Below, in pieces: positions 1 to 64,000 of a DNA stretch of 64,000 nucleotides. This DNA is from Vulcanimicrobiales bacterium (GTDB lineage: Bacteria; Vulcanimicrobiota; Vulcanimicrobiia; Vulcanimicrobiales; Vulcanimicrobiaceae), in the NCBI GenBank assembly GCA_038231455.1, contig JBBRLI010000001.1:128001-192000 (forward strand), read 5' to 3'. Within the stretch, counting starts at the first letter, position 1. Every line of letters starts with the position of its first letter. The notes beneath the pieces were generated by a model. The model was not told the origin of the DNA. It did no database searches and saw only the letters and a program-made list of their open reading frames with translations. The translations under genes were made by a program, and so were the position numbers.

Positions 1-1
1 G

Positions 2-301
2 ATGACCGTGGCGCACGAGTTCGGCCATGCACTGGACTGCGCGCTCGGCGGAGGCGTGTACCGAAGCAGCACGGACGCCGCAATTCGGAGCGCCTTCGCA
101 TCGGCAACGGCCTTTGTTACACCATATGCGGCTTCCGCGGTCGATGAGTATTTCGCTGAGGCCATGCGCGCCTGGGTCGGCGTCAACGACGTCCGATCGC
201 TTTGGCCGCGCGCGACACGCGAGCGGCTGCAGACACTCGACCCGCCGATCGCATCGATCGTCGGTACGCTCTTTGCCGTTGAACTCGCCGCCGACCGGTA
301 G
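2..301 (+). CDS. 3' part of a HEXXH zinc metallopeptidase-like protein (anthrax-LF/MtfA-like), truncated by the window edge
   Basis: HEFGHALD followed by YA...DEYFAEA, the typical zincin layout with a downstream Glu ligand. Confidence 0.65.
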   Translation: MTVAHEFGHALDCALGGGVYRSSTDAAIRSAFASATAFVTPYAASAVDEYFAEAMRAWVGVNDVRSLWPRATRERLQTLDPPIASIVGTLFAVELAADR

Positions 302-334
302 GGAACGCGAAAGACGACGACAAGACTACTCCTC

Positions 335-1249
335 ATGGCATCAACGCTTTCACGCCGCGCTTTCGTAGCCGGCCTCTCGCTTCTCGCTGCGGCGTCGGTC
401 ACCGGGGCGCGCGCCGCTGATGGTACGGGCGATATCAAAGTTCGCTGGTACGGCGGGGGCGTCGTCGAGCTCGCGACGCCCGATGATTCGACGATCGTGC
501 TAGTCGATGCGTGGATTTGGAACAACACGGGCTTCGCGCGTTTCAAGCTGACCAAGCCCGCCGAACTCGCGAGCCCCGCCGCTTACATTGCGGCGATGAA
601 GGCGCGCAAACCGAAATCCATTATCGTCGCGGTCACGCATGACCATGGCGATCACTTCGGCGACTACTTCGAACTGATGAAGGCACTCGTCGATGCGGGC
701 TTCGACGTGAAGTCGGTCGGCCAAAGCGACTTCATGCGCGCGGGGATTAAAGACAAGTTCACCGCGAACGGCATGGACGAGACGAAGATCGTTCTCAATG
801 GCGGCAATGCGATCAATTTTGGCGGCGTCGCAACTTATGGGGGCGCGACATTCCGCGCGGTGCCGGCCGTTCACTCGAACGGCTCGGCGTTTCCGCCGAT
901 CGGTTTCATCATCGATCTCAACGGCGTGCGCGTCTATGCTTCGGGCGACACCGATCTCTACGGCGATATGGCGCTCATCGGCAAACGCTACGCACCGGAT
1001 CTTGCAATCGTCTGCGCGGGCGGCGGTCCCTTTACGATGGGACCGGAAGACGCCGCGACGGCTGTTGCGATGTCGGGCGCAATGCAAGCGATCCCCGTGC
1101 ACTACGCGCATAATCCGCTCATTCACGGGCCCGAAGCGGCTGACGAATTCCGTGTCGCACTCGCAAAGGTCGCGCCGAGCGCCAAGGCCATTGCGCTCAA
1201 ACCCGGCGAGACGGCGAACGTTCACGTCACGCCGCGAACCCGCGGCTAG
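335..1249 (+). CDS. Tat-exported metallo-beta-lactamase-fold hydrolase (UPF0173-like)
   Basis: SRRAFV twin-arginine leader; THDHGDH, AVHS, SGDT and PVHY motifs. Confidence 0.85.
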   Translation: MASTLSRRAFVAGLSLLAAASVTGARAADGTGDIKVRWYGGGVVELATPDDSTIVLVDAWIWNNTGFARFKLTKPAELASPAAYIAAMKARKPKSIIVAVTHDHGDHFGDYFELMKALVDAGFDVKSVGQSDFMRAGIKDKFTANGMDETKIVLNGGNAINFGGVATYGGATFRAVPAVHSNGSAFPPIGFIIDLNGVRVYASGDTDLYGDMALIGKRYAPDLAIVCAGGGPFTMGPEDAATAVAMSGAMQAIPVHYAHNPLIHGPEAADEFRVALAKVAPSAKAIALKPGETANVHVTPRTRG

Positions 1250-1252
1250 GCC

Positions 1253-1705
1253 TTAGCTGGCTGCCACGTTCATCGCGGCAAGAATCTCGGTTGTCGGTGG
1301 CATCCCGCGCTTGTAGTACGCAATGCGTCCCTGCGTATCGATGCCGACGACGGTTCGATTCGTGATCTTGATCGGCCCAAGTTTGATCAGGGACCCATAG
1401 GCATCGGATGCCACGAAACCGCGGTCGACGAGCAGGGGCGTTGTCAGGCCGTGCTTCGCGACGAACTTCTTGTGCGAGTCGGCGCTCGCGCTGTTCACGC
1501 CGAACACCGCGATTCCGGCGGCCGTATACTGCGGCGCATCGTCACGCGCGATGCACAACTGCTTGGTACAGCCCGGCGTCATGTCGCCCGGATAGAAGAT
1601 GAGCACGACCGGCTGTTTCCCACGAAAGTCGCCGAGGGCGACGCGCATTCCGTCTTGGGATTCCAGGGCAAAATCCGGCGCGGCGGAGCCAATCGTAAGC
1701 CTCAT
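1253..1705 (-). CDS. bcp: Peroxiredoxin, BCP/PrxQ family
   Basis: APDF...FYPGDMTPGCTKQLC (PxxxTxxC plus resolving Cys). Confidence 0.9.
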   Translation of the reverse strand: MRLTIGSAAPDFALESQDGMRVALGDFRGKQPVVLIFYPGDMTPGCTKQLCIARDDAPQYTAAGIAVFGVNSASADSHKKFVAKHGLTTPLLVDRGFVASDAYGSLIKLGPIKITNRTVVGIDTQGRIAYYKRGMPPTTEILAAMNVAAS

Positions 1706-1733
1706 ACCCTTCGCTTCGACGCCGCCGAACGAA

Positions 1734-3830
1734 TTACGCGCTTGCGGCGAGCACCCTCATGCCATTCCCGTTTGCCGAAAAGATTGCGGGCTGCTCGAGC
1801 TGGGTGGGGACCTCGGGCGCAGCGGCCGTTGTCTCGAACACCGAAACCAGATCCGTTAGGCTTGCCGCTTGCGCGCTGAGCTGGTGCGCGGTTGCGTCCA
1901 TCTCTTGCACCTGAGCAGCCAGCTCCGCGGTGGATGCCGACACGTCGTCGGCAGCACGTGCCTGACGTTCGGAGAGTTCGGCGATCGGGACGATCATCGT
2001 CATCACCGAATGCGAGGTGCCCTGCATCTGGCGAGCTGCCGTTGCGTTCTCTTCGACGATCGCCGAGACACTCGACATATCGCGATTGAGCGTGGAGCTG
2101 GCGTTCTGCATGACGACCGAACGTGCTGCCACGTCTTCTGCGACAACCGTTGTCTGCGCGATCGCATCGCCGACGTTCGCAAGCGCGGTCGTTGCACGAT
2201 TAGCGAGTTGGAGTCCATCTTCCATCACGCCGGTCGATCCGCGCATCGCATCGGCTGCCGCAGCGGTTTCTTTCTGAATCGCCGAGAGGATGCCGGAGAT
2301 CTCGCGCGTCGATTGACTCGACCGTTCGGCGAGCTTACGCACTTCATCGGCGACGACCGCGAAACCGCGGCCGTGCTCGCCGGCGCGCGCCGCCTCGATC
2401 GCTGCGTTGAGCGCAAGCAGATTGGTTTGATCGGCAATATCTTCGATCGCGCCGACGATCTCTCCGACGGCAGCCGAGCGCTGTTCGAGCACCGACATCG
2501 CGGCGGTCACGTTGGTCGTCGCTTCGCGCAGACGCGCCATCGCATCGGCGGTTTGGCGCACGGCCTCCGAGCCCGCGCCGGCCTCGGAAGTTGCATGGCG
2601 TGCCCGCTCCGCAAGCGACGTGCCGTGCTCGGCGAGCGAGGCGATTTCCCCATCGAGTCGGTCGACCGCTGAGACCGCCGACTGAACGGACTGCATTTGA
2701 TCGGCCGCACCTTGCGCGATCTGCTGTGCGACCCGTGAGAGTTCTTCGACCGCCGTTGTCGCATCACCAACTTGACGCGCTTGTTCGCGCGCGCCGTCGG
2801 CGACGCCCGAGACCGCATGCGAGATGTGTTCGACCGCCGCGCGCGCTTCGCCGGATGAATTCGAGACGTGGCTGCTAGCGCTGGTGAGTTCTTTTGAGGT
2901 ATTGGCAACGCCGTAGATTAGGCGGCCAAGCTGTCCCGTCGTACCGCTGAATTCCGTTGAGATCGACTGCAGACCGTGCGTGAGTTCGTTGTAACTGCGC
3001 GCGAGGTCGCCGATCTCGTCGGCCGCCATCGCCGGCATCGGTTCGCTCTGCGTCGTAAACGACGCCGTGAGCCGTCCGGCGGCAAGATCGGCAAAGGCCC
3101 GCGAGAGCGAGCCGAAATCTTCATTCACTACGCGTCCAAGCGCCGCGGTGACCGCACGCAGGCGGCTCGAGATCGAACGGGCGATCAGGAAGCCGACGAC
3201 GATGGTAACGACGAGTGCGATGCCGATAAAAATAGCGATCGCAAAACGCGCCATGTCGGCGGCGTGTGAAAACGCACTCGCAGCATCGCTCGCAGAAGAT
3301 TCGAGCGTCTTACTCATCTCTTCGAGCGCCGTATCGAGGTGTGCTGCGTCTTTTGAATTATCGGCAAGCAACTTCTTGGTGATCGATGCGCGTCCGTTCG
3401 CCAGTCCGCGGTAGCCGTCGACGACGGCTGTGTCGTCTGTATTGACTTCTCCGACGATTTCGATATTGCGATTGTTGATATTTCCGGCGAGTGTCGTCGC
3501 GGTCGTGACCGTCTCGGGCAAGCCTTTGATCCCCGCCCCGTGTTCTTTGAGATAGATCAAATCATCGGCCGAATCGGTTCGCGCCGACGCCATGACTTTC
3601 AGATGGTTGGGCTTCTGGGTGAGCACGTAACCGCGCGTGCCGAAGCGATCCAGGTACGCTTGTAAGCGGAGGTCGTTCAAGCGATATTTCAAGTCCGAGA
3701 CCGAACTCAAGACGGTTTTCGCTTGGAACATCGTCGCGATCTGCGAAATCGCGATCACACCCACGATGATGAGCAAGAGCACCGGTACCGCGAAGGCCAG
3801 GGTCAGTTGGCCGCCGATTTTTAAGCGCAT
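1734..3830 (-). CDS. Methyl-accepting chemotaxis protein
   Basis: Two TM helices flanking a periplasmic domain, HAMP (DEIGDLA), signalling hairpin [40 protein letters not shown]. Confidence 0.95.
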
Positions 3831-3836
3831 GCCTTA

Positions 3837-3863
3837 TCATCGGCAGTTCCTAAGGTGGATGTA
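3837..3863 (-). promoter_or_regulatory. Putative sigma28 (FliA/SigD) promoter of the MCP gene
   Basis: Minus strand TACA-N15-GCCGATGA versus consensus TAAA-N15-GCCGATAA; ends 6 nt before the MCP ATG. Confidence 0.6.
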
Positions 3864-3875
3864 GCGCCCGGTTTG

Positions 3876-4757
3876 TTACAGGGCGGTTACCGTGACCAGG
3901 TTGACGTCGTCGCGCGCGGCGGAAGCGGCGAACTTCACCAGCTCCCTGTAGGTCCGAGGTTTTGCACGCAGGATGACCAGCGCGACGCCGGTTCGACGCG
4001 AGATCCCGACGGCCGTACGCAACATGAAAGCGGTGTAGGCGGGTTCTTCACGGCTATCGGCGGTTACGTCGCGGGTGATTGCGGCCACGTGGCCGGCCTT
4101 CGCGCTGCGATAAAAGACGGCAGCGGGTTCACCGAGCGTATCGACGGCCAGACCTTTGTGCGACGCCAGATACCTTGCGAGGGCGCGCGACCCGTTCTCC
4201 TCGGCCGTCGTGCCGATGAAGCCCTGCGCGCCCCAGCGGTGATAGCGTTCCTCGAGCATGGCTCGAGTAACATGGTCGCCCGGGTCAGTCGCATCGAATG
4301 GGACGAGAATTGCTTTGCCGTTCGCCCGTGCGCGATCGACGAGGTCGCTCGACGAATCGCTCTTGGCATCGCACGCAACGGTAAGCGGAATCGCCGAGTC
4401 GATGAATGGCATCTCGACCGCCGGTTCGTGTCCGCAATCCACCAGAACGAGCGCGAGCTTCGAGGCCGCGTGGAGGCGCGGAGTAAAGGCCGGCGCCCAA
4501 CCGCTGGGACGCGCCGCAACGATGTCACCCGGCGACTCTGCGGGATTGTCGTCGGCAAGGTCGAGCGAATGTGGGCCGCTGAGCACGCGCTCGAAGTGCG
4601 TCACGACGATTGCATCCGGTACCGGCATGCGCGTAATCGGGCCGCGGTTGCCCACGGATGCGCGCCCAATCGAACGACCGCCCAAAAATCCGCCGACAAC
4701 ACCGCCGACGGCAATCACCAACACGACAATCCAAAATGTATCGACGAGACGTTTCAC
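3876..4757 (-). CDS. Membrane-anchored divergent polysaccharide deacetylase-like protein (YibQ-like, degenerate)
   Basis: N-terminal TM; KLALVLVDCG...IPLTVA...ARANGKAILV...RDVTAD...KPRT pattern resembles the family. Confidence 0.55.
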   Translation of the reverse strand: MKRLVDTFWIVVLVIAVGGVVGGFLGGRSIGRASVGNRGPITRMPVPDAIVVTHFERVLSGPHSLDLADDNPAESPGDIVAARPSGWAPAFTPRLHAASKLALVLVDCGHEPAVEMPFIDSAIPLTVACDAKSDSSSDLVDRARANGKAILVPFDATDPGDHVTRAMLEERYHRWGAQGFIGTTAEENGSRALARYLASHKGLAVDTLGEPAAVFYRSAKAGHVAAITRDVTADSREEPAYTAFMLRTAVGISRRTGVALVILRAKPRTYRELVKFAASAARDDVNLVTVTAL

Positions 4758-6010
4758 CTCTGGGCGCGGCGTTCGCTCGAAATCGACCAGACGAGTGCGA
4801 TCAAGAGAAAGTTCGTGAGCAGCGAACTACCGCCGTACGAGAAGAACGGCAGTGTGATCCCGGTGAGTGGGAAGAGACGCAAGACACCGCCGATGATGAT
4901 GAGCACTTGGAAGCCGAGCGTTGAGGCAAGGCCGGTCGCCAGTAATTTCGTATAGAGATCGGGCTGCCGCATCGCGATCGTCAGCGCGCGGCTGACGATC
5001 ACCAAGAACGCGATACAAATGACGATCGCGCCGAGCGCGCCGAGTTCTTCGCTCCAGGCCGCATAACTATAGTCGGTTGCAACTTCCGGAATGAAACCGG
5101 GATGTCCGAGACGGTAGCCCGTCCCGAAGAGGCCGCCGGCACCAAGCGAAAAGAGCGCTTGCAGCGGCTGGTAACCCGCGCCTTGCGGATCGGCGAAGGG
5201 ATGCTGCCAGACATCGATGCGCGCGTGAATGTACCGGTAGTGCGTTGCAGCCCAATACGCAAATATTCCGAAGACAGCAAAACAGCCGACGATCAGATCG
5301 ATGCGGCGCGTGGCGACGTACAGCATGGCAGCAAACGTGCAGAGTAGGAGCGCCGCCATCCCGAGGTCACGCTGGAACACCAGGATCGCCATCGATGCGC
5401 CCCAGCCGATGAAAAGCGGCCCCAGATACTTTGCGTTGGCACGCAGCGACCAGGGTCGCGTGCGCGCGATGACGTCGGCAGTTTCCGCTAGATACGAAGC
5501 CATGAACAGCACGACGAGCAGCTTGATCACTTCGACCGGTTCGAACTGCAGCGTCCCAAAACGAATCCACAGTTTCGCGCCGTTGACTTCTTGACCGAAG
5601 ATCGCAAGCATCACAAAGAGTACGATCGTTCCGAGAATCCAAATATACTTGTACGGAGCGAGCACGCGATACCGATCGAATGCGGGACCCGCAATCACCG
5701 CCAGCACGAGCGAGATCGCAAGCCAGATTTCTTGCTTGTGCGCAAGATCCGGCGAGAGCCGCGCGATCGTAAAGAGGCCGAGCGAAGCGAGTACGACGGC
5801 GATCGCCGGGATCGTATTATCGCGATCGACGCCGGTCGGACGCACGAGCATCCATCCAAATGCAACGAGCGCGAGCAAAATTAGGAGCCAGGTCGGACCG
5901 AGGGAGTTTGGCGGAACGAGGGTAAACGCGCCGGCCGCAATTGCGAGCGCACCGAGCATCGGCACGCTCGCGCGAAGTCTACGGACCAAAGACGACGTGC
6001 GCGATCGCAA
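4754..6010 (-). CDS. rodA: SEDS family peptidoglycan glycosyltransferase (RodA/FtsW)
   Basis: Polytopic membrane protein; NGAKLWI, EPVEVIK, QRDLG, PEVATDY, EELG, PLTGITLPFFSYGGSS. Confidence 0.9.
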   Translation of the reverse strand: MRSRTSSLVRRLRASVPMLGALAIAAGAFTLVPPNSLGPTWLLILLALVAFGWMLVRPTGVDRDNTIPAIAVVLASLGLFTIARLSPDLAHKQEIWLAISLVLAVIAGPAFDRYRVLAPYKYIWILGTIVLFVMLAIFGQEVNGAKLWIRFGTLQFEPVEVIKLLVVLFMASYLAETADVIARTRPWSLRANAKYLGPLFIGWGASMAILVFQRDLGMAALLLCTFAAMLYVATRRIDLIVGCFAVFGIFAYWAATHYRYIHARIDVWQHPFADPQGAGYQPLQALFSLGAGGLFGTGYRLGHPGFIPEVATDYSYAAWSEELGALGAIVICIAFLVIVSRALTIAMRQPDLYTKLLATGLASTLGFQVLIIIGGVLRLFPLTGITLPFFSYGGSSLLTNFLLIALVWSISSERRAQR

Positions 6011-6833
6011 ACGCGATCAGTGCAGCTAGCATGACGAGCGCGAGCGCCAAGACAATATTGCGCGGAGAAAACGCCGCACCGGAACTGCCTGCCGCGAGGG
6101 GCACCTGTTCGGAGAGCTGACGACCGATGACGAGCGTCCCGCCTTCGCCGGCGCTGCGCATCTTACGCATGGTGAGCAAACGCGAGACGACATCGCTTGC
6201 GCTATCGTTCCCGCCGAGCGCGTAGGCAATTTCATCGCCGCTGATATGGCGGTGAACGCCATCGGTACACAGCACGAGCGAATCGCCCGCCATCAGGCGC
6301 ACGTGCAGAACGCTTGCCTCGAGCGTCGACTGCGTGCCGAGGGTGCGCGTGAGGAGCGATCCGTATTTCGCTTCCGTGGGCGTCGCGGTGCGCGTCGATG
6401 ACCAGCCGTCACCGGCAAGCGAATCGTCATCGGTGAGCAGCGAGAGGCCGCCGTCGCGCGCGAGATACGCGCGCGACTCACCGACATGGCCGACGATCGC
6501 ATGATCGCCCGTGACGAGCACGGCGGTGAGCGAGGTGCCGCCCGCGACGTAATCGTCGTGGCTGCCGGTTTGCGCGTAGACGCGTGCGTTTGCGGCAGAG
6601 AATGCAGCGCTGAGGGCGGCGCGCAAACTCGCGGGATCGGACCCCCGTACCCGTCGTTTGAGCGAATCGCGCAAGAGCTGGAGCGCAACGCTACCGATGC
6701 CGGTACCGCGCACGACGCCGAAGCCATCAGCGACGGCGAGTAAGGCAATCCCCGGCGCGATCACGTCCGAACAGTGCGCATCGGAACTCGTCCGTTGCCA
6801 CATTCCAGGTTGTGAACCAATCGCTATGTCCAT
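5979..6833 (-). CDS. PP2C/PstP-like Ser/Thr phosphatase with C-terminal TM; several catalytic motifs degenerate
   Basis: AVADG, GTSLT, HVGESRAY, LTRTLG, LCTDG; terminal DN motif absent. Confidence 0.8.
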   Translation of the reverse strand: MDIAIGSQPGMWQRTSSDAHCSDVIAPGIALLAVADGFGVVRGTGIGSVALQLLRDSLKRRVRGSDPASLRAALSAAFSAANARVYAQTGSHDDYVAGGTSLTAVLVTGDHAIVGHVGESRAYLARDGGLSLLTDDDSLAGDGWSSTRTATPTEAKYGSLLTRTLGTQSTLEASVLHVRLMAGDSLVLCTDGVHRHISGDEIAYALGGNDSASDVVSRLLTMRKMRSAGEGGTLVIGRQLSEQVPLAAGSSGAAFSPRNIVLALALVMLAALIAFAIAHVVFGP

Positions 6834-7237
6834 GCGCCCACCCCACGAAAGATCAGGGACGCCGGTCCGACCGTCACTTCATCGTCAACGTGGAGTTTCG
6901 CGTTCTCGACGCGTTCCCCGTTGAGCTGGGTGCCGTTCCGGCTTCCCAAGTCTTCGACATAAACGCCGTCATCCCGCATCTCCACCCGAGCATGCAAGCG
7001 GCTCACCCGGTCGTCTTCGATCGGCAGGTCGGCACCGGCGGCTCGGCCCACGAGCACCCGCCGACCGTAGCGGTACGTTTTGATCGTGCGCCCGTCATCG
7101 ACGGTCAGTTCGATCCCCGTCGGAATGTCGACATCCAGCGCTTCCTGGGGCGGCTCGCCACGATTCGGCCGCACCAGCGTCACGAATCCCAGCACCGCCA
7201 TCGCGAGCCCAAACGAGGCCAATCGCAGGTCAACCAC
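6824..7237 (-). CDS. Membrane-anchored FHA domain protein (FhaB-like)
   Basis: N-terminal hydrophobic helix; VGR...VSRLHA...EDLGSRNGT. Confidence 0.9.
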   Translation of the reverse strand: MVDLRLASFGLAMAVLGFVTLVRPNRGEPPQEALDVDIPTGIELTVDDGRTIKTYRYGRRVLVGRAAGADLPIEDDRVSRLHARVEMRDDGVYVEDLGSRNGTQLNGERVENAKLHVDDEVTVGPASLIFRGVGAWT

Positions 7238-7832
7238 GGGTCACCTCGACCCGCAGGGCGACATCGCCCACACCGATCTCATCGCCCGAGGCGAGTGTGC
7301 GTCGACCCACACGTTCGCCATTGACGAACGTTCCGTTGGTCGACCCCGTGTCTTCGATCGCAAGGCCGCCGCGCTCCATGACGATCTTCGCATGAAAACG
7401 CGAAACGCGTACGTTCGGAACGACGATTCCGCATTCATCGGAACGTCCGATCGTCATCCCATCGACGAGCACCACGCCGTCGACGGAGAGCTTGGTCGGC
7501 GTCTCATCGACGAGCGCTTCGATTGCAACCGATCCCGCGACGATGCGCACGTCTTCGGCAAGGATCGCGCGCGGTTTCTCAGCGCCGTGCGACGTCATCG
7601 CATCGGCAAGGAGAGCGCTCCAGCGTTTTTCGAGAAACGCGCGGTCGCCCGCGAACCGTTCGTAGTCGAGCGGATTGACTCGCACGACAAACGTGTCGCT
7701 CGGCGTACTCTGCATCGTAGCGACGAGTTTACGTCCGACTTGCGCGGGTTCGAGTGCCGATGGGAACACACGGGCGAACGCGGCTTCGACGAAGCGCGCA
7801 CACGTCAATTCGACCCGCGCGAAGACATTCAC
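7230..7832 (-). CDS. FhaA-like protein (DUF3662-like N-terminus plus FHA)
   Basis: FARVFPSALEPAQVGRKL N-terminus; IGR...VSRFHA...EDTGSTNGT. Confidence 0.85.
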   Translation of the reverse strand: MNVFARVELTCARFVEAAFARVFPSALEPAQVGRKLVATMQSTPSDTFVVRVNPLDYERFAGDRAFLEKRWSALLADAMTSHGAEKPRAILAEDVRIVAGSVAIEALVDETPTKLSVDGVVLVDGMTIGRSDECGIVVPNVRVSRFHAKIVMERGGLAIEDTGSTNGTFVNGERVGRRTLASGDEIGVGDVALRVEVTRG

Positions 7833-9277
7833 GTCCGCGTGAGCGTTGCGATGTAAAACCCATCGCGACCGTCGATCCCCGGCGGCACGAGCACGTCGCC
7901 TGCGGGAGTCAAGAAATCGGCGTAGCGCTCGGGCGCCGCCGCGCGCGTGAATTGCGCGTTCGCACCCAGAAAGCCGTCGACGACGCCGTCCCCTTCGCGT
8001 GCATCCGACGAGCAGACCGCGTACACGAGCGTGCCCCGAGCGCGCAGACGCTTCGCCCCCGCTTCGAGAATCGCGCGCTGGAGCGGCGCAAGACGCGCGC
8101 CGTCATCGGATGCTTTGCGCCAGCGCGCTTCGGGCTGCCGGCCCAGAATGCCAAGGCCGGAGCACGGCGCGTCGACGAGCACGCGGTCCATGTCGTCGGC
8201 ACCGCGTGGAATCGTGGCGTCGGCGCATTCGAGCGTGACCGAAGCGAAGCCATGCTCCGCAAGGCGTTTGCGATCGAGCTCGACTTTGCGCTCGTCGTTG
8301 TCGATTGCTTCGAGCGTGCCGGTATCGCCGGTGCGTCCGACGATTTGGAGCGTCTTGTTGCCGCGACCGCTGCACAATTCGAGAATGCGTTCGTTTGGCT
8401 GCGGATCGAGCAAGTCGACCGGCATGCAGGCGCTCTCGGCTTGCAAATTCCAGCGTCCGTTCGCGCGTTCGGCCAAGCGCGAACTCGCGTGCCCGTCGGC
8501 GATGACGATTGCATCGCGCACGAGCGGCGATGCATGCGCGATGATGCCATCGGCGGCAAGTTCGATCACGATTGCAGCCCGATCGAGTTTGGGATCGATG
8601 CGCAGACCGGCGGGCGCGGGGGCGTTGATCCCCGCGAGGATCGCTTCAAGTCGTTCGCTGCCAAAACGTGCACGCCAGTGCGCGACGATCCAATTCGGCA
8701 GTGAGTAACGCGTGCCCAAATAGTCGTCGTCCGTCTCGAACGAGCCGCGATGCACGGGGACCGGCACGGCTTCCGCGACGCGCCGCAAAACGGCATTCGT
8801 CAATCCCGCGGTGCCTTTGTGGCCGTAGCGTTTTGCCAAGCCCACGGATTCCGAGACGGCGGCATACACTTCGACGCCGTTCATCAGATCGAGTTGATAG
8901 GCTCCGAGGCGCAAAACCTCGACGATCGTCGGCGGCATCGATTTGATGCGCTCGCCAATGAACGGTTCGAGAATGAAATCGAGTCGGCGGCGCATTTTGA
9001 TCGAACCATACGCCAGTTCCGTTGCAAACGCCCGGTCGCGCGGGTCGAGTTCGGCCGTGCGGCTGCGATAGTCGAGCGCATCGTGCGCGCCGCGCGGATG
9101 CTCGCCAAAGACATCACGCACGACGTTCAGGGCGACCTCACGCGAGGAGACCTTCCGATCGGCGGTGCGCTCTTTAAACGCCGGGGTGTTGGCTTTGGCA
9201 ACGAACGCGGGTTTCGGACCGGCGGCGAATGCGGGTTTACGGCGGCCTTTGAATGCCGGTTTGCTATTGGTTTTCAT
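7829..9277 (-). CDS. rsmB: 16S rRNA m5C967 methyltransferase RsmB/Sun
   Basis: NusB-like N-domain (DRAFATELAYG, NAVLRR), DRVLVDAPCSG, YAVCS, DGFYIA; follows def-fmt. Confidence 0.92.
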   Translation of the reverse strand: MKTNSKPAFKGRRKPAFAAGPKPAFVAKANTPAFKERTADRKVSSREVALNVVRDVFGEHPRGAHDALDYRSRTAELDPRDRAFATELAYGSIKMRRRLDFILEPFIGERIKSMPPTIVEVLRLGAYQLDLMNGVEVYAAVSESVGLAKRYGHKGTAGLTNAVLRRVAEAVPVPVHRGSFETDDDYLGTRYSLPNWIVAHWRARFGSERLEAILAGINAPAPAGLRIDPKLDRAAIVIELAADGIIAHASPLVRDAIVIADGHASSRLAERANGRWNLQAESACMPVDLLDPQPNERILELCSGRGNKTLQIVGRTGDTGTLEAIDNDERKVELDRKRLAEHGFASVTLECADATIPRGADDMDRVLVDAPCSGLGILGRQPEARWRKASDDGARLAPLQRAILEAGAKRLRARGTLVYAVCSSDAREGDGVVDGFLGANAQFTRAAAPERYADFLTPAGDVLVPPGIDGRDGFYIATLTRT

Positions 9278-10215
9278 GACTTGTGTGCCGCGAGAAACGA
9301 GCGCGCAAAATCGCGACCACTCATCTCACTCCGATTCGGCGGGACGATCCGATCGATCGCAACCGCTCCATCGCCCGTGCGCACCAGCGCATCGGATCCG
9401 GCAAAAAAGAGTGTTCCCGGAAGCGCAGCGCGTTCCGCATCGGGGCACGGCGCGGCATGCACGGCGATAAATTTTGCAATCGTTTCGGGGTCGAGCGCAC
9501 CGCGTGCACCGGGCCTCGGCGCAAGCGAACGCACGAGATCGACGATGCGCTTGGTATCGGCCGACCAGTCGATGAGCGTCTCGTTCTTGGCAATCGGGCG
9601 CGTCAGCGTTGCGGCAATTTCGGCCTCGGCAATTCCCATCGCGCTCTGCTGCGAGCGCACGAGCGTTCCACTTTCGAGTCGGTCGATTGCCTCAACGAGC
9701 AAATCCGCGCCGCGTTTCGCCAGTCGGTCGTGAAGCGAGCCGTACGTCTCACGAGCATCAAGCAGCGTGCGCTCTTGAACGAGAATATCGCCCGTATCCA
9801 TACCAGCGTCCATGACGATGATCGTCGTACCGGTTTCGGTTCGGCCGTCACGGATCGCCGATTGGAGCGGCGTCGCGCCGCGATAGAGCGGCAACAGGCT
9901 CGGGTGCACGTTGAATGCACCGAGCGGCGCAAGATCGAGCACGGCCTGTGGCAAGATCTTGCCGTAGGACGCAACCACGAAAAGCTCGGCGTCGAACGCC
10001 GCGATTTCGTTGATCGCCGGACGCAACTTCTCGGGAGTGAGCGCCGGGACGCCAAGCGTTTCTGCCGCTTCGCGGACCGGAGTGGGCGCGAGCTTCTGGC
10101 CGCGCTTGGCCGGACGATCGGGCTGGGTGACGACGGCGACGAGTTCGGTGCGAACGTCGAGTGCATGCAAGATCGGAACGGCAAACTCGCTCGTTCCGAA
10201 GAGAACCGTTCTCAG
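9274..10215 (-). CDS. fmt: Methionyl-tRNA formyltransferase (probable CTG start)
   Basis: VVTQPDRP, NVHPSLLPLYRGATP, MDAGMDTGDI; the conserved N-terminus (L)RTVLFGTSEFAVP begins at CTG 10215. Confidence 0.93.
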   Translation of the reverse strand: MRTVLFGTSEFAVPILHALDVRTELVAVVTQPDRPAKRGQKLAPTPVREAAETLGVPALTPEKLRPAINEIAAFDAELFVVASYGKILPQAVLDLAPLGAFNVHPSLLPLYRGATPLQSAIRDGRTETGTTIIVMDAGMDTGDILVQERTLLDARETYGSLHDRLAKRGADLLVEAIDRLESGTLVRSQQSAMGIAEAEIAATLTRPIAKNETLIDWSADTKRIVDLVRSLAPRPGARGALDPETIAKFIAVHAAPCPDAERAALPGTLFFAGSDALVRTGDGAVAIDRIVPPNRSEMSGRDFARSFLAAHKS

Positions 10216-10781
10216 CGCGAAAGCGCGACTTCGTCGGCGATGCGCGCTACGCCAGCGGCCTCGGCTTCGACGGCCGCGGCCTCGGCTTGTTCTTCTTCGG
10301 TCATGGCAGGACGCACGTTCTGCGCTTTATCGGTGTAGAGAATGCCATCGAGATGATCCATCTCGTGCTGCAAGCAACGCGCGAAAAGACCGGTGCCTTC
10401 GAGTTCGATTTTCTTCCCGTAGCGGTCGATCCCCGAGCAGACGACGCGCTCGAAACGCGTCACATCGCCGACGTAGCCGGGGACCGAGAGGCAGCCTTCG
10501 ATCGATTCGATCTCGCCTTCGGTCACGGTGAATTTCGGATTGACCACGACGAAGGGACCGTGCGCTTCTTCATCGTCCTGAAGGTCGATCGTGAAGATGC
10601 GCTTGGACACGTTGACCTGCGGCGCGGCAAGACCGATACCCGGCGCTTCGTACATCGTCTCGTACATGTCGTCGATTAGCTGCTGGAAGAGCGGGTCTCG
10701 CAGCTCGTCGAGGGACACTTTCTTGGCGACTTTTCGGAGCGTCGGATGGTTGTCGGTGAGGATCTCGCGCAGGTAGGCCAT
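10212..10781 (-). CDS. def: Peptide deformylase
   Basis: GIGLAAPQV, EGCLS, QHEMDHLDG. Confidence 0.97.
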   Translation of the reverse strand: MAYLREILTDNHPTLRKVAKKVSLDELRDPLFQQLIDDMYETMYEAPGIGLAAPQVNVSKRIFTIDLQDDEEAHGPFVVVNPKFTVTEGEIESIEGCLSVPGYVGDVTRFERVVCSGIDRYGKKIELEGTGLFARCLQHEMDHLDGILYTDKAQNVRPAMTEEEQAEAAAVEAEAAGVARIADEVALSR

Positions 10782-10790
10782 GACAACTCT

Positions 10791-10796
10791 ATTATA
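10791..10796 (-). promoter_or_regulatory. Sigma70 -10 element of def (near-leaderless)
   Basis: Perfect TATAAT 9 nt upstream of the def ATG; no Shine-Dalgarno sequence. Confidence 0.6.
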
Positions 10797-10919
10797 CCCC
10801 CGCCCGCCAAGGGGCGGTTGCGGGCGTCCGACCGTTCGGTCGGTTCCTCTCTCCCGCCCTATGCGTGGGCCCTTGCCGTCGACGTCCGACGTCGCTCTCG
10901 TGAGTCATCTGGCGCGGAA

Positions 10920-11888
10920 CTAACCGCCGATGGCAACACGTAAGAGATGGCGTGCGTTGAAGTCGATCACAAGAGCACTCGTCAATCCGTCGGCCTCGAT
11001 GCGTGAAGCCGACGCAATTTCGGGCGACGCAATCGCGACACGGTCGCAATCGCGCACGTAGCCGACGCGTCCAGCTCCACGATCGGCAAACCAGACGCCA
11101 TTCGCATTCGAGCTCAGCGAAACGATCGCGCTCCGGGCGGGACCTGCTATTTGGCATACCTTGATCGTGTGAGTAACGACGTCGAGAAATGCGATGCGCG
11201 CGGTCGTTCGGTCAGCAAACCACACGCGTTTGGCGGCCGCGCTTGCCGCTGATGGATTCTGGAACACCGATGGGAGAAGATAGGACTTTGTCGAGCCATT
11301 GACGCTCATGGTTTCAAGTTTATCGCGATGAACGATCCAGAGCGCGCCGTTTTCATCTACGGTAATGGGTCCATCGACCTTGAGCCGAAATGCATTGAAT
11401 CGTCGTGTTCGAGTATCAAAGCGCCCGATCGACGCCGGGCCGCGCCCGAACCACACGTCATTGCCATTTGCTGCTATTGGCGAGAGAAATGGAATCGCTC
11501 CGCCGGGAACGGGGATGTGCAACGTGTGACCGTCTCTGAAGACGTGCCAAAGCGCGATCGTGTCGGCCCCACCCGAGTTTTTCCTGACGGATTCTGTCGT
11601 CCAGAACCCACCGCCTGAATCGCGCGCGCCGATTCCGAGTTCGTGGTTTCCCCGCAGCTTCACATTCGAGAGAACGGTTCCGGAGTGCGTATCAATTCGA
11701 TACAAAGCCGAAGGTTCAATGCCGACTACGACGAGCTCGTCTGAACCCGCAGAATACGCCGCCGTGATCCGCGCCGACGGCAGAGATGCCGAAAGCGGAA
11801 GCGCATCGACGGTAAACGCATCCTGTGCGAATGCGGCGCCGCCTGAGCACACCGCCGCAAGCACGAGAGATACGATTACACGCCGCAT
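10920..11888 (-). CDS. Secreted beta-propeller protein (Vgb/virginiamycin B lyase-like)
   Basis: Signal peptide ending AFA-Q; repeated xVWF(A/G)D...IGR blades. Confidence 0.65.
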   Translation of the reverse strand: MRRVIVSLVLAAVCSGGAAFAQDAFTVDALPLSASLPSARITAAYSAGSDELVVVGIEPSALYRIDTHSGTVLSNVKLRGNHELGIGARDSGGGFWTTESVRKNSGGADTIALWHVFRDGHTLHIPVPGGAIPFLSPIAANGNDVWFGRGPASIGRFDTRTRRFNAFRLKVDGPITVDENGALWIVHRDKLETMSVNGSTKSYLLPSVFQNPSAASAAAKRVWFADRTTARIAFLDVVTHTIKVCQIAGPARSAIVSLSSNANGVWFADRGAGRVGYVRDCDRVAIASPEIASASRIEADGLTSALVIDFNARHLLRVAIGG

Positions 11889-13177
11889 GGATTATTAGGA
11901 TCGGCGTATATGCCGTCATATTCTTCGGTTGCGTACGATACTCCCGATATCGTCTGCACCTTGACGACTCCCGGATAACACGGATACGACTGAGCGCCTC
12001 CGTTCACGGCACCGTCCCACTGTACCGGGTTCGATCCGCTTCCATTCTGCGCGAGCGTCCCGTTATACCAGTGAACGAGCGGGGCCGGATTGCTATCGTA
12101 ATATCGCCATCCAAACGCACTTCCATCCGTCAGTTGATCGGACGTATTGCCGGTCGTCGGGTCCGACTGGCCAATCGAGGTCATGCGCTTCATGACGATA
12201 CCTCCGGCTCCCCCGCCGTCGATCGGCCAGTCGTTTGTTGCCGCAGCGTCCTTTAGACCATCCACGGCGGTGACCGTTTCGTTCGTGCCACCGATGAGGT
12301 TACCGGTCGATGCGATCGCAACATAACCTGGGTTTGGAACGTAATAGGCCATGTTCACATCTTGATTGCAAGTGAAGCGCGATTGATACTGATTGTATAT
12401 GCCGCTGTCAGCTGTTCCGTAGACGAAGCCATCGGGGTTGCCCGCTTCTTTTACGAATAATGCGAAGTTGTCGTTTACGCTACCGTCGAACGCCGAGCTG
12501 TGTTGGAAACCTGCGTCTACGGAGCTGTTTCCCGTTACGCCCCAGCCGCCAAGATAGGCATAACCGGTATCGGCGGCGTTGCCATTTGGGCCGGTAACGG
12601 TGATTTGCCCAGCGCTACACTGCAAGTGAACCGTCGCGGCTACATATGCATAACCACCCTTCGAATACACGCGCCGGTATGGGCCGGAGCCGCCATTCGT
12701 ACCGGGCGTTCCAAATTTTGGCGCGCGGATGGCTGATGATACAAAGCGGTTCTCCGCGCCTTGCATATCGACGCCGTCGAATCGAGTCGGTTTAGCCGAA
12801 TCGGGCGGCCCGGAAAAAATGCGGCCAGCCACATCCGTAAACATATTGCGACGACCTGGCAGAGCGATCAAGCGCATCGTGCCGGCGAGCAGCGTTTTGT
12901 GGTTCGCATACACGCTTCCATCGGCATCGATGAACATCACGTTCGCCCGGTCTTGCTTGCGCAACATTTTCATGATCTTTCGTATTTTCTTTCGATCGTG
13001 ATCGGACTCGTCTCGATCGATGTGCGCGTCAATGTCCGAGTTCTCGACCGCCTGAGCCACCCTGTTGGTGCTCATTTCGTTTACGGCGGTGTTCGATGCA
13101 GGCAATGCGTGTATACCGCTGCCAGCACTACACCCGCTTAGGAACAGGAAAGCAAAAAATATGCTCGTGATTCGCAT
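11876..13177 (-). CDS. Hypothetical lipoprotein, possibly YrpD-like beta-sandwich
   Basis: SD GAGGTG before ATG 13177; lipobox LSG-C; GPYRRV...YAYLGGWG...DAGFQHS core; visibly lower GC. Confidence 0.6.
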   Translation of the reverse strand: MRITSIFFAFLFLSGCSAGSGIHALPASNTAVNEMSTNRVAQAVENSDIDAHIDRDESDHDRKKIRKIMKMLRKQDRANVMFIDADGSVYANHKTLLAGTMRLIALPGRRNMFTDVAGRIFSGPPDSAKPTRFDGVDMQGAENRFVSSAIRAPKFGTPGTNGGSGPYRRVYSKGGYAYVAATVHLQCSAGQITVTGPNGNAADTGYAYLGGWGVTGNSSVDAGFQHSSAFDGSVNDNFALFVKEAGNPDGFVYGTADSGIYNQYQSRFTCNQDVNMAYYVPNPGYVAIASTGNLIGGTNETVTAVDGLKDAAATNDWPIDGGGAGGIVMKRMTSIGQSDPTTGNTSDQLTDGSAFGWRYYDSNPAPLVHWYNGTLAQNGSGSNPVQWDGAVNGGAQSYPCYPGVVKVQTISGVSYATEEYDGIYADPNNPCGV

Positions 13178-13376
13178 AGTGAACACCTCATCACTCGTCA
13201 AATATGTATCACTGCGCCTTTTTGCGAGGCGCGGTAGTGCTTGGAGTCTTGCCCTACCCGTGAGCCCGCGAGGTCAAACCTCGAGGCTATAGGCGATAAT
13301 GGCGCGGCGGTGCCTATGCCGACCAGCGTCGAATTCATTGACTTGGTCGAACCCGCCGAACCTTGTCATGCGAAGG

Positions 13377-14816
13377 CTAAAGTATGAAGTTCGAAAGATC
13401 GCTATTGCCGGCGATTGTTTCAAGTTTCTCGCGGACGTAGGCGCCGTCGATGGTCACCGGACCGGACTTTTCCGGCGCTTCATAGCCAATCTCGTCGAGC
13501 AACCGTTCGAGGACGGTATGGAGGCGGCGTGCGCCGATATTTTCGGTCTGCTCGTTGACTTGCATCGCGATACGCGCGATTTCGACAATCGCATCGGGCG
13601 TGATATCGAGCTGGACGTTTTCGGTCGAGAGCAGTGCCTTGTATTGCGTGATCAGTGCATTCTTCGGCTGCGTGAGAATCGTTTCGAAATCCGCGGCGGT
13701 AAGCGAATCGAGCTCGACGCGAATCGGGAAGCGTCCTTGCAATTCGGGGATCAGGTCCGAGGGTTTGCTGACGTGGAACGCGCCGGCAGCGATGAACAGC
13801 ACGTGATCGGTTTTGAGCACGCCATATTTCGTCGTGACGGTCGAGCCTTCGACGATTGGGAGGATGTCGCGCTGGACGCCTTCGCGTGAAACGTCGGCGC
13901 CTTGCGAACCGCGACCCGCGACTTTATCGAGTTCGTCGATGAAGATGATGCCGTTTTCGCCCGCGCGGCGTAGCGCTTCGCGCTTGACCGCATCCATATC
14001 GATTAGCTTGTTCTCTTCTTCTGCGGCGAAGATACGGCGCGCTTCGATTACCGTAACGCGCTTCTTCGATTTCTTCTTGGGCAAGAGACCGCCGAGCATC
14101 TCGCTCATGTCGTTTCCGCCGCCCATGCCTTGATCGCCGCCCATCATCCCGATCGGCAAAGTCGCCTGTTCTTCGATTTCAATCTCGACCAAGCGAACGT
14201 CGTAGAAACCGCGCAGAATGTCGCTACGTGCCTCATCGCGCACGCGCGTCACCTCATCGTTATGCGGGGGCGGCGCTGCCTGCGGCGGTGGCGGCTGCGG
14301 GTTCATGTTCCCGAACTGTCCGCCGAAGATCGAGCCCAACTGGGAGAACGGATTGTTTTGCTGCTGGGCTTGCGGGGGTCGCGTTTCGGGATGAAGCAGA
14401 TCGATGACGCGTTCGACGGCAGCGCGATCGGCAGCCTCGACGACGTCCAAACGGCGCTCGTCCGTCACCATGCGCACGGCGGCTTCCGCAAGATCGCGCA
14501 CCATCGACTCGACGTCGCGACCCACGTAGCCGACCTCGGTATACTTCGTCGCCTCGACTTTAATGAACGGCGCACCCGCGAGCGCCGCGAGGCGGCGCGC
14601 GATCTCGGTCTTGCCGACGCCGGTCGGCCCGATCATCAGGATATTTTTTGGAATGATGTCTTCGCGCATCTCGGGCGGCAGTGCATCGCGGCGATAGCGG
14701 TTACGCAGCGCAATCGCAACGGCGCGCTTGGCTTTGTGCTGGCCGACGATATAGCGATCGAGTTCGGCGACGATTTCGCGCGGCGTCTTGGCCGCGATCG
14801 GAGCGATGGCAGTCAT
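13377..14816 (-). CDS. hslU: ATP-dependent protease ATPase subunit HslU
   Basis: [45 protein letters not shown] overlap with the hslV stop. Confidence 0.97.
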
Positions 14817-15346
14817 CCCGCGACCTCCACGGTGATATCGGTATTGGTATAGATACAGATACCCGCCGCGATCTCGAGCGACGCGCGAGCGATCGCCTCG
14901 GCATCGAGCGACGAATTCCGCAGGAGCGCTTGCGCGGCGGCTTGGGCGTACGGTCCGCCGCTGCCGATCGCAGCGATGCCCTCGTCGGGCTCGATGACAT
15001 CGCCCGTGCCGGAGAGCACGAAGAGATGTTCGGGCGTTCCCACAATTAGGAGCGCTTCGAGACGACGGAGCGCGCGGTCTTGGCGCCAATCTTTGGCAAG
15101 TTCCACCGAGGCGCGCACGATGTTGCCTTTGTACTCGCTAAGTTTGCCTTCGAATTTCTCCAGCAGGGTGATACCGTCAGCGGCAGACCCCGCGAAGCCG
15201 ACGATCACGCTCCCGTTTGCAATCTTGCGAACTTTACGCGCGCTGTGCTTCATGATGGTTTTGTCGAGTGTGACTTGACCGTCGCCCGCTATAGCAAGTT
15301 TGCCGTCTTTTCGCACGGCGACGATCGTGGTTGACCGAATACGCAT
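14813..15346 (-). CDS. hslV: ATP-dependent protease peptidase subunit HslV
   Basis: TTIVAVR N-terminal Thr, [16 protein letters not shown]. Confidence 0.97.
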
Positions 15347-15382
15347 CTCGGTTGGTATGCGCGCCCGTCCCGAAAGTTTCTT

Positions 15383-16774
15383 CTAACGAACCCCGGCGAG
15401 GGTCCGATCGCGGCCGAGCTTAACGGCAAACTCATCGATGCGCCCAAGCGCGCGCGTAGCAAGCAAGCCGCGCTTCTCCATCTTCGCAAGCTTAATCGGG
15501 CGGCCGTTCCCGTTCAGACGCAGTTCGACCTCAGGCGGGCTGAAGTACGACCAGGTGACGTTCGCCGGCTGAAAGTCGTCGGTGACCGTATTCTGGATGT
15601 GCGCGACGACGGCGCCCAGCGCCGTATCCTCCGGTACGGGGACCGGCGGGAGACCGAGCAGTTCGCGGGCCGCAGCGTTGCCGGCAATCATGCCGCAAGC
15701 GGCCGCTTCGACGTAGCCTTCGGCGCCCGTGATCTGACCCGCAAAATAGATGCGCGAATTGGCACGCAGGCGCAACGTTTCATCGAGCGCGCGCGGGCTA
15801 TCGATGAACGTGTTGCGGTGCATCACGCCCAGGCGAACCCACTCCGCGTTTGCCATGCCGGGAAGTTTGTTGAACGCTTCTTTTTGCGCGGGCCAGGTTA
15901 GACGTGTCTGGAAACCGACGAGATTCATCGCCGTGCCGGTCGCGTTTTCGTTGCGGAGTTGAACGACGGCATACGGCGTCTTGCCGGTGTCGGGATGACG
16001 CAAGCCAACGGGTTTGAGCGGACCAAACCGCATCGCATCTTCACCGCGTTCGGCCATTTCCTCGATCGGCAGACAGCCCTCGAAGAACGGCACCTTCCCC
16101 GCCGCGACGTCCGCCTCGAAGGCTTTCGGCTCGTGCTTGGGCAGCGTGCGCAGGTCGTGGACGAATTGCAGATACTGCTCTTTATCGAGCGGGATGTTGA
16201 GATAATCATCGCCGTCGCCTTTGTCGTAACGCGACTTGCGATACATCTGCGTGAGATCGAGCGACTCGGTCGCGACGATCGGCGCTGCCGCATCGTAATA
16301 ATGGAGCCGCTCGGATCCCACCAGCGCGTCGATTGCGGCCGAAAGCGTATCGGAGGGCAACGGCCCGCACGCGATGATGACCGTGCCTTCGGCCGGTATT
16401 TCGGTTACTTCTTCGCGGTGGAGCGTGATATTCGGATGCGCGGTGAGGCGCTCTTCGACGAGCGCACCGAAGCGCTCGCGATCGACCGCAAGCGCACCGC
16501 CGGCTGGAACCGCCGTCTCGCGAGCGCAGGTCACGATCAGAGAATCCAGGCGATAGAGTTCTTCTTTAAGCAATCCGACCGCGTTCTCGAGCGCCGCGCC
16601 GCGCATCGAATTCGAACACACCAGTTCCGCGAGCATATCGGTCTGATGCGCGGGTCCGCGTTTACGCGGACGCATCTCGAAGAGGTCGACGGTCACGCCG
16701 GCCTGCGCGGCTTGCCAGGCGGCTTCGCAGCCAGCAAGCCCGCCGCCGATGACGGTGAGAGCCTTAGGCTTCAA
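15383..16774 (-). CDS. trmFO: Folate/FAD-dependent tRNA m5U54 methyltransferase TrmFO
   Basis: GGGLAGCEAA, AELVCSNS, FEGCLPIE, GVMHRNTF; likely TTG start at 16774 overlapping the topA end. Confidence 0.95.
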   Translation of the reverse strand: MKPKALTVIGGGLAGCEAAWQAAQAGVTVDLFEMRPRKRGPAHQTDMLAELVCSNSMRGAALENAVGLLKEELYRLDSLIVTCARETAVPAGGALAVDRERFGALVEERLTAHPNITLHREEVTEIPAEGTVIIACGPLPSDTLSAAIDALVGSERLHYYDAAAPIVATESLDLTQMYRKSRYDKGDGDDYLNIPLDKEQYLQFVHDLRTLPKHEPKAFEADVAAGKVPFFEGCLPIEEMAERGEDAMRFGPLKPVGLRHPDTGKTPYAVVQLRNENATGTAMNLVGFQTRLTWPAQKEAFNKLPGMANAEWVRLGVMHRNTFIDSPRALDETLRLRANSRIYFAGQITGAEGYVEAAACGMIAGNAAARELLGLPPVPVPEDTALGAVVAHIQNTVTDDFQPANVTWSYFSPPEVELRLNGNGRPIKLAKMEKRGLLATRALGRIDEFAVKLGRDRTLAGVR

Positions 16775-18962
16775 CGGCTTCTCGATCGCGTTCTTCTTCG
16801 ACATCATCCGATGATTCGGCATCGGGATTCGCCGCTCCGAGCGATGAGAGATCGTGTTCCTTATCGGCCTTGCATTCCAAGGTCACGACACCGCCGCGCT
16901 TGGTTTTTGCGGTGACGTACGAGCCGCAAATGGGGCACGGTTCGGGGATGACGCGATCCCACGAGACGAAGTCGCACTTCGGATAATTCGCGCAGCCGTA
17001 GAAAATGCGACCTTTACGGGACTTGCGCTCGACGACCATGCCCTGATCTTTGGGACACTTCGCGCCGGTGTCTTTGAGGATCGGGCGCGTTGTCTTGCAC
17101 TCGGGGTAGCCCGTGCACGAGATGAATTTGCCGAAGCGTCCGGTCTTGATGACCATCGGCCGCTCGCAATTCGGGCAGATTTCATCGGTCGGCTCGTCGC
17201 GCATCTCGACTTTGGGCAGCTTCTCTTCCGCCGAGTCGAGTTCGATTTTGAAGGTGGTATAGAAGTCGCGCAGCACGCCGACCCAGTCTTCGTTGCCCTC
17301 GGCTACACGGTCGAGTTTGTCTTCCATGGACGCCGTGAACGTGGTGTCGACGATATCACTGAAATGCTCGACGAGCAGGTCGTTCACGGCAAAGCCGATT
17401 TCGGTTGGATGGAAGCGGCGGTCGATCTGTTCGACATACCCACGTGCCTGCACGGTCTCCACGATTGCGGAGTAGGTCGACGGACGACCGATCCGATTTT
17501 CTTCGAGTGCCTTGACGAGCGAGGCTTCGGAGAAGCGGGGCGGAGGTTCGGTGAAGTGCTGCTTGGGATCGAGCGACGTGCGATCGAGCACTTCGTCTTG
17601 CTTCATCGCCGGCAGAATCGGACGCGCCTTCGGGGCAGCTTTGCCGTTGAGCGCCGCGGCCGCATCGCCCGGCTCGGGTTTTTCGTCGTCCTTGCCTTCT
17701 TCATACACCGCGGTGAAGCCGGCGAATTTCATGACGCTGCCAGTCGCGCGGAAGCCATAGGATTTCGCTGCGATGTCGACCGTCGTTTGATCGAAGATCG
17801 CCGCCGCCATCTGCGATGCGACAAAGCGCTCCCAGATCAGTTGATACAGGCGAAGTTCGTCGCGCTTGAGGATCTTCGCCATCTTCTCGGGCGTGCGCGT
17901 CACGTCGGTCGGGCGAATCGCTTCATGAGCGTCTTGCGCACCTTCACGCAATTTATGCGTGCGGGTGCCACCGTAGAATGCCTCGCCGAACGTTTCATCG
18001 ATAAACGCGCGGGCCGCGTCCTTGGCGGAATCGCTGATGCGCGGCGAATCGGTACGCATGTAAGTAATGAGACCCTGCGTGCCGTCCGCTCCGCCGAGGT
18101 CCACGCCTTCGTACAGCGCTTGCGCGACCTGCATCGTCTTACGAACGCGGAACTTGAGCTTTCGCGAGGCTTCTTGCTGGAGGGTCGAGGTGGTGAATGG
18201 CGCGGCGGGATTGCGCTTCTGCTCGCGCGTTTTGATCCCGCTCACGACATACGCGGCGCCCTCGAGGTCGGCGACGATCTTCGCGGCCCGATCGCCATTG
18301 GTTACTTCGGCTTTCGTACCGGCAATCGCGACAAGCTCGGCGGTGAACGGCGGCGGGTTGCCGACCGAGGCCAGTTTGGCCGTGATCGACCAATACTCGC
18401 GCGGGACGAATGCTTTGATCTCGCGCTCGCGGTCGACGATGATCTTCACGGCGACGGATTGAACGCGTCCCGCGGAGAGTCCGCCACGGACCTTGGCCCA
18501 GAGCAACGGCGAGATTTTGTACCCGACGAGACGATCCAAAATGCGACGTGCCTGCTGCGCGTTGACGCGCGGCATATCGATCTCATGTGGGTCTTTAAGC
18601 GCCGCGAGTACCGCGTCTTTGGTGATCTCGTGGAGCTCGATGCGCTTGGCATTCGGGAGTTTCAGCAACTCCGCGAGGTGCCACGCGATCGCTTCGCCTT
18701 CGCGATCGGGGTCGGATGCAAGGTAGACTTCGCTTGCGCCTTTGACGGCCGCCTTGAGCTCTTTGATGATGTCGCCCTTACCTTTAATGGTAAGGTACTT
18801 CGGCGTGAAATCGTGATCGACGTCGACACCGAGCGTGCTCTTTGGGAGATCGCGGACATGACCGACCGATGCCTTGACCACGTAGCGCGGCGGCAAGAAT
18901 TTCTTGATGGTTTTGGCTTTCGTCGGCGACTCGACGATGATTAACGGCTTTCCGGCTGCCAC
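16764..18962 (-). CDS. topA: DNA topoisomerase I
   Basis: IVESPTKAK, DPDREGEAI, SAGRVQS, ITYMRTDS; C-terminal C4 zinc ribbons. Confidence 0.97.
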   Translation of the reverse strand: MAAGKPLIIVESPTKAKTIKKFLPPRYVVKASVGHVRDLPKSTLGVDVDHDFTPKYLTIKGKGDIIKELKAAVKGASEVYLASDPDREGEAIAWHLAELLKLPNAKRIELHEITKDAVLAALKDPHEIDMPRVNAQQARRILDRLVGYKISPLLWAKVRGGLSAGRVQSVAVKIIVDREREIKAFVPREYWSITAKLASVGNPPPFTAELVAIAGTKAEVTNGDRAAKIVADLEGAAYVVSGIKTREQKRNPAAPFTTSTLQQEASRKLKFRVRKTMQVAQALYEGVDLGGADGTQGLITYMRTDSPRISDSAKDAARAFIDETFGEAFYGGTRTHKLREGAQDAHEAIRPTDVTRTPEKMAKILKRDELRLYQLIWERFVASQMAAAIFDQTTVDIAAKSYGFRATGSVMKFAGFTAVYEEGKDDEKPEPGDAAAALNGKAAPKARPILPAMKQDEVLDRTSLDPKQHFTEPPPRFSEASLVKALEENRIGRPSTYSAIVETVQARGYVEQIDRRFHPTEIGFAVNDLLVEHFSDIVDTTFTASMEDKLDRVAEGNEDWVGVLRDFYTTFKIELDSAEEKLPKVEMRDEPTDEICPNCERPMVIKTGRFGKFISCTGYPECKTTRPILKDTGAKCPKDQGMVVERKSRKGRIFYGCANYPKCDFVSWDRVIPEPCPICGSYVTAKTKRGGVVTLECKADKEHDLSSLGAANPDAESSDDVEEERDREAVEA

Positions 18963-18990
18963 GTGACTCCCTCGATTAGTAAACGGGTTC

Positions 18991-19020
18991 AGTATACGCC
19001 GGACGTCAAGTGGGTGTCAC
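18991..19020 (-). promoter_or_regulatory. Putative sigma70 promoter of topA
   Basis: GTGACA-N18-TATACT upstream of a GGAG SD and the GTG start. Confidence 0.4.
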
Positions 19021-19165
19021 GAAGCGCGGCTCACGCGAACCCGTCCAAAGCACAATAAGTTGCAAAATAATTGGATGCAGTGTACGATGCAATAAATTGT
19101 GTCTCTCATTATGAGACGATGCATATGCCTTTCGATAACGTCTGTGCACAGACGGGGAGTACGAA

Positions 19166-19657
19166 ATGGACACCGAGTCAACGGATCCCATGGGCGATTC
19201 GACCGCTTCAGCGGCGCCCAAGAAATCAACGCGCAAGAAGTCGTCGCGCAAGAAATCGACCGCCAAGAAGACGGCCGGACGCAAGAAAACCGGAGCCAAG
19301 AAGACCGCCGGACGTAAGAAAACCGGCGCGAAGAAAACGGCTGGACGCAAGAAAGCCGGAGCCAAGAAGACCGCCGGACGCAAGAAGACCGGCGCCAAGA
19401 AAACGGCCGGACGCAAGAAAGCCGGAGCCAAGAAAACCGCTGGACGCAAGAAAGCCGGAGCCAAGAAAAAGACGGCCGGACGCAAGAAAGCCGGAGCCAA
19501 GAAAACCGCTGGACGCAAGAAAGCCGGAGCCAAGAAAAAGACGGCTGGACGCAAGAAGGCCGGAGCCAAGAAAACGGCCGGTCGCAAGAAGACCGGAGTG
19601 AAAAAAGCCGGACGCAAAAAGGCCGGAGCCCGGAAAAAGACCTCGCGTAAGAAGTAG
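19166..19657 (+). CDS. Histone H1-like, Lys/Arg/Ala-rich repeat protein (Hc2/AlgP-like composition)
   Basis: GGAG SD; repeats vary mainly at synonymous positions in this frame; followed by a strong terminator. Confidence 0.85.
   Translation: MDTESTDPMGDSTASAAPKKSTRKKSSRKKSTAKKTAGRKKTGAKKTAGRKKTGAKKTAGRKKAGAKKTAGRKKTGAKKTAGRKKAGAKKTAGRKKAGAKKKTAGRKKAGAKKTAGRKKAGAKKKTAGRKKAGAKKTAGRKKTGVKKAGRKKAGARKKTSRKK
19265..19630 (+). repeat. Coding tandem repeat, 33-bp unit (KKTAGRKK[T/A]G[A/V]) x10 plus one degenerate copy
   Basis: Counted directly from the translation; two units are preceded by an extra Lys codon. Confidence 0.95.
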
Positions 19658-19670
19658 TTCGAGCGCTTAG

Positions 19671-19707
19671 AAAAAGAGCGTGATCCTCGCGGATCACGCT
19701 CTTTTTT
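19671..19707. terminator. Bidirectional intrinsic terminator
   Basis: AAAAAGAGCGTGATCC-TCGC-GGATCACGCTCTTTTT between convergent genes. Confidence 0.92.
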
Positions 19708-19720
19708 GTCTCTTTTTTGG

Positions 19721-20781
19721 TTACGAGAGGAGGGCGGGGCCAGCGGTGAGATCCGGCGCTTTCCCGCCGTGTTGCTCGACCCAGTGACACGCTGCTTGAT
19801 GGCCGCGTTCGTACTCGATGAACTCCGGCACTTCGGTTTTGCAGCGGTCGAACGCGACGGGGCAGCGCGTGTGAAAACGGCAGCCCGAGGGCGGATTGAC
19901 CGGTGAGGGAATGTCGCCGCTGAGGATAATCCGTTTGCGTCGGCCTTCGATTGCGGGGTTCGGGATCGGGATTGCCGAGAGCAGCGCCTGCGTGTAGGGG
20001 TGCAAGGGGTTGGCGTAGAGCTGATTGCGGTCGGCGATCTCGACGATCTTGCCGACGTACATCACGGCGATCCGGTTCGAGATATGGCGCACGACCGAGA
20101 GATCATGGGCGATGAAGAGGTAGGTCAGCCCAAGCTTCTGCTGCAGATCCTGAAGCAAGTTGATAACCTGCGCTTGGATCGAAACGTCGAGCGCCGAGAC
20201 CGGCTCATCGCAGACGATGAACTTTGGATCGACGGCAAGCGCACGGGCGATACCGATGCGCTGGCGCTGCCCCCCCGAAAATTCGTGGGGATAGCGATTG
20301 GCGTGATACGGCTGTAAGCCGACGATCCGGAGCAACTCTTGGGCGCGGGCCTCGGCGGCTTTGCCTGTTGCGATTTTGTGAATGCCGAGCGGCTCACGGA
20401 TGATATCGCCGACGGTCATGCGCGGGTTCAGCGATGCATACGGATCCTGGAAGATGATCTGCATCTCTTTGCGCAGCGACCGCAGTTCCGTGCTGCCCAT
20501 CGCGCCGACATTGCGGCCTTCGAAGAGAACATCGCCTTTGGTCGCGGGCGTGAGCTGGAGAATAACGCGGCCGACCGTGGTTTTTCCCGAGCCGGATTCG
20601 CCGACCAGGCCCAACGTCTCGCCGCGTTTGATGCCGAACGAAATGCCGTCGATCGCTTTGACATCGCCGACGTGGCGCGAGAAAATGCCGGCGTTGATCG
20701 GAAAATATTTGTAGAGGCCGCGGACTTGAACCAGCTCATCGGTCGCGGGCACGACGCTCTCTGGCGGGCTTGCGAACTGCG

Positions 20782-20785
<4 letters not shown>
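19721..20785 (-). CDS. oppF: Oligopeptide/dipeptide ABC transporter ATPase (OppF/DppF type)
   Basis: [37 protein letters not shown]. Confidence 0.9.
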
Positions 20786-21828
<1,043 letters not shown>

Positions 21829-21904
21829 TAAAACTCCCGGTGGCGGAGCGAGCGAAGAAACATCGTGCCTCGAATCAAATGATGCGGCGAGCTCGGACTG
21901 GAGG

Positions 21905-21923
21905 CCCCACGCAAAGCGTGGGG
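21905..21923. repeat. GC-rich perfect hairpin in the secG-oppD spacer
   Basis: CCCCACGC-AAA-GCGTGGGG. Confidence 0.7.
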
Positions 21924-21955
21924 GGCGCGGAGCGTGAGCGTAGCGCCGTTAAACA

Positions 21956-22002
21956 ACGCTTATCAGCATTTCGGGCTATATGCCCGAAATGCTGATGAGC
22001 GT
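21956..22002 (-). terminator. Long inverted repeat centred on the secG stop codon; possible terminator
   Basis: ATCAGCATTTCGGGC-TATAT-GCCCGAAATGCTGAT (15 bp perfect, 21 bp with one mismatch), followed by TGTTTAA on the minus strand. Confidence 0.6.
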
Positions 22003-22353
22003 GGCAAAGATCACGAACGTGATGGCGACGACGGTCGTTACACGTTGGATCTGGCCTTCGAAGCCCAAGCGCCCTTTATATGCCGATTCGACGCGGCCGC
22101 CGAGTGTGCCGGTGAGGCCCTCGTTCTTGGTCGTTTGAATCGCCAGGAGCAGCACGAGCAGAATCGCCGAGATGATGAAAATCCCGGCGAACGTGTGGGT
22201 GAGCCAGCCGGCATGATCGGCGAGCCACGACTTCGGAACGAAGGTGTAGTTGAAGTTCTGAAGCGCGGTAGGAAGCGGGACGGACGTCGCCTTCGCAGCC
22301 GGCGCCGCAGCAGCGGCAACCGGAGACGCCGCAGCGAGCAGCAGGGTGATCAC
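21976..22353 (-). CDS. secG: Preprotein translocase subunit SecG with N-terminal extension
   Basis: LLVLLLAIQTTKNEGLTGTLGG...IQRVTTVVAITF; AGGAG SD before GTG 22353. Confidence 0.85.
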   Translation of the reverse strand: MITLLLAAASPVAAAAAPAAKATSVPLPTALQNFNYTFVPKSWLADHAGWLTHTFAGIFIISAILLVLLLAIQTTKNEGLTGTLGGRVESAYKGRLGFEGQIQRVTTVVAITFVIFATLISISGI

Positions 22354-22425
22354 GGTGAGAGTGGCTCCTTGAAGATAATCGTGCGGGATTGTATCACGCT
22401 CCCCCACCAGGCGTCCACGGATGGC

Positions 22426-24318
22426 CTAGGACGTGAGGGGTAAGGCGACTTCGATCGCCGCGATGCGAGCGGCCACGTTGTCAGCCGAGAGGCCGACGAG
22501 GGCACGCTGCCTAGCTTGGGTGCTGTGGTGAACGAGGGTATTGGGGACGCCGATTCGCTCGACGTGGACCCCAAGGCCGCGGTCGGCGACGAATTCGACA
22601 ACCGCCGAGCCATAGCCGCCCGCGAGCGAATGTTCCTCTAAGGTGATGAAGCGATCGTGCGTCTGCGCCAATTCGAGGATGAGCGATTCGTCCAGCGGCT
22701 TGGCAAAGCGAGCGTTCACGATCGTCGGCTTGGGACCGCCGGTTGAGGCGATCTGGTCGTAGGCATCGAGCGCGACATCGACGGTGTTGCCGTAGGCGAA
22801 AACGGCCACGCGTTCGCCGCGGCGGAGCACTTCGGAGCGGCCCTGAACGATCGAAGCAACCGGCTCGTCGTGGCGGCCGCTGGTCGTGCCGCGCGGGTAC
22901 CGAATGCCGACCGGCGTGCCCAAACTCAGCGCGTGTTCGAGCATCGGCGCGAGTTCGTATTCGTTGCGCGGCGCCATCAGCGTCATGTTCGGCAGCGTGC
23001 GCATGTAGGCGATATCGTACAGCCCCATGTGCGTTGGGCCGTCGTCGCCGACGAATCCCGCGCGATCGATCGCGAAGATCACCGGCAAATTCTGCACGCA
23101 GACGTCGTGTACGACTTGGTCGTACGCGCGCTGTAAGAACGTCGAGTAGATCGCGCAGACGGGTTTGAAGCCGCTGGCGGCCATCCCCGCAGCAAAGCAC
23201 ACCGCGTGCGCTTCCGCGATGCCAACATCGAAGTACCGGTCCGGGAAGCGTTTGGCAAATTTCGCAAGCCCGGTACCGTCGGGCATGGCCGCGGTGATAC
23301 CGACGATCTTCGAGTCTTTTTCGGCCGCCGCCATTAGCGCATCGGCGAAGAACGCCGGAAACGCCGGCCGCGACTCGGGCTTCTTCTCGATCTTCCCGTT
23401 CTCGATTTGGAACGCCCCAAGACCGTGGAACGTGCGCGCATCGAGCTCCGCTGGCTCGAAGCCTTTGCCCTTTTTGGTATTGACGTGCAAGAGCACGGGG
23501 CCGTTAATTTTGCGCGCGTTCGAGAGCACGTCCACGAGCGTATCGTAGTCGTGACCGTCGATCGGCCCGATGTACCGGAAGCCCATTTCCTCAAAGATTA
23601 CCGCCGCTTTGGAATCGGGCGAGACGAATTTCATCGCGGCGGCCTCGGCGGTCGAGAGCGCTTTACGCGCCGTCTTGCCGAGCGGAACCGCGCCCAAAAC
23701 GTCTTTGGTTTTTTCGCGTGCGAACGTGAAGAGCGGCTTGGAACGCAGCACCGAGAGATACGAGGCGATCGAGCCGACGTTCGGCGCGATCGACATCTCA
23801 TTGTCGTTGAGGATGACGATGAAGTTCGTCTTGAGGCCACCGGCGTTGTTGAGCGCTTCGTACGCAAGACCGCCCGTCAGCGCACCGTCGCCGATCACCG
23901 CGACGATCGTCGAGTGTTCTTTGCGCAGATCGCGCGCGAGCGCCATGCCGAGCGCCGCCGAAACCGATGTCGAGGCGTGACCGGCACCGAAGACGTCGTA
24001 CTCCGATTCCGTGCGCATCGTGAAGCCCGAGAGCCCGCCGCCTTGACGAATCGTGTTGAAGCGCTCGCGCCGCCCGGTCAGCAGCTTGTGCACGTAGCAC
24101 TGATGGCTGACGTCCCAAACGATTTTGTCCGTCGGGAGGTCGAGCACGTGGTGCAAGGCCAGCGTAAGTTCGACAACGCCAAGATTCGGCGCGAGATGTC
24201 CGCCGTTGGTCGAGCAGACCGACACGAGCGTCTCGCGGATTTCCGCGGCCAAGGTGTCGATATCGCCGCGACTCAGGGCGCGGACGTCGGCGGGTGAGTT
24301 GATGCGTTCCAGAACCAT
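22426..24318 (-). CDS. dxs: 1-deoxy-D-xylulose-5-phosphate synthase
   Basis: GGHLAPNLG, GDGALTGG...NDNEMS, DVGIAE, YSTFLQRAYDQ, DGPTH. Confidence 0.97.
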   Translation of the reverse strand: MVLERINSPADVRALSRGDIDTLAAEIRETLVSVCSTNGGHLAPNLGVVELTLALHHVLDLPTDKIVWDVSHQCYVHKLLTGRRERFNTIRQGGGLSGFTMRTESEYDVFGAGHASTSVSAALGMALARDLRKEHSTIVAVIGDGALTGGLAYEALNNAGGLKTNFIVILNDNEMSIAPNVGSIASYLSVLRSKPLFTFAREKTKDVLGAVPLGKTARKALSTAEAAAMKFVSPDSKAAVIFEEMGFRYIGPIDGHDYDTLVDVLSNARKINGPVLLHVNTKKGKGFEPAELDARTFHGLGAFQIENGKIEKKPESRPAFPAFFADALMAAAEKDSKIVGITAAMPDGTGLAKFAKRFPDRYFDVGIAEAHAVCFAAGMAASGFKPVCAIYSTFLQRAYDQVVHDVCVQNLPVIFAIDRAGFVGDDGPTHMGLYDIAYMRTLPNMTLMAPRNEYELAPMLEHALSLGTPVGIRYPRGTTSGRHDEPVASIVQGRSEVLRRGERVAVFAYGNTVDVALDAYDQIASTGGPKPTIVNARFAKPLDESLILELAQTHDRFITLEEHSLAGGYGSAVVEFVADRGLGVHVERIGVPNTLVHHSTQARQRALVGLSADNVAARIAAIEVALPLTS

Positions 24319-24354
24319 AGTAAAGGATTAGACGACGCCCGGCCGTAGACCCGG

Positions 24355-25005
24355 GTGGTGCAGCAGCGACCCCCGCCACCGACCCCGCTCCGGCCGGTGC
24401 CCGTCCGCTTCCGGGCGCGGGTCTGGACCGATGTTGCGCGCATCTTCTCGACGATCTGCAACCCGTTTCTCACGGCGCTCGCACTCTTCGTCATCTTGGC
24501 GTACCAAACGACCGCCACGCCCGTGGCGTTTTGGCTCCAGGTCCTTCAGAGTACGTTCTTCACCTCGATCGCGCCGATGCTCGCGATCTTTTGGATGTAC
24601 GCCACGGGCCGGATCAGCGATCTGGATATGTCGATCCGCGAAGAGCGCTCGAAAGTTTTCGGGATCTTCGTCGTCTTTTACGTGCTGGGGACGATCGAGC
24701 TCTACGTCACGCACGCGCCGAAGATCGTCATCGCGACGATGGCCGGTTATGCGCTCAGCTCGGTGCTCGTTCAGGCGATCACGCAGTACTGGAAGATTTC
24801 CACACACGCACTCGGCGTGACCGCACCGATCGTCGTGCTCATCGCGGTGTTCAGTTGGCTGCCGCTGCCGCTCTTAATTTTGATTCCGGTCGTCGGCTGG
24901 GCACGTGTGTATTTGCACGCGCACACCGTCTTACAAGTGATTGCGGGGACGATCCTCGGCGGAACCTCGACCTTCTTGCTCCTGCGTCTTTTCGGGTTGC
25001 CGTAA
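24355..25005 (+). CDS. PAP2-like integral membrane protein
   Basis: Several TM helices; KISTH and WARVYLHAHTVLQVIAG. Confidence 0.7.
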   Translation: MVQQRPPPPTPLRPVPVRFRARVWTDVARIFSTICNPFLTALALFVILAYQTTATPVAFWLQVLQSTFFTSIAPMLAIFWMYATGRISDLDMSIREERSKVFGIFVVFYVLGTIELYVTHAPKIVIATMAGYALSSVLVQAITQYWKISTHALGVTAPIVVLIAVFSWLPLPLLILIPVVGWARVYLHAHTVLQVIAGTILGGTSTFLLLRLFGLP

Positions 25006-25006
25006 G

Positions 25007-25543
25007 CTAGCGCGCGAGCGGGCGCGCTTGACGCGTGAAGAGCAGCGTCGGATCGCCTTTGAACGACGTAAGGAGCGAATCGCCGAATCCGCATTTTTCT
25101 GCGACGTGAATCGAGGCAAGGTTTGCGGGACTAATGATGCACGCGGTGCGCGCATCGGCAAGCGTCGCATCGCTCCACGCGAGCGCCGCGCGTACGGCCT
25201 CGGTTGCATAGCCGCGGCCAAAGTACGCGGGTTTAAGCGCCCAACCGACTTCGGGAATACCGACGATCGAGGGTTCGATCGGGCGTCGGTGATCGCCGAA
25301 GCCGACATCGCCGACGTAGTGACCGCTCGCGTTTTCCTCGACGATCCAGTACCCGTATCCGAGCAGCTGCCACATTCCGGCATAGCGCTGAAGGCGTATC
25401 CACGTCTCGTCGCCCGTCGAAACTCGGCCGCCGATATACCGTGTCACGAGCGGGTTTGTCCACAGCGCAAGGCAATCGTCAAAATCGTCGGCGCGAACCG
25501 CCCGAAGCGTTAAACGCTCGGTCGTGAGGACGGGCGTCTGCAT
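25007..25543 (-). CDS. GNAT (RimJ/RimL-type) N-acetyltransferase
   Basis: TERLTLR, EVGW...GRGYATEA, NLASIHVAEKCGF. Confidence 0.9.
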   Translation of the reverse strand: MQTPVLTTERLTLRAVRADDFDDCLALWTNPLVTRYIGGRVSTGDETWIRLQRYAGMWQLLGYGYWIVEENASGHYVGDVGFGDHRRPIEPSIVGIPEVGWALKPAYFGRGYATEAVRAALAWSDATLADARTACIISPANLASIHVAEKCGFGDSLLTSFKGDPTLLFTRQARPLAR

Positions 25544-25544
25544 C

Positions 25545-26312
25545 CTAGACGGGGAGACTTTCGGCGTCAGCGACGGCGGCGTGCGGGTCGTTCATCCACG
25601 CGCGGACGTTGGTTTCGAACGCACGAAGATCGCCGTTGGTGAAATACCGTACGGTCCCATTGCCCGGCCTCGTGCAGAGGGCAGCGGCAACGTGCGCTTG
25701 AGCGATCGCCGGATCGACGATCTCCGTCTGTGCCGGTAACAACGCGCGAAAATGCTCGGCGAGCAGCGGATAGTGGGTGCATCCCAAAACGAGCGCATCG
25801 ATCGGCCCCGCGATCTGCGCGATCGCCTCGGCGACCGCGGCGCGAGCTTGCGGCGTTGCGGCGTCGCCGCGCTCGACCAGCGGCACGAGCGCGGGCGCGG
25901 CGATCTCTTGCACGTGAATGTCCGGCGCGTGGAGCGCGATCGTTCGGGCATAGGCGCCGCTACGCACTGTCGCTTGCGTCGCGATCACAGCGACGCGCCG
26001 GTGTGCGGTCCGCGCCAGTGCTCGCGCGGCGTTGTCGATCAAATCGAGTACGCGTTCGCGCGTCGTCGGCCAACCGTACTTTCCGCCGATCGCGCACGAC
26101 GTGTTGCACGCCATCACGATTCCGCCGACGGGAAAGCGTTCGAGAAAGGCGAGGTTCTCACCGAGCAGATGGACCAGATCCGCATCGGTGCGTTCGCCGT
26201 ACGGGACGTGCGCCTGATCGGCGAAGTACACGAGATCTTCGCTGGGAGCGAGCGCACGAACGGCCTTGAGGACGGTCAATCCGCCAAGGCCCGAATCGAA
26301 GAGTCCGAGCAC
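25545..26312 (-). CDS. murI: Glutamate racemase
   Basis: FDSGLGGLTV, HVPYG, ACNTS, LGCTHY. Confidence 0.96.
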   Translation of the reverse strand: MLGLFDSGLGGLTVLKAVRALAPSEDLVYFADQAHVPYGERTDADLVHLLGENLAFLERFPVGGIVMACNTSCAIGGKYGWPTTRERVLDLIDNAARALARTAHRRVAVIATQATVRSGAYARTIALHAPDIHVQEIAAPALVPLVERGDAATPQARAAVAEAIAQIAGPIDALVLGCTHYPLLAEHFRALLPAQTEIVDPAIAQAHVAAALCTRPGNGTVRYFTNGDLRAFETNVRAWMNDPHAAVADAESLPV

Positions 26313-28348
26313 TAGCGCTCGCCCGCCATTGACGCGGTCGCGGGCTGCGATCGCGTAAAGTCGCGCACGCCGTTTGCGATACCCTGTGCTACGTGTTGCA
26401 AAAACTCGGGCGAGCGCATGAGCGATGCGTCTCCGGGGTTGGAGATGAATCCCGTTTCGACAAGGATCGCAGGCATCGTGGTCTTTCGCGTTACGTACAG
26501 GCGGCCGGCGCGGGCGCCGTCGTCTTTGGTTCCAAGCAGCGGGATGAGGTCGCGCTGCACCGCATCGGCGAGCGGTTTATCGATGCCTTTCGAGTAGAAC
26601 GTCATCGTTCCGTTCAGATCGGCCCGCGGGAAGCTATTGATGTGCACGCTGATGAAGAGGCGGGCATTTTGCACGTTCGCAACGTCGACGCGGGCTTGAA
26701 GTTCTTCGGCGTCGGCGGCATTTGCACGCGCCACATCGACATCCGTCGAGCGCGTCATTTTTACCGTCCACCCTTGCGCGACGAGCAGCGCGCGTAAGCG
26801 CAGCGCAATATCGAGCGTGAGCGTCTTTTCGACCAGGCCATTGCCAAGCGACCCGGGGTCGCTGCCGCCATGACCCGGATCGATCACGATGAGTTTGGAG
26901 CCATTCGGCGGCACCGCATACTTCCACGGCGAGCTCGAGCCGAGCGGAGTTGGGTACGCAGACGCTGCCGGCGCGAACGTTTCGCCGGGATACGGCGATC
27001 CGAAACCGCTTGCGGGTGCGGTCGGCGGCACGCCGATGGCACCGCTACCGAATCGCGCTCCTTCGCCGAACGCGCTGCCGTCGATTGCAAGCGAAAGGCC
27101 GCCGTCGAGCGGGACGATTTCGACGCGCCGGTCACCTTTGAGCGTCACGGCGACGCGCACGATCGGAATTGGCGATGTCGCGACTTGGCGTGCGCGAACC
27201 GCATCCACGGCAGCAACGTTCGGGCGTTCGTCGCGACCCGACCCGCTGAGTTGTGCGTTTTTGAAATCGATGTACCAGCGATTATCAGCGAGGCGGTGCC
27301 ACTCGTACGATACCGGTCCGCTCGCCGTTACGCGCACGCTCACCCCATCACCGAGCGGATCGACACCGATGTCGGTGATGGTCACGGGTGCGTTCACCGT
27401 CTCCGGAGTCGCGGTTGCAGCGGGGGCCGATCCTTCGCTCGGCGCGTACGTTGCGGCGGCATTCGGCCCCGGCGTCGGCGCGAGCGTTGCCGCGGCGCGC
27501 GGCGTCCGCACCGGAATCGGGAACGTTTGCGCGATTGCTGGCTGCGTGATTCCCGGCGTGAACCACTCGGGGATTGCCGCACCGAGCGCCGTCCCCGACG
27601 GACCGAAGGCAACGGCGAATTCATTACTCGAGGGCGCGATTGCAAGGCCATGCGCAACACCGGCTGGGCCCTCGATCGTGACCGTGGTTGTGGCGTTTCT
27701 CGGGTTGCCGCTCACCAGCACATCGACTTCGTTTACGGCCCCGCCGTTCAGGCGGCGGGCCTGCGTGAGGGTCGATGCAACGCCGGAGAACGCGATCGTC
27801 ACGCGCTCGGGTGACTCGGAGATCTTCGTATACTTGAGCGGGATCGCGCCCCGGAACGTTAGCGTCGTGCGCTTCGCCTCGGTGCGTACGTCGAGACCGC
27901 CGAGCTGCGGCTGCAAGACCGTCTCGCTACCGATTTTCACCGGCTCGACATACAGTGCGCGCGCGAGTGCGAGAAACGGCACGTAGAGTTCGCCAGCCTC
28001 GAGATACGGCGCAAATGGAGCGCGCGTCGTCACGCCCCCGCCCGCGATCTGTGCATCGCCGATCGTGAGCGTGATCGTGCGCCTATCCGCCGTCGTGACG
28101 ATCGCATAACTTTGACCGGGCGCAAATGCAAGCGTTGCTCCGAGCTTGGCCAAGAATCGCTCGAAGCCCGCATCGTGAATCGGAGCGGCGACATCGCCTT
28201 TGACGGCTTGCGATCGCTCGAGAATCAGCTTGGTGCCGACGAACCAGAAGGCGCTCGCTTCTTGGGCACGCAGCGGCGCCGGCACGCAGAACGCGGCTAG
28301 CGTCAGCGCGAGAAACGCGCTACCAGCTCGAGCGCGAGAGCGGCTCAT
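26312..28348 (-). CDS. N-acetylmuramoyl-L-alanine amidase (Amidase_3) with N-terminal stalk and AMIN-like domains
   Basis: Signal peptide; IDPGHGG, VEK, SVHIN, LVETGF. Confidence 0.92.
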   Translation of the reverse strand: MSRSRARAGSAFLALTLAAFCVPAPLRAQEASAFWFVGTKLILERSQAVKGDVAAPIHDAGFERFLAKLGATLAFAPGQSYAIVTTADRRTITLTIGDAQIAGGGVTTRAPFAPYLEAGELYVPFLALARALYVEPVKIGSETVLQPQLGGLDVRTEAKRTTLTFRGAIPLKYTKISESPERVTIAFSGVASTLTQARRLNGGAVNEVDVLVSGNPRNATTTVTIEGPAGVAHGLAIAPSSNEFAVAFGPSGTALGAAIPEWFTPGITQPAIAQTFPIPVRTPRAAATLAPTPGPNAAATYAPSEGSAPAATATPETVNAPVTITDIGVDPLGDGVSVRVTASGPVSYEWHRLADNRWYIDFKNAQLSGSGRDERPNVAAVDAVRARQVATSPIPIVRVAVTLKGDRRVEIVPLDGGLSLAIDGSAFGEGARFGSGAIGVPPTAPASGFGSPYPGETFAPAASAYPTPLGSSSPWKYAVPPNGSKLIVIDPGHGGSDPGSLGNGLVEKTLTLDIALRLRALLVAQGWTVKMTRSTDVDVARANAADAEELQARVDVANVQNARLFISVHINSFPRADLNGTMTFYSKGIDKPLADAVQRDLIPLLGTKDDGARAGRLYVTRKTTMPAILVETGFISNPGDASLMRSPEFLQHVAQGIANGVRDFTRSQPATASMAGER

Positions 28349-28817
28349 CAAGCTCAAAGTGGCCTCCGGGAAGTGTTGCGACTTTGGCTCCGCCGATCGT
28401 GATGCGCACGGCTTTGATATTCGGCAGAGCGGTCAGGGTCCAAACCAGCGACTTGAATTCACCGTTTTCAGCAAAGCCGCCGGCAGCCGATGAATCGATC
28501 TCTTTTGAGATATCGACATGGATCGTCGAACCCTCAACGTCGACGGCATTCAGGTGCGTTCCAACGGGAAAACGAATCGCATCGACGCCCGGAGCGGGAC
28601 CCGCGAGCGCTTGGGTTGCGGTGTAAAACGCGACGCTCTTGAGATCGCGCGCAGAGCCGAGGCTCACTCGCCACGGCACCTCGCTTTGCCCGTCAAGTTT
28701 GGTGTAGTAGACGGTCACGGTATCGCCCGCTGCCGGCCGCTGACCGAACCACCACCACGCCGCATAGGCGGCGCCCGTAAAGAGTGCGATAAAAATGAGG
28801 ATTCGCAGCGATCTCAC
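28320..28817 (-). CDS. GerMN domain protein
   Basis: N-terminal TM; LAGP...FPVGT...VDIS...SLVWTLT.LPNIKAVRITIGG. Confidence 0.85.
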   Translation of the reverse strand: MRSLRILIFIALFTGAAYAAWWWFGQRPAAGDTVTVYYTKLDGQSEVPWRVSLGSARDLKSVAFYTATQALAGPAPGVDAIRFPVGTHLNAVDVEGSTIHVDISKEIDSSAAGGFAENGEFKSLVWTLTALPNIKAVRITIGGAKVATLPGGHFELDEPLSRSSW

Positions 28818-28878
28818 GGGATGAGAACTTCGGAGAAATGACGAGAACAGCCTGTGGACTTATCGGTGGGGGGCGTGA

Positions 28879-30432
28879 ATGGATAACGGGCCGGGATTTT
28901 TGCCGCACGGAATGTGTTTTCTGTGGGATCCGCGCGTACTCTCGCTCCATGTGATCTCCGATGCGCTTACGGCGATCGCATATTTTTCGATCCCGGTCGT
29001 CTTGATCTGGTTCGCGCGCACGCGCGGCGACCTGCCTTTCCGCAGCGTCTTTATCATGTTTGGCCTGTTCATCGTTGCATGCGGAACGACGCACGTGCTT
29101 TCGATTTGGACGATTTGGCACCCGGACTACTGGCTCTCGGGGTGGGTGAAAGCGCTCACGGCAACGGCCTCGGTCGCGACCGCCATCATCTTAGTGCCAC
29201 TGGTCCCGCGAGCTCTCAAGCTGCGCAGTCCACGTGAACTCGATCAACTCAACATCGCACTGCAACGCTCGCTCGATGAAAAAGACGAACTGCTCGTGCG
29301 TTACCGGCGCGAGCACTTCATCGCCGACACCTTTCAAAGCGCGTCGCTTGCCGCGCATCTGCCGACGGTCGATGGAATCACGTTCGATGCCGTGTATCAA
29401 GCCGGAACGAGCGATCTCGAAGTCGGCGGCGACTGGTACGACGCCTTTCGCTTAGGCGACGGACGGATCGTGATCTCGATCGGCGACGTCGCGGGAAGCG
29501 GCCTCGGCGCGGCGGTGACGATGGGCAGGATGCGTCAAGCGATTCGCGTCGCCGCGCAAATTCAAGTCGAACCCGGCGCCATTCTCACCGCCGCCGATCG
29601 CGCGCTGCGTGCCGAAGAACCCGACCGCATCGTCACGGCGTTTGTGGGCGTGATCGACAACGTGGATGGCACGCTTGCGTATGCATCTGCCGGGCATCCG
29701 GCGCCGCTGTTGCGCCGAGCCGACGGCACGATCGTCGAATTGACGCTCGGTTCGTTGCCGCTCGGACTACGCGAACGCTCGGATGAGGCAAGCGCCACGG
29801 TCGCGCTCGAACCCGGTTCGATTATCGTGCTCTATACCGACGGGTTAACGGAGTCGACGCGCGACGTCATCGAGGGCGAACGCCGCTTACGGGAAGCGCT
29901 CGAGATTCAAGCGGCGGCCGTCTCGGCAAATCCGGCGCGCGAAATTCACGATCTCGTCCTGCATGACGGCGCGCACGATGACGTTGCAATCCTTACGGTG
30001 CGTATTGGAACGACGGCCGTACCCTCCGCGCGGTGGACGCTCGACGTCCGCGATGCCGCCGCCGCAAGCGCGATTCGCGTTGCGATCGTCGCCGAACTCG
30101 TAACGGCCGGAGCGAATACGGAGAGCGCAATGGCAGCCGAACTCGTTTTTAGTGAACTCATCGGCAACGTCGTGCGTCACGCGCCGGGCCGCGCCGAGAT
30201 TCGTCTCGATTGGTCGGGGGGTGCGCCGGTGTTGCACGTGCTCGATGAGGGTCCTGGCTTCCAATACGTCGGCTCACTGCCCAAAGATCTCCTGAGCGAG
30301 AGCGGTCGCGGACTGTTTCTCGTCGGCGCGCTTTCCGATGGGATTTTGGTGTTGCGACGGCCGGGCATCGGGAGCCACGCGCGGGCTATTTTAGCGTTCG
30401 TCAAACGGCCGCTGCGCGCGATGCAAGCGTAA
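28879..30432 (+). CDS. Ethylene-receptor-like 3-TM sensor + SpoIIE PP2C phosphatase + RsbW-like HATPase
   Basis: SDALTAIAYFSIP...FIVACGTTH...VKALTA; GGDWYD, IGDVAG, AGHP, LYTDG, DDVA; ELIGNVVRHA, DEGPGF, SGRGL. Confidence 0.88.
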   Translation: MDNGPGFLPHGMCFLWDPRVLSLHVISDALTAIAYFSIPVVLIWFARTRGDLPFRSVFIMFGLFIVACGTTHVLSIWTIWHPDYWLSGWVKALTATASVATAIILVPLVPRALKLRSPRELDQLNIALQRSLDEKDELLVRYRREHFIADTFQSASLAAHLPTVDGITFDAVYQAGTSDLEVGGDWYDAFRLGDGRIVISIGDVAGSGLGAAVTMGRMRQAIRVAAQIQVEPGAILTAADRALRAEEPDRIVTAFVGVIDNVDGTLAYASAGHPAPLLRRADGTIVELTLGSLPLGLRERSDEASATVALEPGSIIVLYTDGLTESTRDVIEGERRLREALEIQAAAVSANPAREIHDLVLHDGAHDDVAILTVRIGTTAVPSARWTLDVRDAAAASAIRVAIVAELVTAGANTESAMAAELVFSELIGNVVRHAPGRAEIRLDWSGGAPVLHVLDEGPGFQYVGSLPKDLLSESGRGLFLVGALSDGILVLRRPGIGSHARAILAFVKRPLRAMQA

Positions 30433-30473
30433 GGGACGAAGGGACGCGCGTGCGCGCGTCCTAATCGCCCGCC

Positions 30474-32456
30474 ATGAGAACTCGCATCGTTTCGATCGCG
30501 CTTGCCTGCGCATTTGCCGTCGCGATTCCGGTCGCCGCACAGGCGCGAATGACTGGGTTCACCGTGTCCTCGCGGACCGATGTGCTCGATGGCAAGCCCT
30601 TTGCCGTCGGCCCATACGAAAAGATCGTTGGGACGGCGACGTTTGCCGACGATCCGAGCGACCCGCACGACCGAGGCGTCGTCGATCTTGGGCTCGCGCC
30701 GCGCGATGCAAACGGCCGTGTCGCCTCGCACGCCGACGTGTATATGCTTGCGCCGAAGAATGGTGAGAACGGCAACGGAAACGTACTGCTCGAGGTCAAT
30801 AATCGCGGCGGCAAAGGGATGCTGCGCTTCTTCAACCACGCCAAAAGCTCGCCGGATCCAACAACGGCGCTTGAGTTCGGCGATACATTCTTACTCGATG
30901 CGGGTTACACGTTGGTATGGGTAGGATGGCAGTGGGACGTGCCCCAGCAGCCCGGCAACATGCGCCTTTACGCGCCGGTCGCAACCGAGCGCGGCAAATC
31001 CATCATGGGCCTCGTCCGCTCGGACTTTACGACAACGAAGCCGATCACCGAACAACCACTCTCGCATCGCGATCATATCGCCTACCCGGTCGCGGATGAA
31101 AACGACCCAGCAAACGTGCTCACGATGCGTGAGGGCGTCGCAAAGCCGCGCACCATTATCCCGCATAGCGCCTGGCGTTTGAACGCCGATCGCACCGCGA
31201 TCGTTGGCAATTTTGTCCCCGGCCACATTTACGAATTCGTTTACCGCGCGAAAGACCCGGTCGTCGATGGCTTGGGGATTACAGCCGTGCGTGATTTCAT
31301 CTCGTATCTGAAATACGACCCGACCGCAATCAAGCACGTTCAGCGCGCCTACGGTTTCGGCATCTCGCAGAGCGGCCGGTTTTTGCGTGACATGCTCTAT
31401 CAAGGGTTCAACACCGATGAGTCCGATCGGCTCGTGTTCGACGGCGTGCTCGCGCACGTCGGCGGCGCGGGCCGCGGCGCGTTCAATCTGCGTTTCGGCC
31501 AGCCTTCACGCGACGGCCCAAGCTTCTCGTCGTTCTTTTATCCAGTCGATCTCTTTCCGTTCACCGACGTCGACGAGAGCGATCCGCTCACCAATGCGGT
31601 CGATGGGTTGCTCACGCATTCGCATGCCGATGCGACCAAAGTCAAAGTGATGTTCACGCACACATCGTACGAATATTACGGACGCGCGGCATCGCTGATG
31701 CACACTTCATCCGACGGATTGCGCGACGTCGAACCGGGCCCAAACGCACGCATCTACTTCTTCTCCGGCGGCATGCATTACGTACCGGCGCTTGGATCGC
31801 GCGATCCGCTCGCGCAGCAGCTGCAAACGCCGAGCGACCACACGTTCGCGATGAAAGCGCTGCTCGTGGATCTCGACCAATGGGTGCGCAACGGAACGGC
31901 GCCGCCTCCGAGCAGCGTGCCGAAAATTGCAAACGGTACGCTCGTGCCGCTCGATAAAATTGCGTGGCCGGCAATTCCGGGCTTCGCGCATACGCCGACC
32001 TACCACCGCGTGTGGCGGATGAATTTTGGACCGCAGTTCGCAAACGGCATCGACACGACCGAGCCGCCGATCCTCGGCCAGCAATATCCCGTCCTGCTTC
32101 CGCAAGTCGACAGTGACGGGACGGATCTCGGCGGCATTCGCATGCCCGAAGGCGCCGTGCCGATTGCAACCCTTACCGGGTGGAATCAGCGCGTCGCGGG
32201 CGTCGGCTTCCCGGATGAAAACGTCGACTTCGTGGGCTCGATGGTGCCCTTTGCCAGGACCGCCGCGGAACGCAAAGCCGCGGGCGATCCGCGCCTCTCA
32301 CTCGAAGAACGCTATCCGACGAAAGCCGCATATATGGCACGATACGAAAACTATGTGCGCGGCCTCGCCTCGCAGCGGCTCTTACTCAATGCGGATATCC
32401 CCGTAGAACTCGCGCGCGGCGAGCAGTTTTGGGAGTTCGCAAGCAAACCGCATTAG
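30474..32456 (+). CDS. Secreted alpha/beta-hydrolase-domain protein
   Basis: Signal peptide; GYTLVWVGWQWD, nucleophile elbow GISQSGR, DPRLSLEERY. Confidence 0.75.
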   Translation: MRTRIVSIALACAFAVAIPVAAQARMTGFTVSSRTDVLDGKPFAVGPYEKIVGTATFADDPSDPHDRGVVDLGLAPRDANGRVASHADVYMLAPKNGENGNGNVLLEVNNRGGKGMLRFFNHAKSSPDPTTALEFGDTFLLDAGYTLVWVGWQWDVPQQPGNMRLYAPVATERGKSIMGLVRSDFTTTKPITEQPLSHRDHIAYPVADENDPANVLTMREGVAKPRTIIPHSAWRLNADRTAIVGNFVPGHIYEFVYRAKDPVVDGLGITAVRDFISYLKYDPTAIKHVQRAYGFGISQSGRFLRDMLYQGFNTDESDRLVFDGVLAHVGGAGRGAFNLRFGQPSRDGPSFSSFFYPVDLFPFTDVDESDPLTNAVDGLLTHSHADATKVKVMFTHTSYEYYGRAASLMHTSSDGLRDVEPGPNARIYFFSGGMHYVPALGSRDPLAQQLQTPSDHTFAMKALLVDLDQWVRNGTAPPPSSVPKIANGTLVPLDKIAWPAIPGFAHTPTYHRVWRMNFGPQFANGIDTTEPPILGQQYPVLLPQVDSDGTDLGGIRMPEGAVPIATLTGWNQRVAGVGFPDENVDFVGSMVPFARTAAERKAAGDPRLSLEERYPTKAAYMARYENYVRGLASQRLLLNADIPVELARGEQFWEFASKPH

Positions 32457-32490
32457 GAGCAAGCGTGAGGTGCGGCGAACGCGCCTTGCG

Positions 32491-33477
32491 ATGGAACAGC
32501 AGTATACCGCACTCGTCGCCGAGACGGCCGACGGCCCCGCACCGAAACTCGCATTCAAACAGCTCGACAAACGCGCGCTCGAAGCGGGTGAGGTGCTCGT
32601 GCGCGTGCATGCCGCGGCGCTAAATTACAAAGACGGCCTGGCCTTAACCGGACGCGGAAAGATTCTGCGCAAGTCGCCGATGGTGCCGGGCGTTGAATTC
32701 GCCGGGACGATCGAGCAATCAAACGATCCCGCGTGGCCGGTCGGCAAAGACGTGATGGCGCTGGGCTGGGGGATCGGCGAACGCTTCGATGGCGGTTACG
32801 CGCAGTACGCCTACGCAAAAACGGAATGGCTCGAAGCGCGCCCGGAGATCTTCTCAGCGCAAGACGCGATGGCATTCGGGATTCCGGGCGTGACGGCGAT
32901 GTCGGCGATCATGCGCCTGCGTGAAAACCATCTCCCCGATCGCGCGACCGTGGTCGTTACCGGCGCGGGCGGAGGTGTCGGCGGCATCGCCATTCTGCTC
33001 CTCAAACACTTCGGCTACCATCCCGTTGCGATGAGCGGTCGCCCCGAACTCGAACCGTACTTCAAGTCGCTCGGCGCCGAGAGCGTCGTTTCCCGCGAGT
33101 CGATTCTCGCCGCCACCAAACCGCTCGAAAAAGAAACGTGGGATGGCGCCATCGACAACGTCGGCGGAGACGTGCTTGCCAAACTCTTGCCGCAGATGAA
33201 ATACGGCGCGAGCGTCGCGCTCGTCGGCAACGCAGCGGGCGTCAACTTTTCATCGACGGTCTTTCCGTTTATCTTGCGCGGCGTGAATTTGCTCGGCATC
33301 GAGAGCGTGAACCTCACGATGGCGAAGCGCGCGCAGATCTGGTCCGAAGCGATGCTCTTCCCGTTTGCAAAAATGCATGATTTTATCGAAAAAGTCGCGC
33401 TGGCAGACGTGGAGGCGGCAGCGCACCGCATCGTCGACGGTAAGACGCGCGGACGCGTCGTCGTCACGATCGACTAA
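32491..33477 (+). CDS. MDR-family oxidoreductase, YhdH/AcuI (acryloyl-CoA reductase-like)
   Basis: LNYKDGLA, VTGAGGGVG, IDNVGG, VFPFILRGVNLLGI. Confidence 0.88.
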   Translation: MEQQYTALVAETADGPAPKLAFKQLDKRALEAGEVLVRVHAAALNYKDGLALTGRGKILRKSPMVPGVEFAGTIEQSNDPAWPVGKDVMALGWGIGERFDGGYAQYAYAKTEWLEARPEIFSAQDAMAFGIPGVTAMSAIMRLRENHLPDRATVVVTGAGGGVGGIAILLLKHFGYHPVAMSGRPELEPYFKSLGAESVVSRESILAATKPLEKETWDGAIDNVGGDVLAKLLPQMKYGASVALVGNAAGVNFSSTVFPFILRGVNLLGIESVNLTMAKRAQIWSEAMLFPFAKMHDFIEKVALADVEAAAHRIVDGKTRGRVVVTID

Positions 33478-33555
33478 CCACATTCAAAGCAGCGACAGAA
33501 GTCGCAGCGGGCGCTTGCGAGGCGCGGAGCGCGTCGGGTCCGAATTTCTCACCCT

Positions 33556-35361
33556 ATGAGCACGTACCAAGCCCCCCTTCGCGACATGCACTTTGCGCTC
33601 ACCGAGCTCGCCGACGTGGCGTCGATCGCGGCGCTACCGGGATTTGAAGATACCGCGGATGTCGTCGATGCGATTCTCGAGGAGGCGGGCAACTTTGCCG
33701 CCGAGGTGCTTGATCCACTCAATGTTCCGGGCGACCGCGTCGGCGCGACGTGGTCCGATGGTAACGTAACGACCGCCCCCGGCTTCAAGCAAGCCTACAA
33801 GCAGTTCGCGCAAGCGGGCTGGGTCGGCTTACCGTTTCCCGCCGATCACGGCGGCCAGGGTCTTCCGCAAGTGCTCTCAGCGGCGGTGACCGAGATGTGG
33901 AACGCCTCCAATATGGCCTTCGCGCTCTGCCCGCTCCTGAACCAAGGCGCGATCGAAGCGCTGCTGCTTTGCGGCACCGACGAACAGAAGAAAACCTACG
34001 TGCCCAAACTCGTTTCCGGCGAGTGGACCGGCACGATGGTGCTGACCGAGCCGCAGGCCGGCTCCGATCTTGCTGCCGTGCGCACGCGCGCCGTGCCCGA
34101 GGGCGATCACTACAAGCTCTTCGGACAGAAAATCTACATCACGTACGGCGAACACGATTACGCGGAAAACATCGTGCATCTCGTCCTCGCGCGGACGCCC
34201 GATGCACCCGCCGGCGTCAAAGGCATCTCGCTCTTCATCGTACCGAAATTCCTCAGCAACGCTGACGGCACGCTCGGCGCGCGCAACGACGTGCAGTGCG
34301 CCTCACTCGAACACAAACTCGGCATCCATTCCAGCCCGACCGCCACGCTCAATTACGGCGAGGCCGGCGGCGCGATCGGCTATCTGATCGGCGAAGAGAA
34401 CCGCGGTCTCGAATACATGTTCATCATGATGAACCTCGCGCGCTTCTCGATCGGCGTGCAAGGCATCGGCGTCGCGGACCGCGCGTATCAACACGCGCTC
34501 GCGTACGCCAAGGAACGAACCCAGAGTAAGGACCTCGCGGTCAAAGACCCAACGCCGGTGACGATTATCCACCATCCCGACGTGCGTCGTCTCCTGATGA
34601 CCTCAAAAGCCCAAATCGAAGCGATGCGCGCGCTCGCACTCGTACTTGCATCCGCCATGGATCACGCGCACGCCAACCCCGATGCTGCTGTCCGGGCCGA
34701 GCGCGAAGCATTCGTCGAGCTCATGACGCCGGTCGTCAAAGGTTGGAGCACCGAAAACTCGGTCGAGATCACCAGCAACGCCCTGCAAGTCTTCGGCGGC
34801 ATGGGATTCGTCGAGGAAACGGGCGCGGCACAATACTACCGCGACGCCCGCATCACGACGATCTACGAAGGCACGACGGCAATCCAGGCAAACGCCCTCG
34901 TCGGCCGCGCACTCTTGCGCGACAAAACCGGCACGGTCGCCTCGATCATCGCATCGATGCACACGACGGCAGAGCATCTCGCAGTCAGCAACGACGGTAA
35001 TGTCAAAGCGATCCACCCGCACTTCGTCACCGCGATCGACGCCCTCGATGTAGCCTCTAAGCACCTCATCGCGACTGCGCCAACCGCTTTAAAAGACGCC
35101 TTCGCCGGTTCCGTTCCGTATCTGATGCTCTGGGGCACCGTCGCGGGAGGCTGGCAAATGGCACGTGCGGCGATCGCCGCGAGCAAAAACGCAAGTGATG
35201 AATTCAACGCGGCTAAGATCGTGACGTCGCGCTACTACGCAGAACACATCCTCACCCGCGCCTATCACCTACGCGCTGAAATCATCGAAGGTGGAGCGAC
35301 CGTTAACGCACTTGAAGAGTCCGCATTCGAACTCGACCGCAGGCGCCCGATCCTTGCTTAA
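33556..35361 (+). CDS. Acyl-CoA dehydrogenase (long, DmdC/FadE5-like)
   Basis: GTMVLTEPQAGSDL, GQKIYIT, QVFGGMG, IYEGT. Confidence 0.92.
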   Translation: MSTYQAPLRDMHFALTELADVASIAALPGFEDTADVVDAILEEAGNFAAEVLDPLNVPGDRVGATWSDGNVTTAPGFKQAYKQFAQAGWVGLPFPADHGGQGLPQVLSAAVTEMWNASNMAFALCPLLNQGAIEALLLCGTDEQKKTYVPKLVSGEWTGTMVLTEPQAGSDLAAVRTRAVPEGDHYKLFGQKIYITYGEHDYAENIVHLVLARTPDAPAGVKGISLFIVPKFLSNADGTLGARNDVQCASLEHKLGIHSSPTATLNYGEAGGAIGYLIGEENRGLEYMFIMMNLARFSIGVQGIGVADRAYQHALAYAKERTQSKDLAVKDPTPVTIIHHPDVRRLLMTSKAQIEAMRALALVLASAMDHAHANPDAAVRAEREAFVELMTPVVKGWSTENSVEITSNALQVFGGMGFVEETGAAQYYRDARITTIYEGTTAIQANALVGRALLRDKTGTVASIIASMHTTAEHLAVSNDGNVKAIHPHFVTAIDALDVASKHLIATAPTALKDAFAGSVPYLMLWGTVAGGWQMARAAIAASKNASDEFNAAKIVTSRYYAEHILTRAYHLRAEIIEGGATVNALEESAFELDRRRPILA

Positions 35362-35382
35362 GCGACTCTACCTCGCCTCCAC

Positions 35383-35946
35383 CTAGGATTTCTTTTTACC
35401 TCGATTGATCTCCGCCGCAAGTTCCGGATCGTCAGCCATTTCAATTAGTACTGAGGCCGCAACCGGAATTCTCGAACGCCATTTCCGTAGGACACCGATA
35501 AAGTAAGACCGCGATTGACCGAGTGCCTTGTCGCGCGTGAGATCAGCAATTAAACCAACGTCTTCTTTCTTTGCCAAAATCGATATTGCAACGGCCAGAC
35601 CGTCCTTTAGACCAAGGCCAGTCTTGTGTGGCGCTGCCTTATACAAGTCAACTATTTGCGGAAAAAAGCGGTAAGCTTCCGGCGTTCCCAACGCCCGAGC
35701 AATGCCAGCTTGTATTTTGAAAGAGTATGGCCGAGTTATATGTTTCATCAGCACTGGAATAGCCGGGCCGTACGGCGAGCCGGTATTGACCAAATCCCAA
35801 ACGCTGGACACGCGCACTCCCACGGCGTCTAAGTCGCGGCGAATAGCTTGCTGCTCAGCATCCAATATCTCGCGTTCGATTTTCATATCGAGGGAGCGAT
35901 TGGGCCGTTGATTTGGATCGCTCCGATCCGGACCGTCTACGTTCAT
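35383..35946 (-). CDS. Putative immunity protein (alpha-helical/HEAT-like) for the upstream RHS toxin
   Basis: Small co-oriented ORF starting 32 nt after the toxin stop; lower GC; WDLVNT...AIPVL..H...IARALG. Confidence 0.7.
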   Translation of the reverse strand: MNVDGPDRSDPNQRPNRSLDMKIEREILDAEQQAIRRDLDAVGVRVSSVWDLVNTGSPYGPAIPVLMKHITRPYSFKIQAGIARALGTPEAYRFFPQIVDLYKAAPHKTGLGLKDGLAVAISILAKKEDVGLIADLTRDKALGQSRSYFIGVLRKWRSRIPVAASVLIEMADDPELAAEINRGKKKS

Positions 35947-35978
35947 CTAAAGATCCCTCATCACTAACATGAGCTACT

Positions 35979-38900
35979 TCATTGCTTCTGCACAATTTCT
36001 GGAATAAGTTGGTGGATAATATTTCCAGTCGAAATTAGAGTTTTTAGAGGACCGCTGAGCTTCGTATCTGCGCGAACATATAACACAAAATCTAGGTTAT
36101 TGTCCTTCGCAAAGCTGGCGTAGTCTCGCAACTGTTGAGTATAACTTTGCGTTGTCACGTTCTTAATCTCGGTCAGCGTAGTTTCGGTCAAACCGTCTGG
36201 AATTCGAGTGACCCCTCCGATTTGAATTTTTACTTTTTTACCGATATCGATACCTGGTATAGCCCGAACAGCTTCTTCGCCGCGCCGTCCGACGGCTGCG
36301 GCCGAGCGTCCAGCGCCGGGATGCTCCAGAGCTTCAGTAATTGCTGGTCCATTTCTTGCAGAAAAACTTCCTAGAGCAACCGCCGCTCCGCATAGTATTG
36401 CTAGAGGACCGACGCAGTAGCCGCTGGGATCGCTATAAACATATGCATTATTCCGATTCCACATAAAGGGCATCTGCGAAGCGGGGTCGTGCACTTCTCC
36501 GGCGTACGCATCGGGCGTCGTCCAAGAAGCCAAATTCGAATTGAAGGCTCGCGCCCCGTTAATTTGGAGCTTGCCCAATTTGAAGCCATCGGGGCGAGTG
36601 TATTGCATGAAAGAGTTGGTCGGTGGGGTGAAGCCTGATCTGGCAGCGACCGCGAACGGAGCCGAGTTGTCCGTGGGATTTAGGGGTGTCAGCCAAGATG
36701 AGCCGCTGCTATTCGACGATTGTAAGATCACGTTCGCACTATCCCGATCGTACGTATTCAACCCTGAAAAGTTGCTATCGTGCGGATAAACGTCTCCGTC
36801 AAGGCCGACTTTAAAGTTCACGACGCTTCCACTTGCATCGGAGACGAATAACAACATGTCTCCATCCCAATGCGCCGTCCAAATCGAATTTGAGGTGTTC
36901 GCGTAATTTGGATCGATTGTTCCTGTAAAAAGAACGGGGTGACCATTGGAGCCCCAAGCTATCGATAACGGGCCAGCATCGAATGTTGAGTTCTGTGTCG
37001 CACCGGTCGATGAGCGGTAGGTCGAGGTGGCGCTTTTCGCATGCGTCCAAACTGTGTGATCTGCGAAATCGTAAGCTGCCGGCTCGGTACTCGAGGTTCT
37101 TCGCGTGACCGTCCCACCCCCGGTCTCGGCCGGACCGTCAGATATTGTCGTTTCCGCCATCGTGCTGTTCGTCATTCGACCACTTGCGTCAAACACGAAA
37201 TCCGATGAATTTTCAGAGCCACTACTGAAAGTTGAGTCAGAGTGAACACTAATTCCGTTAATAAAGTCACTGGAGTTATTCTGCGTGACCGCCGAACTGC
37301 CCTCAAACATTTGTGGCATCGACTTGCCAAAACCGTAACTAGGAATTGTCCTTGTATAGCCTTGCAAGACATATGGAATTGGCGAATACTGAGATTGTAT
37401 TAACTCACCCCGAACATTGAAGATATTGGAGACGGACACTGGCGAGCCTGTGGACTGCCCCGCTGTTAAGATCGGATAAACCGACGAGAATCCGGCAGTA
37501 ATCGGATTACCTTCAGCGTCATAGTCGTATGAGAGAGTGCCGGAGGGAACCGTCAACGTTGCAAGTTGCCCAGCTTGATCGTATGTCCGAGATTGGAAGT
37601 CGTTGTTGACAGCTTGGGATTGTAAGCGGCCACCCGCGGTATACAATCTATTCCAAACGGCGGACGCAGATTGGTTGTACGTCTGCTGGGCCAGCAGCCC
37701 GTCTACTCGATAAGAGTACGTGAGTACATTGGGAATGTTGAGAGTCGGTGAAAACACCGAAAGTGACTTCTTCCCACCGTCTGAAAAGTATGAGTACGCA
37801 AGATGGGCAGGATCCGTTATGCCGCCTGCCGTCGGCTCGAGGACGTCGGTTAGTTCGCCGCGGAGATCGTAAGATAAAGTCTCAAGACCAAACTTACTCG
37901 ACGTTAATGTAGCGGGGCGACCAGCTGGGTCGTAGACGATTTGCTCGTTCGGAGTCGTGTTGGCGCCACCGTCGGCATTGGAGGTCGGTGCCAAGTAGGT
38001 TCTGGTGACGATCCTAGCCAGCGCGTCATACGTAATCGACATAACTTCGCCGGTGGGCTTTGTTTCGGTCGCGCGTAAGCCCCAATGGCCTTCGCCGTCA
38101 TACGTATCCACGGTTGCCAATGGCGTGTCCGGGCTACCGGGTTGATATGTGTACTTCGAGAGGGACCGATCCATCGCATCGAAAGAATTTCCACGCACGT
38201 CGGTCATGACGCCAGTCCACGACTGTGTCTTGAAAAGATTGCCGTACGCGCGGAACGTTGGCGATCCTCGAAGAGAGACACTTCCGCCCTGAGAGAGATC
38301 ATAAATATAGCGCATGATCCAAGGAGAGCCATCATATTGCGCTAGGGAGCCGTCTTGATAAGATCGCGGGTCGTGAGGCTGTTGAACTTCTATAAGGCGA
38401 TCGGCACCGTCGTAGAACTTTCGAGTCGGCGATTCGGCACAGCTGGCAAGTGTACAACCCTCATGGCGTAACTCGGACGTAACATCGCCGTCCCTGTCAT
38501 AGGCATATGATGTCCTAACGTTAAGCCGTGCTTCTCCCGGAGACTGAGTCGTGGCGACCGAGCCATCCGGGAAATACGTTGTAGTTGATGCGTAGCCATC
38601 CGGGTCATTCGCTTGGACTATCCTATCGAGCCCATCGTAACTCAGAGACCAAGAGCCGACCCCCTTGCTATAGTTAATAACATTTCCGCGCGTGTCATAC
38701 GAAAACGCCTGAGTCGGGGTGCGCCCGGCATCCTCCGGAATTGGGTCGCCAGTAACCGAAACAGGCAGTCCGTATTCATTCCCTCCCTCCAAATTTGGGT
38801 TATATGCAAAGTGCGTCGCGTACGGTGCTGCACCAGAGCGCGGAGAGGGAGCCTGGATCTGTAAAAGCCGACCGTAGGGTTGATATGCCGGATAGTCCCA

Positions 38901-40835
38901 AGTCATCACCGTCGAGACTGAATTTGCGGGGCACACACCGGGTGGGGGCGGACTCGAATACCAATTCCAATTCAGATTGTTCGTGGCCACTTCATCGCAA
39001 TAGGCCGTGACATTATTATACGCATCGTACGTAAAAAGCTTCGTTGGGCGTAGAGTTCCAGCGGATGTGGTGGTTTGTGGAGCGGCGACCGCAATAGTAT
39101 TGCCGTTAGAATCGTATGCGTAATCAGTCTCGTTGTACGGCCAGGTGATTTGAGATATTTTATTGTTGTTAGAATCCCAGCCTTCTACTTGCGTCAGCCA
39201 CTGGTAACCGTTGTACGTGAGTCGACTCGTCGGCCTACCGGGATCGCTGAACGAGCCGTTTCCGCAACCGTCGATATATTGAACCACTTGATGCCCGTCG
39301 CTGTCGCTATACGAAGTGCTGTTGCAACTCCCGGTTACCGTCTCGTATCGGTACATGAACCAGCCTGTCGGGTATCCTGGCTGCAGCTGCGTGTTCGTAC
39401 CGTCGTTCAGATACGCCGGTCCAGGTGACATTGCGCCATATAGGCCAATTCCAAAAACTTGACCGCTGAGAAAGCCGCGCTCTTGAAAAGCAACATATCC
39501 GCCTTCGTTTCCTTGATTAGCGTATGCACGCGCACCGCCAATATACATGACGTTGTGATAGCCGCCATATAGCTGAGTGGCAAGCTGACCGCTATTGTCC
39601 GGTCCAGGCTTCGAGACCAGCGATAGATTTGAACTGCCATCATAGCTATACGTGATCGCGGCTCCGTCCGGACGGTCGACCTCAGAGAGTAAACGTTGCC
39701 CATTGACATCGGCGAATTTTAAGGTTGCCTGGAGGCATCCACAGTCCGCCGCAACGACGATCTGAGAGAGATTTGCACTGGAGGATGCATCGCCGTTCCA
39801 CGAATACGAAAAATTCAGAGAACTGTGACGGTTTCGCGCCTGTATTGAAACTAATCGCCCGCTATAAGCTGCACTCGCTCCGCTATAATACGGCGAGTAG
39901 AACATATATTGGGTTCCATTCTTCTTTATCCAGAAAAATGAACCACCATCCGGATTGGCAATCAACATCGTTCCTTGCATCCCGGCGGGCGGGACGAGCT
40001 GGCCAGATGCATTGAAGCAATAGTCGTATCGGGCGCCGTCGACGTCATAAACCGAGAATCCTGAGAACCCAGCCCACGAGTAGCCGACATTAGCGCAGTC
40101 GTTTGTCGACATGTGTGCATCGAACGTATTCGTCCACCCATTGCCGTATTGACCAATTTCAGTCGACCCATCGCTGCTTTGATAGTCGTGCCCGCCAAGG
40201 GAATTATACGTCCGACGAAACGCAAGGTCGATGCCGCGATAGGGGATATCAAAATCCGTTGACTGCACAATTAGGTTTTGCCAGTGCGCGTTTATCATCC
40301 AGTGGCCAACCCCTGGGATGTCGCCTTCTTCATAAGACCACCACGGATTAATGCCGGTTACGTTGAGCGTGTTTTGTGTGACCTGCGAGGCGCGACGAGT
40401 TGTACCAGCTCCCCGTTTACCAACCGCAGTCGGCGCCGATGCCGAAGTCGTCGAGGCTGTCGAGATGATTCTGCTCGATGATGCACGACTAAAAAAACGA
40501 ACTACCGCTTCTCCAGAATTGCGCTTACGCTTCGTTCGCATGTCGTCGTCATCATCGCCGATCCGCGGTCCAGGTTGTCGGAGGCCGGCGGCGGGAGCGT
40601 TTTTCGTCGCTATCTTTGGTTTCTCGATGTGCGTCACCGCGGGTAGAGTTGGCTTGGGTTGCGGGCGCTGATGCCGATCGAATTTCTTCGGATCGTCTGG
40701 GAAAAACGAAGGAACGAAATATGAATTCAACGAGCCGCCGCTCGCCGTTCCAGACGCATCGGAGGGCGAGCACGAAATCGCCATAAAAGCAATCGAAAAA
40801 AACGCCGCTAGGGCAGCGCGATAAACCAAGGACAC
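35979..40835 (-). CDS. RHS/YD-repeat polymorphic toxin with signal peptide and C-terminal Tox-REase-7-like nuclease
   Basis: GGAGG SD before GTG 40835; hydrophobic leader; DUF6531-like DLAFRRTYNS; many YD repeats; core end RNNAYVYSDPSG; tip RIPDG...EIKNV...YTQQLRD. Confidence 0.9.
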   Translation of the reverse strand: MSLVYRAALAAFFSIAFMAISCSPSDASGTASGGSLNSYFVPSFFPDDPKKFDRHQRPQPKPTLPAVTHIEKPKIATKNAPAAGLRQPGPRIGDDDDDMRTKRKRNSGEAVVRFFSRASSSRIISTASTTSASAPTAVGKRGAGTTRRASQVTQNTLNVTGINPWWSYEEGDIPGVGHWMINAHWQNLIVQSTDFDIPYRGIDLAFRRTYNSLGGHDYQSSDGSTEIGQYGNGWTNTFDAHMSTNDCANVGYSWAGFSGFSVYDVDGARYDYCFNASGQLVPPAGMQGTMLIANPDGGSFFWIKKNGTQYMFYSPYYSGASAAYSGRLVSIQARNRHSSLNFSYSWNGDASSSANLSQIVVAADCGCLQATLKFADVNGQRLLSEVDRPDGAAITYSYDGSSNLSLVSKPGPDNSGQLATQLYGGYHNVMYIGGARAYANQGNEGGYVAFQERGFLSGQVFGIGLYGAMSPGPAYLNDGTNTQLQPGYPTGWFMYRYETVTGSCNSTSYSDSDGHQVVQYIDGCGNGSFSDPGRPTSRLTYNGYQWLTQVEGWDSNNNKISQITWPYNETDYAYDSNGNTIAVAAPQTTTSAGTLRPTKLFTYDAYNNVTAYCDEVATNNLNWNWYSSPPPPGVCPANSVSTVMTWDYPAYQPYGRLLQIQAPSPRSGAAPYATHFAYNPNLEGGNEYGLPVSVTGDPIPEDAGRTPTQAFSYDTRGNVINYSKGVGSWSLSYDGLDRIVQANDPDGYASTTTYFPDGSVATTQSPGEARLNVRTSYAYDRDGDVTSELRHEGCTLASCAESPTRKFYDGADRLIEVQQPHDPRSYQDGSLAQYDGSPWIMRYIYDLSQGGSVSLRGSPTFRAYGNLFKTQSWTGVMTDVRGNSFDAMDRSLSKYTYQPGSPDTPLATVDTYDGEGHWGLRATETKPTGEVMSITYDALARIVTRTYLAPTSNADGGANTTPNEQIVYDPAGRPATLTSSKFGLETLSYDLRGELTDVLEPTAGGITDPAHLAYSYFSDGGKKSLSVFSPTLNIPNVLTYSYRVDGLLAQQTYNQSASAVWNRLYTAGGRLQSQAVNNDFQSRTYDQAGQLATLTVPSGTLSYDYDAEGNPITAGFSSVYPILTAGQSTGSPVSVSNIFNVRGELIQSQYSPIPYVLQGYTRTIPSYGFGKSMPQMFEGSSAVTQNNSSDFINGISVHSDSTFSSGSENSSDFVFDASGRMTNSTMAETTISDGPAETGGGTVTRRTSSTEPAAYDFADHTVWTHAKSATSTYRSSTGATQNSTFDAGPLSIAWGSNGHPVLFTGTIDPNYANTSNSIWTAHWDGDMLLFVSDASGSVVNFKVGLDGDVYPHDSNFSGLNTYDRDSANVILQSSNSSGSSWLTPLNPTDNSAPFAVAARSGFTPPTNSFMQYTRPDGFKLGKLQINGARAFNSNLASWTTPDAYAGEVHDPASQMPFMWNRNNAYVYSDPSGYCVGPLAILCGAAVALGSFSARNGPAITEALEHPGAGRSAAAVGRRGEEAVRAIPGIDIGKKVKIQIGGVTRIPDGLTETTLTEIKNVTTQSYTQQLRDYASFAKDNNLDFVLYVRADTKLSGPLKTLISTGNIIHQLIPEIVQKQ

Positions 40836-40989
40836 GGGACAACCTCCCACCAGTAGAGGGCACAAACGATGTCCCATGCGCATGATTCGAGCGGCGAAGG
40901 TTGTCGCCGTACCATTACCGTAACGCGGGATACGTCACAGACTACTACGACCTCAAGTGGAGGTCAAGTGGCTGTGCGAACGGCCTCAC

Positions 40990-43626
40990 ATGCATTTCCT
41001 TCGCCGCGCGCTCGTTACGAGTCTAGTTGTCCTTGGGATTATTCTTGGAATTGGGAGGACCGAAGCCGAATCAACAAATCTCGATCGGTTCGATTTTAGT
41101 GCGCAAAATGAGACGGTTCGCTCGGTTCTTCTTCGGCTCGCACGCGTTCACAACGCGAGCATTGTTGTTTCGCAGGGAGTTACGGGTTACGTCACGCTCT
41201 CGCTAAAAAACGTTACGCTGCGCGATGCGCTTACGGCGATTCTTGAGCCGATCGGCGATACATACCAAGTTCGTGGAAATGTCTACGTCGTAAAAGCCGG
41301 CGCGTCAGTTTCCCTCGATGGCGCCGCTACGACGGCCCCGACGGTCTTAGCACTCTCGATCATTCCCGCAAAGGTTGGCCGCGAGGTTCTTAAACCGCTT
41401 TTTCCTTCTGCGGAGATACGGGTCGACGCACGTGCAAATGCGCTGGTCATCGTTGCGCCACCCTCAGATCTACAGTCGATGCGGACGGTTCTTCAGGGCA
41501 TTGACGTAAAGAATCCAACCGCCGATACGACCGAAGCGCTCTCGCTTCGAACTGCGAGTGGTGTTTCGCTGACCTCTCGACTACGCGCGGCATTCCCAAA
41601 GGCGAAATTCTTACCGGTTGGCTCCCGCCAGCTTTTGATTACCGCAACGCCAAATGAACTCACGCAAATTAAGGCCGCGGTCGCAGCGCTCGACACGCCG
41701 CCGCCTCAGCCGACCTCGATCACCGTAAATTCTGAAGCCGTCCGCTTGAACGTTCGCGCTCCGAGCGATGTTGCACGTTCTGTCGTCTCTCAGATACCTG
41801 GCGTGCGCGCCTCCGTTGCTGGCGGCGCGGTCGTGCTCTCCGGACCAACGGAACTCGTCTCGCGCGCGAAAGCTCTCATCGTGCAGCTCGACGTTCCGAA
41901 TTTTGGCGATCGCTATACACAAATTTATCGCGTCCGGACGGTCGATGCGACCTCCGTCGCCGACCTTCTCCGACGGAGTATTCGCAACATCGATGTTAGC
42001 GTCGATGCCTCACTCAATGCCCTAGCTATAAATGCAACCGCTGCGGACCACGCGCGGATCGCCGAGGCGATCGCACAGTTTGACGCGCCGGCCTCGACGG
42101 CGTCAACGAGTTTTTCCGGTATGCCTTCGACCGGTTCGAACGGATCCTCCGAGGTGATAACGTTAAAATCGTATATTCCCGGACAGGGGCAAGGCGCAAC
42201 CGACGCGGTCACTTCTATCTCTGCGGCTTTGCTTATCGCCGTCCCAGACGTAAAAGTAGCGCAGCTTCCGACGCCCGGTCAGATCGTCATTATGGGATCC
42301 CCGGCGAGTGTTCGCACGGCCCACGAATTCATCAATAAGGTGGACTTGATTCCACCGCTCGTCGTCTTAGATACGGAAGTTCTCGAGATAGACGAAAGCG
42401 TAGCAAAAAATCTCGGTGTGCAACTCGGCACCGCTGCTATTACGAGCCAATTTACGGAACAACAACCTCAAGCGACCGACGGTGCGACGCCGCGGCTCGG
42501 TCGCTTTCAAGCGTTGACGCGAACGCCGATCCAGTTTACGGCTCAGCTAAACTTGCTGATACAAAACGGCAAAGGGCGCGTTTTGGCCGATCCGCGCATC
42601 ACGACACTCTCGGGACACACCGCCACCATCCGCGCAGGCGACACGATTTCGATTCTGACTACGACGTCGGGCAACGCCGGGACAATTGCTACGACCCAGG
42701 TCCAGAGTTTCCAAACCGGCGTCACGCTCGATATTACGCCGTCGGTTACCCCCGATGGGGACATTATGGTGAGCCTACACCCGGTCGTGAATAGTCTTAT
42801 TGGCACAAATAACGGCGTTCCGGAGATTAGTACCCGTGATACCCAGACCACGGTCCATCTGCGCGATGACGAGACGCTAGTTATTGGCGGCCTCATCCAA
42901 GAGAACGAAACGCGGACAACGACCCGAATACCGTTTCTTGGAAACCTTCCGGTAATCGGTCGCGCTTTCCGCAACGACAACGTTCAAGGGCAGCGCAACG
43001 AGCTGATCATCGTCGTCACACCACATGTCGTGAAGCCGGGGACAACCGTACCGGGGCCTCGTCTCACCACATTCCCCTCGCCGCAGCCGCTACCAACGTT
43101 GCCGCCCACCGCGCAACTCCCCCCGCCCGTGGGTCAGCTTCCACGAACGGTACCGGTTCCAAGCCCAACCACGTTGCGGTCCGCGGCAAGCACGCAAATG
43201 AATCCGGCATCGCCGATGGCGAGCGGCACTGCCGCCGCTTCCCCGACACCGCAATCGCCGTCGCCAAGCGGTCTTTTACAAACAAATGTATTTGTGTTCG
43301 GCTCGCCGCCGCAAAGTAATTTTGCCAAGCCTACCGATGTCGTACAAATTCTCTATTGCACGCTATCGCCAACCGTCGCAGCGACGAATGGAACGCCGGT
43401 AAAAATCGCGGTCGTCACCACCTCAAACGCGAACGCCGTTCGCCTCATGATCGGCTCGCAAAGCGTGAACCTTGCACAAACGGGAATCGGACAGTGGCAA
43501 GCGTCGTTCCCATTCCCGACAACCGCGATTCCTGTGGGCCAGAGCAGCATTACGGCAACACTTCTGGCCCTTCGTATAGACGGCAGCAGCGCCAGCATTC
43601 CGATTTTGCTTTCGCTGGCTCCGTGA
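40990..43626 (+). CDS. Secretin (GspD/PilQ/SctC superfamily) with STN/N0 and repeated N domains and a long C-terminal extension
   Basis: Signal peptide; VTLSLKNVT; DARANAL; LADPRITTLSG, TGVTLDITP, LVIGGLI, IPFLGNLPVIGRAF, ELIIVVTP. Confidence 0.92.
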   Translation: MHFLRRALVTSLVVLGIILGIGRTEAESTNLDRFDFSAQNETVRSVLLRLARVHNASIVVSQGVTGYVTLSLKNVTLRDALTAILEPIGDTYQVRGNVYVVKAGASVSLDGAATTAPTVLALSIIPAKVGREVLKPLFPSAEIRVDARANALVIVAPPSDLQSMRTVLQGIDVKNPTADTTEALSLRTASGVSLTSRLRAAFPKAKFLPVGSRQLLITATPNELTQIKAAVAALDTPPPQPTSITVNSEAVRLNVRAPSDVARSVVSQIPGVRASVAGGAVVLSGPTELVSRAKALIVQLDVPNFGDRYTQIYRVRTVDATSVADLLRRSIRNIDVSVDASLNALAINATAADHARIAEAIAQFDAPASTASTSFSGMPSTGSNGSSEVITLKSYIPGQGQGATDAVTSISAALLIAVPDVKVAQLPTPGQIVIMGSPASVRTAHEFINKVDLIPPLVVLDTEVLEIDESVAKNLGVQLGTAAITSQFTEQQPQATDGATPRLGRFQALTRTPIQFTAQLNLLIQNGKGRVLADPRITTLSGHTATIRAGDTISILTTTSGNAGTIATTQVQSFQTGVTLDITPSVTPDGDIMVSLHPVVNSLIGTNNGVPEISTRDTQTTVHLRDDETLVIGGLIQENETRTTTRIPFLGNLPVIGRAFRNDNVQGQRNELIIVVTPHVVKPGTTVPGPRLTTFPSPQPLPTLPPTAQLPPPVGQLPRTVPVPSPTTLRSAASTQMNPASPMASGTAAASPTPQSPSPSGLLQTNVFVFGSPPQSNFAKPTDVVQILYCTLSPTVAATNGTPVKIAVVTTSNANAVRLMIGSQSVNLAQTGIGQWQASFPFPTTAIPVGQSSITATLLALRIDGSSASIPILLSLAP

Positions 43627-43947
43627 CTACCTAGTTCGAATCTTTTTCGCCAGAAGCGCCACGGATTTTTCGAGTTCACTTACGCGCTCACTCAGCGTTC
43701 TTGATGCCTTGCCTTCGTCACTACCCAAAGCAAGGTACCGAACGTCGACATCGAGGGCTTCTGCAAGACGAAGACCGACGACGAGACTCGCACTCTTCGT
43801 CTGACCTGACTCCATTTGGCGAATGGCCCCTTCGGTAACACCCACCATGTGCGCAAGGGCACTTGGTGTTAGCTCCGCGTCGACGCGAAGTCGGCGCAAT
43901 CGATCCCCAAAGGTCTCCATGGCTCGCGCCTTGCGCGCTGCGGGCAT
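43627..43947 (-). CDS. XRE-family HTH transcriptional regulator (start may be ATG 43920)
   Basis: FGDRLRRLR...LT..ALA..VGVT..AIRQMESG...LAEALDV..RYLALG. Confidence 0.88.
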   Translation of the reverse strand: MPAARKARAMETFGDRLRRLRVDAELTPSALAHMVGVTEGAIRQMESGQTKSASLVVGLRLAEALDVDVRYLALGSDEGKASRTLSERVSELEKSVALLAKKIRTR

Positions 43948-44140
43948 CTGATCCCGCCTGCGTCGAGGTATAGTTTAGGACGAAGGGCTTGATTTCAATG
44001 CGACGAAGGGGCACATCGCTACCGCTTTCCGGGTGTATTTTGATGAACGATTATCAGCCAAACTTGCCAAGGACTCGGACTGGTTCCTTGACTAGGACCA
44101 GTATTAAATTCATGGCTTTCGCAACTCGGCTAGTGCCGTT

Positions 44141-44443
44141 TTGGGGCAACGGATGCTGAGAGATACCGCTCCCTCGTACATGGACGACGGTGACACGGAA
44201 GAAGTGTCCGACAATCTTGGAACGCGCCTCCAGAACGATCTAAAGGACGGGCTAGCGAGTTTAGGCTTAGAGCTGGTCGTAGAAGACAGTATCGGCGTTA
44301 TCGCCCTGCGCGTGGTAAACGATAACAACGTCGGTACTGCTTACCTCGAAATTCGCGACGGTGGCTTACAGATTCGGGTAATCCTCGCAAACGATCAAAA
44401 CGTTGAAATCGCGGGTGCTCGGCGCGCAGGATCAGCGGCATAA
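44141..44443 (+). CDS. Small acidic hypothetical protein (start uncertain)
   Basis: Fills the gap divergent from the XRE gene; protein-like composition. Confidence 0.45.
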   Translation: MGQRMLRDTAPSYMDDGDTEEVSDNLGTRLQNDLKDGLASLGLELVVEDSIGVIALRVVNDNNVGTAYLEIRDGGLQIRVILANDQNVEIAGARRAGSAA

Positions 44444-44499
44444 GCGAAGGCACTCGCTGCGCAGCGGACGCGAAATTCGCCGTCTATCTCACCCTTGTC

Positions 44500-45741
44500 T
44501 TGAGCTGGATGTTGTTTTGGGCAGCGCCGGCCGCGGCTGAAAAGACGATCTTCTCCGCGCCGATTAACCACAACGAACTGGGGAATCAAGCAGCCGAACG
44601 CGGCGACCTTCCCACAGCTCTTGCCGAATACACACGGGCCATCATACAAACGCCGGATATTCCGGAACCGCTATACAATCGCGCGGTGACGTATTCGAAA
44701 TTGCATCGTGATTCGGAAGCCCTTGCCGATGCGCTTGGAACCATCAAGATAGCGCCGCTTTTCTCCGAAGGGTTCGCACTGTGCGCACGACTCTATCGCG
44801 ACGCCGGCGACCTGGAAAAAGCCGATCGTTCGATCGAGGGCGCGCGATCGCTTCAGCCTGAGCGAGCCGCGTATGCCGTCCTTGCGGCCGACATCCGTGA
44901 GCGTGAACATCGGATTTCCGACGCAGCTTCGTTGCTTGCGACGGTCGTCGCAAAGGACCCACGCGATAGCGAGTCCACTTACAATTTGGCACGGCTGCGA
45001 ATCGAGCAACATCGCGATGCCGAAGCCGTTCCGCTTCTCAAGCGCTACGCGACGCTCGTTCCAGGCGCCACCGACGTCATCACGCTCGTCCCAGAGATCT
45101 ATCTCAACGCAAATCGTCCGGTCGACGCGCTAGACTGGCTCGATCATCATCCCGAGAAAAGCGAGAGCGCGATCGACAATCGCGCCCGCGCGCTTCTGAT
45201 GCTTGGCAGAAAATCAGAAGCGGCCGTTCTGCTTGCCGAAAATCCAATTGCAGTTTCGACGTATCGAGAGCGCGTTCGCGGCGATCTTGAACTCCGTGCC
45301 GGTGATTGTCCGGCAGCAGAAAACCACTATGCGGCAGCAAGCGCGAATCTCAAGCCGACGACCGCGGCCACGCGCGAAGAGAACTTCTCTACCTGGAGAA
45401 ACTTTGCTGTTGCACATATCTGCGCCAATCATGCGCAACAGGCGATCGCGGCGCTCGACAATGCTTTAGTAATCGAGCCATCAGACGCGCTCGCACTCCG
45501 CTACCGAGCCGATGCACGCCGGGCCAGTGGCGACATCCCAGGTGCAATTGCCGATGCGACGCGAGCCCTGGCCCACGATCCAAAGGACGCGAACCTCCTG
45601 ATGATGCTTGGAGTCGACGAGTACCGGACCGGCAAACACGCTCGGGGCGCCGCACACTACAGACTTGGATGCGACCTTCTCGCGAGTGACGAAACCGTGA
45701 AGCGAGCGGCCTGCGCGCAGCAACTTCCAAAAATGCAGTAA
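44500..45741 (+). CDS. Tetratricopeptide repeat protein, probably exported
   Basis: Repeated A...Y..AL...P TPR pattern; hydrophobic AAPAAA-E N-terminus. Confidence 0.85.
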   Translation: MSWMLFWAAPAAAEKTIFSAPINHNELGNQAAERGDLPTALAEYTRAIIQTPDIPEPLYNRAVTYSKLHRDSEALADALGTIKIAPLFSEGFALCARLYRDAGDLEKADRSIEGARSLQPERAAYAVLAADIREREHRISDAASLLATVVAKDPRDSESTYNLARLRIEQHRDAEAVPLLKRYATLVPGATDVITLVPEIYLNANRPVDALDWLDHHPEKSESAIDNRARALLMLGRKSEAAVLLAENPIAVSTYRERVRGDLELRAGDCPAAENHYAAASANLKPTTAATREENFSTWRNFAVAHICANHAQQAIAALDNALVIEPSDALALRYRADARRASGDIPGAIADATRALAHDPKDANLLMMLGVDEYRTGKHARGAAHYRLGCDLLASDETVKRAACAQQLPKMQ

Positions 45742-45786
45742 GATCGTCTACAAAGGTCGGGCACGGTCGCGGCGAACGCCTTCGAC

Positions 45787-46746
45787 GTGTCGACGGTCGT
45801 TCGTTTTCCGCCCACGTTTTTTGGCATCGCGTTCGGGCTCTTCGGTCTTGCACGCGTCTGGAGAGAGGCCGCGCCTGCGTTCGGTCTCCCGATCGTCTTC
45901 GGCGATTCGCTCGCACTTCTGGCTGGTGCGATCTACCTCGGATTGCTGGCTGCGCTCATCGCAAAGGCGATGGTGGCGCCTGCGAAGATTCGATCGGAGC
46001 TAACGCATCCGATCTTGGGAGCTTTCTACGCGCTGGTACCGATCGACGCACTGCTTTTTGCGCTCAATCTGCGCTCGATACTCGGTCCATCGGCTCTCCC
46101 GATCGTGGTCGTCGCTCTTGCCGTTGGAAGCATCTATGCGAGTTGGATCACCGCGTCGTGGATCGCGCGTGTCGATCGCAAGCCTGACGATCTGAACTAC
46201 GGGTATTTTCTTCCGACGGTTGCGATGGGCTTGATCGGTGGCGACTCCCTCGCGGTCCTCGGATACCCGGCGGTCGGCACGATGTATTTTGGCGTCGGCA
46301 CGATTAGCTGGGTCATCTTGGCATCGATCTTTGCTTATCGCGCGATCGCAGGTGCACCACGCATCGGCGCGGCCTTACTGCCGACCCTCGCGATCGAGCT
46401 GGCACCTGCGGCCGTCGTCGGAAACGCTTACCTTTCCATCACCGGAGGGCACAACGGCATGATCGTCCTGGCGCTTGCGGGCTATGCGGCATACACGGTG
46501 CTTCAGCAACTTTTCCTCATTCCAATGTATCGTGTCGCGCCATTTTCGCCTGGCTTTTGGGCGTTTACGTTTCCGTGGGCAGCGTCGGCGACATTTGCAA
46601 TTCGCACGAGCGTCATCGCTCATGATGCCGTCGCCTCGGCGGTCGCAATCGTTCTCGCAACTGGCGTAACGGTGCTTATTCTTGGGATCGGCGTGCGCTC
46701 GCTCATCGCGATCGGTCGCGGGACATTCGTCCCAAAGCCAACGTAG
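45787..46746 (+). CDS. TDT family transporter (TehA/SLAC1-like)
   Basis: About 10 TMs; FGIAFGLFGL, ELTHP, FSPGFWAFTFP. Confidence 0.88.
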   Translation: MSTVVRFPPTFFGIAFGLFGLARVWREAAPAFGLPIVFGDSLALLAGAIYLGLLAALIAKAMVAPAKIRSELTHPILGAFYALVPIDALLFALNLRSILGPSALPIVVVALAVGSIYASWITASWIARVDRKPDDLNYGYFLPTVAMGLIGGDSLAVLGYPAVGTMYFGVGTISWVILASIFAYRAIAGAPRIGAALLPTLAIELAPAAVVGNAYLSITGGHNGMIVLALAGYAAYTVLQQLFLIPMYRVAPFSPGFWAFTFPWAASATFAIRTSVIAHDAVASAVAIVLATGVTVLILGIGVRSLIAIGRGTFVPKPT

Positions 46747-46790
46747 CAGAGTAAGCGAGCCCGCGTGATTTGATCGGGTATCAAACGCAA

Positions 46791-46961
46791 ATGAAACGCA
46801 CGCTCACCTCTTTGACGGCTGGAGCAATGTTGGCCAAGCTTGCCGCCGACCGCAAAGCGAACACCGTCCCCGTAGCGCCGATCGAAGACGTCCATCCATT
46901 CCCGAAGCCCGTCATCATCGACGAGCGTAAGGCGCCGAAAATGGATATCGCAGCGCCCTAA
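46791..46961 (+). CDS. Possible small protein (56 aa)
   Basis: ATG-initiated ORF filling the intergenic gap with host-like codon usage; no recognised family. Confidence 0.35.
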   Translation: MKRTLTSLTAGAMLAKLAADRKANTVPVAPIEDVHPFPKPVIIDERKAPKMDIAAP

Positions 46962-47024
46962 AAGCCGGGACTGGGACGCGCCGCGATGTTAATCTTGGCT
47001 TAAAGCATTGTCTCTACGCTAGAG

Positions 47025-49421
47025 ATGATGCAACGATCGATCCGTTCTGTTCTTTCTGCGACGGCGCTTGTCGGGCTGCTGGCTACGAGCGCGCAGGCCG
47101 CGACGCTCGTTCCCGACGGACGCGCCATCTCGCCGACTGGCTTTACAATTCCCGTCGAAGGCTTCGCAGCGGCATCCGCGCTCTCGCCCGATGGGAAGTG
47201 GCTCGCGGTGCTCTCGACCGATGGCGGTGCGATCGACATTGTCAGCACGGGAAAATCGATGCTTGTCGAGCGCCTCTCCGCGAGCAGCGCATCCGGCCTA
47301 GCCTGGACGACCGACGGTTTATTCGTTACGCGCGGCTACACCGGAACGATCTCGCGCTTCTCCTACGATATAGCCGCCGGCAAAGCGACGTTTCCCAAGC
47401 GCGCCGACATCAAGCTAGCGGCGGGCCTTGCAAATGGAATTGTCGAGGACCCGACCTCACATACGATCGTGGTCGCGCGCACGGCCGAACATACCGTCCT
47501 CGTCATCGACGATACGAGAGGGGCCATCGTCCGCACGTTGCAAGCATCTGACGAACCCTACGGCGTCGCGCTCGTTGGAGATACGATCGTCGCGTCACTG
47601 TATAATACGGATCACGTGGATGCTTGGCGAGCCGGAGCGACCGACGCCGTGCACGTTCCGACGGGCGCGCATCCTACGCAAATGCTGGTTGACGGCGGAC
47701 GCGTGTTTATTGCCAATGCCGACGGCCGCGATGTCGTCGCGATCGATGGGACTACGCTTGCGGTGAGCAAACGTTTCGATCTGAGCATCGGTGCCGACGC
47801 CCCACCCGGGCAAACGCCCGCCGGCATGGCGATCTCAGGTGATAAGACGATGCTCTTCGTTGCGGAGTCGGGCTTCAACGATGTCGCCGTCATTGATATT
47901 GCCTCCGGCCGCACGCTCGCGCGCATTCCAACGGCGTGGTATCCAACGGCACTCGCTTTCGTATCGAATACGACGGTCGGCAAGAAAGACGCACGCGTCA
48001 AAGCGCAGCTTTGGATTACCTCGGCCAAAGGTCTGGGCTCCCAAGCCGATCCTGCTGGCGAGTGGAACGGCACGTATACCGGCCTTGTGCAGCACCTCGT
48101 GGTCGAACCGAACCGCTTCGCCGAGTGGAGCGCGCAAGTCGCTCGCAACGATAAATTCTCCGCGCCTGCAAGCGCACGGCGGCTCCCGCCGATCAAACAC
48201 GTCGTCGTGATCGTGCGTGAGAATAAACATTTCGATGAGGAATTCGCCGACGAACCCGGTGCAAACGTCGATCCTGCGCTCCTGCTCTACGGCAAAAAGT
48301 ACACACCGAATGGGCACGCACTGGCCGAGCGTTACGCCTTACTCGACAACTTCATGTCCGATGGGGAAGCGAGCATCTTTGGGCACGCCTGGGACGTCCA
48401 GGGAATGGCAAACGACTACCACGAGCGCAATGCGCACGTGCGCGATGCCGGTTCGCCCGAGGTGCACGCGCGCGTCGCGTGGTCGATCTGGCCGTACGCG
48501 CAATCGGGCGAGGACGTCCTCACCTCGGCCGATATGGACTTCGATTGGCTCCACGATCTGAGCGCACTCCCGAAAGGCCCGCGCGTCAACGTCAGCGCCG
48601 TCTTCGGTCCGCGCGGCGAACTCATCGACGAACTTCAACGTCGAAGCGTGAGCTTTCGGGTCTACGGCGAGCAAATGACGATGCGCGCCGACGGCACAAT
48701 CGTGCCGGGTCTTGCCGCGCACGGCCTCGCGACGTATCCCGGCGTCCACATCGACTTCGGCGTGCTTGATACGGATCGCGCGAAGATGTTTCTCGCTGAC
48801 GTCAAAGCGCAGGGTGGGCTATCGGCCTACACGTTTCTCACCTTGCCGACCGATCACACAACCGGGATGAAGCCCGGCTTCTATACACCCGTCTCGTACA
48901 TCGCCGACAACGACGTCGCAACGGGTCAGATCATCGCCGGTCTCTCGAAGCGTCCGGAGTGGCGCGACACCATCGTCATCGTGCTGCCCGACGACGCCCA
49001 GGGCACCGGCGACCACGTCGATAGCCATCGCATGCCCGTCTTCATCGCCGGGCCGTACGTACGCCGCGCGTTCGTCGATCACACGCGCTACAGCGTCCCC
49101 TCGGTGCTGCGCACCGTCGAAATGCTCTTTGGCGTACGCCCGCTCAACATCTACGATGCATCCGCAACACCGCTGTTCAACGCGCTCGCGAAACAGCCGC
49201 AGACAACCGCCTATGTGCCGCTTCCTGCGAACGTTCCGATCGTGAAAAACCCGGGGACCGCGACGGCGTATTCTTTCGACATCGACGGTGGCGACTCGTC
49301 CGACATTCCAAACCAAGAGTGGCAATCACTCAAAGGCAACGCGTCCCTTGACGCACATCTCGCGTACGTGAAACGGCTCGACCCCCGCGCCGTCGCCGTC
49401 CACGCTAGCGACGAACGCTAA
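47025..49421 (+). CDS. Secreted YncE/YVTN beta-propeller plus phosphoesterase (alkaline phosphatase superfamily)
   Basis: Signal peptide; IPTAWYP; IKHVVVIVRENKHFD; LPTDHT; DDAQGTGDHVDSHR. Confidence 0.85.
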   Translation: MMQRSIRSVLSATALVGLLATSAQAATLVPDGRAISPTGFTIPVEGFAAASALSPDGKWLAVLSTDGGAIDIVSTGKSMLVERLSASSASGLAWTTDGLFVTRGYTGTISRFSYDIAAGKATFPKRADIKLAAGLANGIVEDPTSHTIVVARTAEHTVLVIDDTRGAIVRTLQASDEPYGVALVGDTIVASLYNTDHVDAWRAGATDAVHVPTGAHPTQMLVDGGRVFIANADGRDVVAIDGTTLAVSKRFDLSIGADAPPGQTPAGMAISGDKTMLFVAESGFNDVAVIDIASGRTLARIPTAWYPTALAFVSNTTVGKKDARVKAQLWITSAKGLGSQADPAGEWNGTYTGLVQHLVVEPNRFAEWSAQVARNDKFSAPASARRLPPIKHVVVIVRENKHFDEEFADEPGANVDPALLLYGKKYTPNGHALAERYALLDNFMSDGEASIFGHAWDVQGMANDYHERNAHVRDAGSPEVHARVAWSIWPYAQSGEDVLTSADMDFDWLHDLSALPKGPRVNVSAVFGPRGELIDELQRRSVSFRVYGEQMTMRADGTIVPGLAAHGLATYPGVHIDFGVLDTDRAKMFLADVKAQGGLSAYTFLTLPTDHTTGMKPGFYTPVSYIADNDVATGQIIAGLSKRPEWRDTIVIVLPDDAQGTGDHVDSHRMPVFIAGPYVRRAFVDHTRYSVPSVLRTVEMLFGVRPLNIYDASATPLFNALAKQPQTTAYVPLPANVPIVKNPGTATAYSFDIDGGDSSDIPNQEWQSLKGNASLDAHLAYVKRLDPRAVAVHASDER

Positions 49422-49424
49422 GAA

Positions 49425-50831
49425 CTACTCGGCAGCGGCGGCACTAGAGCCATGGCCTTGGTCGGGACCGATCCAGACCGTTTGAATGTTCGTGAACTCG
49501 CGGATGCCAAACCATGAGAGTTCGCGCCCGTAGCCGCTGTGTTTCACGCCACCAAAGGGCAGCCGCGGATCGCTTGCCGTCATCCCATTGATGAAGACCC
49601 CGCCCGATTCTAGCCGGGCGGCGATTGATTTTGCCCGCTCCAGATCGCGTGTCCAAAGATTGCCGCCCAACCCGTAGCGCGAATCGTTGGCGAGCTTCAC
49701 CGCATCATCGGCATCCTTCGCGCATATGACGGCGGCGGCCGGGCCGAACGTTTCCTCATCGAACATCGGCATACCGGGCGTTACATCGAGTACGATCGTC
49801 GGTTCGAAGTAAAAACCGTCGCGCTGGGCTTCGCTCCCACCGAGCGCGAGCCGACCACCCCGCGTCACGGTTTCTTTCACAAGTCCCGCAAGCGTCTCGC
49901 GCAGATCGTGCCGCGCCATTGGTCCCATCGTCGTCGTGCGCTCGCGCGGATCGCCGATTACCAGCTTCTTCGCCTCGGCGATGAATCGCTCGCTAAACGC
50001 ATCGTAGACCGCACTCTCAACGATAAAGCGCTTCGCTGCGATACAACTCTGACCGCTGTTTTGAAAACGAGACTTGACCGCCATCTTTGCCGCAGCATCA
50101 AGGTCGGCGTCGGCGAGGACGATAAACGCATCCGAACCGCCGAGTTCGAGGACCGTCTTCTTCAAGTTACGGCCAGCCGCGCCCGCGACGGAGACGCCCG
50201 TTTGTTCGCTTCCCGTGAGCGTCACGGCGACGATACGCGGATCGTCGATCATCTTCTCCACTTCTTTGCCGGGAACGATGACCGAAGCAAAGGTCCCCTC
50301 GGGAAATCCGGCCTCGCGCAACACACGCTCGATTTCAAGCGACGACCGGGTCACGTTGGTAGCATGTTTGAGCACGCCGACATTGCCGGCCATCAGCGCA
50401 GGCGCCGCGAACCGGAAAACTTGCCAGAACGGATAGTTCCACGGCATCACCGCGAGCACCGGACCAAGCGGACGATACGCAATGAAGCTCTCGGTCGCGT
50501 TCGACCTCACCGATTCTTCGGCGAGAAATCCGGGGGCGTGTTCGGCATAGAAGTCGCAGGCGCTCGCGCACTTCTCGATCTCGGCTTCGGCCTCGACGAT
50601 CGGCTTGCCCATTTCGCGGGTGATGATCTCGGCCAGTCGCGACTTTCGTTCACGAAGCAATTTCGCGGCTGCGCGCAGCTTTGCGGCCCGCTCGTCAAAC
50701 GACGTGGTCCGCCAATCGTGGAAGGCGGTTCGAGCACGTTCCAGCGTCGCATCGAGCCGGATTGCGGTAAACGGTTCGAACGCATCGAGGGTGCGCCCAG
50801 TCGATGGATCGGTCGTCGAAATGGTTTGCAT
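49425..50831 (-). CDS. NAD(P)-dependent succinate-semialdehyde dehydrogenase-like ALDH
   Basis: MPWNYP, TGSE, LELGGSD, NSGQSCIA, EETFGP, PFGGVKHSGYGREL. Confidence 0.92.
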   Translation of the reverse strand: MQTISTTDPSTGRTLDAFEPFTAIRLDATLERARTAFHDWRTTSFDERAAKLRAAAKLLRERKSRLAEIITREMGKPIVEAEAEIEKCASACDFYAEHAPGFLAEESVRSNATESFIAYRPLGPVLAVMPWNYPFWQVFRFAAPALMAGNVGVLKHATNVTRSSLEIERVLREAGFPEGTFASVIVPGKEVEKMIDDPRIVAVTLTGSEQTGVSVAGAAGRNLKKTVLELGGSDAFIVLADADLDAAAKMAVKSRFQNSGQSCIAAKRFIVESAVYDAFSERFIAEAKKLVIGDPRERTTTMGPMARHDLRETLAGLVKETVTRGGRLALGGSEAQRDGFYFEPTIVLDVTPGMPMFDEETFGPAAAVICAKDADDAVKLANDSRYGLGGNLWTRDLERAKSIAARLESGGVFINGMTASDPRLPFGGVKHSGYGRELSWFGIREFTNIQTVWIGPDQGHGSSAAAAE

Positions 50832-51000
50832 CAGCGATAATTTCCCCGCTTACAGCCGTTGACAAACGGAGATCGAAGGCCGGGCCGGAGTTCGAACCCA
50901 CCATGCAGCAAACAACGCCGTCCCGGTCGTGTCTCTCGTTTTGTTCAGAACTTCGTAAGGAACTAATCATCACCGCTCGCGGAAGGGTACCCCACATCAG

Positions 51001-51501
51001 ATGGATGTCCAGGAACGTTTGCCACACGCACTTGAGACGCGCGCGATTACCCTCCAGGTCAACGGGGCTTCGCACACGTTTGCGGTCGAACCGCGTGTGA
51101 CGTTGCTCGATGCGCTTCGCGAGCGTCTCGCACTGACCGGGACGAAAAAGGGGTGCGATCAAGGCACATGCGGTGCGTGCACGGTGCTCGTCGATGGGCG
51201 TCGTGTCAATTCGTGCCTCACGCTCGCCGTGATGGTTGAGGGACAAGCAATTACAACGATCGAGGGCCTCGCAAGCGGCGAGCAACTGCACCCGATGCAA
51301 GCGGCATTTCTCAAGCACGACGGCTTTCAGTGCGGGTTCTGCACACCGGGACAGATCGTCTCTGCCGTCGCTCTGCTCGCGGAAGGCCGTCCAACCGATC
51401 CGGCGGCGGTCCGCGAGTGGATGAGCGGCAATCTCTGTCGCTGCGGAGCGTATTGCAATATCGTCGATGCGGTGCGTGATGCAGCGGAGGGCGCGCGATG
51501 A
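51001..51501 (+). CDS. paoA: 2Fe-2S subunit of a PaoABC/YagTSR-like aldehyde oxidoreductase
   Basis: GTKKGCDQGTCGACT, QCGFCTPG, NLCRCGAY. Confidence 0.9.
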   Translation: MDVQERLPHALETRAITLQVNGASHTFAVEPRVTLLDALRERLALTGTKKGCDQGTCGACTVLVDGRRVNSCLTLAVMVEGQAITTIEGLASGEQLHPMQAAFLKHDGFQCGFCTPGQIVSAVALLAEGRPTDPAAVREWMSGNLCRCGAYCNIVDAVRDAAEGAR

Positions 51502-52472
51502 ACGCGTTTCGCTACGAGCGCCCAAGCGATGCGTTGGGCGCGATTGCGCTCCACGCTCCGCGCGCGCAGTACATCGCCGGTGGGACGAATCTCTTGGATT
51601 TGATGAAGGACGACGTCGAAACGCCGGAGCTCATCATCGATATTTCGCGCCTACCGTACTCGGCGATCGAATCGTCCGAGGCGGGAGTGCGCGTTGGTGC
51701 GCTCGCCCGCATGAGCGATGTCGCCGACGATATCGCCGTCGCATCGCGTTTCCCAATTGTCGCCGAGGCGCTCCTCGCTGGAGCATCACCGCAGTTACGC
51801 AACATGGCGACGATCGGCGGGAACATTCTTCAACGCACGCGCTGCGCATATTTTCGCGATCCCTCGCAAGTTTGCAATAAGCGCGAAGCGGGCAGCGGAT
51901 GCGCGGCACTCGGCGGCGTGAACCGGATGCACGCCGTCATCGGCGCAAGCGACGACTGTATCGCTACGAATCCCTCGGATCTCGCCGTCGCGCTCACCGC
52001 CGTCGATGCGATCGTCCACGTGCAAGGGCGTGCGGGCGAGGAACGCGCGATTCCGATTACCGATTTCTATTTGCTTCCCGGCACCACGCCGCGGCGCGAG
52101 AACGTTTTGGAGCCAGGCGATCTCATCATTGCCGTCGAGATTCCGGCAAGCGCGGTAGCGCATAATTCGACGTACCTCAAGATCCGTGACCGCGCATCGT
52201 ATGAATTTGCGCTCGTCTCGGTCGGAGCCGGATTGGAACGTACGGGCGGCGTCGTTCGCGCGGCGCGGATCGTTCTTGGCGGCGTGGCACCCAAGCCGTG
52301 GCGCGTCTCCGAGGCCGAAGCACGGATCGTCGGCACATCGGGCGATGCAGGGGCGATCGACGCAGCGGCAGATGCGGCAATCGACGGCATGCGCGGCTAT
52401 GGCGAAAACGACTTTAAGATCGAACTCGTGAGGCGTGCCGTCGTTCGCGCGTTGCAAACGGTGGCGGCATGA
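51498..52472 (+). CDS. paoB: FAD-binding subunit, PaoB/YagS-like
   Basis: AGGTNL, ATIGGN; RCAYFRD...CNKR...GC...C insert; YLKIRDRASY. Confidence 0.9.
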   Translation: MNAFRYERPSDALGAIALHAPRAQYIAGGTNLLDLMKDDVETPELIIDISRLPYSAIESSEAGVRVGALARMSDVADDIAVASRFPIVAEALLAGASPQLRNMATIGGNILQRTRCAYFRDPSQVCNKREAGSGCAALGGVNRMHAVIGASDDCIATNPSDLAVALTAVDAIVHVQGRAGEERAIPITDFYLLPGTTPRRENVLEPGDLIIAVEIPASAVAHNSTYLKIRDRASYEFALVSVGAGLERTGGVVRAARIVLGGVAPKPWRVSEAEARIVGTSGDAGAIDAAADAAIDGMRGYGENDFKIELVRRAVVRALQTVAA

Positions 52473-54655
52473 GCACGCTCGTTGGCGCACCGATCGACCG
52501 CGTCGATGGACTTCGCAAGATCACGGGCACGGCAAACTACACCGGAGATTTGCCCGCGAACCAGCTCGCGCACGGCGTCTTGGTGCTCTCCACCATCGCG
52601 AGCGGCCGCATTACGCGCATCGACGAAGCGGCCGCCCGCGCGGTGCCGGGCGTGCTCGAGATCATTACCCATGCGAATGCACCCCGCGTTAAGACCGAAG
52701 GTCAGGGCGGCGTCGAGCGCACCCTGCGCGTACTCCAAGATGACCGTATTCTCTACGATCGCGAGCCGGTCGCAGTTGTGATCGCCGACTCACTTGAAGC
52801 AGCGACCGAAGGCGCGGCCGCCGTGCGCGTTGAGTACGAAGCAGAACCGCCGGTGACCACGATCGACGCCGGCGTCAAATTGCCGGTCGATGAGGACGAC
52901 GAACCCGAACTCGTGCGCGGCGACGCTGAGGCTGCATTTGCCGCATCGGCGGTCAAGGTCGATGCCATCTACACAACGCCGATGGAACATCACAATCCAC
53001 TCGAACCGCACGCAACACTCGCCGAGTGGGATGGCGCGCTACTCACCGTACACGAGTCGACGCAAGGCGTCTTTTCCGCGCGCAAGCGGTTCGCCGAGAT
53101 TTTCGATCTGCCGCTCACGGACGTGCGCATCGTCGCGAAATTCATCGGTGGTGGATTCGGTTCGAAAGGTTCGGTCTGGCCGCACGCGGTGCTCGCCGCG
53201 ATGGCCGCGCGCTTGCTCGCGCGCCCGGTAAAAATCGTGCTGCAACGCTCGCAGATGTTCGGCTCCGTCGGCTATCGTCCGGAAACGCGCCAGCGCGTCG
53301 CGCTCGGAGCAAACAGCGATGGCGCACTCACCAGCACGATCCACGAAGTCACCTCGCAAACCTCGATGTTCGATGACTTCACCGAATCGGCGACGGCGAT
53401 CTCGAAGATGCTCTACGCCTCGCCCACCGCACACACAAAACAAACGCTTGCGCGCACCAACCAGGCGACACCGACGTTCATGCGTGCGCCGGGTGAGAGC
53501 AGCGGATCGTTTGCGCTTGAGTCCGCGATGGACGAACTTGCGTACGCGACCAAGCTCGATCCGATCGAGTTACGCCTACGCAACTATGCCGAGACCGATC
53601 CGAACGACGGCAGCGCGTATTCGAGCAAATCGCTCCGCGCGTGTTACGAGATGGGCGCGGATTCGTTTGGTTGGTCAAAACGCACGCCCGAGACGCGCTC
53701 GATGCGCGCGGGACGTATGCTTGTGGGATACGGGATGGCGACGGCAACCTATCCTACTTACCGCAGTGGAGCAGCAGCGCAGATTCGCATCAACCCCGAT
53801 GGCAGCGCAATCCTCCAGTCAGGCGGCGCGGATATCGGCACGGGTGCCTACACGGTCTTCACGCAAGTCGCGGCCGAGTTTCTTGGCATCGCGCTCGATC
53901 GTGTGAACATCGACCTTGGCGACACGCTCTTTCCGCTCGCGCCAATTGCGGGCGGATCGATGCTCACCGCAAGCGTTGCCTCCGCAATCAAAGTCGCCGC
54001 GCTCGACGCACGTGGCAAAGTCATCGCTCTTGCCGTTGCCGATCAGTCCTCGCCGCTCCACGGAGCGAGTCCCACGGAAATCTCCGCGGAAGACGGACGT
54101 CTGTTCGTGGCTAGCGATCGAGCGCGAGGTGAAACCTATGCCGCGATCCTCGACCGGCATGACGGCATCACGGTTGAAGGCAATGCCCAAACACAAATGG
54201 GCCCAAGCGAGGAGCAATACGCGATGCACGCGTTTGGCGCGCAATTCGCCGAAGTGCACGTCGATCCGGACCTGGGTGAAGTGCGCGTGAAGCGCTTCAC
54301 GGGAGCCTTTGCCTGCGGGCGGATTCTCAACGCGAAGACCGCGCGCAGTCAATTCCTCGGTGGTATCACGTGGGGTATCGGGATGGCGCTGACCGAGCAA
54401 ACGCGCCTCGACGAACGCACCGGACGGATCATGACGGCAAATCTCGGCGACTATTTAATCCCCGTGCATGCCGACGTGCCGCACGTCGAGACGATACTCG
54501 TCCCCGAGGACGATCCGCTTGTGAATGAAGCGGGCGTCAAAGGCATCGGCGAAATCGGAATCGTGGGCGTCGCAGCAGCCATCGCAAACGCCGTGTATCA
54601 CGCAACCGGGAAACGCATCCGCGATCTCCCGATCACACCGGACAAGCTGCTCTAG
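52469..54655 (+). CDS. paoC: Molybdopterin-binding subunit, PaoC/YagR-like xanthine dehydrogenase family
   Basis: HHNPLEPH, GGGFGSK, MRAPGE, DIGTG, KGIGEIG. Confidence 0.9.
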   Translation: MSTLVGAPIDRVDGLRKITGTANYTGDLPANQLAHGVLVLSTIASGRITRIDEAAARAVPGVLEIITHANAPRVKTEGQGGVERTLRVLQDDRILYDREPVAVVIADSLEAATEGAAAVRVEYEAEPPVTTIDAGVKLPVDEDDEPELVRGDAEAAFAASAVKVDAIYTTPMEHHNPLEPHATLAEWDGALLTVHESTQGVFSARKRFAEIFDLPLTDVRIVAKFIGGGFGSKGSVWPHAVLAAMAARLLARPVKIVLQRSQMFGSVGYRPETRQRVALGANSDGALTSTIHEVTSQTSMFDDFTESATAISKMLYASPTAHTKQTLARTNQATPTFMRAPGESSGSFALESAMDELAYATKLDPIELRLRNYAETDPNDGSAYSSKSLRACYEMGADSFGWSKRTPETRSMRAGRMLVGYGMATATYPTYRSGAAAQIRINPDGSAILQSGGADIGTGAYTVFTQVAAEFLGIALDRVNIDLGDTLFPLAPIAGGSMLTASVASAIKVAALDARGKVIALAVADQSSPLHGASPTEISAEDGRLFVASDRARGETYAAILDRHDGITVEGNAQTQMGPSEEQYAMHAFGAQFAEVHVDPDLGEVRVKRFTGAFACGRILNAKTARSQFLGGITWGIGMALTEQTRLDERTGRIMTANLGDYLIPVHADVPHVETILVPEDDPLVNEAGVKGIGEIGIVGVAAAIANAVYHATGKRIRDLPITPDKLL

Positions 54656-55890
54656 GCGGCCGCTTCTAGGTTCGGCTCTCGTCGTGTCACGCGGATTGCG
54701 ATAACCGCCGATAGAACCAACAGAGCCGCAGCGACAAACCAGGCAGCTCCCGGCAGATGGGCGTCACGATGTCGACCGACGCTCTGTGAGTACACGAACG
54801 TGAAGAGCGCGGGTCCTGCAAGCGAGGCGATCCCGCGTAAACTGCCGAGGGCGCCTTGGAGTTCGCCTTGCTCCGTTGCATCGACTCGGCGCGACATCAT
54901 CGCCTGCGCTGCCGATGCCGCGATGCCCCACAGCATGAGAATCGGCGTCCCGAGGTTGAGGATCAATCCCGTCGGCGCAAACCCGTAGATAGCCATCCCG
55001 GCAGCGCCGAATGACAATCCGCCAGAGAGCGCAAGCCGCTCGCCAAATCGATCGATTGCCGGTTTGATCAGCAGCGCTTGTGTGAGAACGGAAAAGATTC
55101 CGACGAGTGCGAGCGAGAGTCCGATCGCGCGCTCGTCCCACGCGTAGCGTCCGACGACGTAGAGGACGAAGATACTCGGGAGCGCTGCGCCCGCGAGCAC
55201 GGAAAGAAACGACACCGAGGCGAGTCCGAAGAGTTCGCGGTGTGAGCGCAGCATCTTGAGCGAGCCAACGGGATTCGCGCGGCTCCACGCAAACGCGCGG
55301 CGCAGCGCTGGCGGCAGCGATTCCGGCAGCACGAAAAAGCCGTACACGCCGTTAAGCAGACTGAGTCCGGCCGCAAACCAAAACGGATAATGCGGATCGG
55401 CCGCGCCGAGCAGACCGCCAACCGCAGGCCCGATGATAAAGCCAATACCGAACGCCGCGCCGAGCATTCCAAAGCCGGCCGCGCGCTTTTCCGGCGGCGC
55501 GACGTCGGCAACGTAGGCATATGCCGTCGTCGCGCTTGCCGAGGTGATGCCGGAGAGGACGCGACCGACGAACAACCACGCAAGATTCGGCGCCAAGGCC
55601 ATGATGATGTAGTCCATGCCGAGGCCGATATTCGAGAGAATGATGACCGGCCGACGCCCAAAGCGGTCGGAGAGCGCGCCCAAGATCGGCGACATCAGGA
55701 ACTGCATGAGCGCAAAGACGGTACCGAAGATCCCGAAGATCACGCCGGCTTGCGCGTTGTCGCCGCCGACGAAATTGATGACAAGCTTCGGGAACACCGG
55801 TGCGATCACGCCGAAGGCGAGCATGTCGAGCGTCACCGTAGCAAAGATAAACGCAAACGCGCCTTTGCGCGGAACGACGGCTGGCTCCAT
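54652..55890 (-). CDS. TCR/Tet-family MFS transporter
   Basis: LGALSDRFGRRPV motif A; GFIIGPAVGG motif C; LPESL. Confidence 0.92.
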   Translation of the reverse strand: MEPAVVPRKGAFAFIFATVTLDMLAFGVIAPVFPKLVINFVGGDNAQAGVIFGIFGTVFALMQFLMSPILGALSDRFGRRPVIILSNIGLGMDYIIMALAPNLAWLFVGRVLSGITSASATTAYAYVADVAPPEKRAAGFGMLGAAFGIGFIIGPAVGGLLGAADPHYPFWFAAGLSLLNGVYGFFVLPESLPPALRRAFAWSRANPVGSLKMLRSHRELFGLASVSFLSVLAGAALPSIFVLYVVGRYAWDERAIGLSLALVGIFSVLTQALLIKPAIDRFGERLALSGGLSFGAAGMAIYGFAPTGLILNLGTPILMLWGIAASAAQAMMSRRVDATEQGELQGALGSLRGIASLAGPALFTFVYSQSVGRHRDAHLPGAAWFVAAALLVLSAVIAIRVTRREPNLEAAA

Positions 55891-55943
55891 GTCGCAAGAT
55901 TCGTGCGCGGGCAATCGACCTTCCTCGGCAGAAGGCCGCGACT

Positions 55944-56600
55944 ATGACGGTCACCCGAACGCTGCTGCACCTCATCCGCCACGCCGATGCGATCCCGCCC
56001 GACGACGCCGCGATCAGCACCGCCGGATACGAAGATCTTCCGCTCTCGGAAAAAGGCACCGCGCAGGCCTTTGCGCTTGCACGACGTCTCAAAGGCGGTC
56101 CGTCGCGACCGGACGCGATTTACTCGAGTCCAACGCTACGCGCCAAGCAAACCGCCGATACGATCGCCGAGACCGTCAATTTGACCGTGGCGACCGACGA
56201 TCGGCTACGCGAGATATTTCTTGGCATCGAACCTGCAGCGAGCATGCCGCCCCGAGAACGCGCTGCCGCCGTGCGCGCTCGGCTCCAAGAACTCGCCGCA
56301 ATCGCTATTCGCGATGGATCGTGGGCCGCGGTTCCCGGCTGCGAACCCGGCGTCGAAGTGCGCGCGCGAATGCGCGAGGCGATCGACGAAATCGTCGGCC
56401 GTCATCCCGGCGGAAGTATCGCACTTGTCTCACACGCCGGTTCGATCAACGCGTACCTCGCCGAGATTCTCGACATGCAGCGCGATTTCTCGTTTCCCGT
56501 CGGCAACACGTCGCTTAGCACCGTCCGCTTCGCCGACCATCCGCCGATGGTCGTGCGGGTCAACGACACGGCGCACCTCGAAGTCCACACCCGCGTCTAA
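55944..56600 (+). CDS. Histidine phosphatase (phosphoglycerate mutase family)
   Basis: LIRHA, SSPTLRAKQTA, LREI, VSHAG, NDTAHL. Confidence 0.88.
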   Translation: MTVTRTLLHLIRHADAIPPDDAAISTAGYEDLPLSEKGTAQAFALARRLKGGPSRPDAIYSSPTLRAKQTADTIAETVNLTVATDDRLREIFLGIEPAASMPPRERAAAVRARLQELAAIAIRDGSWAAVPGCEPGVEVRARMREAIDEIVGRHPGGSIALVSHAGSINAYLAEILDMQRDFSFPVGNTSLSTVRFADHPPMVVRVNDTAHLEVHTRV

Positions 56601-56729
56601 TTCAGCGAGACGAAAGCCATCTGGTCGGAAAGCTTTCGCCCCTGCAACTATCCTAGCAGAGGCCGATTTCGACGCGGTAAAAAATTACCCGGTGATTCGT
56701 TTCGCCCGGCTCGGGAATGATTCGAAGCG

Positions 56730-57647
56730 ATGACGACGCACGACATTCCCAAGCGCCGGCTCGGTCGTACGAACGAGCAGGTTTCGATGGTCGGCCTTGG
56801 CGGCTTCCACATTGGCAAGCCCGATATTCCCGATGGTGATGCCATCAAATTGATCCATAGCGCGATCGACCGTGGCATTACGTTTCTGGACAATTGCTGG
56901 GATTACAATAACGGTAACAGCGAATTACGAATGGGCCGAGCCCTACAGGTGAAAGGGTACCGCGATCGCGTGTTTCTGATGTCGAAGATCGATGGGCGGA
57001 CGAAGGCGGCGTTCACCGAGCAGTTCGAACAAACGCTGAATCGGCTGCTCGTCGATCATGTCGACCTCATCCAATTTCACGAAAACATTCACGCCGACGA
57101 TGCCGACCGGATTTTTGCCCCGGGCGGCGCGTTCGAAGCGGCGCTCGCAGCAAAGCAGGCGGGCAAGACGCGCTTCATCGGATTTACCGGCCACAAGTCG
57201 CCCAAACTCCACCTACACATGATCGAGATGGCAGCAAAACACGACTTCGTCTTCGATACCGTGCAGATGCCGCTCAACGTGATGGACGCGCATTACGAGA
57301 GCTTCGAGAAACACGTGCTTCCGGTCGCACTCGAACGCGACATGGGAATCATCGGCATGAAAACCTTCGGCGACCACGCGATTCTCGATACGAAGGCCTT
57401 GCCGCCGATCGACATGTTGCACTATGGGTTCAATTTACCGACGAGCGTCGTCGTAACCGGTATCGACAAACCCGAAATTCTCGATCAGGCAATCGAGGCA
57501 GCAACCTCGTTCAAACCGCTCGACGACAAACGCGTCGCCGAGCTGCTCGCAAAGACACGCGACCTTGCCAAAGATGGCGAGAGCGAACTCTACAAAACCA
57601 CGCACTTCTTCGATGGCACGGTGCAGAACCCGAGTTGGCTCGGCTAA
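56730..57647 (+). CDS. Aldo/keto reductase
   Basis: GLGG, DNCWDY, SK, DLIQFH, RFIGFTGH. Confidence 0.92.
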   Translation: MTTHDIPKRRLGRTNEQVSMVGLGGFHIGKPDIPDGDAIKLIHSAIDRGITFLDNCWDYNNGNSELRMGRALQVKGYRDRVFLMSKIDGRTKAAFTEQFEQTLNRLLVDHVDLIQFHENIHADDADRIFAPGGAFEAALAAKQAGKTRFIGFTGHKSPKLHLHMIEMAAKHDFVFDTVQMPLNVMDAHYESFEKHVLPVALERDMGIIGMKTFGDHAILDTKALPPIDMLHYGFNLPTSVVVTGIDKPEILDQAIEAATSFKPLDDKRVAELLAKTRDLAKDGESELYKTTHFFDGTVQNPSWLG

Positions 57648-57661
57648 GCGCCGAGCCGAAC

Positions 57662-58675
57662 TTACGCGGGGACGAGCGCGATGCCAGCGCCGATCGCACG
57701 CAGCTTCGCGTAGGCGATCTCCCGATTCATCGGCGCCATGCCGCAATTCGTCGAGGCGATGATCCTCTCGCGCGGGACGTACTGCGCAGCAAGATCGAGC
57801 GTCGCACGGACATCTTCAGCCGTCTCGATCGTATCGCTAGCGACATCGATTACGCCGACGGCGACATCTTTATTTTTTAAACCGCCGAGGACGTGCGCGG
57901 GAACGTGCGACCCCGCGAGTTCGATCGCGATCTCATCCGCCGAGCTACGCGAGAGGAACGGGAAGATGTGCGAGTACTGATCCCACTCCGCGCCAAGCTC
58001 CGCTTTCCATTTGACGTTGGCCTCGATGCCGTAGCCATAGCAAACGTGCACGGCTTTACGAACGTTGATGCCCGCAAATGCCATGTCGACTGCATCGATA
58101 CCCCAGGCATCGACTTCATCAAAGAACACGTTGAAGGCCGGTTCGTCAAGCTGGATCACGTCGACGCCCGCGTCGACTAAGTCGCGAATCTCCTCATTGA
58201 GCACCCGCGCGAATGCGAACGCCGCGGCTTTGCGCTCTTTGTAGAATCCATCGTACAGCGTGTCGACGATCGTCATCGGCCCCGGCAGCGTGAACTTCAG
58301 CGCACGCGCCGTGAACGATCGAGCCGCCTGCACTTCATCGAGATGGACCGGTCGCGTGCGTCGGATCGCGTCGACAATCGATGGGCAGTCGGCCTCGTAG
58401 CGATCGTTCCGAATGCCGCGCCGAACCTTCTTCTCATTGTCGATCCCCTCGAGCGCCTCGAGGAACCCATGCACGAAGTGGACGCGTGACTGTTCGCCAT
58501 CGGTCACACACTCGATTCCGGCGGCTTCTTGTTCTGCAATCGCGATCCGCGTCGCATCGTGTTTTGCTTGGCGCAAATCGGGACCGCTCAAGCGCCACGT
58601 GGGCCACAGTTTTTCGGTCTCCGCAAGCCACGCGGGTTTGGGCAGACTGCCGGCAATCGAACTCCGATAATGCAT
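57662..58675 (-). CDS. Cobalamin-independent methionine synthase, single-domain MesD-like
   Basis: AGSLPKPAWLAE, DGEQSR, QLDEPAFN, HVCYGYGIEAN.KWK..LG.EW.QY, STNCG. Confidence 0.85.
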   Translation of the reverse strand: MHYRSSIAGSLPKPAWLAETEKLWPTWRLSGPDLRQAKHDATRIAIAEQEAAGIECVTDGEQSRVHFVHGFLEALEGIDNEKKVRRGIRNDRYEADCPSIVDAIRRTRPVHLDEVQAARSFTARALKFTLPGPMTIVDTLYDGFYKERKAAAFAFARVLNEEIRDLVDAGVDVIQLDEPAFNVFFDEVDAWGIDAVDMAFAGINVRKAVHVCYGYGIEANVKWKAELGAEWDQYSHIFPFLSRSSADEIAIELAGSHVPAHVLGGLKNKDVAVGVIDVASDTIETAEDVRATLDLAAQYVPRERIIASTNCGMAPMNREIAYAKLRAIGAGIALVPA

Positions 58676-58740
58676 CTGCCGCGCTTGCCCGCATCGCCTG
58701 TTCCGTCCTGTTCGTGCCGCGCCTGTGGTACGATCCGGGC

Positions 58741-59205
58741 ATGGCAGTAGCGCAATCGGACGCGGCACTCGTCAAGGCCGCTATCGACAAATTCGCACCG
58801 GACGTCAAAAAGACGATCGCCTCCGTGCGTGCGGCGTTGCGCAAACGATTCCCCTCGGCGTACGAACTGGTCTACGACAACTACAATTTTTTCGTCATCG
58901 GTTATGCGCCAAGCAACAAGCCTTCGCACACGATCGTGACTCTCGTGGCAGATGCGCACCATGTCGTCATTTCATTTTATCGCGGGGCCGATGTCGCCGA
59001 CCCGAAGGGCCTCTTGCATGGTGAAGGAAAGCAAAACCGCTTTCTCCACTTACCCGATGGCGCCGAGACCCTCGCACAGCCCGCCGTTCGCGCGTTGATC
59101 GATGACGCCGAAGCGCGGGCACCTGAGCCCATGCCGAAAACCGGCAAAATCGTGACCATCATGCGCTCTGTCTCAGCGAAACAGCGTCCACGCCGACTCG
59201 TCTAA
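58741..59205 (+). CDS. DUF1801-like protein
   Basis: ELVYDNYN, FYRGA...DPKGLLHGEGKQNR; preceded by TGgTACGAT-N6-ATG. Confidence 0.75.
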   Translation: MAVAQSDAALVKAAIDKFAPDVKKTIASVRAALRKRFPSAYELVYDNYNFFVIGYAPSNKPSHTIVTLVADAHHVVISFYRGADVADPKGLLHGEGKQNRFLHLPDGAETLAQPAVRALIDDAEARAPEPMPKTGKIVTIMRSVSAKQRPRRLV

Positions 59206-59242
59206 GCATCGAGATCTACTCACCCGCTTGGAAACGATGTTC

Positions 59243-60007
59243 TCAGTAATGCGGCAGCGATGCGCCGTTGAGCGCAGTTACGATCAACGCTCGCGCATAC
59301 GCTATATCGACGCTTACTGGTGTCACGAAGGCCATTCCGCGACGCCAACGTTCCGTCGCCTCCACGTGGACGCCGCTTAAGATAACCCGACCTCGTCCGA
59401 AAGAACCCTCGACAATTGCGGCAGTCCCATCTGGATACTTTCCAACGACATCACCCCACCCGGAAAGTTGCGGCCCGTCCTCCAAGTAGTGATCGAACAC
59501 TGCCCCATCCGCGTTACGAATCCTAACGGCTACCTTTCGAATACCGTTCATTTCTGCTGAATAAAAGCCGAATTTCACGCCCGAGCTAAGATCAAAACTC
59601 TTATACGGCGCAGGGAAACTGCCCGCGAGGAAGCCACCCGCACAGATTCCGAGATAGTTAAGGCCACGCTTCACCGCGTTGCGAACATTGGACGTCGTGC
59701 CAGCGGTCAGGCTATTGCCCATTTTGACAAAATCCCCACCAGGCACGATGAGCAGGCGGTATTCGAAAATCTGCGATTCGGTCATTCCATTCAATTGTGA
59801 CGAGCTCACAATCGAATAGCGGATGTGGCCGCTTTTGAGAATTGCTTCCAACGCTGCGCTATCGTTCGCGGAAGTCCCAGCGCCAGCGAATAAGAGAACT
59901 GGGGCAATTACGTTTGCGCGTGCGGGCGGCGCAACGCTCGTCGCTAGCGAAGCGATGACCAAACTCGCCCAAAAATATCTAATGGGAGTTGCAAGTTTGC
60001 GGCGCAT
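59243..60007 (-). CDS. Secreted BPL-N (class I glutamine amidotransferase-like) domain protein
   Basis: Signal peptide ARA-N; LIVPGG, YLGICAGG, GRVILSGVHVE. Confidence 0.8.
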   Translation of the reverse strand: MRRKLATPIRYFWASLVIASLATSVAPPARANVIAPVLLFAGAGTSANDSAALEAILKSGHIRYSIVSSSQLNGMTESQIFEYRLLIVPGGDFVKMGNSLTAGTTSNVRNAVKRGLNYLGICAGGFLAGSFPAPYKSFDLSSGVKFGFYSAEMNGIRKVAVRIRNADGAVFDHYLEDGPQLSGWGDVVGKYPDGTAAIVEGSFGRGRVILSGVHVEATERWRRGMAFVTPVSVDIAYARALIVTALNGASLPHY

Positions 60008-60141
60008 TCTGACTCCGATTACGGCGTTCGTCTAGCTCAAGCCGGATACACGAGGCGTTACAACCCCGTTTATCCACGCCCTTCAGCTAGATCTTACCGT
60101 CTTTATTGCTAAGGCGAGAAATGTGCCTTAGCACGGTCGCG

Positions 60142-60203
60142 AAAATTAAAAATGCACTATCCCGAGTAATCCCATCGTTCTGGGTTCATCGGGAGAGTGC
60201 ATT
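60142..60203 (-). terminator. Probable intrinsic terminator of ssrA
   Basis: AATGCACT.TCCCGA...TCGGGA.AGTGCATT hairpin followed by a T-rich run on the minus strand. Confidence 0.7.
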
Positions 60204-60207
60204 AACG

Positions 60208-60562
60208 TGGTGGAGCTGTCGGGGAACCGCCCCCCGAGTCCGAAAAGCCGGACTAACGCTTTCTCCAGGCTCAGCTTCGAATTTGTCTTAAGCGCTCGGA
60301 CTTCTCGAAACCGGAATTCCGTTCGCAGCAGCTTCAGTTGATTTGTCGGGCTATTCTCAAAGCGTTGTCTTAGCCGTATCCCGATCTGTTGACGGATAGC
60401 GAGCTGATTCGGGAGACCTCTCGCATACCGTCGCTAACCTAAATTAGGCAGCGAGGGCGTATTCGTTGTTCGCGTGTAAACGCTTGTGATCGTTTTAGGA
60501 GGGCTCACAACTCCGCCTGCTTACGCTAACCGCGGATCATCCCGTCGAAGCTACTCAGCCCC
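60208..60562 (-). ncRNA. ssrA: tmRNA, one-piece, 355 nt, tag (A)ANNEYALAA
   Basis: 5' GGGGCTGA..GCTTCGAC; 3' CAGCTCCACCA giving an acceptor stem with G3-U; internal GCG AAC AAC GAA TAC GCC CTC GCT GCC TAA. Confidence 0.95.
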
Positions 60563-60586
60563 ACGGCATGCCAATGGCAGCACTCT

Positions 60587-60595
60587 ATTCTACCA
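60587..60595 (-). promoter_or_regulatory. Extended -10 promoter of ssrA
   Basis: TGgTAGAAT 24 nt upstream of the mature 5' end. Confidence 0.65.
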
Positions 60596-60623
60596 CAAAC
60601 CGTCCAGCTTCACACGCCGGAGG

Positions 60624-61241
60624 CTAGACCTCAGCGCTCACTTGCGTCGGCCCACTGCGCTTGGGCGATCCCTCCGCCGGCTCAATCGTGACCCCGATGC
60701 GATGCGCGTCGCGCACGACGTCGCCCGGCACGATGAGGACTTCGAGTCCGTCGCGCGTACGGTGCAGCATGCCGGGCGAGGAAACGCGCGCGCCGCGCAC
60801 CCAGACTTGATATCCCCGACCGGGGGCGGGCGCGGGGAGTCCGCGCACGATGAACGCCGTTCGCTGACCTTGCGCGCCGACGACGACGCTTCCACTGGCG
60901 CTCGGGCCGCTCAGCGCGATCTCGCGCGGATGATCGGCGACCATCGAGGCGATCGCAGCGAGATCGCCGTCCGGACGCTGCGTGTACGCGAATGTTCCGC
61001 CAACGACACAAGCGACGAGGACGGCAGCGACCGCTTCGCGCCAATACGTTCGCGGTCGAATCGTCGGCGCGGGCGGAGCGCCAGCCTGACGGATCGAGCG
61101 CAGCGATGACATCACAACCGCGTATCGGGCGACGGCATCACGGCATGGTGCGCACGCTGCAAGATGCTCGCGGAAGAGCTGCTCGTCAGCCGGATCGAGC
61201 GCGCCCAAAGCAAAGGCTTCGACATCATCATGAACGCTCAT
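60624..61241 (-). CDS. Anti-sigma factor, RskA-like with ZAS motif
   Basis: FALGALD, HLAACAPC (HxxxCxxC), TM, YQVW, VTIEP.EGS. Confidence 0.9.
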   Translation of the reverse strand: MSVHDDVEAFALGALDPADEQLFREHLAACAPCRDAVARYAVVMSSLRSIRQAGAPPAPTIRPRTYWREAVAAVLVACVVGGTFAYTQRPDGDLAAIASMVADHPREIALSGPSASGSVVVGAQGQRTAFIVRGLPAPAPGRGYQVWVRGARVSSPGMLHRTRDGLEVLIVPGDVVRDAHRIGVTIEPAEGSPKRSGPTQVSAEV

Positions 61242-61804
61242 GAGATCGCCTCCGCGCCTTCTATCGAGCGACGCAAATGTTGCATTGCCAACCGCACGCG
61301 GCTCTTCACCGTACCAAGGGGCGCGCCGACGACGTGCGCGATTTCCGTTTGCGTGAGTCCGCCAAAGTACGCAAGTTCGATCACCGCGCGCTGTTCCGAA
61401 TCGAGATCGTCGAGTGCACGCCGGATGTCGCGTTCGAGTTGATGTTGCATGGCTATCTCGGCGGGTCCGCCGCCATCAGCTGCCCGCTCGCGAGTTGCAT
61501 CGAGTTCGACCATCGGACGCGCCCGACGTTGACGATCGATTGCCGCATTGCGCAATACGGTCAAAAGCCACGGCCGAATGCCGCTGCCGACGATACTGCC
61601 CGCGCGCGTCCAAAGAGCGAGAAAGGTTTGTTGTGTGAGGTCGTCTGCCGTCGAACGATCCGCGCAGACGCGCGATGCGAACGCGAAAACCGCCGCGCTA
61701 TGGCGGCGGTACAGTTCCTCGAACGCATCGGCGCGACGCGCGACGACGAGACGCAAGAGCGCCCCATCATCAAGTGCGTTTATTTGCTCGAGAGATCGCC
61801 GCAC
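61238..61804 (-). CDS. ECF sigma factor (SigK-like)
   Basis: AFEELYRRH, WLLTVLRNAAID, LAYFGGLTQTEIA...PLGTVKSRVR. Confidence 0.93.
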   Translation of the reverse strand: MRRSLEQINALDDGALLRLVVARRADAFEELYRRHSAAVFAFASRVCADRSTADDLTQQTFLALWTRAGSIVGSGIRPWLLTVLRNAAIDRQRRARPMVELDATRERAADGGGPAEIAMQHQLERDIRRALDDLDSEQRAVIELAYFGGLTQTEIAHVVGAPLGTVKSRVRLAMQHLRRSIEGAEAIS

Positions 61805-62196
61805 GCAACGTACGTCGGAATGTCGGACGTTGATTTATGCACGTTGACCGCAAAGCCGCCGGCGACAAGGTCTTTCATCGGCATGGCGACCATCGAGGTC
61901 GAGACGCCATCGACGAGTACCACGAGCGGATACTTGGGTTTGGGGTTGAGTTTTGCGCACGAACCTTCGTGAATGTGAGCTGGCTGCGGCGTATCGCCGG
62001 GCGAATTGACGAGCGCGACTTCGACGCGCGTTTTGTCACCGAGCGCGGTGAGCGTCACGGTTCCGGTTTCGCCCGATCCGTTCTGTGCAGTCATGGTGAA
62101 CACGCGGTGATCGACTTCGGCCGATGCCGGGAGGGCGAGCGTGCCGAGTACGGCCGCGGCCGTCAAGGTCGCGAAAAAACGTGCGGAAATCTTCAT
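61780..62196 (-). CDS. Small secreted CHRD/Cu-Zn-SOD-like beta protein
   Basis: Signal peptide ASA-E; PAHIHEGSC, NVHKS, ACGDL. Confidence 0.7.
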   Translation of the reverse strand: MKISARFFATLTAAAVLGTLALPASAEVDHRVFTMTAQNGSGETGTVTLTALGDKTRVEVALVNSPGDTPQPAHIHEGSCAKLNPKPKYPLVVLVDGVSTSMVAMPMKDLVAGGFAVNVHKSTSDIPTYVACGDLSSK

Positions 62197-62230
62197 AGTG
62201 ATCCCTTCGAATCGGAGCGATGTACCACAT

Positions 62231-62257
62231 AGACGCACGTGGCGTTGCAGCGGATCA
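62231..62257 (-). promoter_or_regulatory. Putative ECF-sigma promoter for the CHRD-sigma-antisigma operon
   Basis: TGATCC-N16-CGTCT, a typical ECF -35/-10 arrangement. Confidence 0.6.
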
Positions 62258-62273
62258 CTCGATTCCGCTGCGC

Positions 62274-62609
62274 TTAGGGTTTGCCGTAATTCGCGGTGAG
62301 GTAGTCCACGAGCTTTGGCACATCGGCATCGGCGATCGGGGCTTTGTAGACGTTCTTCATCTTGTTCACCTCAGCGAGCCACTGGGCTTGCGAGAGCCGC
62401 GGCTGCGTCGAAACGTATGCTGAGGAGTGACAGGTGAGACAATTGACCTGCGCGAGCACGACGCCAGGCGCGTTTTTATAGCCGAAGTCGAGATCGCCGG
62501 GCAGCGTAATTTTCACGACCGAGGCCGGGGTTGTCTTCGGAGCGGCGCCGCTTGCGAGGAGCGAGCCGGCAAAGGCGACGGTTATAGCGGCGAGTGCGAA
62601 GCGCTTCAT
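62274..62609 (-). CDS. sorB: Monoheme cytochrome c, SorB-like
   Basis: Signal peptide; NCLTCH; YVSTQP; W..EV.KM..VYKAP. Confidence 0.88.
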   Translation of the reverse strand: MKRFALAAITVAFAGSLLASGAAPKTTPASVVKITLPGDLDFGYKNAPGVVLAQVNCLTCHSSAYVSTQPRLSQAQWLAEVNKMKNVYKAPIADADVPKLVDYLTANYGKP

Positions 62610-63805
62610 ACGATGGTCACCTTATACGTCTCGATTTGGTTCCGCATGTAGCCGGACGGCTGCCATGTCGGCGTGGCGACTTGGATCGAACCGTCGCCGG
62701 CGGTCGCGCGCGTTGCAAGCGTCATCGTCGAGCCTGCTTTCGGCGTGATTTCGGCCCGGAATTGACGGAACGAAAAGCGTCCAAAATCAGGCCCGAGCGC
62801 GGCGGTATTCCATGAGTCGCCGCCATCGATCGAGTACTCGACTTTCTCGATGCCCGTGCCTTTGTCGAACGCGATTCCACGGATCTCTTGGGCTTTCGGT
62901 GCGAGCACGCTGCCGTTCTTGACGTTGGTTAAAAACGAGCGCACGTTCATCGTGCTAATCGGCACGGTCGGGTAGCCTTTGTCCGTCGGGGCGACCGAAT
63001 TATTCGGCGTGGCGGGAACGCGATAGGCGGTTTTCATCCAGAAATTATCATCGACGTGATCGATCGCTTCGATCGACGAGAGCATCTTGACCCAGTACGT
63101 CGAGTACCAGCCCGGAACGACCAACCGCACGGGAAACCCATTGAGCAGCGGAAGCGGAAAGCCGTTCATCTCGTACGCGACGATCACGTTCTCATCGCGC
63201 GCCATGTCGACATCGAGCGCCTTGATGAAATCGGGCGTGTCGGGTAGCGTCGCTTTGTCGAGACCGTCGAACCGGATCTGCTTCGTGCCCGCGACGATGC
63301 CCGCTTTGGCAAGAATATCCCGCAGACGTGCGCCCTTCCAGCGTGCGTTGCCCATCGCGCCGTTCGTCCATTGACCGCCCGGCACGCGCGGTCCAAAGAA
63401 GCCGCGGCTGTTCCCGGAGCATTGATTGACCGCGATGATTTCAACCGGTTCGAATGCTTTGAGATCGGCGATGGAAAGCGAGAGCGTACGCTCCGTGCCC
63501 GTAACGGCAATCCGGTGTTTCGCCCCGTCGATAACGGTGGGAATGTCCGCATTGTGCCAGCGCACGTAAAACGCATCGTTCGGCGTGAGGATCCCCTCAT
63601 CGAAGACGGAGAACGGCGTCTCGAGTTGCGGCGGCCGCGGCGTAAGAACGATCAGCGGGCGCTTTTGCGGGAACGCGACGAGCGGGCGCTCACCGTTTTC
63701 GAACGGCTGCATGATCCGCGAGTACGCGGCTTCTGCCGAACCGGTAAGAGCGAGGCTCCCGATCGCGGTGCTCGCGCCGACGAGGAAATGGCTGCGTTTT
63801 GGCAT
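62606..63805 (-). CDS. sorA: Sulfite oxidase-family molybdoenzyme, SorA-like
   Basis: RPPQLETP, FYVRWH, QCSGNSR, LNGFPVRLVVPGWY; GAGGTG SD before ATG 63805. Confidence 0.9.
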   Translation of the reverse strand: MPKRSHFLVGASTAIGSLALTGSAEAAYSRIMQPFENGERPLVAFPQKRPLIVLTPRPPQLETPFSVFDEGILTPNDAFYVRWHNADIPTVIDGAKHRIAVTGTERTLSLSIADLKAFEPVEIIAVNQCSGNSRGFFGPRVPGGQWTNGAMGNARWKGARLRDILAKAGIVAGTKQIRFDGLDKATLPDTPDFIKALDVDMARDENVIVAYEMNGFPLPLLNGFPVRLVVPGWYSTYWVKMLSSIEAIDHVDDNFWMKTAYRVPATPNNSVAPTDKGYPTVPISTMNVRSFLTNVKNGSVLAPKAQEIRGIAFDKGTGIEKVEYSIDGGDSWNTAALGPDFGRFSFRQFRAEITPKAGSTMTLATRATAGDGSIQVATPTWQPSGYMRNQIETYKVTIV

Positions 63806-64000
63806 GAGACCACCTCTTTCAAGTGGGGCAAATTCGCGCCTAGCGGATTGACTCCGCTTGGAGCCGCGTGAGGGTCGATTCGCTCGTTCGGTCAACGCGC
63901 AGCGGCGTGACGCTCGCGTACCCGGCGTCGACGACGAGGATGTCCGCGTCGGCGCCGTTATCGCGCGCATCGTGCGTCCCCCAGACCCACGCGTACAGCG

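Follow-up and report, generated by a model that had tools for sequence, protein, structure and literature searches.

To our knowledge, all ethylene receptors that have been tested, whether from plants, Synechocystis or Azospirillum, are built on histidine-kinase-like outputs. The characterised bacterial examples, SynEtr1 (Synechocystis Slr1212) and AzoEtr1 (Azospirillum brasilense), share a three-helix N-terminal ethylene-binding domain (EBD) with the binding residues; both sit in a membrane and bind 14C-ethylene through their first ~130 residues (available text of PMC11819568 and PMC6682694), and both are histidine kinases that signal to a response regulator, as the initial annotation of this locus had stated and as the available text of PMC11819568 describes. 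Arabidopsis ETR1 follows its EBD with a GAF domain, a histidine-kinase-like domain and a receiver, carries two disulfide-forming cysteines at its N-terminus and resides in the ER membrane.

The closest described relatives of the phosphatase half come from other signaling proteins. Mycobacterium tuberculosis Rv1364c (3ke6) fuses an RsbU-like PP2C directly to an RsbW-like ATPase, in a cytoplasmic protein that also has a PAS sensor and its own C-terminal STAS domain (available text of PMC12143880). Bacillus subtilis RsbU and Pseudomonas aeruginosa RssB (3eq2, 3f7a) hold a SpoIIE-family PPM domain behind a helical linker, lack a fused ATPase, and receive their input from the partner protein RsbT and from a receiver, respectively. 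The switch proposed for PPM proteins is dimerisation by way of linkers that cross and of the first two helices of the PPM domain, and coiled-coil linkers and PPM dimers are presented as a general mechanism, with sensors common to PPM, histidine kinase and GGDEF outputs (available text of PMC12143880).

The gene described here combines these two sets of parts. It lies in the window (the whole stretch of DNA that was analysed, 64,000 nucleotides) and has the following features:

28879..30432, + strand: the whole gene, encoding EBD, linker helix, PP2C and HATPase_c_2 (517 aa; ORF list and translation)
28903..28926, + strand: P-H-G-M-C-F-L-W motif (residues 9-16), N-terminal of helix 1 (conservation in EBD proteins)
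28936..29223, + strand: ETR1_N ethylene-binding domain (residues 20-115), three membrane helices (Pfam PF25487 and AF2 helices)
29230..29346, + strand: long alpha-helical linker (residues 118-156), a predicted coiled coil leading from helix 3 to the phosphatase (AF2 model and length classes)
29458..30006, + strand: SpoIIE/RsbU-type PP2C (PPM) domain (residues 194-376 by Pfam; PF07228)
30055..30360, + strand: HATPase_c_2 domain with the RsbW/SpoIIAB-like anti-sigma Ser kinase fold (residues 393-494; PF13581)

The reading frame is intact in the ORF list, and the start codon agrees with the N-termini of two relatives (P0002 and P0003). A Pfam search of the 517-aa protein returned ETR1_N, SpoIIE-type PP2C and HATPase_c_2, all above their cut-offs, which together with the ORF list and the translation bears out the gene and the domain build that the initial annotation had assigned to it. 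The same search gave no HisKA match, as expected from the annotated output of a PP2C plus an RsbW-like ATPase, and HATPase_c scored 22 bits, below its cut-off of 26.4; in this respect the protein stands apart from the two-component ethylene receptors. The AF2 model of the full protein has a mean pLDDT of 84.5 and a pTM of 0.70. A promoter and terminator scan of positions 28500-30800 was uninformative, with sites at or below shuffle expectation; one promoter-like site lies inside the gene on the minus strand, and one terminator-like site also lies inside the gene.

The N-terminal part is a complete ethylene-binding domain of the ETR1 type and a true member of that family. The ETR1_N match covers model positions 2-97 of 97 and scores 137.1 bits (cut-off 27, E 2.4e-40), and the search of the whole genome found it at the same place with 140.8 bits. 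AF2 predicts helices at residues 18-48, 55-80 and 84-114 (block pLDDT 80-90), and the loops at 46-55 and 111-119 carry positive charges, from which the domain would be oriented N-out, C-in. All of the residues originally picked out as ETR1-like are where they had been placed, including the helix-III lysine in VKALTA: D28, Y35, I38 and P39 fall on helix 1; I65, C68 and H72, together with T71, on helix 2; and K91 on helix 3. By position, Y35, I38, P39 and I65 are the counterparts of ETR1 Tyr32, Ile35, Pro36 and Ile62, and the latter three are reportedly among the residues that ETR1 requires for binding. The remaining ETR1 positions are numbered Asp25, Cys65, Thr68, His69 and Lys91, with Cys65 and His69 as copper ligands and Asp25-Lys91 as a bridge (available text of PMC10266040), and Tyr32 is placed on helix 1 (available text of bioRxiv 10.1101/2022.06.13.495978). 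The constant offset of +3 to ETR1 that was originally described holds for the D, Y, C, T and H positions, but the lysine has an offset of 0, so that the shift does not persist through helix III. The site resembles that of ETR1 in its layout: as far as the available description of ETR1 goes, the Cys and His ligands are four residues apart on helix 2, the Asp lies forty residues before the Cys on helix 1, and the Lys is on helix 3. Like ETR1, the protein may also be a dimer, which here is predicted only.

Conservation of these positions is nearly complete. Among the 30 proteins with the same three-domain build, D28, Y35, I65, C68, H72 and K91 are each found in 30 of 30, I38 in 28 and P39 in 26; the same eight positions are conserved in 89-90 of the other 90 EBD proteins. 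The motif ahead of helix 1 is similarly constant (H10 in 117, C13 in 119 and W16 in all 120 EBD proteins). Cyanobacterial EBDs have one N-terminal Cys where plant receptors have the two that form disulfides (available text of PMC6682694), and C13 may be the counterpart of that single Cys, with a role to match. SynEtr1 and AzoEtr1, the bacterial EBDs with the seven residues D, Y, I, P, I, C and H, bind 14C-ethylene (available text of PMC11819568).

The output half is equally recognizable. SpoIIE (PF07228) matches with 141.9 bits against a cut-off of 25 (E 3.1e-41), the PP2C fold begins near residue 160, ahead of the Pfam start at 194, and the translation contains GGDWYD at 183-188, GDVAG at 202-206, TDG at 320-322 and DD at 367-368, so that the SpoIIE/RsbU-type assignment, originally made from these motifs, stands. 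D185, D188, D203, D321, D367 and D368, which we take to be the metal-binding acidic residues, do not vary among 35 three-domain proteins, orthologues that are 42-82% identical to the window's protein. HATPase_c_2 (PF13581) is a more modest match, with 39.7 bits against a cut-off of 27.4 (E 5.9e-10), and E426, N430, D456, G458, G476, R477 and G478, which we take to form the N, G1 and G2 boxes, are invariant in the same 35 proteins. The domain had been described as an intact RsbW/SpoIIAB-like HATPase; this is correct at the level of the family but not as an RsbW equivalog, for which the NCBIfam model PRK04069 gives 11.2 bits against a cut-off of 145, and RsbA_anti_sig gives 38.4 against 210. By these sequence scores, the C-terminal domain belongs to the fold family and lies outside the RsbW and RsbA orthologous groups. 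Rv1364c is the best solved match (sequence E 1.1e-22 over query residues 154-435, Foldseek E 5.4e-21), and the AF2 model also aligns to the RsbW domain of 3ke6. The protein described here differs from Rv1364c in having a membrane EBD and in lacking PAS and STAS, and only the PP2C-ATPase pair is common to both.

Between the two halves, residues 118-156 are helical in the AF2 model, and the length of this linker changes in heptad steps only: the spacing from P110 to Q153, both invariant, is 43 residues in 22 of the 35 proteins, 36 in 5 and 29 in 8. A homodimer model of residues 1-380 scored 0.66, as against 0.00 for the best of three controls; among proteins of solved structure, 20 of 30 one-chain pairs and 1 of 23 single chains attain that mark, counts that hold only roughly here because the run used an alignment that we made ourselves. 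Contact agreement among the homodimer runs was at least 94% and the partner pLDDT at least 81. The predicted interface comprises helices 1 and 3, the linker, with contacts every 3-4 residues along 117-156, and PP2C residues 209-246; the linker and PP2C portions (117-156 and 209-246) would be the switch surfaces of RsbU and RssB. The score may partly reflect the solved RssB-type PPM dimers 3f7a and 3eq2. The helix, the heptad length classes and the periodic contacts are those of a PPM-type N-terminal helical linker, and the heptad-stepped linker and homodimer model point to an RsbU-like dimeric coiled-coil relay. Unlike those of RsbU and RssB, the input here is a membrane domain, and the phosphatase has an ATPase fused to it.

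A survey of this domain architecture, which the initial annotation had suggested, finds that the three-domain build recurs: it accounts for 30 of the best 120 EBD proteins, query included, and is found in at least 5 other genomes of the phylum sample. The description of the locus as a different ethylene-signaling logic, if taken to mean a singular invention, was thus overstated. The PP2C plus HATPase_c_2 half has 3,764 cluster representatives at E<=1e-30; among the best 150 of these, 145 lack an EBD, and the match ends close to the C-terminus. The pair is a generic output cassette that forms part of the lineage's stock. Both halves are known families, and their combination is common in metagenomes rather than a new kind of system. 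We found no prior description of an EBD-phosphatase fusion in the open literature searched, and the words "ethylene", "ETR1" and "HATPase" are absent from a classification of bacterial PP2C proteins (PMC12088040). EBDs are also common in copper-dependent methanotrophs (Methylomicrobium, Methylobacter, Methylomonas), and many free-living lineages of soil have them too.

The nearest proteins in composition are cyanobacterial EBD-PP2C proteins of ~400 aa (Nostoc, Rhizonema), 6 of the best 120 EBD relatives, which join an EBD to a SpoIIE-type PP2C. In the databases these proteins go under the name "PP2C family protein-serine/threonine phosphatase". HATPase_c_2 is absent from them, and their PP2C has diverged (E ~1e-25 against a PP2C profile that we built, versus 1e-85 to 1e-119 for the three-domain group). 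In an EBD tree with few columns and many open forks, the six form a separate clade (support 93) inside the cyanobacterial histidine-kinase EBDs, so they appear to be an independent fusion; on this tree, the EBD-to-PP2C fusion arose at least twice. Among the best 120 EBD relatives, the EBD occurs on all three outputs: PPM, histidine kinase and GGDEF.

The genome is well supplied with the parts of a partner-switching system: 12 STAS matches over cut-off, several with the D-S-T-G-L Ser motif, 18 SpoIIE phosphatases, and, on another contig (C6), an RsbV-RsbW-sigma row (STAS, HATPase_c_2 and sigma70); a stressosome-like gene row is also present. Eleven cassettes of PP2C plus HATPase_c_2 are found on PAS, GAF, MASE4, MHYT and EBD sensors, and in 2 of the 11 cases a STAS gene lies directly downstream. 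Beside the gene described here there is no STAS, sigma or anti-sigma gene: its neighbors encode MurI, an amidase, GerMN, a hydrolase, an oxidoreductase and an acyl-CoA dehydrogenase, and none of the 12 STAS matches lies on its contig (C1). The 10 ORFs that flank four orthologues include one small HATPase_c_2 protein and no STAS, and no neighbor is conserved between the window's locus and those four. The gene neighborhood was therefore rejected as a route to the substrate. The initial annotation had named a STAS protein as the target; as no STAS gene adjoins this gene or the four orthologues, that target is purely an inference. The term "one-component" that it had used is also loose, since a separate substrate protein is needed. 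As for a form with its own STAS domain, like Rv1364c, a STAS Pfam domain occurs in none of the best 120 EBD relatives, which are 284-905 aa long. The genome is that of an uncultured soil or sediment bacterium, an Eremiobacterota/Vulcanimicrobiota MAG whose RpoB is 91% identical to that of a Ca. Velthaea MAG; the assembly is 93.67% complete and yielded no 16S rRNA.

Taken together, these observations suggest the following mechanism. The gene product would be a homodimeric inner-membrane receptor in which C68 and H72, helped by D28, most likely hold Cu(I); ethylene, or a small unsaturated molecule like it, would bind within the membrane. The ligand would alter the polar link between D28 and K91, and hence between helix 1 and helix 3, and the change would travel down helix 3 into the coiled-coil linker (118-156), whose register is fixed in heptad steps. 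A shift of the linker could change how the two PP2C domains in the cytoplasm pair with each other by way of their first two helices, as in RsbU-type activation, with the direction of the switch taken as conjecture. The phosphatase would then act on a phosphorylated STAS (anti-anti-sigma) protein whose gene lies elsewhere in the genome, removing its phosphate, and the fused RsbW-like ATPase could serve as the opposing Ser kinase or as a holder of the partner. In this way the ligand would determine whether a partner-switching protein is phosphorylated and so govern transcription that depends on a sigma factor (stress-type transcription). We consider the chain as a whole, from EBD-sensed ligand through dimer relay, PP2C and STAS phosphorylation to transcription, to be about evenly balanced between right and wrong. 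The most far-reaching statement, that in Eremiobacterota ethylene or a related small unsaturated gas is read directly by a copper membrane domain and converted into control of the Ser phosphorylation of an anti-anti-sigma protein with no histidine kinase, we put forward tentatively, as a little short of that balance.

Three other readings keep most of this build and change one end of it. The domain could report copper supply, redox state or another membrane-soluble ligand (other alkenes, CO, isocyanide-like compounds) through the same protein and relay, which we regard as unlikely but as deserving real weight. A paralogue in this genome places an MHYT membrane domain on the same cassette, and MHYT may be a metal-dependent gas sensor; the frequency of EBDs in copper-dependent methanotrophs and free-living soil lineages would also fit. 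Because binding rests on a Cu(I) cofactor (available text of PMC10266040), losing or gaining copper would be enough to change the EBD. Still, all of the positions known to be needed for ethylene binding are strongly conserved, and every EBD tested, from plants, cyanobacteria and Azospirillum, binds ethylene (available text of PMC11819568, PMC10266040 and PMC6682694).

At the other end, the HATPase_c_2 domain might not be a STAS kinase at all, and could instead be a membrane-tethered anti-sigma factor that holds sigma or an internal regulator of the PP2C. RsbW-type proteins bind sigma factors as well as phosphorylate STAS proteins, the match to the family is only 39.7 bits with both curated models unmatched, and no STAS gene is adjacent. 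Against this, the invariance of the ATP-binding motifs (E426, N430, D456, G458, G476-G478) in the 35 proteins speaks for the use of a nucleotide, a STAS gene lies directly downstream of two paralogous cassettes, and Rv1364c fuses the same PP2C-ATPase pair to a STAS domain (available text of PMC12143880). We judge this reading to be rather improbable.

There is a slimmer prospect that partner switching ends not on a sigma factor but on a second-messenger enzyme or another target, as in Pseudomonas SiaA/SiaB/SiaC. The SiaA PP2C (6k4e) is among the Foldseek matches and is also found by sequence (E 1e-05), and in the EBD clade that contains the three-domain proteins GGDEF outputs are interleaved with them (9 "other" rows among 38), which suggests that in relatives the same signal also feeds c-di-GMP control. 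However, the genome has a canonical STAS/anti-sigma kinase/sigma row and a stressosome-like row, and these are the usual sinks for RsbU-type phosphatases. Finally, a chance or decayed resemblance in a gene with no sensing role is refuted by the E-values of 2.4e-40 and 3.1e-41, the intact frame and the conservation of functional residues across the 35 orthologues.

A search of solved structures found no EBD. With the compact receptor of 517 aa, direct in vitro assays could address how a three-helix copper site moves a cytoplasmic enzyme, since the site is joined through a linker with clean heptad classes to a simple phosphatase whose on-switch, dimerisation driven by the linker, is known. The protein also extends to a membrane gas sensor the idea of an exchangeable toolkit in which phosphatases, histidine kinases and diguanylate cyclases have sensors in common, and it suggests that uncultured lineages of soil, peat and sediment sense ethylene or a similar gas, which would bear on plant-microbe and anoxic-soil ecology. 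If the most far-reaching statement above, on direct reading of the gas with no histidine kinase, is true, a gas receptor of the plant-hormone type would gate a bacterial sigma-factor programme of the general-stress type and, together with the cyanobacterial EBD-PP2C and the EBD-GGDEF proteins, the same gas signal would enter all three major signaling currencies of bacteria.

The reading frame at 28879-30432 (+) is intact and encodes 517 aa (ORF list and translation), and every residue and motif listed for it in the initial annotation is found in the translation at its named position. Pfam recognizes three domains:

residues 20-115: ETR1_N (PF25487), the ethylene-binding domain (EBD); 137.1 bits against a cut-off of 27, E 2.4e-40, model positions 2-97 of 97
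residues 194-376: SpoIIE-type PP2C; 141.9 bits, over the curated cut-off, E 3.1e-41
residues 393-494: HATPase_c_2; 39.7 bits against a cut-off of 27.4

Given this E-value and full model span, a chance match is excluded for the ETR1-type binding domain that had been claimed. Judged by sequence, the protein belongs to the ETR1_N, SpoIIE-PPM and HATPase_c_2 families. HATPase_c, the histidine-kinase version, scores 22 in Pfam against a cut-off of 26.4 and HisKA gives no match; because HisKA was not found, we place the protein outside the two-component ethylene receptors. Nothing in NCBIfam exceeds its cut-off (RsbA_anti_sig 38 vs 210, RsbW 11 vs 145). The earlier description of the ATPase as RsbW/SpoIIAB-like therefore holds at the level of HATPase_c_2, but since the score falls below the curated RsbW cut-off the protein is not an RsbW orthologue.

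According to PMC10266040, Cys65 and His69 in helix II of ETR1 are the copper ligands, Thr68 is named as near the copper, Asp25 (helix I) forms a polar bridge to Lys91 (helix III), and all five are highly conserved across 1,221 EBDs. C68, H72, T71 and D28 of our protein lie at spacings identical to those in ETR1, whereas its K91 bears the same residue number as ETR1 Lys91; the proposed constant +3 offset is thus correct for those four residues but fails through helix III. Among proteins that join an EBD to PP2C and HATPase_c_2 (three-domain proteins; query included), D28, Y35, I65, C68, H72 and K91 are each present in 30/30, I38 in 28 and P39 in 26, and in the other 90 EBD proteins the same eight positions are kept in 89-90 of 90, with one Asp-to-Asn variant. 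Across 35 aligned three-domain proteins, which share 42-82% identity with ours, neither the acidic residues of the PP2C nor the motifs of the ATPase vary. Residues 9-16 (window 28903-28926, +), preceding helix 1, form a motif, P-H-G-x-C-(F/Y)-x-W, that is nearly invariant in bacterial EBDs: in the best 120 EBD proteins H10 is kept in 117, C13 in 119 and W16 in all. The His and Cys are so well kept that they may serve as more than a disulfide site, perhaps in copper entry or as a lid.

AlphaFold2, given the 35-row alignment, predicts (mean pLDDT 84.5, pTM 0.70) membrane helices at 18-48, 55-80 and 84-114, a lone long helix at 118-156 and, after it, the folds of the PP2C and the ATPase. Foldseek ranks Rv1364c (3ke6, RsbU+RsbW part, E 5.4e-21) first among solved structures and P. 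aeruginosa RssB next, and the sequence search is concordant (Rv1364c, E 1.1e-22); no solved EBD structure was present in the PDB copy searched. Unlike Rv1364c, our protein has neither PAS nor STAS, which excludes the Rv1364c type. The linker, from the invariant P110 to Q153, is 43 residues long in 22 of the 35 proteins, 36 in 5 and 29 in 8, with no further lengths, and indels confined to multiples of seven are expected of a coiled coil that is sensitive to register.

A homodimer model of residues 1-380 scored 0.66 against 0.00 for the best of three controls, on our own alignment and perhaps helped by the solved RssB dimers; the mark used is attained by 20 of 30 solved one-chain pairs and 1 of 23 solved single chains. 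Contact agreement among runs was at least 94%, with a partner pLDDT of at least 81. Helix 1 of each copy is predicted to pack on its partner's helix 3, with K91 and D28 of opposite chains in contact, and the modeled interface continues along the linker, with a contact every 3-4 residues, into residues 209-246, the first two helices of the PP2C fold. This model matches the scheme for RsbU activation in PMC12143880, where linkers form a crossing coiled coil, phosphatase domains dimerize via switch helices, and a shared linker logic is proposed to allow sensor exchange among PPM phosphatases, histidine kinases and diguanylate cyclases. Within the best 120 relatives, the EBD is found on precisely these three outputs.

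The impression of uniqueness given initially was overstated, with 30 three-domain proteins among the best 120 EBD relatives and an output half that is a stock cassette. Scanning all 1.84 billion cluster representatives returned 86,525 matches at E<=1e-3, of which 3,764 reach E<=1e-30. Of the best 150, 145 have a best stretch that begins at query residue 85 or later, mostly at 125-144; it is 44-59% identical and lies in proteins of 346-1,464 aa. Only five (P0122, P0124, P0154, P0165 and P0104) extend into the EBD. The metagenome-assembled genome (MAG) containing the window (3.71 Mb, 106 contigs, 93.67% complete) has 18 SpoIIE and 28 HATPase_c_2 matches, both in one frame in 11 ORFs, and tblastn finds 10 paralogous PP2C+ATPase stretches (36-55% identity) and a single EBD. 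The paralogues carry PAS and/or GAF (6), MASE4+PAS (1) or MHYT (1), or an N-terminus lacking any Pfam match (3), and two have a STAS gene immediately downstream (contig C13:79456-79764 and contig C8:33672-33983). The MHYT membrane domain, a proposed metal-dependent gas sensor, lies on a 624-aa paralogue (contig C9:38010-39881, -; locus L161), which would therefore give the SpoIIE+HATPase_c_2 cassette a second gas-type membrane sensor.

When residues 1-125 served as query, 493 of 643 candidates scored E<=1e-3; the best 120, sorted with private profiles in agreement with their Pfam annotation, divide as follows:

EBD+PP2C+HATPase_c_2: 30, query included
EBD+PP2C: 7, six cyanobacterial (~400 aa) and one of 370 aa on a 2.7-kb contig, probably cut
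other outputs: 83, histidine kinase with or without receiver, GGDEF, PAS only, among others

A tree of these 120 EBDs, built on 122 columns and leaving many forks open, gathers 28 of the 30 three-domain EBDs into a single, weakly supported group of 38 rows; 9 members of that group carry other outputs, GGDEF in most cases. The six EBD-PP2C proteins from cyanobacteria make up a separate clade (support 93) nested in cyanobacterial kinase EBDs, so EBD and PP2C have been joined at least twice. ETR1_N exceeds its cut-off in 19 of 301 phylum genomes sampled, ours counted, and is absent from the sole other genome of the genus in that sample. The three-domain type occurs at 5 of 18 best-match loci examined in other genomes, all 5 in the window's family. 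When each bacterial and archaeal species was represented by one genome, 421 of 451 pattern matches proved to encode EBD relatives, from Gammaproteobacteria, Steroidobacteraceae, Duganella/Rugamonas, methanotrophs, cyanobacteria, Acidobacteriota and others; among the 80 of these that were kept, full-length matches number just four, all from relatives of this lineage, and each of the four genomes has 9-13 more cassette matches. The methanotrophs include Methylomicrobium, Methylomonas, Methylomarinum and Methylobacter (loci L059, L089, L094, L101, L107, L115, L116), and since their copper demand is high, a copper-status reading of the EBD stays alive.

No 16S gene was found in our MAG; its RpoB identities are:

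Ca. Velthaea MAG: 91%
MAG titled 'Armatimonadota' (L042): 90%
Ca. Eremiobacteraeota MAG: 85%
Vulcanimicrobiota bog MAG (pieces): 84-93%
Thermoanaerobaculia control (pieces): 60-75%

These values place the organism in Eremiobacterota/Vulcanimicrobiota (WPS-2), and with 90% beside the 91% of Ca. Velthaea, the 'Armatimonadota' label of L042 is probably wrong.

The receptor gene is flanked by:

25545-28817 (-): directly upstream, a cell-wall row of MurI (glutamate racemase), a 681-aa AMIN + Amidase_3 protein and GerMN (Germane), with overlapping ends
30474-32456 (+): 41 nt after the receptor gene, a 660-aa secreted alpha/beta hydrolase (signal-peptide-like N-terminus, Abhydrolase_10)

An oxidoreductase and an acyl-CoA dehydrogenase lie further downstream. 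No neighbor, the hydrolase included, is common to the window and four orthologue loci, and there is no STAS among the 10 ORFs flanking those orthologues. At window 61517-61714 (-; C1:189517-189714) a sigma-70 region 2 match lies in a 198-aa frame of ECF size. GC is 0.515-0.53 over window 36001-40000 against 0.58-0.65 elsewhere in the window, and this segment may be acquired DNA.

Twelve STAS matches in the genome exceed the cut-off, none on the window's contig (C1), and eight single-domain STAS proteins carry an Asp-Ser motif where phosphorylation usually occurs. Two other contigs carry partner-switching rows:

contig C6:8058-9259 (+): STAS (D-S-T-G-L-G), a small HATPase_c_2 protein and a sigma-70-family gene; canonical, RsbV-RsbW-sigma-like
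contig C2:111100-115034 (+): stressosome-like; RsbR-like 295 aa (STAS C-terminal), RsbS-like STAS of 138 aa, two HATPase_c_2 ORFs and two SpoIIE phosphatases

With these STAS proteins and rows, partner switching is the natural sink; the particular STAS target and sigma-factor end point that we infer are the weakest step.

The interpretation offered initially is reasonable, its ligand and target steps being proposals. Cu(I) would sit at C68/H72, assisted by D28, and a ligand bound inside the membrane would act on the D28-K91 link and shift helix 3, altering the register or rigidity of the coiled coil and hence PP2C pairing and phosphatase activity; the fused ATPase could be an opposing Ser kinase or hold a partner.

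As the initial annotation noted, the characterized non-plant receptors shown to bind ethylene, SynEtr1 and AzoEtr1, are both histidine kinases (PMC11819568 and PMC6682694), whereas our protein has no HisKA and a PP2C + HATPase_c_2 output. The open literature covered, a scope short of the reviews and supplements likeliest to cover bacterial EBD architectures, described no EBD with a phosphatase or anti-sigma output and no EBD from Eremiobacterota. Automatic annotation already labels such proteins 'serine phosphatase RsbU / anti-sigma regulatory factor', and through the Pfam model the architecture is apparent to anyone looking. The protein is a real, conserved and recurrent sensor; both modules are known, and their combination is new to bench study. 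Its main value is as a small, assayable model for an EBD driving a cytoplasmic enzyme, and its sequence provides a lead that an uncultured phylum may sense ethylene-like gases.

Follow-up and report, generated by a model that had tools for sequence, protein, structure and literature searches.

The RHS/YD toxin WapA of Bacillus subtilis is exported by Sec, is encoded with an immunity gene, and is independent of T6SS. Because its host is a monoderm, WapA need not cross an outer membrane and is without a secretin. The locus reported here encodes an RHS/YD toxin that resembles WapA in its predicted Sec export, its putative immunity gene, and the lack of T6SS markers in its genome. It lies in a window of 64,000 nucleotides (the whole stretch of DNA that was analysed) from a diderm Eremiobacterota/Vulcanimicrobiota MAG, the genome of which is 93.67% complete. 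BamA and LpxC are present in this genome, so an outer membrane must be crossed, and a gene encoding a long secretin is adjacent to the toxin gene.

In T2SS, substrates such as large exoenzymes and toxins pass by Sec to the periplasm and then through a secretin gate. The two-step logic proposed for the window's locus is the same, and its secretin, like GspD, combines N0 and N domains with a secretin domain. However, the long secretin has five predicted N domains after N0, whereas GspD has three, and its C-terminus consists of a Pro-rich linker and an Ig-like domain, not an S-domain. Moreover, no gspC-M genes are near it, no T2SSE ATPase is encoded outside a pilus-type cluster on another contig, and its gene is paired with that of its presumed cargo. 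A long stack of N domains is shared with PilQ, and Thermus PilQ is multi-ring. In contrast to PilQ, the long secretin has no AMIN domain detectable by Pfam and is encoded outside the pilMNOPQ-like cluster. Secretins of orphan or phage type, for example Pseudomonas aeruginosa XqhA and filamentous-phage pIV, plug into a partner platform. They too are encoded away from the rest of the machine, but no specific cargo gene is known to accompany theirs, and their partners have been identified (the Xcp machinery, and phage pI/pXI, respectively).

A 'T2SS/Sec-dependent' class of polymorphic toxins comprises signal-peptide-bearing RHS toxins whose tips include Tox-REase-7 (Zhang et al. 2012, PMC3482391). 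The window's RHS protein has the features of this class, with an N-terminal signal peptide, as read from its sequence, and no other trafficking domain. The accessible portion of that article lists no signature neighbour gene for the class and does not mention 'secretin', whereas here a secretin is the signature neighbour.

To judge from the accessible text of a 2025 preprint (bioRxiv 10.1101/2025.05.08.652813), the closest precedent is formed by the gspG-linked Rhs families of Xanthomonas and Ralstonia, for which T2SS export is predicted from gene neighbourhood and not functionally confirmed. Both there and here, neighbourhood predicts exit by a T2SS-type route and not by T6SS. However, the linked gene in those families is the pseudopilin gspG rather than a secretin ('secretin' and 'gspD' are absent from that text), and the hosts are proteobacteria with a full T2SS. 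A reading of the window from its sequence alone (hereafter the sequence-only reading) had held that no similar pairing was described. In view of the T2SS exit predicted for these Rhs families, that statement has to be qualified.

Organization of the island

All genes named in the sequence-only reading were recovered where it had placed them (Table 1), and its impression of a lower GC content agrees with the values calculated (0.51-0.59 across 35-45 kb, 0.60-0.66 in the flanks). In a genome of the same genus (G001), a TPR homologue directly follows the acyl-CoA dehydrogenase gene, and the island is absent. The TPR gene of the window (44500-45741) is therefore chromosomal backbone, and the inserted island extends from about 35362 to 44499. 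Its absence between conserved flanks in G001 implies that the module moves as a unit. The idea that the TPR protein is a pilotin or other module member is not supported, because G001 has the gene but not the island, and the gene turned up in none of the surveyed loci.

Table 1. Features of the RHS-secretin island, in window coordinates
Feature	Position	Strand	Basis or remark
Putative immunity protein, 187 aa	35383..35946	-	Position 33 bp downstream of RHS with Tox-REase-7 tip
RHS/YD-repeat polymorphic toxin, 1634 aa	35979..40883	-	Pfam DUF6531, RHS_repeat, Tox-REase-7; NCBIfam YD_repeat_2x
Tox-REase-7 nuclease tip, residues 1532-1613	36045..36290	-	Pfam E 1.4e-19 over full profile
N-terminal leader, ~130 aa, between signal peptide and RHS core	40359..40754	-	Orthologue alignment
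Sec-type signal peptide region with lipobox-like AISC, residues ~1-43	40755..40883	-	Read from sequence
Divergent intergenic region between RHS and secretin starts	40884..40989	.	Putative promoter region
Long secretin with signal peptide, 889 aa from GTG, likely ATG at 40990	40957..43626	+	Pfam Secretin
Predicted periplasmic N0 (STN-like) and five N (ring-building) domains	41089..42342	+	AF2 model
Pro-rich disordered linker, then C-terminal Ig-like beta-sandwich domain	43042..43617	+	Alignments; AF2 pLDDT 88 for domain
XRE-family HTH regulator	43627..43947	-	Pfam HTH_31, HTH_3; convergent with secretin, in island
Small ORF, 100 aa, last ORF of island; reality as gene uncertain	44141..44443	+	ORF list

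The RHS reading frame is longest from an ATG at 40883, and an alternative GTG start occurs at 40832. RHS repeats are recognized by Pfam RHS_repeat (E 1.1e-12) and NCBIfam YD_repeat_2x (E 2.5e-12), the protein aligns with the RHS proteins of relatives across roughly 1300-1450 aa, and it is the only RHS in the whole genome. A DPSGY autoproteolysis-like motif lies just ahead of the tip; the TIGR03696 RHS core model scores 16.8 bits against a cut-off of 32.5. The GxxxE, IxD, ExK, Q signature that the accessible portion of Zhang et al. 2012 (PMC3482391) gives for Tox-REase-7 is recognizable in the sequence of the tip. The variable C-terminal toxin domain followed by an ORF that, from its position, may confer immunity is the layout of polymorphic toxins. 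This ORF matches no Pfam or NCBIfam family, and its one homologue among the surveyed loci (35% identity, in L157) is beside another RHS.

As the sequence-only reading had noted, the RHS protein is without a recognizable delivery domain. Pfam finds no PAAR, VgrG, LXG/WXG or Tc domain in it, and no TcB/SpvB-type N-terminal domain at E <= 0.01; the latter result led us to reject the BC component of a Tc toxin. A T6SS-delivered Rhs effector was also rejected, because the protein has no PAAR domain and the T6SS markers TssC, PAAR and VgrG were not found in the 93.67%-complete genome.

The hydrophobic leader that had suggested Sec export is present, beginning at GTG 40832 and ending in AISC. By a crude heuristic rule, N-termini resembling signal peptides occur in 57 of 64 related RHS proteins, versus 576 of 1808 control ORFs (32%). 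Lipidation is uncertain, because the lipobox Cys is not conserved in RHS orthologues. The leader that follows is rich in Pro, Ser and Thr, terminates at TGINPWWSYEE, and is probably extended. Leaders of orthologues have in common short motifs of the PxRIxVxEPxR and GPPMLRPSEID types, from which the window's copy has diverged. Among paralogues within a genome, the leader is no better conserved than the core, so no sequence signature of a constrained docking signal is apparent.

The RHS and secretin genes are head-to-head and 73-158 bp apart, depending on the start codons chosen, which accommodates the gap of about 150 bp proposed earlier. No inverted repeat was found in the intergenic region, and no RNA run was found to contain the locus. 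The XRE gene is inside the island, as had been proposed, but it is on the minus strand and convergent with the secretin gene, not co-directional downstream of it. It occurs at a like position and orientation only at L052/L171 and L085; with a presence in 2 of 80 secretin loci and 1 of 93 RHS loci, it is not a general part of the module. The 100-aa ORF has no Pfam or NCBIfam match and no homologue among the surveyed loci.

The secretin matches Pfam Secretin (E 1.2e-45), Secretin_N (E 1.7e-25) and, weakly, STN, and thus has the secretin domain, N domains and signal peptide of the secretin superfamily (PF00263). In an AF2 model of the monomer, whose residue numbers are +11 relative to the GTG frame, confident beta-alpha-beta-beta-alpha units occupy residues 34-102 and 118-451, and the secretin domain has low pLDDT. 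The C-terminal Ig-like domain resembles only generic beta-sandwiches in the PDB (best TM ~0.5), and its attachment to a Pro-rich linker is a hallmark of the family. Sequence and model together place the 889-aa protein in a phylum-specific "long secretin" family, with a predicted order of N0, five N domains, secretin domain, Pro-rich linker and Ig-like domain.

The NCBIfam GspD model (TIGR02517) aligns with residues 124-693 at 184.9 bits versus a cut-off of 351.35, the PilQ model (TIGR02515) scores 184.1 bits versus 284.35, and, among PDB sequences, the secretin domain is best matched by PilQ chains (E 4e-28). An ordinary GspD was rejected because the score is under the curated equivalog cut-off and no T2SS genes are beside the secretin. 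An ordinary PilQ was rejected because that score is also under its cut-off and the gene is outside the pilMNOPQ-type cluster, which has its own secretin. Across 80 loci, long secretins are never in pilus or T2SS operons, and the distinction from the PilQ and GspD of complete operons is upheld.

In the whole genome, the two T2SSE ATPases and the one T2SSF protein are all encoded in this pilus-type cluster on contig C5, whose own secretin has 456 aa. Prepilin N_methyl motifs occur on contigs C5, C18 and C30, and none was detected on C1, the contig that contains the window. These results bear out the proposal that the long secretin has no pilin, ATPase or platform genes nearby. The single type IV pilus cluster on C5 is the only candidate platform in the genome.

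Long secretins are linked with large Sec-exported proteins

A secretin-centred survey covered 80 long-secretin loci in species-representative genomes. An RHS gene is adjacent at 29 of these loci, and a giant S8 subtilase, which also starts with a signal peptide, is within about 2-5 kb at 22. Neither is found at the other 29, only 7 of which are flanked on each side by 3 kb or more of sequence. Neighbour clustering over the 80 loci revealed no ATPase, pilin, platform or any other recurrent partner.

An RHS-centred survey of 401 genomes of the phylum, 75 of them with RHS at E <= 1e-40, yielded 93 loci from 71 genomes. A long secretin (at one locus degenerate) is found at 46 of the 93 loci, or 46 of the 78 informative ones, and always at the RHS 5' end, in divergent (38) or co-directional (8) orientation. 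Another 32 have no secretin despite at least 4 kb of 5' flank, and 15 are uninformative. No alternative conserved neighbour common to the unlinked RHS loci was found. One genome (G017, 96% complete) has an RHS, at a contig end, and no long secretin at E <= 1e-60.

Because both surveys share one genome collection that includes related genomes, the counts do not represent independent events. By a rough estimate that assumes about 3 copies, a 6-kb target and a 3-Mb genome, chance adjacency is expected at less than 1%, and the RHS-secretin adjacency is far commoner than this. Association of secretin homologues with RHS in other genomes had been set as a test by the sequence-only reading, and it was found from both directions. 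The linkage of long secretins with large Sec-exported proteins, either RHS or S8, is recurrent and exclusive across the phylum.

In a secretin tree without support values, RHS-linked secretins form several groups interleaved with S8-linked groups. Linkage is kept down to about 45% identity between secretins and about 35-40% between RHS cores. Among 25 loci, 10 locus pairs have secretins at least 85% identical and RHS cores at most 60% identical, versus no pair with the converse (Mantel r 0.58). In one genome (G030), a pair of secretins has 94.7% identity, and the RHS proteins linked to them have 35%. RHS fragments and tandem RHS pieces occur at many loci. These sequence comparisons indicate that the secretin is the conserved partner of the pair.

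Possible exit routes

On balance, we favour the combined view that the locus is a 9-kb horizontally acquired island, consisting of a two-gene module for the export of an antibacterial RHS nuclease toxin and a gene for immunity to it, and that the toxin is exported by Sec and then exits through a cargo-dedicated secretin. The RHS protein would be made with a Sec signal peptide and cross the inner membrane via SecYEG. Its extended Pro-rich leader might keep it export-competent in the periplasm and dock it to the co-encoded long secretin, whose modelled N0 and five N domains could provide an unusually long periplasmic conduit beneath the outer-membrane gate. The toxin would be released, or displayed, via this gate, after which the RHS shell may bring the Tox-REase-7 DNase tip to competitors, and the small downstream protein would shield the producer. 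Against secretin exit, 32 of the 78 informative RHS loci are without an adjacent secretin. Also, no dedicated ATPase or pseudopilus is present, so export through the secretin has no known energy source. Dimensions of 86 x 65 A are about the upper limit for open secretin channels. This is the size of a folded Rhs cocoon according to the accessible portion of PMC8765631.

The linkage could be functional with the secretin acting not as the RHS conduit but as a port for a pilus or for DNA uptake, as a nozzle for slime, or, via its Ig-like domain, as an anchor in the envelope, and with RHS leaving by lipoprotein sorting, vesicles or lysis. Secretins are indeed known in other roles, such as the slime nozzles described in the accessible portion of PMC12475490. 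The missing ATPase and pseudopilus and the RHS loci without a secretin fit here as well, as do the 29 of 80 family loci without either cargo gene nearby. The lipobox-like AISC of the window's RHS is also in favour, but its Cys is not conserved in orthologues. We regard this explanation as unlikely; it does not account for a neighbour that is in every case a very large Sec-exported protein, for a secretin constantly placed at the RHS 5' end in two orientations, or for the extension of the pattern across several secretin groups. Alternately, adjacency might be a by-product of mobility, in which shared islands or recombination hot spots unite genes that have no joint function. A low-GC island absent from G001, recombination-prone RHS loci with fragments and tandem pieces, and counts inflated by related genomes are as expected from such a process. 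However, the linkage outlasts divergence of both partners, is found with two gene orders, extends to S8 subtilases as a second cargo class unrelated to RHS, and places near-identical secretins beside very different RHS genes within one genome. Moreover, no further island gene is conserved with the pair, and shared mobile-element genes bounding the loci were not seen, and a mere by-product is thus quite improbable.

Myxobacteria exchange polymorphic toxins in a receptor-linked manner. By analogy only, the secretin might act on the receiving side, as a polymorphic receptor at the surface or a gate for entry that is co-inherited with the toxin and serves to recognize kin or take up toxin. Recognition might in principle be the task of its Ig-like domain, which is attached by a long linker. 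Yet the secretin is much better conserved than the toxins, unlike a polymorphic recognition receptor, and the family also pairs with proteases, for which the producer would require no target receptor. A receiving role therefore seems very improbable.

Within the favoured reading of exit through a dedicated secretin, the part played by a platform can be considered further. The N0 domain canonically binds inner-membrane platforms. It is missing from many RHS-linked long secretins, so platform-independent export is possible. A bolder and rather doubtful proposal is that each long secretin of Eremiobacterota is an outer-membrane translocon that is dedicated to its cargo and sufficient by itself. 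One secretin gene and one cargo gene would then make up a minimal module, without a pseudopilus, ATPase or inner-membrane platform. The cargo would be giant Sec-delivered proteins (RHS toxins, or subtilases that are 1200-1600 aa long), and export might be driven by vectorial folding of these proteins once outside the cell. If true, such modules would represent a novel type of protein secretion pathway and, for the Sec-dependent RHS toxins of diderms, the first dedicated exit to become known. The recurrence of the pairing across a little-studied soil phylum suggests an undescribed exit route for Sec-exported toxins.

RHS and secretin genes of the window

The genes that a sequence-only reading had named in this block (Table) are real, and the pairing of RHS with secretin recurs in both neighbourhood surveys. 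Pfam assigns to the RHS protein DUF6531 (residues 203-262) and RHS repeats and, at its C terminus, a full-length Tox-REase-7 domain (E 1.4e-19). Pfam finds no PAAR, VgrG, LXG/WXG or Tc domain in it, as had been stated, and the leader quoted earlier is present in the sequence and has AISC, a lipobox-like motif, at its end. The signature GxxxE, IxD, ExK, Q, which the text of Zhang et al. 2012 (PMC3482391) gives for Tox-REase-7, is legible in the RHS tip, following a DPSGY motif. The RHS and secretin genes are head-to-head and, depending on the choice of start codons, are separated by 73-158 bp, a range that includes the roughly 150 bp originally claimed. The lower GC content ascribed to the block is also seen (0.51-0.59 at 35-45 kb versus 0.60-0.66 in the flanks).

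Table. Genes of the RHS-secretin block, in window coordinates
Feature	Position	Strand	Basis or remark
Immunity-like ORF, 187 aa	35383-35946	minus	no family match
RHS protein, 1634 aa	35979-40883	minus	Pfam
Secretin, 889 aa	40957-43626; likely ATG at 40990	plus	Pfam
XRE-type HTH gene	43627-43947	minus	Pfam
Small ORF, 100 aa	44141-44443		ORF list
TPR protein	44500-45741		chromosomal backbone, outside island

In G001, a genome of the same genus, a TPR gene homologue comes after an acyl-CoA dehydrogenase gene, within about 25 bp of it. The acyl-CoA dehydrogenase gene to the left of the block shares 86% DNA identity with the G001 copy. Because G001 joins these two genes directly, the inserted island occupies about 35362-44499 and comprises the immunity-like ORF, RHS, secretin, XRE and small ORF, and the TPR gene is chromosomal backbone. 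Since the flanks are joined without the island in G001, this gene order shows that RHS and secretin arrived together. Operator-like inverted repeats were found neither in the divergent intergenic region between the two genes nor at the island ends. A search of sequencing runs found a DNA run only, which may come from the source sample, and no RNA run carrying the locus. To the right of the island (window 45787-49421) are a gene for a SLAC1/TehA-type anion channel and one for a 798-aa signal-peptide protein with a beta-propeller region and a phosphoesterase (phospholipase C-like) domain.

The other members of the proposed module fared less well. The XRE gene had been drawn as following the secretin in the same direction, and it lies on the opposite strand. 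It occurs in only 2/80 secretin-centred and 1/93 RHS-centred loci, and the small ORF is present in none of the surveyed loci. The TPR protein, which had been counted with the module and likened to TPR pilotins, has no match in those loci; because its gene is backbone, it is no longer a candidate for a co-inherited pilotin.

Neighbours of RHS and long secretin genes

The window's secretin represents a phylum-specific type, here called the long secretin, in which N domains and a secretin domain are followed by a Pro-rich linker and a C-terminal Ig-like domain. The phylum was surveyed from both genes by using one genome collection, so the two sets of counts are not independent.

RHS genes are found at E <= 1e-40 in 75 of 401 genomes, and one family accounts for nearly all of these (72 of the 296 genomes in f1). 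With scoring limited to the two top candidates of each genome, and without two unpublished genomes, the survey comprised 93 RHS loci from 71 genomes. A long secretin is present at 46 of them, in 40 genomes, and always at the RHS 5' end, with 38 pairs divergent and 8 co-directional. Another 32 loci lack a long secretin although their 5' flank extends for at least 4 kb, and 15 are uninformative, so that the secretin is found at 46 of 78 informative loci; by a rough estimate, chance adjacency would be expected at less than 1%. The 46 include a degenerate remnant (L220:2209-6085) in which an RHS gene without its first ~400 residues adjoins a C-terminal piece of a secretin. The unlinked RHS loci have no alternative shared neighbour that we could find. 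Four out of five genomes in which RHS genes are unlinked encode a long secretin elsewhere, and none is detected at E <= 1e-60 in G017, a 96% complete genome with an unlinked RHS. Several genomes contain one linked and one closely related unlinked RHS copy, with core identities of 82-87%, as would fit a single secretin used in trans.

The long secretin type is found at 11 loci, in 7 genomes, among 41 relatives. Its neighbour is an RHS gene in the window and at both G030 loci; in G030, the order is secretin then RHS, with a 200-aa lipoprotein between them at one locus. In an unpublished genome (G020:C92), an RHS gene is divergent from the secretin at a contig end. Genes for giant S8 subtilases, the second candidate cargo class, flank it in G008 (three times), G012 and the paralogous locus of the window's own genome. 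The G003 representative has a Met-zincin neighbour, and that of G011 lies on a short contig with no neighbour beside it. A wider scan of species representatives covered the best 80 loci of 571 relatives, several genomes giving two or three loci. Among these best 80, RHS genes are adjacent in 29, of which four have an RHS fragment only and one (L084) was found by clustering and confirmed by NCBIfam. S8 subtilases occur within about 2-5 kb in 22 of the 80, usually upstream and co-directional. Neither neighbour is present in the remaining 29, only 7 of which have at least 3 kb on both flanks; several of these loci adjoin secA. Clustering of neighbouring ORFs in the 80 loci revealed no other recurrent partner of the RHS loci, and no ATPase, pilin or platform gene.

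Several accessory arrangements were also noted. A ~200-aa lipoprotein of no known family directly follows the secretin in one clade (for example, L038:11199-11801 and L042:8117-8752), with occurrences in 3 of the best 80 loci and in 15/93 RHS loci; it is possibly an accessory akin to a pilotin. The unlinked third RHS of G030 (L145) has a fragment of this lipoprotein upstream, with 87% identity. The S8-type loci (L040:9541-19067 and about 20 more within L077-L127) encode, in this order, a giant S8 subtilase (~1500 aa) that bears a signal peptide as well as a conserved N-terminal motif, lipoproteins of ~594 aa and ~164 aa that match no Pfam family, and the long secretin. One clade without RHS or S8 neighbours (L063, L064, L065 and L073) is convergent with secA and may be an ancestral or housekeeping member of the family. 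Metagenome-assembled genomes labelled Acidimicrobiaceae, Limnocylindrales or Acidoferrum (L056, L064, L101, L106 and L114) carry long secretins with up to 63% identity to that of the window, which may reflect mis-binning and not spread across phyla.

Secretin fold, cargo leaders and divergence of the pair

The window's secretin falls under every curated secretin cut-off of NCBIfam, including GspD (score 184.9 versus 351.35) and PilQ (184.1 versus 284.35). PDB sequence matches cover the secretin domain only, with chains of both PilQ and GspD among them (E 4e-28 to 1e-15). By these comparisons, the protein is classed as a distinct family outside GspD and PilQ. An AF2 model from a 33-row alignment (mean pLDDT 70.2) comprises a signal peptide, a confident N0, five confident N domains, a secretin domain of low confidence as a monomer, a disordered Pro-rich linker and a confident C-terminal beta-sandwich. 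Modelled by itself, the C-terminal domain reaches pLDDT 88 and resembles known folds only as a generic Ig-like sandwich (best TM ~0.5), which points to no particular function. The linker and this domain are common to all full-length relatives (alignments A1, A2 and A4), and N0 is absent from many, RHS-linked members included.

Across the loci, RHS proteins begin with what look like classical signal peptides, typically M-R-R and a hydrophobic stretch ending in Q-S/T-S/T-A-S-A. A Pro-rich leader of 120-250 residues with short conserved motifs follows, and then the core start TGINxWWxY. A crude rule detects signal-peptide-like starts in 57/64 RHS proteins (29/32 linked and 28/32 unlinked) and in 576/1808 control ORFs, and the S8 neighbours likewise begin with signal peptides. 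Leaders, like domain content and genetic linkage, are observed properties of the pair, and the cargo proteins are read as Sec substrates. Anchoring of RHS as a lipoprotein is possible for the window's copy only, as the lipobox-like Cys is not conserved in orthologues. A constrained docking signal in the N-leader is also disfavoured by within-genome paralogues, in which the leader is generally less conserved than the core. Complex prediction of the RHS leader with the secretin N domains or C-terminal domain gave a score of 0.00, which argues neither for nor against binding.

At the 25 loci where secretin and RHS genes are both complete, the distances of the two are correlated (Mantel r 0.58, p 0.001). 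In a FastTree phylogeny of 102 secretins, calculated without support values and rooted on the two short secretins of the window's genome, long secretins form one group, within which RHS-linked members fall into several separate groups interleaved with S8-linked groups and one group having neither neighbour. Among the 25 loci, secretins at least 85% identical accompany RHS cores at most 60% identical in 10 pairs, and the converse occurs in 0, so the secretin is the slower-changing partner. In G030, the secretins are 94.7% identical and the RHS proteins 35%. Within-genome secretins of L037/L038 (G030) and L152/L183 (G123) are 92-95% identical, with adjacent RHS only 35-50%, as if the secretin had recently been duplicated, or had undergone gene conversion, next to different toxins. 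Taken together, the pair looks like a conserved gate with rapidly changing cargo and repeated changes of cargo type, and not like a case of hitch-hiking.

Possible export route and known systems

The window's genome (3.71 Mb in 106 contigs, 93.67% complete) is that of a diderm, as it encodes BamA and LpxC. The T6SS markers TssC, PAAR and VgrG were not found in it, and the window's RHS is its only one. Its four secretin-domain genes are the window's, a second long secretin 42% identical to it (C1:40207-42378), a 456-aa secretin inside a pilus-type cluster on contig C5, and a solitary one on C17. Directly before the second long secretin (G000:C1:37871-42378; L045:7871-12378) is an S8 subtilase of lipoprotein type (728 aa) that includes a PEGA domain, and the two form a putative second cargo-secretin pair. 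A stand-alone 126-aa ORF with 57% identity to the secretin Ig-like domain (G000:C21:47489-47869; L048:7490-7870) lies at a contig end beside a 1227-aa secreted protein.

The proposal that RHS leaves through a dedicated secretin stands as far as the conserved gene linkage goes; we infer export itself, including passage via the secretin, docking and delivery. In the reading that we favour, RHS would be exported by Sec and then exit or be displayed through the co-encoded secretin. The C5 cluster is the sole site of T2SSE ATPases (two) and T2SSF (one) in the genome, prepilin motifs occur on C5, C18 and C30, and the C5 pilus platform is the only candidate energy source. The N0 domain of secretins binds the platform, so RHS-linked members that lack N0 may act independently of one. 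At the channel size that we assume, a folded Rhs shell is presumably a tight fit for an open secretin. Conceivably, a partly folded chain could be exported, with folding completed outside the cell. The shell measures 86 x 65 A in the text of PMC8765631.

Zhang et al. 2012 (PMC3482391) describe, as 'T2SS/Sec-dependent', a class of polymorphic toxins with RHS among them, for which the text gives no signature neighbour gene; the word 'secretin' is absent from the 300,000 characters of text covered. In contrast to the class as described there, the signature neighbour here is a specific secretin family. A 2025 preprint (10.1101/2025.05.08.652813) predicts T2SS export, functionally unconfirmed by its own account, for gspG-linked Rhs families of Xanthomonas and Ralstonia, and its running text contains neither 'secretin' nor 'gspD'. 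We found no description in the literature of a secretin-RHS pairing or of the long secretins of Eremiobacterota. On this comparison, the proposed route would be a new form of two-step secretion by way of a secretin.

The way in which RHS toxins with signal peptides get across an outer membrane has been an open gap. The secretin family described here is also a modular partner of a second class of giant exoproteins. The findings suggest that a secretin can be a gate dedicated to its cargo, and they offer a way into the study of competition between bacteria and of protein export in a soil and peat phylum that is largely uncultured.
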